Source: the human T2T-CHM13v2.0 reference genome, Homo sapiens
Length of the DNA: 64,000 bases
Assembly (NCBI RefSeq): GCF_009914755.1
Contig: NC_060943.1
Reading direction: 5' to 3' (one strand)
Part shown: one piece after another, positions 1 through 64,000 of the stretch
Layout of the letters: each line of letters opens with the position of its first letter
Numbering within the stretch: the first letter of the stretch is position 1
Program-made: the position numbers and the translations under genes
Notes under the pieces: model-generated
The model's database searches: none
What the model saw: only the letters and a program-made list of their open reading frames with translations
Told to the model about the DNA's origin: nothing

Positions 1-1106
1 TCCTGACCTCATGATCCACCCGCCTCGGCCTCCCAAAGTGCTGGGATTACAGGCATGAGCCACTGCGCCTGGCCCATTATAGCATTTCTAACAGGAACAT
101 AAGCAGCGGTGGGGCAGCCTCATGAGATGTGGGCCCTGCTGCCAGCTATCCCGCTATCCAGACAGGGAACTGAGGCTTGCAGATGCTAACTACATGTGAA
201 CCCAGGTCTGTCTGGCTTCAGAAACCTCTAGTAAAAGGCAGCATGAGTCCAGCATCAAGGGAAAGGTGAGGTAATTTACATTAGGTCAATATCAGGATGT
301 AGCAAAGGCTGTGGAAACAAAGAGGGCTTTCTGGCAATCATGTAGAAGAGCAGGCGGTAGCATTTTCAGTCCAGCATGCCTGCAGCTGCAGGAAAGCAGG
401 GGGAACATCAAAGACTGTGGGAGGGTAAGTGGGTGGGTTATAACCACTTTAGGTTATCGGTGACTTTTCTTCCTTCATACAGTATGCCATCACTTTGTGA
501 GGGATTGGGGAGTAGGGTCCCTTAAGCCCTGAGCCTACTTCTGGAAGGATCCCTCTCTGGGAGTAGGTGTGGCCACCTGTATGTGGTGGGACCTATCTAG
601 TGTCTAGTGCTGTTGGGGCTTCCTGAGGGTGGTGAAAGAGCAAAGAAAGTCAGGAACAAATGAGACTTCGCCACTGGACTGGGGGCAATGGAAGGTGAAA
701 ACCACATCGTGGGAAAAGTGCTTTCTCCCTATCACAAGAGTTAAGACAGCATGGTTACCATGTGTGCTCGTGACCTCTGGGATGTCTGGGCTGTGAGAGT
801 CCATTCTGGGAGCTTAGGAGGAAGGAAGAGGGAAACCAAACAGCTCATCACTTCTATTTCTCCTCCTTGGCCTTTTCCTCTCCCCAGAAAGCCAATGATA
901 ACTGCTAATTAGCAGGTGTACTTAAGTGATTCACCAACTTTAGCCAGTCTACAAAAGTGAGTAGGGCGAAAAGGTGTATCCACTATGTGGAATGACCTGG
1001 CTGTTCCCTACACATCCCTCAATACAGCTCAAGCACGACCTCTCCAACTTTCCAGGCTAGACTGGAGCCTCTCCTGTGTCGCTTTAATTCTAGCACAGGG
1101 GTGACT

Positions 1107-2199
<1,093 letters not shown>

Positions 2200-2409
2200 T
2201 GTCTAAAGACTTCTATGGTAAACAGCAGATTCCTAATACACATTCACAGAATGAATGGCAGACATATATTGGCCAATGTGCGTTTTCTACTAAAATCCTG
2301 GTATGTTTCCAATTGGCTAAAGAACTTCTGTGTAAAAAAATCTCGAATAAAAGACATTACCAAAGAAACACGAAAAACAACAAATAGAAACTTTGGCTGA
2401 TTTCCTTAC

Positions 2410-4017
2410 CATCACTCAGACTACTTGGAGCCTTGGCCTGAATTTCAGGTTTCGTAGGAGGAATCATTTTCTCCTCCTCTCGCATCGGCTCTGGTTCGGC
2501 TTTCTTAACCTGGAGGGGACATCCGCTGCTGACTAGCCAGGCCTTCAGGTGGTCTATGTACTCTCGCCCAAACAAAGTGGAGTCTTCGAAGTTTGGAAAC
2601 GCAGCAGGTGAGGGAGCTATATCTTGCAGGCCGACAGCTTCTAAGATTTTCTCCTGCCGGAAAGAAGAGGCCAAGGAAAATGTCTGTCCCAAAAGGGCCA
2701 AAGACTTCCGGCAGAGAGAGTTGGTGGTTTCTAGGGCAAGAGCCAAGTCCAGGGGGTTACTGAGGGTCTTCATCTTGACACTTAGCTCGTAGGCATTGCA
2801 GGCCATAAGCAAAGGTGTGACACTCTTCAGAAGCCGGTCTTGAAGTCTCATTATGTACTTGTCAAAAGGCTTTATGATTTCAAAAAAGCAATTTTTGGTC
2901 TTCACAGCACCTTTGTCTAAAAGCATGTTTAAAAACTCATTATCAACTCTGGGTGTTTTCAAAGCAGAGTGCTTTAAAAATTTGATAGTAAAAAAGCAAA
3001 AATCTCTGTGCTCTGGTTTTAAGGAACATTTGAATGAGGCAAGCATTTTAGCACAGGTTTCTGTTTCAAGTTCAAAGAGAGTCTGGAAAAGTTGGGAAAA
3101 TTTAATATCATCTTTTATGGTGTGGAATCCTGCCCATTTGATTATTTCTATCCCAAATCTTGAAAAAACATCAGACTTATCTATGATGTCAAAGCTCATC
3201 TTTCTTCTGGGGAGCCGAAGATTCTTCAGATCCAGCCCCAGAGGGATCTTCTGAATGGGGAACTGGATATCTTCTGTCCCTGGGTTTGTCCCCAGGGTCA
3301 CATCAGGACTTGGAGTGTTTTTCTGGATTTGGTTAGTGCCCTGAGTTTTGGGAGTAATACGATTCACGGTGGGTATTTTTTTTGTGCTCACATTTCTCAA
3401 TGTGACAAGTTTCCCAACACCCCCCTTAGCTGTGAGCAGGCCCTGAGTCTCCCCCTTTCCTAGGAGGGAACCTTCCTGGTCAACGATGTTTAGAGCTCGA
3501 CCTCTGGCCTGGACTTGACTGCTGCCCCTAAGCACAGAGTCAGCCTCCCCAGGATGGTCCACGTCATAATCCCGACTCTCCTTCTCCAAACACTCTTTCT
3601 CAATCAGCCTGGAAGATCCAAAGTCCCCCAAAACTGCAGAGGGACCAAAACTATACTCCTGTGACCAAGAGGACTCTTGAGAAACTGGATGGCCAAAGTC
3701 TTGTTCCCAAGAACCACGGAGCGCAAATTTCCAGTCCTGAGAACGGAAATGCCCCAATTTCCGGTGGCCAATGACCTGGTCCCGAGAATCAGAGTGAGAA
3801 AATTCCAGATCCCGGCCACATTCTTTGCGAAAGTAGCTGTCATCACTGATGGAAGGGTTGCTTGATCTGAAGGAAGGCCCTGGAAATACGTCACTTCTCA
3901 GGCCTTCTCTTCCGGCATCTCTAGAGTGAGCTACAGATCCACTGAGGGAGTATCTGCCATCGCTGTGGACGTCATCATACATCTCTGCTCTGGATCTTGG
4001 GACTGCCCTTAAGAGAT
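2410..4017 (-). CDS. SUGP2: SUGP2 (SURP and G-patch domain protein 2, SFRS14) coding exon 3, 1608 nt, phase 1-1
   Basis: Long stop-free ORF (DLLRAVPRSRAEMYDDVHSDGRY...KAPSSLSD) recognised as SUGP2. Polypyrimidine tract plus CAG acceptor at 4018-4020; GTAAGG donor at 2409-2404. Frame continues from exon 2 (CAA G|AT). The gene continues beyond the window start. Confidence 0.95.
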
Positions 4018-4721
4018 CTGAAATAAACCATCCAAAAAAAAAAAAGAAGAAGCCAAAAGATACTTTAGACCAGAGAATGCAAACAGTGCAAACAAACAGT
4101 CCACGGATCACCAGGCAGCAAAACTGCTTTATACACCTCAGTGCTTTTTGCCAATCTGTATTTGCTGCCAACATTTAAAATGCGTGTGGTGTCACTTAAA
4201 AATCTGGATCGACTACTTACTAAAACAGAAGACCTATAAGCACCAAGCCTGAGTTTGCCCTGATGACGTCAACCCAGGCTGGGCAGTAGCAGCCTGACGG
4301 GCAAGACACAGACTCTCTAAGTTGGCACCAACAGCCCTCGCTCATTCAGATCCCCCTACTCTCTAGCCATCTGGGTTGACAATCCCTCTTTTAGTCTGAG
4401 GAAAGGGTGTTTGGTCCCCAAATAACCTGGATATTTTTACTGCAACTGGAGCACTTCTGTGTTTCTACTTCTATCTCAGAACAGACAGGTTTTATTGAGG
4501 CTACCTGCCTTCACTGCCTCTTAGAAGGAAGTCTCAGCCCACAGTGCCACCGTGAGGCTAGAGGAACCATAGCTAACACCACACCCACCACAGCTGACCC
4601 AAAGCTGGCTGAACCCATCCCTCGGAAAGGTCGGCCAGGCCAATCAACCCTCTCTCTGGAGCTGAAAAACCACAGACCGAGGCAGGCAGGAGGGAAGGCA
4701 GAAGCTTAACAAGATACATCA

Positions 4722-5054
<333 letters not shown>

Positions 5055-5179
5055 CTAGCTTTTCAATCAGAATCGATGACCTAGTTAAAAAAAAAATCAA
5101 ATGAACAGGGAAGGAGAGGTGCCAGGAGGTAGCGATAGGTTAAGAGGCCACAGGAAGCCAAAGTCGTATATAAATCCTA

Positions 5180-5900
5180 GTTCACTTGTTCAACAAGTAC
5201 AAACTGGGCACCTACTGTGCGCAAGCACTGTACTAGGCACTGAAGTTACAGCAAGAAAATGAGAACTCTTCCAAACTTGTCAGTTGAGAGAGCCAGACAA
5301 TAAACAAAAATATATCAGATGCAAGTTAAGTACCAAGAAGACAAATCAAGCACGTGGGAACCTGAGGAGGCAATGACATTTTGAGACAGGCTAGTCAAGG
5401 AGGGTAGCTCTGACACTTTTTTTTTTCTTTTTTTTTTTGAGACAGAGTCTCGCTCTGTTGCCCAGGCTGGAGTGCCGGAGTGCAAGGGTGCGATCTTGGC
5501 TCACCGCAACCTCCACCTCCCAGGTTCAAGCGATTCTCCTGCCTCCGCCTCCTGAGTAGCTGGGAATACAGGCACCCGCCACCATGCCCGGCTAACTTTT
5601 GTATTTTTAGTAGAGACAGGGTTTCACCACATTGGCCAGGCTGGTCTGGAACTCCTGACCTTGTGATCCGCCCACCTCGGCCTCCCAAAGTGCTGGGATT
5701 ACAGGCGTGAGCCACCGTGTCACGCTGCATAGCTCTGACACTTTATCTAGCAGCAGTGGCCTGGCATGAGGAGCCAGACCGTACAGTTACAAAGGGAAGC
5801 CTTCCAGGCAGAGGGGGAATGAGGACAAGACCCTGAGGTGGGACCAGTAGGGGGCCAATGTAGACAGAAGGGAACACAGGGAATGAAAGGCCAAGTGGTA
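5180..5900 (-). mobile_element. L2 fragment interrupted by an Alu (about 5416-5729) with 15-bp TSD TAGCTCTGACACTTT
   Basis: L2 3'-end-like text (ttcaacaag...cacctactgtgcgcaagcactgtactaggcactg). TSD at 5405-5419 and 5730-5744. Confidence 0.7.
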
Positions 5901-5904
5901 GGAA

Positions 5905-6050
5905 GGCAGCTCCCAAACTCTGCTACTGGAGCCCCAGGGACCACCTCCCCAGACATTCTTACTTAATTAAATAAGGGCATGACCTGGGCATCAGGGTTTT
6001 TAAAAGGCCCCCAGGTGACGCTAACGTGCTACAAAGTTAGGGAACCACTA
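5905..6050. mobile_element. MER5-like hAT DNA transposon remnant
   Basis: ...cccccaggtgacgctaacgtgctacaaagttagggaaccact resembles the MER5A terminus. Confidence 0.55.
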
Positions 6051-6496
6051 ATATAAGAGACACAAATGGAGAAGGAGTACCAGATCCAAGTCGGGCCCTC
6101 AGTGGTACTCTGGAATTTACTCTGGGAGAGACAGAAGGCTAGTGAAGAGTTCTAAGCAGAGGGATGATCTCACTGGCTGCTGCACAGGGAACAGATTAAA
6201 GGAGATGAGCACAGACGTGGATGTTCCTGCAAGAAATCCACTGTGATAACCCAGGTATTGATGATTGGTATTGATGGCATGATTAGGGAGGGAACATTAG
6301 TGACAGAGAGTGATGGCTGGATTCTACTCAAGAGAATTTTCTCATACCCTTTATGAGGAGATGAAAAGTTCAGAGTGGAGCAGAGAAACAGAGAAAGGCT
6401 AAACGATAGACTGCTTTGCAACACAGAAATGTTCCAGAATCACCTAGCATACTGCTAGGTTTCTAGTCCTCTCCCACCCACGGCCCCCTAATCTGT

Positions 6497-8600
<2,104 letters not shown>

Positions 8601-8742
8601 AAAACCTTTACCTCCTCCTAAATAAGGAAACTAAGGATCAGAGGACTGGTATTATTTGCCCAAGGTATTGTAATCTTCCTGCCTTGGCCCTAAGATACAC
8701 CCCTACCAAAACAACAACTACAACAACAACACTTTATTTTAC

Positions 8743-8863
8743 CTTGAGCTTTAAACTGAAGAGTTTCGCTTACAGCCTCACCACTGGCATCCATGTGATA
8801 TCGTTTGGCTTTTTCTTGTAATACAGCATCAAAAGTCTCCTGTGTAATTCGTCTGGCTGCCAT
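8743..8863 (-). CDS. SUGP2: SUGP2 coding part of exon 2 ([40 protein letters not shown]); whole exon 8743-8874
   Basis: Translated by hand. ATG at 8863-8861 in strong context (AACATGG), acceptor ctctctcaccatag before 8874, donor GTAAAA at 8742. In frame with exon 3. Confidence 0.93.
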
Positions 8864-8916
8864 GTTATTTTGCCCTATGGTGAGAGAGAAAAAAATACAC
8901 TAAGAGCAACAACTTG

Positions 8917-10254
<1,338 letters not shown>

Positions 10255-11230
10255 AGGATCACTCTTTTCCCATTCACAGACTCAGCAGGGCACAGAGGCT
10301 CTGAGAACTTCCTTCCCTTCTAAAAGAAGCCTCTTGACAGTGAGTGGCGGGACCCCCAACCAATGACAATGAACTAGTGACAGTTCATTCTGCGCTGGGT
10401 CCTTGCGCGATCTCCCAACCACCCACTGAAGAGGCGGGTCCTGTTATGAATGACATTAGGGTGAGGAGGCAAAGGGAGACAGACTCAACGACCCATTCAA
10501 GACCAGACAGCCCAGATTTGAACCTGGCAAAAAGGGTATTCGTGCATCCAAAGCCCCGAAGAATGAGTAAAAAGATTAAGCAACATTTTGGGGTCCAGGG
10601 GCTGCATCCTTAACCATCAAGATATCCCGCTTCGCAAAACCTCCAACTTCAAGAGACAACCCGTAGGGTCCATTTCCCATCACGATCACCGCCTCCCCCA
10701 CCCGCCTCCCCCAGTCCCATCCTTCAGCCCTTTTCCCGGGGCGCCCCCTTGTTCTCTGCTGGCAAAGGGCAGGGTTCCCGGGTCAGGTGACCCAGGTTCA
10801 AATCACACGATTCTAAGCTTTCTGTGCTTCCGTTTCCCCACCTATGGAATGGGCAGCCAGTAAAGGGGCTGGTGTGGGGGCTGAACCGGTTCTAAAGAGG
10901 GCAAGGGCCCGATGCAGCGCTGGGCGCCGTTATCTCCTCCCGAGCGGGGGCCGCTCCGAGTTCGGGAGGAATGAATGAACGACTGAACCAATGAGCCTTT
11001 GTGGACGCGGCCCGCCGTCTCCCGGCCTCTGCGGGCGAGGAAATGGGGGCGCCGGGCCCGGGAGGCCGCAGCCGGCCACCCAGGCCAACCCGGCGGGGAC
11101 GCGGCCGCCGCCGCAGCCAGAGGGCCGAGCCTGCGACGCCATCACGGAGCCCGGGGCGGGCCCCCAAGGCCGAGCCCGAGCTTCCCACCCCGGGAGCCAC
11201 CCACCGACGACGCCAGGGCCCGGGCCTCAC

Positions 11231-11420
11231 CCCGAGACCACCGCGCGCGGAGCCACCCCCGCCGCCGCCTCAGGCTCCTCACCCGCCGCCGCCGCCGCGC
11301 GAGGCGGGGACATGCAAATGAACCAACGGTCTCCGCAGCGCCGCGCCGCGCAGGCGCAAGCCGCCGCCGAGTCCTGGTGCGCAGGCGCGGGCCGCCGCGG
11401 CCCGGCTCTCTTGCGCAAGC
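11231..11420 (-). other. SUGP2: SUGP2 exon 1 with two alternative GTGAGG donors (exon ends 11231 or 11283); TSS approximate
   Basis: Two GTGAGG donor matches on the minus strand inside the CpG island. The 5' end cannot be fixed from sequence alone. Confidence 0.65.
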
Positions 11421-11429
11421 GCGCTGTCC

Positions 11430-11724
11430 GCTTCTTCTGGGCGGACGCTCTGGAGGCAAAACATTTCCCTGCTGGGGGCGGCGACCACCGTGAGCGTCCC
11501 GGAAGGGGCGGCAAAGACGCCTCCGTCGCGCACGAGGTGGCCTCGTTGGCTTTACCTTGGTTCGCGGTCGTCCTTGGTTATCGTGAGCGTCCGCGAGTCT
11601 CTGGGAGGCCAAGCCTAGGGGCGCCACAGCGCCTGCGCGCGTACGGCGGCCGGAAGGGGCTAGAGGCGGCTCCCTGGGTGACAACCGCGCGCCCCACCTT
11701 TCCCCACGTGGCCGCGAAGACCGG
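11430..11724 (+). other. ARMC6: ARMC6 non-coding exon 1 (5' end approximate)
   Basis: CGG|GTGAGA donor at 11725 within the CpG island, upstream of the ARMC6 coding exons. Confidence 0.65.
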
Positions 11725-11894
11725 GTGAGACGCTGCGGCTGCCGAGGCCTGTCCCGCGCGGAGTGGGGAGTGGGGGTGCCGCAGGGTCGGGCTGGCGCGA
11801 CCCTCGGGTACGTGGTTTGGGGGGAAAAAAAAAATGAAAGAATTTTACAGAAGCCGCCTGGGGACAAAATCCTCGGCTTCCCTGGCATTCGCTT

Positions 11895-12270
11895 TATTTT
11901 CATTCATTTTATTTATTCATTCAGCACCTGTGCACTGAGTGCCTGCTGCGTGTCGGGCCCCGTCCTAGGCAGTGGGGACAAGGAGGCTACAGGGTACAAA
12001 TAAATGAGTGAACGATGTTGCTCTAGATACAGGTAATGGTGTGCAAATAATAACAGAGTGATGGGACGGGAAAGCAGGGCTGCTCTTTATCTAGAAGTGG
12101 TTTTGAAGGCTGTCTCTTGAGTGCTGGGAAGGATGAGAAAGGCGGGGAAGAGGAACTTGGAAGGCTTAGATAGAGAAAGTGCGGATAAGGAGGCTGGGTT
12201 TTGTTCTGAGAGGGTTGGGAAGCCACTACCGGGCTTTGAGCACGTGAGTGAGGTGGAGTCTAGGCTCTGG
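11895..12270 (-). mobile_element. L2 3'-end fragment overlapping ARMC6 exon 2
   Basis: cattcattttatttattcattcagcacc...ctgagtgcctgctgcgtgtcgggccccgtcctaggcagtggggaca resembles the antisense L2 terminus. Confidence 0.6.
12004..12032 (+). CDS. ARMC6: ARMC6 alternative exon 2 (11925-12032), coding start of the 501-aa isoform (MSERCCSRYS)
   Basis: Acceptor tttattcattcag at 11924, ATG at 12004, donor CAG|GTAATG at 12033. Splicing to 20511 gives [30 protein letters not shown] in frame. Confidence 0.75.
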
Positions 12271-12335
12271 GAGTGGCAGGTGACGCCGCCCTTAGGGGAG
12301 GCTGGTGTTTGAACCAGAGTGGGTGTGGCTGGTAG

Positions 12336-13098
<763 letters not shown>

Positions 13099-13527
13099 CA
13101 GCACAGTTTTCTTGATGAGCAGATTCCTGGCTGAGAGAAGGAAACTGGCTGCCAGTTAGGGGCCTTACTCATCTTCTGTTTTACCCTCAGCATGCCCTGA
13201 TGGATAATAGGGACTGGTAATGCTGCTTCCCCCTTTTAGCCTAGGCTGTTCTCCAGGTAATTCTTACTTGGCCATCTCCAGGCACCATCTTATGTGTTCC
13301 AAATCTGTACTTTCCTCCTCCAACTCAGCCCTGTACCAGATCTAGGGGACCTTGGAGGACTCAGGTCAGGGGTGGTCACAGAGCCAGACCTTCCCAACTC
13401 AGTCAGCTCAGGGGTGGGTGGAAGGGAGGGGTTGTGGGTTGGGGAGTGAAGCCAGAGAGTGTGGGCTCTCTGAGTGGCCAGGAAAGGCAGCCACCTGGAA
13501 GGGCTGGCAGAAGCTCCACAGAGGACT

Positions 13528-14331
<804 letters not shown>

Positions 14332-14698
14332 TGGCCTGGCCGGGGTGGTGGGAGTGGAGTCCCCTACTCCTTACTCCCTACTGAGAAACTCTTTATATTA
14401 CTCTTCCTTCACCTTTAACCTTGGAAATCCATAGCAGCCCTTAAAGAGCTCCCTTTTCTTCTGGGGCAGAAAGGAGAGGGGCCTATCTGCAAAAGAGTGA
14501 GATGGGACTCCTGCATAAACTTGCTGAATTGCCTCTTAAGCAACAAAGGAAAGGAACAAATAGCTAATTTATTGAGCCTGTCCATATCCTGTTCTGAGGA
14601 AGGTATAGGAGTTGGCTGAATTTTTCACTACTGCCCTATGAAGTAGATTCGTGTTTATCTCTGTTTGACACATGAGGGAATTGAAGAAAAGTGTATCT

Positions 14699-15446
14699 GG
14701 CTGGGCGTGGTGGCTCATGCCTGTAATCCCAGCATGATGGGAGGCCGAGGCAGGTGGGTCACCTGAGGTCAGGAGTTCGAGACTAGCCTGGCCAACATGG
14801 TGAAACCCTGTCTCTACTAAAAATACGAAAATTAGCTGGGCGTGGTGGCATGGGCCTGTAGTCTCAGCTACTTGGAGGCTGAGGCACAAGAATCGCTTGA
14901 ACCCAGGAGGCAGAGGTTGTGGTGAGCCAAGATCGTGCCACTGCATTCCAACCTGGGCGACAGAGCGAGACTCTGTCTCAAAAAAAAAAGAAAAGGGCAT
15001 TGAAGTGGAGGGCATGGGAACTGGGTTCTGCAGGCTGGCTGCGAGCCAGTCCTTCTCCCGTCAGGCAGTGTGCAGTCCATGGTGGGCATCTGCAGGAACA
15101 CAGATGGAATGTGTATATCCCATGCCACTGCCTGAAAAGAGAAGCATGGGCCAGAGTGACCTGTTTCTTTTTCCTTTTTTTTTTTTTTTTGAGACAAGGT
15201 CTTACTTTGTCACCCAGGCTGGAGTTCAGGGATATGATCTCAGCTCACTGCAGCCTTGACCTCCCTGGGCTCCCACCTCAGCCTCCCAAATAGCTGTAAC
15301 TACAGGTGCATGCTCCCACACCTGGCTAATTTTGGTATTTTTTATAGAGATGGAGTTTCGCCACGTGTCCAGGCTGGTCTCAAACTCCTGGCCTCATGTG
15401 ATCCTTCCGCCTCGGCCTCCCAAAGTGCAGGCCACCATGCCTGGCC
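14699..15446. mobile_element. Alu (+) 14699-14995 and Alu (-) 15165-15446
   Basis: Alu consensus; tail-to-tail inverted pair about 170 bp apart. Confidence 0.9.
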
Positions 15447-15657
15447 TGAAGTGGAAACTTGATAATTCCAGAACGGAAACTTGATATTACTGCAATAAGC
15501 AAGGTGGATATATTGAAACAATTAAAATTTAAAAAGTTGTTAACCTCTGTTAGGCTCTGGACCTAAGGCCTGTTCCTCCTTTTGTTCCAAAGGGACGGTG
15601 GCAAATGTTAGGTTCACTCGTACCCTGTCAAGACCTTCTGGTTAAGATCATCTACAG

Positions 15658-16185
15658 CAGGGGTCCCCAATTCCTGGGTCACAGACCCATACTGGTCCAG
15701 TGGTCCCTGGCCTGTTAGGACCTGGGCTGCACAGCAGGAGGCAAGCGTAGGGTGAGCGAGTGAAGCTTCATCTGTATTTACAGCAACTCCCCATCACTTG
15801 CATTATGCCTGAGCTCTACCTCCTGTCAGATCAGCAGCATTAAATTATAGGAGCACGAACCCTACTGTGAACTGCACATGCAAGCGATTTAGGTTGGGCA
15901 CTCCTTATGAAAATCTAATGCCTGATGATCTGTCACTATCTCCCATCACCCCCAGATGGGACTGTCTAGTTGCCAGACAACAAGCTCAGGGCTCCCACTG
16001 ATCCTACATTACAGTGAATAGTATAATTATTATATTACAATGTAACAATAATAGAAATAAAGTGCACAATAAATGTAATGAGCTTGAACAATCCTGAAAC
16101 CATCCCCACCCTAGCCCCACCATATCCATGGAAAAATTGTCTTCCACGAAACTGGTCCCTTAGGCTAAAAAGGTTGGGACTGCTG
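15658..16185. mobile_element. MER1A-like hAT-Charlie non-autonomous DNA transposon, full length
   Basis: Termini CAGGGGTCCCCAA...GGTTGGGACTGCTG, length 528 bp, 8-bp TSD ATCTACAG/AGCTACAG (15650-15657 and 16186-16193). Confidence 0.85.
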
Positions 16186-16322
16186 AGCTACAGGTTTGAA
16201 ACAGAATTGCAAAGGGATTTGGTGTTTTTACCAAGAGTTTTATCTTACTTAACTCTATGTCTTGTTCCCACCTGTCAGAGTGGAAGGTACTGCCCAAGGT
16301 TAGTGGGTCATCTAAGTGTTGA

Positions 16323-17590
<1,268 letters not shown>

Positions 17591-17719
17591 AGACTCCGTC
17601 TCCTTTTCTTTGTTCTTGTGATTTATTTGTTGAAAACTCTGGGTGTTTGTCCTCTAGTTGACATTCTCTTCCCTAGTAGGGATTTTGCAGATCACATCCC
17701 CATGGTGTTGGTTAAGGTG

Positions 17720-17915
17720 TCAGAGCTGTGCTGTGCAATACCATAGTCACTCGTCACACATGGCTATTTACATTAACAAATTAAAATGAAATAAAATTAC
17801 ACACTCAGTTCCTCAGCCACACTGCCACACTTCAGCTGTGTGATAGCCACAGAGGCCAATGGCTTCTGTACTAGGCAGTGCAGATAGAGAACGTTTCATC
17901 ATAGCAGGAAGTGCC
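17720..17915. mobile_element. MER3-like hAT DNA transposon
   Basis: ctgtgctgtgcaata...cacatggctattt...gcagatagagaacgtttc resembles MER3. Confidence 0.65.
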
Positions 17916-18249
17916 CTGAATGCATGATCAGATTCGGGTTTGAGATTTTGGCACGATGACTTCACAGGTGCATTTTGTTCTTGTTCAGGAGGTAGGTGTT
18001 GCTGGTTTCTCTTGATGATGTGAGATCAAGCAGTAGACTGAGTTCCTGTCTACCCCTTGTTGGGCTCCCATCAGTTTTACACCTGATGGTTTTGGATCCT
18101 GTGGGATCATTATCTGTTTCTCTCCTGTCACAGCTGATCAGCTGGAATCGGAAGCAGAACTTTTCCTCATCCTCTTTTTATAACCTGGGACTCATTTGTA
18201 CAAGGGAGGCAGGTTAAGTGCTAGGTTTTTTTTAAAAAAATTGTTACTA

Positions 18250-20312
<2,063 letters not shown>

Positions 20313-20510
20313 TCTTCTGTATTTGCAGAAGTTCTAGGGAAGTAGGGATATCACCCTTTCCTGTGATAACAGGTGGGAAGAATTTCTCCAGGGTGGTTGT
20401 AGGGCTCTGGTCGCTGGTAGATGCTTCCTAAGTGGCGTTTTCAAGGTGGCCAGGCCCTGCCATTGCCTGCTCACCCTTGAGGTAGCTCTCTCTTTGCCCT
20501 AACCTCTCAG

Positions 20511-20677
20511 CTCAGGAGCATCTATCGGCTGCACGCCAACATCAACACAGGCGAAGATGGTCTCCAAGCGCATTGCCCAGGAGACCTTTGATGCAGCTGT
20601 GCGCGAGAACATCGAGGAGTTTGCGATGGGGCCAGAGGAGGCAGTGAAAGAGGCCGTGGAGCAGTTTGAATCGCAAG
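20511..20677 (+). CDS. ARMC6: ARMC6 exon 3; main ATG at 20557 ([40 protein letters not shown])
   Basis: Acceptor cctaacctctcag at 20510, strong Kozak AAGATGG, donor AAG|GTAGGG at 20678. Confidence 0.93.
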
Positions 20678-21792
20678 GTAGGGTGGTGTGACTGTCACCT
20701 ACCATCCTTGGCTCTTAGATGCAAGAGCAGTGGGAGAGCCCTGCTGCCCCGCCCCACTGGGGGTGCCACATGCCTGGCATAGAAACCAGGTGCCCATTGG
20801 GCCCTGTCCCCTCCAGCTTCTGCCCGAGGCAGGCTGGTTATCCTGCTCCCACCTCTCACCTGCTTCCACCTCGCCCAGATATTTGTGGGCTGGATCCTTC
20901 TCATGAGTCTCATTTGATCACTTCCTTGAAGAGACTTTCCCTGACCCTGGCCTGGGAAACAGGGCCCCTGCCTCCCTGCCCTACTCTACCCTACCTCGAG
21001 CTTACAGAGGCAGAAGCAGCCTGTGGAAACAGGTGGCATGTTCAGACCAGGTGCAGATGAGTGTGGTTATGAGGGGCTGTTTGCAATGGTGTGGGTGGGG
21101 TTAGGAGACCACCCCTAGCACAACTAGCTCCGGCAGAGACCCTGACTGCAGGGAGCAGGAGTCCTGGGCAGGGGCCACATGATGGGTGCTGGGCCCTGGG
21201 GCAGAGGCAGGGGGCTGGGAATGAACACCCCACACTCCCCTCCTCCTGCCCCCATCTCAAGTTCACTTCCCCATTGAACAAACCCAGGGTACAGCCTGAG
21301 AGGTCAGAGGTCAGCCTCCTAGGCACAGAGTGGGGTATAGAACACTAGACAGGGGCCAGTGGGACAAGCAAAAGCGTCCAGCACTGTAGGGGCTCCCTGT
21401 GGGGGTGCCAGCAGGGGCAAGAATGCAGCCAGAGCCAGGAGGGATGGGAGCCCCAAGGGAGAAGGCTGTGGGGTCCCTCCCTCCCCCACCAAGCCCACCA
21501 GGCAGCATGTGGCACCTCACTGCACAGACGTGGCCTGTGATGACAGCCTTGTGTGACAACGGCCTCACTACCACTCTGCTCCCTTTGGCCCACGGACCAG
21601 TGGCAGAAACACCCAATACCCTCTACACCCCCGTGATGATGTGGCATGGGCGGGAATAGGGAGGTGGGAGGCTTCTGGAGTGGGGTGGTCCCAGCAGAAG
21701 GGTCCTGAGGTGTGATTCCAGCAGGCCCACGGGGATGACAGCTGTCACTTTCTTTCTGACCCCTGTGTGCTTGCTTCCCCCACCCCCAACAG

Positions 21793-21875
21793 GGGTTGAT
21801 CTGAGCAACATTGTAAAGACGGCACCTAAAGTCTCTGCAGACGGATCCCAGGAGCCCACACATGACATCCTGCAG
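21793..21875 (+). CDS. ARMC6: ARMC6 exon 4 ([28 protein letters not shown])
   Basis: AG/GT boundaries; 83 nt, phase 1 to 0, consistent with neighbouring exons. Confidence 0.92.
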
Positions 21876-22794
21876 GTAGGAGTGGGCATCCCACACAGCA
21901 GGTCCTGCGTCACCTCTGTCTGGGGGCACCTCTTCCCTGTTTCCTGGATGGCAGAATACAGGCTCTGAAGGTCATGCCCTCCCCAGCATGCATGGGCAAG
22001 CTTGAGTTTGCAGCCAGGTCTCCCTGAGTCCATGTCCGAGGGCGGCATGCCTTCCAATGCAGGGGATCCCAGGCTCCTGTGGTGGCATGTATGCTGAAAT
22101 CAGGTAGATGGCTTGGTTGTCCCTGCTGCTGGGATCCCAGAGTCAGGGACACCATAGAGGTGCCCCTCTGGCTTCCCAGAGACAGATGGTCAGGACTCAT
22201 AGGACGAGAGAGTGGGCTCACAGTAAGGCTGTCACTTACTGAGCACTGACTGTTTACCAGCACTTTCCAGCCAGTCCGTTAGCACTGAAGCTCACCAGTG
22301 AAGTAGGTGGTGTCATTCCTGTCTTAGTGATGGGGAAACAGGCCAGGAGCTGGCACTTAACCTCTCCAGAGACCGAAAGAAGGAAGGTAAAAGAACTTCA
22401 ATGCTTTCCGTAAGGTCGCCCATCAAACTTTGTAATACAGCAGAAGGCTCCGGTGTTTGAGAACCGACTGTGGGCCTGGTTCTGTGCAGGTACTTTTTTC
22501 CTGTCTTCTTGGTCACTGTCCAAACAACACCTGCAAGGCTGGGATTTCCCCATTGTAGAGATGGGGACATTGAGATCCAAAGAGAAGAGAAGTCATTGAC
22601 ATGGGAGCAGGAGGTGCAGTGATAGGAGAGGAAGTTGGAAGAGACGGCTCTGGGTGTAAACCCGGCTTGCCTAAGGCATGACACTTACTTCTCCCTACCT
22701 CGGGGTCCTGCCCTCTCCTGCCTTGAGGAGGTCTTGTGAAAATTGCCTCGTTGTTGTTAGTTTGCTTTTTGCCTTTCTTGCCTAATAAGGATGA

Positions 22795-24945
<2,151 letters not shown>

Positions 24946-25487
24946 TTTTATTTTTCATTAAGGAAGAGTGGAAATACATTCTTAGCATAAAGGATTCAAG
25001 CAATACTCAAGCATTTATAGTAAAATCTGAAAGTCCCTGCCTTGTCCCTCCCACCAGACACTGGGGTTTGCATCTCAGCGGTCAGTTCGCAACTGAACCA
25101 ACCCCCTTCTCAAATGCCCTGCAGCATAATTGACCTTTGTGCATCTTGGCTTAGATGTGTAAAAAATGCTTATCTGTTGAGGGAGAAAAAAATTCAACAT
25201 TGTGATGGTCGTTGAAATTAATCTGTTTGTGTCATAAGATTTGTTGCAAACAGGCTTGTAGAAACAGAAGGAAAATAATGTCTGGAGACTGTCCAGGGAA
25301 AAACTGAGCCAGCCAGGCCACATTTATATGTGGGAAGTTGTAGAATGAAAGGCATTAGTCACAGAGACTGAATGACTCCAGGAGTCAATGGGTAAAGCCC
25401 CCCTCCATGAGCAAGGTGGTGAGCGCCACAGAAAATTGTCATAGGTAGAACACAGCTGGCTCTGCCACCTGCATTTTAGCAACCATC

Positions 25488-27195
<1,708 letters not shown>

Positions 27196-27339
27196 CATCC
27201 TTGCTAACTTAGTAATTCCTTGTGAAATCTTGGTAGTTCTAACTCCAATACTGTGCATCCTCAAAGGCATTTCTGTCAGGAGCTTTTCAAGTTTCTTACA
27301 GGGTTTCTGCTGAAGTGCTACACCGCTGTTTGTTATGTA

Positions 27340-28440
<1,101 letters not shown>

Positions 28441-28974
28441 GTCATGCACACTGGTGTTAACTTAATTTTTGTTGTTTTTTGTTTTTCAGTTCTAATCTCA
28501 TTTTAGCAAAAACTTACCTTTTTAAATATCCTGTTGCATTGTAACATATACTTAGGTCCACAAATCTGAGCTCAGTGAGGATTATCCCATAGGCTTCTTT
28601 GTTTTTCGTGTCAGTCAATGCCAAATCAAAGCCCTTTGGGCTGGTGGTTTCTGTAGAACCACCCTGATTCAGTCTGAGGGCAAATAATCTCCTACACTTC
28701 AGGCTCACAGATTCATCTTTGGCTCATGCTAAGACATGTCCCGAGGTCATGTAGTTGAATGGCAGCTAAACTTATCTGAGTTGTTTAAAGTATTTTCTCC
28801 CCAGTGGCTTAGAGTTGAATTTGGATAAATCTGCTCTCTGTACAGTGTAACCACATTTGGCAGGTGCTCAATAAATGTTTGTGGAGTGAATGAGAGAGAT
28901 GAAAGGAGACATCAGGATGGGTATGTCTGGTGAATGTGGCTTTCTCCTTCCTTGGAGAGCTGACCATTGACAGG

Positions 28975-29178
28975 TGTGCCAGTTTGTTACAGCTGTGTGA
29001 CAAACAACCCAAACAACAGGCATCTTATTGTTTCTTGTGATTCTGCCTGGTTGGGCTCAACTGGATGGTTCTTCTGCTGGTATCGCTTGGGGCCTCTTGA
29101 TGGCAGGTAGGGCTGGAATGTTTAATATGTCTGCATTTATGTGTGCAGCCCTTCGGCAGGGACACTGAGTTGTCTGGA

Positions 29179-29238
<60 letters not shown>

Positions 29239-29360
29239 AGTCTTCCACGCTATGGCCTCTGAAGCTCAAAGCTCCTAGAATCACAGGTCTGGAAGTTGCC
29301 AGAGCTGTAACTTGCCCCACATCACTTCCACTGCAGGCCCAGATCCCAGGGGAGGGAACC
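28975..29360. mobile_element. Degenerate MLT1 (MaLR) LTR containing a (TC)n(TG)n microsatellite at 29179-29236
   Basis: MLT1-like text (gggctcaactggatggttcttctgctgg); the microsatellite is directly visible. Confidence 0.55.
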
Positions 29361-29442
29361 TTGCAGGGGTCCAGACACTGTTGCTGTGGCCATGGGTTCC
29401 TCTTGCCTGAGCTGATGCTGAGGTTTCTCCCATGTCTCCCAG

Positions 29443-30016
29443 ATGCTCAGTGACCTCCAGGAGTCTGTGGCCAGCTCTCGCCCCCAGGAGGTGTCAGCAT
29501 ACCTCACCCGCTTCTGCGACCAGTGCAAACAGGACAAGGCCTGCCGCTTCCTCGCGGCCCAGAAGGGGGCCTACCCCATCATCTTCACTGCCTGGAAGCT
29601 GGCCACTGCAGGTGACCAGGGCCTTCTGCTCCAGTCCCTCAATGCCCTGTCGGTGCTGACTGATGGACAGCCAGACCTCCTGGATGCCCAGGGCCTGCAG
29701 CTCCTAGTGGCCACGCTGACCCAGAATGCTGATGAGGCTGACCTGACCTGCTCTGGGATCCGCTGTGTGCGTCACGCTTGCCTGAAACATGAACAGAATC
29801 GGCAAGACCTGGTGAAAGCTGGCGTGCTGCCTCTGCTGACTGGTGCCATCACCCATCATGGCCACCACACTGACGTGGTCAGGGAAGCCTGCTGGGCCCT
29901 GCGTGTCATGACCTTCGATGACGACATCCGTGTGCCCTTTGGCCATGCCCACAACCATGCCAAGATGATTGTGCAGGAGAACAAAGGCTTGAAGGTGCTC
30001 ATCGAAGCCACCAAAG
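29443..30016 (+). CDS. ARMC6: ARMC6 exon 5 (MLSDLQESV...VLIEATK), armadillo repeats
   Basis: 574 nt, cag acceptor and GTAAGA donor; ARM-like helical repeats ([14 protein letters not shown]). Confidence 0.95.
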
Positions 30017-30799
30017 GTAAGAGCTGGGGGCCGACACGAGCCAGCGAACAAAGTGGGCGGGTCAGATGTGACCAGAGTGAGGGTCAGGGCTCAGGACTGC
30101 TTTAGGCACGGCAGGCTCAAGGCTCCACTCGCCCCTCGGCTTAGACCTGCCTGCATGGCAGCCCTCGTGAAGAGTCTCCCCATGTTTTCTAGTGGCTCCA
30201 GGAGAATTCCAGGCCAGCACTCAGGGGCCAGGAGCAGGCCACAATCCCATCTCTGGAGCTGTCTGGGGAAGGGGCTTGCTGTGTCCAACTCCAGGGGCTG
30301 AGAGTGGGGAAGGGGGACCTCCCCAGAGGGAAATAAGAGGACTCGGGGGGGCTGGCTGGCATGCACCATGGCAGTCTCAGCTGGATGTGTACACGCTTGA
30401 TCATATTCAGCCACAAATCCTTAGGCATATTTATGTGTCTGGCTCCAGGGTGACCATGGTGAGCCAGCCCTGGGAGGTCACAGTGCTGACCGTCAGACCC
30501 TAAAGCTTCTGTCTTAACCCCTACCCCCATCCCATCCACTGAACCCACCAGAAAAGTCCTGATTGACACACAGAAGGTGTTAGGAGGATGAGTTCCCCTT
30601 TCTTGCCTGCCCCGTCACTCTGGTTCTGTGGCCAGGCCTGTGTGGGGGTTCTGGCTCTGTCTGCTGAGGAGATGGGCCCACCTCAGTCTCCCTTCCACAC
30701 CTCCAGCAAGGCTGAAAATGAGTCCCGACCTTCTGCAAAGTCAGGCTGCTTTTCCAGGAGGTAGCTCACATCTTTCCTGTTTTATTTATAGGAGCTCCA

Positions 30800-31400
30800 A
30801 TCAGTTAGGTTTCTGCCAGAGACAGGATATGTATATATGAAGAGACTTTTTGGTAAGGAATGGGATCATGCAATTATGGCAAGTCTGTACTCCATAGGGC
30901 AGGCTGGAAACCCCCAGGCAGTCCCCTTTTCGGGGAAACACCTCAGTTTCCTTCTAAGGACTTCAGCTGATGGAATGAGTCCCATTCACATTGTTCAAGG
31001 TCATCTCCTCTACTTAAAGGCAACTGGGCTGGGCATGGTGGCTCATGCCTGTAATGTCAGCACTTTGGGAGGCTGAGGTAGAAGGATTGTTTGGGCCCAG
31101 GAGTTCAAGACCAGCCTGGGCAACATGATGAAACCCTGTTTCTACTAAAAATACAAAAATTGCTGGGCGTGGTGGTGGGCACCTGTAATCCCAGTTACTT
31201 GAGAGGCTGAGGCACAAGGATCTCTTGAGCCTAGGAAGCAGAAATTGTGGTGAGCCAAGATCACGCCACTGCACTCCAGCCTTGGTGACAAAGCGAGACT
31301 CTGTCTCAAAAAAATTAATAATAATAATAATAATAATAGATAGCTGATTGTGGATGGTAACCATGTGGACAGAATACCTCCACGGCAACACCTAGATTGG
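30800..31400. mobile_element. MLT2-like LTR interrupted by an Alu (31026-31340) with an (AAT)n tail
   Basis: ttaggtttctgccagagacag...taaggaatgggatcatgcaattatgg resembles MLT2. Confidence 0.6.
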
Positions 31401-31971
31401 CATTGGGTGGAACTGCAGAGGGCTACAGGTGGTCACAGGAACTGACCGTCGCAGCCCTGTGTAGGTGCAGGATCTTCGCCCTCTTGGCGTGAGTGCCGGC
31501 ACCTGCTTCCTGGTGCAGCGCCTCTGGGCTCCATCTGCGGCTCCTGTGTTCAGTTTTGGCCACGTCAGCCCAGTCCGTATGTGTCCCTCTATGGTTCTGG
31601 AGTTTCCTGTTGCACTTAGAGAAGCCATTCCTACCCCATGATCATAAAAATAGTCTTCAGATGTCTTTTTTTTTTTTGCACTATTATAGTTTTCTTTTTT
31701 TAGGTGAGACCATGAGTTGGTATGGAATTTATTTGGGGCATGATGGAAGGAAGCGGGTTGGGGGGCACATTCTTAAGTCTTCCCAGCAGCCAGCAGGGGG
31801 CACTGCAGGCCCAGGTAGCCCCTGGTGTTCCCTGGGGCCTTCCTGGTGCCCGTGGCCACTCCAATAGGCAGAAGGGCTGGACTCTTCCAGTGGAGCAGGA
31901 TCTCCACCAAAACAGAGGGCCCTGCGGCTGGTTCTTCCCGCCCCCACCACCGTCTCCCTTTCTCCCTGCAG

Positions 31972-32141
31972 CGTTCCTGGATAACCCTGGCATCCTGAGC
32001 GAGCTCTGTGGAACCCTGTCCCGCCTGGCCATTCGCAACGAGTTCTGCCAGGAGGTCGTCGACCTCGGGGGCCTGAGCATTCTGGTGTCCCTGCTAGCCG
32101 ACTGCAATGACCACCAGATGAGGGACCAGAGCGGCGTTCAG
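31972..32141 (+). CDS. ARMC6: ARMC6 exon 6 ([38 protein letters not shown]...)
   Basis: 170 nt, canonical sites, phase 1 to 0. Confidence 0.93.
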
Positions 32142-33084
32142 GTATGAAGTCCCCCTGGCCCATTGCGTGCTGTCCTTCTGGGTCCCAGTCAACCGGACGA
32201 GCTATAGTCAGAACAAGCCAGCCCTGCCTGCCAGTGTCGGAACCAAAGTGCAGTTTTTCTTTTCACGGACCCAAGGGCAGGAACCAAAGGTCGGGGGGGA
32301 AACAAACCCACCTGCTCTCCCTTATTGTCCTTTTGCACCAGGAAAAGGATGGTAGGAAGCATAGGGTTGGGGTGTGTCGGCCAAGGCTGGGATACTTGGG
32401 TTAGTTCCCGCACCTCTGCCTCAGTTTCCCTAGCTACAGAATAGAGCAGTGTCCCTACTCATTACTCCGTTTAGCAGCCGATTATTGAGCCCTTCTCCAT
32501 GTGCCCATCCACAGCAGGGAGCGAATCAACAGGTGCCTCCCTATCCAGCTGCAGCTGCAGGAAAGCCCCCAGGGGTGCCACGGTCCTGCGCCCCCAAGCC
32601 CAGCTGTTGACGTCAGCCAGCCTCTTTCTGTGCAAGTGGCCAGGAGCTGAATGGGAACCAACTTCAGCAAATGAAGGGATACATTTTGCCCTGTACTCCT
32701 GGGCAGTTGGGGGCAGGGTCCTCAGGTTCTCCATCGGGGGATCAGCAGTCCCAGTAGCACCTCATCCACTGTCCTCAGTGCAGGGCAGTTAGCGCCTACC
32801 CTGGGTCTGTGGCCGTGGACAGGGGGACCCTGTGCTCTGAAGGCCGGCCTGAGTCACATGCCCCCGCTGCCCCTGTCGGGGTAGGGGATCAAGTCACCTG
32901 GATGGTACCGTTTGGACACAGGCAGCCTGAGCCACAGGCATCTGCCACCCCTTCTCGTTAGTCACACCCTGCAGTCACACCATACCTGTTGGTCAAACAG
33001 CAAAACAGCCCCACATTCTCCCTCAGAGCCCTCTCCCACAACCAGCGGCCTGGCTGGAGGTGAGCGGGCCTTTCCCTTGTGCAG

Positions 33085-33216
33085 GAGCTCGTGAAGCAAG
33101 TGCTGAGCACCCTGCGAGCCATCGCAGGCAACGACGACGTGAAAGATGCTATTGTCCGTGCTGGTGGGACGGAGTCCATCGTGGCTGCTATGACCCAGCA
33201 TCTGACCAGCCCCCAG
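33085..33216 (+). CDS. ARMC6: ARMC6 exon 7 ([28 protein letters not shown]...)
   Basis: 132 nt, canonical sites, ARM repeat sequence. Confidence 0.93.
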
Positions 33217-33610
33217 GTACCCACCTCGGGGGGCACACACAGTAGCAGGGTGGTGGCTGGAGTCCCAGTTCAGTTTCTGTATCTGCATGAAGCTCTATTC
33301 CCCTGCAGGGCCAGGGCAGGGCTGGTGAGGGTCGTGGGCATTGGCTCTCAAATGCTGACCTGCGTATGCATGACTTTGGGTGTCCTGGAGTTACCACCAG
33401 CACCCTGCAAAGATCTGACCAGGCCTATTGCCCTTGTCACCCCTAAGAGCTGAGCTGATATTTTTGTCACCCTGCCATTATTACACAGGAGTTGCCAGAG
33501 ACCCACGGAGGGGAGGCCGCAGGGTGTTCACCAGGGGTTGGTGGCCATGGCAGGATGTTGTGGGGGGTCTATCTGCTGCATCTCAGCCTTTCTGTGACTG
33601 GCCCCTGCAG

Positions 33611-33748
33611 GTGTGTGAGCAGAGCTGCGCGGCCCTGTGCTTCCTGGCCCTGCGTAAGCCCGACAACAGCCGCATCATCGTGGAGGGTGGCGGGGCTGTG
33701 GCAGCACTGCAGGCCATGAAGGCACACCCGCAGAAGGCCGGCGTGCAG
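33611..33748 (+). CDS. ARMC6: ARMC6 exon 8 ([19 protein letters not shown]...AGVQ)
   Basis: 138 nt, canonical sites. Confidence 0.93.
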
Positions 33749-34069
33749 GTGGGCAGGGCAGGGGATGGGGGCAGGCAGGCTGGTGTGGGATGTGCAGGTA
33801 GGTGCAGAGAGGGCATGGGAGCAGGTGCGGTGTGCGGGTGGGTGATGGGGCAAAGGCTCAGTCCCTATCCCTATCCCTGTCCCTGTCCCTCCCACAGCCG
33901 AGCCCCATAGGGCCAACTTCTTTCTCATCTTGCAAAATGTGCTGAATTCTGCCTTCATTTGCCTCCTTCTCTGCCTTTGTTTTTTCTGCATTTACTCTCC
34001 TTTTTTGGGGAGGGGGTAGTTTGGAGGGGCTTTCTGGTGAAACCCTGGAAAGAAAGCTATAACACGTAA

Positions 34070-34391
<322 letters not shown>

Positions 34392-35235
34392 TAAAAGTCC
34401 CTATAGAGAGATCTGGGGAGAAAGAAGTTGGGGAAGCGTGGATGGGGATCTGCCTGGGGTTTCAGAAAGGTTCCTGCCCCCTCCTTGGGCTGCTGGTCTG
34501 AGTTCTGAGTGTGGGACACCCTGTCCACACCTCCCTGGCTGAACCCAGACTCCTCCGTGCAGCCCCCGGGGCCCTCCTCGCCTCCTCACTCCCAGCATAG
34601 GATTCTTGGACACACCAGGCTGGGACCCACAGGGGGCCTTTGCTCTCGCTGGCTCTTACTCTGGGACACTGACCCTTACCTGGTCTGACCCCTTGTCCAC
34701 TTCTGGCCACCCTGGCCAGCAGTTCCCCACTCTGCATGCGCTTCCCACCTGCTGTCCTGCTGGTGGTGGGAGCCACCCTGGGAAGCTTCCAGGCAGTGCC
34801 CCGCGCCCACCCACAGCAGGTGCACAGGGCACAAATGTCCACTGAATGGGTAGGGATGTAATTGACAGGTGCCTGTGCACAACCACTGTCTTCCCGTGGC
34901 CTCACTGCCCCCTTGCCCTAGGGCCCCTTCCTTGGCTCTGTGCCAGCCTCGGGGGACCTCAGGCTCACCAACTCTGAGGCTGAGAGTTCCAAAGCCATAG
35001 GATAGATCTTGGAGCTTCCCTGAGCCTGTTTCCTTGCCTGGGAGTTAGCCATGCCTTGTGGGGCTGCCAAGAGGGTAAAGTAGAGAGATGGGTCTAGCTT
35101 GATACAGTATAGGCAGCTGCTGGATGTCAGCTGTGGTTATGATCACCTCCATCTTGTTATGATGAAGACCCTGAGGTCAGAGTGGACCCCACCTCAAAGC
35201 CCCATCTGGCAGCTCACAGCTGCTCTCTCCTACAG

Positions 35236-35448
35236 AAACAGGCTTGCATGCTGATCCGAAACCTGGTGGCCCACGGCCAGGCCTTCTCGAAGCCCATCCT
35301 GGACCTGGGGGCTGAGGCACTCATCATGCAGGCCCGATCTGCCCACCGTGACTGTGAGGACGTGGCCAAGGCCGCCCTGCGGGACCTGGGTTGTCATGTC
35401 GAGCTCCGAGAGCTGTGGACAGGCCAGAGGGGCAACCTGGCGCCATGA
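35236..35448 (+). CDS. ARMC6: ARMC6 last coding exon ([11 protein letters not shown]...GQRGNLAP*)
   Basis: Acceptor ctctcctacag, stop TGA ending at 35448. The spliced CDS from 20557 sums to 1431 nt (476 aa); adding 75 nt gives 501 aa. Confidence 0.93.
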
Positions 35449-35970
35449 CCCCAGGCCCAGTCTGGGCCGTGACTCTGGGTGAGTCGTGTGACTCAGGAAT
35501 GGGGGTAGATCCATGTCCTCCACTGTCCCCCATTAGTTCTGTCCCCTTCACAATGAGAAGTGTTTTCTGGCAGGCCCTAGGTAAAGGGTCGGGGGAGGGG
35601 GGAGCCTTGTAGGGAGGCCTCTACACAGAAGAAAGCAGCCCCCATGTCCCAGCCACTTCTGGGTCCCAGCCAGCAGCACGGATGTTACTGTCCTGCTCCT
35701 TCCCCCAGCCCCACGCCCTACCAGAGGGGGCAAAGGGCACATCCCATCACTCACTGCCCTGTCTGAAATGTGGCAGCCACTGTGGGCCAGGCTCAGGGCA
35801 GGGCAGGCGATTCCAGTGGGGTTGGGCCCCCTGGCGCCTGCTGCTTACTGCAGTTTCATGCAGGCCTCTGCTCCTTGTCTTTCTTACCTGTAAAATGGGT
35901 CTCAGATGCTCCGCCCTGCTTGGCCCCAGCTTGTCTGTCTCTGGGTCCTGGGCCAGCCAGGATACCTGAT

Positions 35971-35976
35971 AATAAA
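35971..35976 (+). terminator. ARMC6 polyadenylation signal AATAAA (further candidate at 38041)
   Basis: First AATAAA seen downstream of the stop, about 520 nt away. Confidence 0.7.
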
Positions 35977-36459
35977 AGATCATTGGGTGAACAGCGGAGG
36001 GGTCTCTTCCATAGCTTGGCTGAGCATGGGGGGCCACAGTCAGTGGCCTCAGAGTGTGGGGGAGAGACAGACATTTTGGTGGGGGGGGCCATGGAGTCAC
36101 TGAGGATAGCAAAGGGGTTTTGGGAACAGCCAGGGATCTAGGATCTGCTGTCACCCTCAGACAGGCAGGCGCTGAGGCCATGGTCAGGATCACTGTTTCT
36201 GACGTGTACCACCTGCAGGGCCGGAGGGCTCCACGTTCATCCCCTACTCAGCTCTGCGGCCTTGAGCAAGTGAAAGAACCTCTCCGAGCCTCAATATGCT
36301 CCTCCTAAAGTGAGGAGTGGGGCAGTGATAGATCGCCCTCTGAGAGGTGTTGGACCAGGCTGAGCACATGGAGGGTGTCCAGTTGTCTTAGGCTGGGTGT
36401 CCTAGGTACCCAACCTCTTGTCTCTGAGCCTCGATTTCCCCATCTATAAGATAGACATC

Positions 36460-38720
<2,261 letters not shown>

Positions 38721-41249
38721 TGGCCTTCTCTTAAGTAGCTTTTGCTGTCCTCCTTGATGACATCGAGACCTGGGCTGAGGTGGAGCCTGCTGCAAGGATG
38801 GTGCGAGTGTGTTCAGGCCACGCCTCTGCTACTGTAGGCTCTTGGTGAAGTGGCCTGACTTATCTGAGCCTTGGGAGGTGAATGAGGCCACTCTGACCCC
38901 AGCCAGGCTTGGTTGTTGTCACTGCTGTGTTCAGGATGTCTCCCTCCAGCCAGGGATGGGCTTGGGCTCCTGGGAAAGGAACACAGATTTTTTCTGTTGT
39001 GAACATACATCTCCCAGAGGCTGGACTAAACCTCATTTTCCAGATAGGAAATAGACTCATGGGCATTTGAGGGGCTGCGGTGGGATGAGACCACAGCTTG
39101 GCCTGCCTCCAGGCCCCTCATCTTTTTCCAAAGCTGTTAACCTGACCTTGGGCAAAAGGCCTTTGGGCCTCAGGTGATTAGGCCTGGACGCTGTGCCAGG
39201 GCCTGGCTCACAGATGATTCCTGGGATCCCCAAGAGGTAGAGGAGACTGGAGGGCGAAGAGGCAGTGTCCTGTCCAGGGCTGGCCAGCCAAAGCAGAAGA
39301 GCCGAGATCCTGGGCACCCTAGCTGGGCTTACATGAGTGCCCATGGTGGGGGTGTCCATTGCTATTGCCAAGGTGCTTTGCCTGCCATTGCTGGAAGGCG
39401 GTAGGGAGGTTGGCTGGCGCCAGCCTGCTAAAGAACGAGCAGAAGCTAGAGAGGCAGCCCCAGGCTGGGCCAGAGCCTGACCTTTGCCTTAGTTGGCTCT
39501 GTCCCTGGAGGCACTGTGGGACCTTCCAGGAGCTTTGTTACCTCCCCCTCCCAGGGCCTGGCAGGTGGGCACTGGGAGTGGGCGCTCCTCGGCGTAGATA
39601 TCTCCCTCTTGGTGTGGCAAGCCACGCCCATAGTTGGTCTGTGTCCATGAAGCGCTATTTACAGAGAGGGAAACAGGCCCAGAGAAGAACAATATATCAT
39701 CACCAGCCTTCCATGAGTGCTTACTGTGGACGAAGCCATTGTAAGTGTTTTGCTTCCATTTCATCAATGCTCACATCAGCCCTAGGAGACAGCCGGGAAA
39801 CTGAAGTGGGGAGCTTGTGTTATTTGCTGAAGGTCCTGTGGCTGTTACTGGCCATTACTTACGTTAAAAAGAGCAGGGATTCAAACTCAGCCCTGGGTCC
39901 TTCCACCAAGGAATATTCTCCACCATAGGCTCAGTTTTCTTATCTGCTAAGTGGGCACTGTCACGTCCACCTGGAAGTGAGGTGGGGAGATGGTATTGGA
40001 GAAAGCCCAGTGGGGACCTGGCACCCAATTGATGTTCAACTGACCTCAGCTTCCCCCTCTTCTCTGGAGGGCAGAATGGAGGCCAGATCCTGGAAGTTGC
40101 CAGGAAGCAAACCACAGGTGGGAGGTATGGGAGAGGAGGTCCAGGTAGGCATATCGTGAGAATATCAGGAGTTTGATGATGGCCTTGGGCTAGTGATTTC
40201 CCGTCACATCCTCCCCATTTGAAACTTGTGGATCACACACTTAGCAGGGGCTTGTGCAGCCCTGAAATGTGAGCCCTTTCTAAGGTTGGTTTCAGCCTTG
40301 CTCCCTCCCAGGATTCCCTGGTTCTGAACTTGATCTCCACCAACCCTGGCCAGCACCTAGAGGAAATAAGAGCTGGTATCTGGAAACATTTGTAGCCCTC
40401 TCCATCCTGAAGATGAAGGGTGAGTCAGAGAACAGAGTGGCTTCGGGGGAGGTGCCGATGACACAGCCATGCCTGGGATGGCAGGTGTCTCCCTAAACTG
40501 CCGGCATTTTTCTGCACTTCACAGAGGAGCTGAGGCTCACAGGCCGCACATGACCTGCTCAGGGTCAAATGCTTTCACCAGATAATTAAAATGAGAGCTG
40601 AGTTGTAAATTTTCCCAGGGAAGCAACCCCAGAGAGGAAAGATCAAGGCATAGGAATCATTTTCCCCCCTCTTTTCCAAATGAAACAGCTGAGGCTCACA
40701 AGGGCTTTTGCCCAAGGTTGTGTGGTGGGCCAGTGATTGGACAAGGATTCAAACCCAGGTCTCTGAGGCCCCCAGTGGCTCTTCTCTGACACACTCTTTC
40801 CAAAAAGCAGGCTGCTCTAGATTCATTCTCTGGTTTAGCAACCAGAGAATGCTGTGTAACCTTGGGCAAGGAGCTTGACCTCTCTGTGCTCTGGTTTCTG
40901 TAAAAGGAGCCAGTGGTCTCTCTGACCTCATGGGATTGTGGTTAAGATTCAGTTAATTCAAAAAAAGACTTGGCAGGGAGAAGGCCCAACAGGGATGTCA
41001 CTGGATACCGTGGCGGGGAAAGCTGGGACGCAGAGAGGTCAGACACTCAGAAAACCACGCAGCGCGTTTCAGTAGGATTCCGCCCCTTATTTCCATGTCT
41101 TCACACCACCTCGAGATGGAGAGGGCAGTTCAGAGTGACCTCCAGCGAATCTGCCCTCTCCGTGTCGTCTGCAGGGGATTAGTGGGGAGTAAGGGGATAG
41201 AGAATTATCCAGGAGTCCTTCAGCCTTGATGGTCCAAGTTCACATCTGC

Positions 41250-42300
41250 TTCTGTGCTAGGTGGCCAGAGGGCGGGCTCTACACGAGAGCCTCAGGGGAC
41301 CCTGCGCCAGGCGTCCGAGGCCACGTCGGGTTGCCGCGCTCCGGGTCGGACTGCACCTTGAACGCTCCAGCCCTCCCCTGGGGGCGTACCGCCCACGGCC
41401 GCTGCGACTGGCCGCGGGGCCTGCCAGTCTTCGGCTTTGCGGCCAATCCCGGTCTCCCCCCAAGCTACGCCCTCCGTTCCTCTCGCCTCTGCCCCACCGG
41501 TAGCGCCAGTTTCTTCGTAGCCCCGCCCCTGGCCCCCAGCGATTGGCCGACAGTTCTGCCTGTTTTCTGCCAAGATTCCAATCCTCGCCTGCCTCCAGGC
41601 CCTCGCCTCCCAGCGCCTAGCACCCTGAGGGACCACTCAGGCACCCCAGGCCTCTCCCAATAGCCCCACCTCTGCCAATCAGCGATTGGCTTTAGGGGCT
41701 GCCCATCTGCTTCATACTCGCCAATCACTGTCGCTTCCAGCGCTGACTGGCCAGGGAGCAGCCAATCGGGGCGTGGCGTGGACCCCTCCCGTGGCGCGCT
41801 CTGGGGGTGCGCGAGGCGGGGCCGTGGCGGCTGGAGGTAGCGGCGGCGGCGACGCGTCCGGGCCGGTGAGGGGGCGCGGGGGGCGCCGGGGGGGCCCAAG
41901 CGTCAGCGGCCCGCGCCTGTCGGGCTGAACTGAGGTGAGGCACGGGTCCTGTCATGGATCCCGGGGCGAGGGGCGGATGAGGCGGGGCATGACAGTAGCG
42001 TCGCGAGGGCAGGAAGAGGTTAAAGACCCCCCCCAACCCCACACTCCACGTCTACTGCCCCCTGGGGGCTACTGCATCCAGGTTTGAGCCCGTCACCCGC
42101 AGTCCACGCACGCCTGACACCACGTCCCTTTTCGTTGACATCCCCCATACACTTTAGACTGTCCTTGCTGACATCTCCCACACCCCTGGGGCCTTGTCCC
42201 CGGCGCCCCGCACAGCTGGGTCTGACATCCCCCTCACACACCTGACACCGCGCCCCCACTCACGAACACCCGCCCCCACTCACGAACACCCCCCACATCA
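41250..42300. promoter_or_regulatory. CpG island promoter with many CCAAT boxes and GC boxes
   Basis: CpG-rich. CCAAT/ATTGG at about 41443, 41542, 41578, 41657, 41675, 41685, 41721 and 41762; GC box GGGGCGTGGC at 41768. Confidence 0.85.
41790..41934 (+). other. SLC25A42: Non-coding first exon, probably SLC25A42 (mitochondrial CoA carrier); its intron 1 runs to the window end
   Basis: GAG|GTGAGG donor at 41935, downstream of the CCAAT/GC boxes. Gene identity rests on the known order SUGP2-ARMC6-SLC25A42, not on coding sequence in the window. Confidence 0.65.
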
Positions 42301-43509
42301 CCTGAGTCTGTCCTTGTCGATGACACCCCCACACCCACACCTGAGCCTGTGACTCCTAACTCATGGCCTCGCAACTCACACCTGGACCTAGTCCCGTCCC
42401 CCACTGCCTTTCCTCATATCCAGGTATCTGCTCGCTACTCTCGTGCCCACTCCCCCAGCAACCTGTGTCTCTCTTCTCAGGGACCTTCCCCCTGGCACCT
42501 GCCCTCTGCCCTGGCAGCCCCACACCTCTGTCTCCCCCTTTTCTCTCTCCCACCTTGGGCTTTCTTCCACGTGCACCTGTGTTCGCACACCCTCTGTAAT
42601 AATCCCCCCGAATCCCCCAGGTCCTCCAATAGTCCCCCAAGCCTTGGTATCTCAGGATCGCTGCACCCTCCCCTCCCCAAACAAAAGCTTACCCCAGTGT
42701 TCATTTCTAACAGTGCTTGACAGTCTATAAAGTGATTTCCGGACCTTAGAATAATCCCATCTGTCAGACCAAACCGGAATCATCTCCATTTTACCAGCCA
42801 CAGACCTAAACCACTTGAATGCTAGAGGCAGAGCCTATTCTACCCTGGGCATCGCTGACCCTCTGCTGTGGACCCACCGCGTTTGGGCCCATCTGTTATG
42901 TTTATCTCAGAGGGATTGGCAGGAGTCGTGACTTTGACTGGGTCCGGAAAGGCTTAGCTGGAAGGGACGGCCCCTCTGCCAAGCGTGTGTCTCGGAGTCC
43001 TGGGGCAGGCTGGCGGTGGAGACGCTGCCGGAGGAGGGGGGCTCATCATCTTGGGTGCCTCCTGCAGGATGCCGGAGAGGGGGTTGCCGGGGCCGGGGCT
43101 CCCAGCTCTTGCAGACCCGGGACCCCTCTCCGACACTCCCTGGGCCCTTGAAGCCGATAAAGAGTAAGGAAACACTCTTTAGAGTGAGGCAAACTAATGT
43201 TTCAGCTGTTTAAAGCTAACCTGCAAAACGAGCCTGGGTGGTGCTAGGAATGATTCTTCTGGAATTTTTTAGTTCCCTTGAGTCTGATTTGCAAGCATGC
43301 AGCATAGAAGGAGGACAGTGGCTTTGTTGTTGAAAAGCAATAACGTGCCATTTCCTGTAAGGCTCCTGGAGCGTTTCTTACCCCCTCCCACCGCTCCCTG
43401 CAAAGACGGTACCAGAATGTTTCAGAGGGTCATGTCACCTTCAGCTTCTCCTGTGGAAACTGAAGCCATTTGGGTTTTCTGTCCAACTTCAATAGGAGTC
43501 ATTTAAAAC

Positions 43510-43650
43510 ATATATGGGCATGTATGTATATATGTATGTATATGTGTGTGTGTTGTACACATATGTACATGTACCTATAATATTCATATGTTTATATACA
43601 TATTTTATATATACATATTTCGTGTGTGTTATATATGTACATGTGTATAA
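43510..43650. repeat. Degenerate (TA/TG)n low-complexity repeat
   Basis: Directly visible. Confidence 0.85.
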
Positions 43651-43669
43651 ACTTTGGCAAGATCATTGA

Positions 43670-46860
<3,191 letters not shown>

Positions 46861-47204
46861 GTATATAACATGTATGTGAAAAGAAAGAAGATTTAACCAA
46901 TAATAAAATTAGCACCCAACTCAGGAAGTAGAACGATGTCCCCTGGAGGCCCCACCCTGTTCACAGAGCTATTTTTAAAATATGCTTGTCAACATTTGTT
47001 TTCTTCACTGAGCACCTTTTGCTACTACCATCTTGGGCAGAATGCTTGGATTCCAGGGGCTCAACAAAGTTCTCTGCTGGCCAGATTTTCTGCTGAGCTC
47101 TCTGCCAGCCCAGCAGCCTGTGAGGTTCTGGCAGGCAAATGGCTGAGGACAAGCCACCAGCTGAGGGGCAGGCCAACACTTGGAGGCTTGGCCTCAGATC
47201 CCTG

Positions 47205-48590
<1,386 letters not shown>

Positions 48591-48791
48591 TGCTGAGCTA
48601 GTTATTTCCAACAGGACATTATTAAGGGAAATGCTTGTTCAGGTACCTCTGTTACTTCAGGAAGAATAGGCCAATGGGGTCGGACACATTCCTCAGCCCC
48701 TCCAGATGGCTCATGTTGGCAGCTTCGCTTACTCACCTGTCTCCCTCGGAAGGTGGAGGCATCCAGATGCTCTAAGCCACCAAGGACCTGA

Positions 48792-52982
<4,191 letters not shown>

Positions 52983-53988
52983 GAAGTAGCTTGTCCTGCC
53001 CTCTCCCAAGCAACTGTCAACTTGCTTGGAACCAGTGTTCCCATTGCTCTGGAGGTTCTATGCTGAGGCTGGTGTGATCATGAGTTATCGAAGATCCCAT
53101 GCTCCAGGTTCACGTTTCCTGAATAATGCTGCTTAGTAAGTCATTTCCTATGTCATCCTCCCATACCCCGCCGAGCTTTGTTTTTTGTTTGATGAATGGA
53201 AAGACTGCATGAACAGAAGCAGCATGGGAAAAGATACACGTATGTTATTTGGGGCTGGCCCCCCTCTGCCTGGCCGCTGGTAGTCACCCTTGTGGGGACA
53301 CCTGAATCCCAGTTCAGAAAGCACTGGCATCCTAGGTACTCGCGAAAGGTACCTAGAGTGAACGTGGCAAGGCTGGGCCTCGGAGCCACAGGACACTGTC
53401 ATCTGTGGTTGTAAATACTATGTGGGGCTGGGGGAGTACGAGGTACCTACCCCAGCACAGCATACGAGTCAGGACTCTGGCAGGTGCAAGTGACAGAAAC
53501 CCATCCTATGCTGACTGAACTGGAAAGGGTGCTTCCTGGGCTCCATGACAGCAAAGTCCGTGTGCTTTTGGCACCACTGGCTGCCAGATCCCCCTAGCCT
53601 GCAGGTATCCTCCTTCACCTCCTGGCCTTGCTCTGCCCTCTAACTCTGTGTCAACTCTGCCCTGCAGTCTCACACCCTACTGGCTTCCCCTCCCCTGAAG
53701 AAAGAGGACTTCTCCAGCCCGATGGTTCCCTCAAAAGTCCCAGATCTTGGTCTTTGGGGGCAGCACCCTGAACCTAGGGGAGTGTGAAGTCTCATTACCT
53801 GACCATGGCCACCTGGGTCACCCTGGAGTCAAGGGGAGGATCAGCCCCACTTTCTTCTCCACAGTGACAGGGAGCAGAGCGAGTGGTTTCCCAGAATGCT
53901 GTCCTCAGAAGGGATGGCCACTGTGCGTGTGGACCAACTGTAGAGCTTCAGTGCCTCCTCCAGGCTTTCATCACTGCTAAGATCATCA

Positions 53989-57830
<3,842 letters not shown>

Positions 57831-58320
57831 CATACAAGGACACCAGTTTCTCCACTTGCTCGCCTGGCAGGTTTTAGTCAGATGCTTGGCAGGATGGGTG
57901 GGAGTCAGGAGGAGAACGGGTGTTCCGCATGTGTAGGCTTGTCAGCCAGCACTGGGGTGGGATGGTGAGACCAACTCTCAGATGAGGAGGCCGAGGTCCT
58001 GGGAGCTGGTACACTTGCCTGAGGGTGCTCATCTGGTGAAGAGCAGAGTGGGCTTGAATCTGTGACCCTGCCTTCAAGTTCACAATGGGAAATGCTTCCT
58101 CAGCAGGTGACTGAGGGTGAAGGGTCACTGCTTGTGCCCCAGCAGTGACATTTTAGGGATAAGGACAGCCCCACCCCCTACCCATTGGATCCATGAGTAA
58201 GGAGACAGAAAAGGAAGGAGGCAAGGGGAGGGGCTCTCACCCAGAAGTACAGCGTCCTCTTCCTTCATTTGGACCAGGCTCAGGGCTCAGGGTTCTGCTG
58301 ATGAAATAGGTCCCTCCCAA

Positions 58321-59015
<695 letters not shown>

Positions 59016-59939
59016 AAATACCCTCCCCACAGACTTGTCATTGGGGCACATTTCTGCAGGATGTCCCAAGTGGCCCCAGGGTGACTTTCCAGCACTGGAC
59101 CCATAAGGAACCACAGGGACCACCACTATGACCAGCCTGGCAGGGGGTGATGATGAGAGGAAGTGACACCCCAACAACAGAACCTGGAAAGAAGTGTTTC
59201 CAGTGCCAGTTGGCCCGTCTGTTTTTAAATAAACAGAAGCATGTTTCATGTTTTGTCCTCATAGCGTCCCTGGCAGTGTCATGGGACACTCAGGTGGTAC
59301 CACTAGTTCTGACAACCTCTTCTCGCTTGGGAAGCCGAGGTGGGGGCTGATGGGCGTAGGTAGACTACCTGTCCCTTATAGTGACAAAGAGGAGAATGCC
59401 ACTGAGGGTGGGGGTCATGGGAACTGGGGCTTCCTCCCCGAACCCATCCAAGCCTCCCTGTCCCAGGAAACGACCTCACCACCTCCAGGTCTCAGGCAGA
59501 ACCTGGACAGGCTCCTGAGGCGCCCGCCACCTCCCTCCACTGCAGCCTACCGTCCAGGCCCTACGCTGTCACCCGAGTGGTCCCGTGGTGTCCTCTGGCT
59601 TCCTTGCCTCACTGTCCTCTTCGCTCCTTTAGCCGAGTGACCTCTGTCCCTGGAGACCCATTCCTTCTCTCACTAGCCCCATGGGCTTTGCATTTTGTGG
59701 CTGGAATGTGGCTCTGCCATGCCTTGGACACTGCCCCTCAGGGAGGCCGACCTGATCACCTGGTCACTGGTCGCAAGTCTGGGTACACGTTGTCATGGGA
59801 GTGATTGGCCTCCTGGGACCACTCCCACTAGGGCTGGCAGCTCTAGTGTCTGGTTATTTGACGTCAGCCTGACGTCCACCTCCCGTCACTCCCCTGGCCA
59901 CTGGCCCAGTTGGTCCTCTTCCCTTGTGACAGCCTGTGT

Positions 59940-61270
<1,331 letters not shown>

Positions 61271-61599
61271 GTGGTCCTTAAGGTTCCCCTTTCCAGGGAA
61301 GTCACCCCAAATGTCAGGACAAGAGGGTTTCAGGATCTCCAGCCTCGGCTCTCTGGCCTCCTGCCCCTGCCCTGCCCAGCAGCGTCATTCAGCCTCTTCT
61401 GGGGCTCCTCTTACCTCAAGGGCGAAGGCCTGAATTGGCAAACCCTCAGCACTCACTGCACAGGCACCAGGCCAGGCCAGCACAGTGAACGAGTGTCGTG
61501 GAGGGAAGTCACAGGAGCAGTGAGGATGCAGAGCAGAGGTACAGCCTGGGCAAGGGGCAGAGAGCCCCAGAAAAAGTGAAAGGGTACCTCACTCCTGCA

Positions 61600-62030
61600 T
61601 ACCCCACTGCCCCAGCATGCACCTCCTGGCCCCTGCACACACCATCTGACACCCAACTGCCTCTAAATGCATCTCCAGGGCCCTGCACACACCTGCCCAC
61701 ACCCCACCACCCCAGCATGCCCCTGCAGGCACCTCCTGGGCCCTGCACACACCTGCCCGCACCCCACCACCCCAGCGTGCCCCTGCAGGCACCTTCAGGG
61801 CGCTGCACACACCTGCCCACACCCCACCACCCCAGCATGCCCCTGCAGGCACCTCCAGGGCCCTGCACACACCTGACTGCACCCCACCACCCCAGTGTGC
61901 CCCTGCAGGCACCTCCAGGGCCCTGCACACACCTGCCCATACCCCACCACCGCAACATGCCTGGACCCTGTACATACCTGCCTGCATCCCACCACCACAG
62001 TGTGCCCCGGCAGGCACCTTTGGGGTGTTG
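61600..62030. repeat. 60-bp minisatellite (VNTR): 4 near-perfect units 61681-61920 plus degenerate flanking units
   Basis: Unit CCCTGCACACACCTGCCCACACCCCACCACCCCAGCATGCCCCTGCAGGCACCTCCAGGG aligns line by line. Confidence 0.95.
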
Positions 62031-62630
62031 CACACACCATCTCCCACCCAGCGTCCACCACAGGCCCCACCTCCCCTCTACATCTGCATAGTCAGGTTTG
62101 GGGCCCACAGATGCTCTGACATAGGTATATCCAGTTCAGCTTCTCCAGCCACCTGAGTCTTTGGGGCAACCTCTTCATCGTAGTGAAATCTCCACCCACC
62201 TTCCCTCCCCAAACCCGCTTCTTTGTCTATGGCGGTGGATGTATAGCATCACATCCCCAGAGGGTAATGGAGCATTTGGGTTTAATGGACAGTGCAAAGT
62301 GAATATCCACAAGGCCACACAGATAGGAATCAATGACTGAAAAAATAAATGGGGCAGGAGAGACAGCCGTCCCTGTGGAATAATTCCAAGTCCTATCCAT
62401 CGATGCTCCCCTTTCCGGGAGGTGGAGCTTAACCCATCCCCATCCCATCAGACTGGGCTGCTTCCAAAGAGTAGAGTAGGGAATGGGGAATACCCACTTG
62501 ACAGAGGCCCCTGGCTGAACCCACCTTACCCAAGAGGTCCAGGTGCAGGTCACCTGGGGGAAGTTGCCCTCCTATGCCCCTGGAACTGGCTGTTCCTTTA
62601 GGTTAAGCAAAGTCTTGAGTAAGGGCACAT

Positions 62631-63491
<861 letters not shown>

Positions 63492-63616
63492 AATAGCCAC
63501 TATTGTGTTGTATGGGTGCCTGTGTCTTCACCCCATTCTCACCCCCACATGCAGAGGCAGAAACAGGCCCTGGAGGAAGGAAGGCCTTTGCCTGAGCATG
63601 GCCCCAGACACCCTGA

Positions 63617-63682
63617 GGGGAGGGGAGAGGGGAGAGAGGAGAGGAGGCAAGAGGAGAGGAGGGGAGAGGGGAGGGGAGGGGG
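63617..63682. repeat. (GGAGA/GGGGA)n purine-rich repeat
   Basis: Directly visible. Confidence 0.85.
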
Positions 63683-64000
63683 CCAGCCAGGGTCAGGGTG
63701 CACTCTGCTGAGAAGGGCAATGGGTTCCCTGAAAACCAGGGCTGCCAGCGCCCTTCCCTGCCCCTCAACACTGAGCCCCTGGGTGTAGCCACGCTGGCTT
63801 AGAGTCACCCTCCACAGTACGCCTTGGGACCATGTGCCGTGGAGGACCTGGACCAAGAGGAGTCAGATCACCCGGCCAGTCCTTCTATAGCCACAGACAC
63901 CCAACGTGTGTTTCCTGGACTTGGCATGCCCCAGAAGCTGCTGGTTTTCTCCAGGCTTTCTTTGTTTTAGCACTTTATGAGAGAGAGTCTCGCTCTGTCA

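What the first reader, a model, noticed from the sequence alone, without database searches (positions are those of the whole stretch)
2520..3200. SUGP2 exon 3 appears to encode a LAP2alpha / DIRS-retrotransposon Gag-like domain (candidate unrecognised domesticated retroelement)
Seen: the 3' half of the 1608-nt exon encodes a hydrophobic, probably helical block with ALKTPRVDNEFLNML (PRVD at 2953-2942), FDKYIMRLQDRLLKSVTPL, SLALLGQTFSLASSFRQEKIL and STLFGREYIDHLK (TLFG at 2578-2567); P to G spans 129 aa. Established: the LAP2alpha-specific domain of TMPO and a ZNF451 isoform are single large exons co-opted from the ORF1/Gag-like protein of DIRS1-type tyrosine-recombinase retrotransposons. As I recall the LAP2alpha sequence (from memory, unverified), it has ILSVPKVDDEILGFI ... 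RR..WL ... GTLFGGEVCKVIK, in the same order and with similar spacing. Inference: SUGP2 is a further, independent co-option of a DIRS-type Gag exon, here in a splicing-factor gene. This region is usually described as lacking a named domain. It could provide an oligomerisation or scaffold module.
Basis: partly seen in the sequence, partly recalled or inferred. Interest (0 to 1): 0.9.

Follow-up and report, generated by a model that had tools for sequence, protein, structure and literature searches.

The report
SUGP2 domain from transposon Gag-like protein
The conserved half of the big SUGP2 exon encodes a helical domain that looks like the LAP2alpha dimerisation domain and the first protein of tyrosine-recombinase transposons, so SUGP2 is probably a third, older human gene that captured this mobile-element module.

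Summary
All four peptides, both motif coordinates and the 129-residue spacing are in the sequence, and the recalled LAP2alpha motifs are real.

- Direct sequence tests fail: Pfam LAP2alpha does not hit SUGP2 and pairwise BLASTP is not significant.
- A SUGP2-domain profile searched against 1.84 billion proteins finds multicopy toad transposon proteins named "Tyrosine recombinase" (E 1.4e-6).
- Language-model neighbours are clusters in which a minority of members (11-25%) carry the LAP2alpha Pfam family.
- Profile-profile alignment to LAP2alpha is collinear but weak (P 0.002).
- A homodimer model passes its controls, 0.77 against 0.00.

Still open: a reverse transcriptase in the donor element, the taxonomic age of the capture, and any experimental proof of dimerisation. 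My three literature searches pairing SUGP2 (or SFRS14) with LAP2alpha, LAP2 or DIRS found no paper.

The parts
2410..4017 (-). SUGP2 exon 3 (1608 nt), an internal coding exon with canonical AG acceptor and GT donor
   Evidence: Hub annotation; open frame; splice sites read
3206..4017 (-). N-terminal part of the exon (about 270 aa), poorly conserved and with no family match
   Evidence: BLASTP coverage of about 2-8 of 53 relatives; Pfam finds 0 families
2525..3172 (-). Conserved all-helical domain (residues 14-229 of the 267-aa query): LAP2alpha-like, transposon ORF1 (Gag-position)-like
   Evidence: Model pLDDT 89.2, helices H15-27 to H216-229; 2V0X top match; HMM hits to tyrosine-recombinase element proteins; conserved in 43-52 of 53 relatives
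2942..2953 (-). PRVD motif (P87, D90), aligned to PKVD of LAP2alpha
   Evidence: P87 and D90 are nearly invariant in 52 sequences. Residues 87-93 lie in the predicted dimer interface
2771..2896 (-). Long helix 1 (residues 106-147) of the antiparallel hairpin; holds invariant Q124 and P133
   Evidence: symmetric contacts 123:123 in the dimer model
2636..2755 (-). Long helix 2 (residues 153-192); holds G175-Q176 and R185
   Evidence: symmetric contacts 160:160, 163:163, 167:167 and 174:174 in the dimer model
2567..2578 (-). TLFG motif (L213 invariant, G215 nearly invariant), aligned to TLFG of LAP2alpha and SLFG of ZNF451

Best explanation
The 3' half of SUGP2 exon 3 (about window 3172-2525, minus strand) encodes a folded all-helical domain of about 215 aa. 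This domain is homologous to the first-ORF ('Gag-like' by position) protein of tyrosine-recombinase mobile elements. That is the same superfamily that gave rise to the LAP2alpha C-terminal dimerisation domain of TMPO and to the ZNF451 alpha-type exon.

It was captured as an intronless block by an ancestor of SUGP2, not SUGP1. It has been kept under constraint together with the SURP and G-patch modules. It comes from a lineage of the element family too divergent for the Pfam LAP2alpha model to recognise.

Inferred mechanism: the two long antiparallel helices pair with those of a second chain to form a symmetric dimer, as in LAP2alpha. SUGP2 would then be bivalent, which would strengthen its chromatin-associated, helicase-independent binding to long introns and to hnRNP-type partners.

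Shown here: sequence homology to the element protein, the LAP2alpha-like predicted fold, and conservation. Inferred: the direction of transfer, that the donor was a DIRS-like retroelement, and dimerisation and its role.
For: 1. HMM link to a mobile element. A profile of 8 SUGP2 domains, searched with hmmsearch against 1,835,955,588 representatives, gave 54 hits at E <= 0.001.
- P0061 scored E 1.4e-6 and P0059, P0060 and P0062 scored 3.5e-7 to 3.3e-5.
- P0061 carries a C-terminal Phage_integrase match (E 0.0041, below the Pfam cut-off).
- Of the 17 proteins like P0061, 16 come from one toad genome, mostly 94-100% identical (two are 84-85%) and on at least 7 chromosome-size contigs. Their source names 13 of them 'Tyrosine recombinase'.
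- hhalign of SUGP2 orthologues against these four gives probability 99 and E 7e-18.

2. Fold. The AlphaFold2 model from 52 sequences, none of them LAP2alpha, has pLDDT 89.2 and pTM 0.80.
- Foldseek against 350,542 PDB chains ranks 2v0x_A and 2v0x_B first and second (E 0.021-0.024, prob 1.00, 195-199 columns). The next match has E 0.67 and prob 0.15.

3. Language-model neighbours. The three best named Atlas clusters for the SUGP2 domain carry PF11560 in 14, 11 and 25% of members (score 0.92, 187 of 256 features shared). Those for P0060 carry it in 21, 14 and 22%.

4. Weak, collinear sequence signal to LAP2alpha.
- hhalign of the 49-sequence superfamily against LAP2alpha plus ZNF451 scores 29, P 0.0022, with columns 80-227 aligned to 134-299. 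PRVD falls on PKVD and TLFG on TLFG.
- 0 of 60 column shuffles (maximum 19.5) and 0 of 60 block shuffles (maximum 27.6) reach that score.
- In hmmsearch, 12 of 32 real sequences score >= 4 bits, against 8 of 1920 shuffled and 0 of 32 reversed.

5. Host gene. Surp or G-patch is present in 20 of 23 scanned strong hits and in 4 of 4 divergent ones. The domain lies in one exon and is single-copy in the human genome.

6. Dimer model. The ESMFold2 homodimer of residues 10-235 scores 0.77, with the best of 3 controls at 0.00.
- The mark was reached by 21 of 30 proteins solved as pairs of one chain and by 0 of 23 solved as single chains (microbes).
- On eukaryotes it was reached by 17 of 29 (animals 7 of 16), but by only 1 of 7 with no older solved relative, and by 0 of 30 single chains.
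- The runs agree in at least 49% of contacts, and partner pLDDT is at least 59. My alignment was not used.

7. Literature.
- LAP2alpha and ZNF451 domains derive from DIRS1-like ORF1 (PMC4495291, parts 1-2 of 3 read).
- Xenopus DIRS-like ORF1s carry a predicted LAP2alpha domain (bioRxiv 10.1101/2021.08.05.455354, passages).
- LAP2alpha dimerisation through its C terminus is needed for chromatin association (PMC11417337, passages).
- SUGP2 is a chromatin-associated, DHX15-independent intron-binding splicing repressor (bioRxiv 10.64898/2026.06.30.735655, passages).
Against: - The Pfam PF11560 model gives no hit at E <= 10 on the exon. Run over the whole human genome it finds TMPO and ZNF451 but nothing in SUGP2. 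It also misses all 10 bridging proteins tested.
- phmmer against PDB sequences finds no LAP2alpha.
- BLASTP against LAP2alpha has a best E of 0.12, and against ZNF451 1.8.
- HH probability for SUGP2 against LAP2alpha is only 0.6-13%. One block shuffle reached 27.6 against the real 29. One shuffled decoy of 1920 reached 12.0 bits, above the best real score of 11.6.
- The first, shallow model (8 sequences, pLDDT 61) did not list 2V0X in either search.
- AlphaFold2 and ESMFold2 may both have seen 2V0X in training, so fold and dimer could partly be memory.
- No reverse transcriptase or RNase H was found in 7 element gene models or in the extra piece of P0106. The recombinase matches are below Pfam's cut-off.
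- The library gives no species names for the SUGP2 relatives, so the age of the capture is not established.
Confidence: 0.8

Rival explanations
1. Chance or convergent resemblance. The SUGP2 domain is an unrelated cellular helical hairpin bundle that happens to share two short motifs and a generic long-helix arrangement with LAP2alpha.
Against: Of all PDB entries, the one family named in advance comes first with two aligners, covering 158-167 residues against at most 100 for the next rows. A separate HMM link leads to a multicopy recombinase-bearing element. Language-model neighbours carry PF11560. The weak alignments are all collinear in the same register.
Confidence: 0.07
2. Reverse direction. 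The domain is an old host domain, shared by SUGP2 and RBM20/Matrin-3-like RNA-binding proteins, and the toad element captured it from a host gene.
For: The element clade sits on a long branch (2.09) next to the host RRM-family domains, and the tree cannot be rooted. Only one element lineage, four representatives, was recovered. No reverse transcriptase was seen in its gene models.
Against: LAP2alpha-type ORF1 is described as the regular first ORF of DIRS1-like elements in turtles, lizard, coelacanth and Xenopus. Atlas neighbours with PF11560 include a mollusc-dominated cluster. The host copies lie in one intronless block, and in human there is a single copy.
Confidence: 0.07
3. The donor was a tyrosine-recombinase DNA transposon (Crypton-like) or another non-DIRS element with a LAP2alpha-like accessory protein, not a DIRS-type retrotransposon.
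For: The related gene models join the Gag-like part directly to the recombinase, and Pfam sees no RT or RNase H in 7 of 7 models or in the extra piece of P0106. DIRS and Crypton recombinases are related (PMC5753468, passages).
Against: One copy is named by its source as a Ty3 Gag-Pol fragment. In print, LAP2alpha-like ORF1s are tied to DIRS1-like elements that carry RT, RNase H and recombinase. Gene models of repeats often skip parts of an element.
Confidence: 0.12

Closest known systems
LAP2alpha C-terminal domain of TMPO (Pfam PF11560; PDB 2V0X)
   Same: Best structural match of the SUGP2 model. P-[KR]-V-D and T-L-F-G motifs occur in the same order. Both are encoded in one large exon. A predicted symmetric homodimer forms through the long helices, and LAP2alpha is described as a C-terminal dimer.
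   Different: Not recognised by the Pfam model. Only 11-16% identity in the structural alignments. Motif spacing is 129 against 147 residues. In SUGP2 the exon is internal and is followed by SURP and G-patch exons, whereas in TMPO the exon is a 3'-terminal alternative exon with its own poly(A) signal and is specific to mammals.
ZNF451 LAP2alpha-type isoform
   Same: A host gene carrying a captured ORF1-type domain. It shares the R-x-x-x-L ... LFG C-terminal block (6.7 bits, per-comparison E 1.8e-4).
   Different: ZNF451 passes PF11560 (36.5 bits) and lacks the PxVD motif. It is eutherian-specific and alternative.
ORF1 (Gag-like by position) of DIRS1-like tyrosine-recombinase retrotransposons
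   Same: Significant HMM and profile similarity to a multicopy amphibian element protein with a recombinase part. Xenopus DIRS-like ORF1s carry a LAP2alpha domain.
   Different: SUGP2 is single-copy and fixed, has no recombinase or RT, and is fused to splicing-factor modules. The nearest element found lacks a detectable RT in its gene models.
SUGP1 (paralogue with SURP and G-patch)
   Same: SUGP1 is described as sharing the tandem SURP plus G-patch architecture (preprint passage). That architecture is seen here in the SUGP2 relatives.
   Different: No second copy of the domain anywhere in the human genome at E <= 10, apart from two chance-level rows. So SUGP1 lacks it at single-sequence sensitivity.

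Membership tests
LAP2alpha domain (Pfam PF11560) | Match to the family HMM above its curated cut-off (25 bits) | tested here: not met
   0 families at E <= 10 for the 535-aa exon and the 267-aa part. The whole-genome scan with PF11560 hits chr12 (513 bits) and chr6 (36.5 bits) but not the SUGP2 locus.
LAP2alpha domain (Pfam PF11560) | Fold of the solved LAP2alpha C-terminal domain (2V0X) | tested here: met
LAP2alpha domain (Pfam PF11560) | Significant profile-profile sequence similarity | tested here: inconclusive
   hhalign P 0.0022 and probability 12-13%, collinear. 0 of 120 shuffles reach the score. HMM scores are above decoys, but one decoy of 1920 exceeds the best real score.
LAP2alpha domain (Pfam PF11560) | Homodimer through the long C-terminal helices | tested here: inconclusive
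   The model supports binding but does not show it. Score 0.77, best of 3 controls 0.00. The mark was reached by 21 of 30 solved same-chain pairs and 0 of 23 single chains (microbes). On eukaryotes it was reached by 17 of 29, but by only 1 of 7 with no older solved relative. Runs agree in at least 49% of contacts and pLDDT is at least 59. The result may be memory of 2V0X.
DIRS-like retrotransposon ORF1 | Sequence homology to the first-ORF protein of a multicopy element | tested here: met
   E 3.5e-7 to 3.3e-5 in a library of 1.84 billion. hhalign probability 99 and E 7e-18. 16 of 17 relatives come from one toad genome, on at least 7 large contigs, mostly 94-100% identical, with two at 84-85%.
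DIRS-like retrotransposon ORF1 | The element encodes a tyrosine recombinase | tested here: inconclusive
   Phage_integrase matches with E 0.0011-0.0046 (17-19 bits, cut-off 27.1) in 4 of 7 element models scanned. The source's own name for 13 of 17 is 'Tyrosine recombinase'.
DIRS-like retrotransposon ORF1 | The element encodes reverse transcriptase and RNase H | tested here: inconclusive
   No RVT or RNase H family in 7 of 7 gene models or in the extra 183-aa piece of P0106. Only gene models could be tested, not the element DNA.
DIRS-like retrotransposon ORF1 | [quoted passage not shown] | not testable with these tools
SUGP2 orthologues | The domain co-occurs with SURP and G-patch modules | tested here: met
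   Of 23 strong hits, 19 have Surp, 13 have G-patch and 20 have either; the 3 without are short, 414-437 aa. All 4 divergent hits P0046-49 have Surp and 2 of them have G-patch.

The most novel reading that the evidence does not exclude
SUGP2 keeps an ancestral property of the element's Gag-position protein: self-assembly on RNA. In this reading the dimerising domain lets SUGP2 coat long, LINE-rich introns co-transcriptionally and shield them from the spliceosome. The same mobile-element module has been attached more than once to intron-binding splicing repressors. SUGP2 is one case. The RBM20/Matrin-3/ZNF638-like RRM proteins of other animals are another. That would make it a recurrent building block of this class of regulators, and an old domestication compared with the mammal-specific LAP2alpha and ZNF451 cases.
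Probability: 0.15. Interest if true: 0.85.

Novelty: new member of a known kind. Interest (0 to 1): 0.62.

Why it matters
A 2018 review of human repeats states that LAP2alpha and ZNF451 are the only traces of DIRS elements in the human genome (PMC5753468, passage). SUGP2 would be a third. It would differ in kind from the other two: a constitutive internal exon fused to SURP and G-patch modules, with relatives down to 29% identity that keep the same architecture.

It also gives the uncharacterised half of SUGP2 a fold and a testable function, namely dimerisation. SUGP2 was recently described as an outlier G-patch protein that represses splicing by binding introns independently of DHX15. The predicted interface residues give direct targets for mutagenesis.

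Tried and rejected
- One search used the wrong frame. It was corrected.
- Pfam on the exon found nothing at E <= 10.
- phmmer against PDB sequences gave only DIS3 at E 0.85-0.89.
- BLASTP against LAP2alpha and ZNF451 was not significant.
- BFVD viral structures gave nothing. The best E was 0.2 and probability was at most 0.38.
- No capsid-type Gag appeared in any structure list. That is no evidence against one.
- PF11560 on 10 bridging proteins found none at E <= 10.
- The word-index search with LAP2alpha returned only mammalian LAP2alpha: 33 proteins, 32 of them with PF11560. It returned no element ORF1s, so the LAP2alpha profile stayed shallow.
- The search for RT in the toad element found none. 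By eye, the extra piece of P0106 and the tail of P0059 resemble the start of a DIRS pol ORF. That rests on recall and is not used as evidence.
- The domain tree could not resolve whether SUGP2 and the RRM family share one capture.
- Family PF30815, named by the Atlas, is not in the local Pfam.
- The human-genome search with P0048 gave no answer and I did not repeat it. The search with P0046 returned only the SUGP2 exon under a stricter filter. So orthology to SUGP2 rather than SUGP1 for the most divergent relatives was not settled.
- dN/dS was not computed because no orthologue DNA was available.
- The supplements of PMC4495291, which hold the alignments of element ORF1s, were not opened.
Full report
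**Observation.**
- PRVD lies at 2953-2942 and TLFG at 2578-2567. The P-to-G span is 129 residues inclusive.
- The exon has a polypyrimidine tract with an AG acceptor, and a GTAAG donor.
Scanning the window's own genome with Pfam PF11560 fetched the TMPO alpha exon (chr12, E 8.6e-152) and the ZNF451 exon (chr6, E 4.7e-6).
- The TMPO frame reads the PKVD, RRYLWL and TLFG blocks in that order, with a P-to-G span of 147. ZNF451 has the RRQAWL and SLFG blocks.

**Direct sequence tests are negative.**
- Pfam finds no family at E <= 10 in the 535-aa exon or its 267-aa C-terminal part.
- The genome-wide PF11560 scan does not touch the SUGP2 locus.
- phmmer against PDB sequences gives only DIS3 at E 0.85 or worse.
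- BLASTP against LAP2alpha aligns only the 14-residue PRVD/PKVD block, at E 0.12. Against ZNF451 it finds nothing.

On these tests alone the resemblance could be chance.

**Extent and conservation of the domain.**
- Eight relatives from the word-index search and 53 from the exhaustive search show that exon residues 281-500 are conserved. BLASTP aligns them in 43-52 of 53 relatives, but the first 260 residues in only about 2-8 of 53.
- In a 52-sequence alignment, Q124, P133, N207 and L213 are invariant. W26, F60, P87, D90, L134, E142, G175, Q176, R185, L190, P206 and G215 are at least 90% conserved.
- Both reader motifs are therefore among the most constrained positions.

**Link to a mobile element.** A profile of the eight SUGP2 domains was run with hmmsearch against 1,835,955,588 representative proteins. 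It gave 54 hits at E <= 0.001.
- The strong hits are SUGP2-type proteins. Of 23 scanned, 19 have Surp, 13 have G-patch and 20 have either; the 3 without are short. The four most divergent (E 1e-34 to 1e-43, 29-35% identity) also have Surp.
- Among the 13 weakest hits, four (P0059-P0062, E 3.5e-7 to 3.3e-5) form a separate family.
- P0061 (958 aa) has the domain at residues 255-379 and a C-terminal Phage_integrase match (E 0.0041, below Pfam's cut-off).
- A word-index search with that part of P0061 returned 17 proteins. Sixteen are from Pelobates cultripes, mostly 94-100% identical (two at 84-85%) and on at least seven chromosome-size contigs. The source names 13 of them 'Tyrosine recombinase' and one a Ty3 Gag-Pol fragment. 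That is the signature of a young multicopy element.
- hhalign of SUGP2 orthologues against this family gives probability 99 and E 7e-18 over 129 columns.
- The C-terminal block of the element protein reads like an intermediate between the SUGP2 and LAP2alpha blocks.
- I could not show a reverse transcriptase. Pfam sees none in 7 of 7 gene models or in the extra piece of P0106, and no amphibian DNA is reachable here.
- In print, DIRS1-like elements have a first ORF homologous to the LAP2alpha domain (PMC4495291, parts 1-2 of 3 read). All Xenopus DIRS-like families have a predicted LAP2alpha domain in ORF1 (bioRxiv 10.1101/2021.08.05.455354, passages).

**Link to LAP2alpha by structure.**
- A first AlphaFold2 model from eight sequences was poor (pLDDT 61.3) and gave only generic helical matches.
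- With the 52-sequence alignment, which contains no LAP2alpha or ZNF451 sequence, the model has pLDDT 89.2 and pTM 0.80. It has nine helices, including a long antiparallel pair at 106-147 and 153-192.
- Foldseek against 350,542 PDB chains ranks 2v0x_A and 2v0x_B, 'the dimerization domain of LAP2alpha', first and second (E 0.021 and 0.024, prob 1.00, 195-199 columns, TM 0.47 by target). Rank 3 has E 0.67 and prob 0.15.
- The end points of the structural alignment agree, within a few residues, with placing PRVD on PKVD and TLFG on TLFG. This is my arithmetic.
- BFVD gave nothing.

**Other links to LAP2alpha.**
- The ESM Atlas feature search with the SUGP2 domain returns, as its three best named clusters, chordate 'hypothetical proteins' in which 14, 11 and 25% of members carry PF11560. 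The score is 0.92, 187 of 256 features are shared, and 8 of the ten best family-bearing hits share a family or clan with the best of them.
- P0060 gives the same kind of neighbours, at 21, 14 and 22%, one cluster being mostly molluscan. These are leads, not tests.
- hhalign of the 49-sequence superfamily against a LAP2alpha-plus-ZNF451 profile gives score 29, P 0.0022 and probability 12-13%.
- 0 of 60 column shuffles (maximum 19.5) and 0 of 60 ten-column block shuffles (maximum 27.6) reach that score. The reversed template scores 16.6.
- The 32 real sequences are essentially two families, so this signal is modest.

**Host context.**
- The domain is single-copy in the human genome. The only other rows have E 4.6 and 7.8, so SUGP1 lacks it at this sensitivity.
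- Seven further library hits carry the same domain. P0051, P0056, P0057 and P0058 have Pfam RRM matches, P0055 only a marginal one (E 0.013-0.015), and P0050 and P0054 have no Pfam domain.
- The RRM of P0051, the only one tested, is most like those of RBM20, ZNF638 and Matrin-3. One member, P0054, finds only the SUGP2 exon in the human genome (E 1.6e-12).
- The domain tree separates a SUGP2 clade (38 rows, support 100/99) from the RRM and element sequences, and is unresolved beyond that. One or two captures therefore remains open.

**Mechanism.**
- LAP2alpha residues 459-693 form a dimer, and dimerisation is needed for its chromatin association (PMC11417337, passages).
- For SUGP2, an ESMFold2 homodimer of residues 10-235 scored 0.77 (runs 0.78, 0.77, 0.74), with the best of 3 controls at 0.00.
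- The mark was reached by 21 of 30 proteins solved as pairs of one chain and by 0 of 23 solved as single chains (microbes).
- On eukaryotes it was reached by 17 of 29 (animals 7 of 16), but by only 1 of 7 with no older solved relative, and by 0 of 30 single chains.
- The runs agree in at least 49% of contacts and the partner's pLDDT is at least 59. My alignment was not used. The model supports binding but does not show it, and it may reflect memory of 2V0X.
- The predicted interface is two-fold symmetric along the two long helices (contacts 123:123, 160:160, 163:163, 167:167, 174:174). It includes the conserved PRVD region (87-93), Q124, G175 and the LFG block (211-215).
- SUGP2 is reported to be chromatin-associated, to bind long introns, to co-precipitate MATR3, PTBP1 and hnRNPs, and to repress splicing independently of DHX15 (bioRxiv 10.64898/2026.06.30.735655, passages. 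PMC8558236, abstract and one section).
- I infer that the captured domain makes SUGP2 bivalent and so stabilises this binding. That step is inference.

**Novelty.**
- 0 papers hold both 'SUGP2' and 'LAP2alpha', both 'SUGP2' and 'DIRS', or both 'SFRS14' and 'LAP2'. The library searched holds about 8.1 million PMC papers and 0.36 million preprints. Subscription-only papers and databases such as InterPro were not searched.
- A 2018 review lists LAP2alpha and ZNF451 as the only DIRS-derived sequences in the human genome (PMC5753468, passage).
- I file this as a new member of a known kind: a third host gene with a LAP2alpha-like, element-ORF1-derived domain. It is divergent enough to fail the Pfam membership test but shares the fold.

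**Verdict.**
- Observation: confirmed.
- Interpretation: supported. Confidence in homology and element origin is about 0.8. Confidence that the donor was specifically a DIRS-type retroelement is lower, and confidence in the dimerisation function is lower still.

Noticed in passing
P0050, P0051, P0054-P0058 (library proteins; domain positions): A second host-gene family carries the same domain at its C-terminus. P0051, P0056, P0057 and P0058 have Pfam RRM matches and P0055 only a marginal one; P0050 and P0054 have no Pfam domain. The RRM of P0051, the only one tested, is most like RBM20, ZNF638 and Matrin-3 (E 8e-16, 6.5e-14, 1.9e-11). The human genome has no such copy. SUGP2 is reported to co-precipitate MATR3 and PTBP1.
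   Followed up: partly
P0061, P0096-P0111: The related element is a young multicopy family in Pelobates cultripes. One hit (P0111) is a Pelodytes ibericus NLRP3-like gene model that contains a 97%-identical piece of the element protein. This is probably an insertion swallowed by a gene model.
   Followed up: no
window 3206-4017 (-): The first ~270 residues of the exon are poorly conserved (aligned in about 2-8 of 53 relatives) and match no family. They probably form a disordered linker.
   Followed up: partly
window 2442-2792 (+) and 2844-3254 (+): Two stop-free stretches of 116 and 136 aa lie antisense to the conserved domain. They are most likely a by-product of the codon usage of the sense frame.
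   Followed up: no
L003 (G000:C4:41072547-41072642, -): A weak PF11560 row (E 6.65, 16.8 bits, one stop inside) on chromosome 4. It is at chance level.
   Followed up: no
Atlas structure rows for P0060: The Atlas's own low-confidence model of the element protein is nearest to arthropod clusters. One of them is labelled with Pfam PF30815, a family absent from the local Pfam copy. It may be a newer model for element ORF1 proteins.
   Followed up: partly
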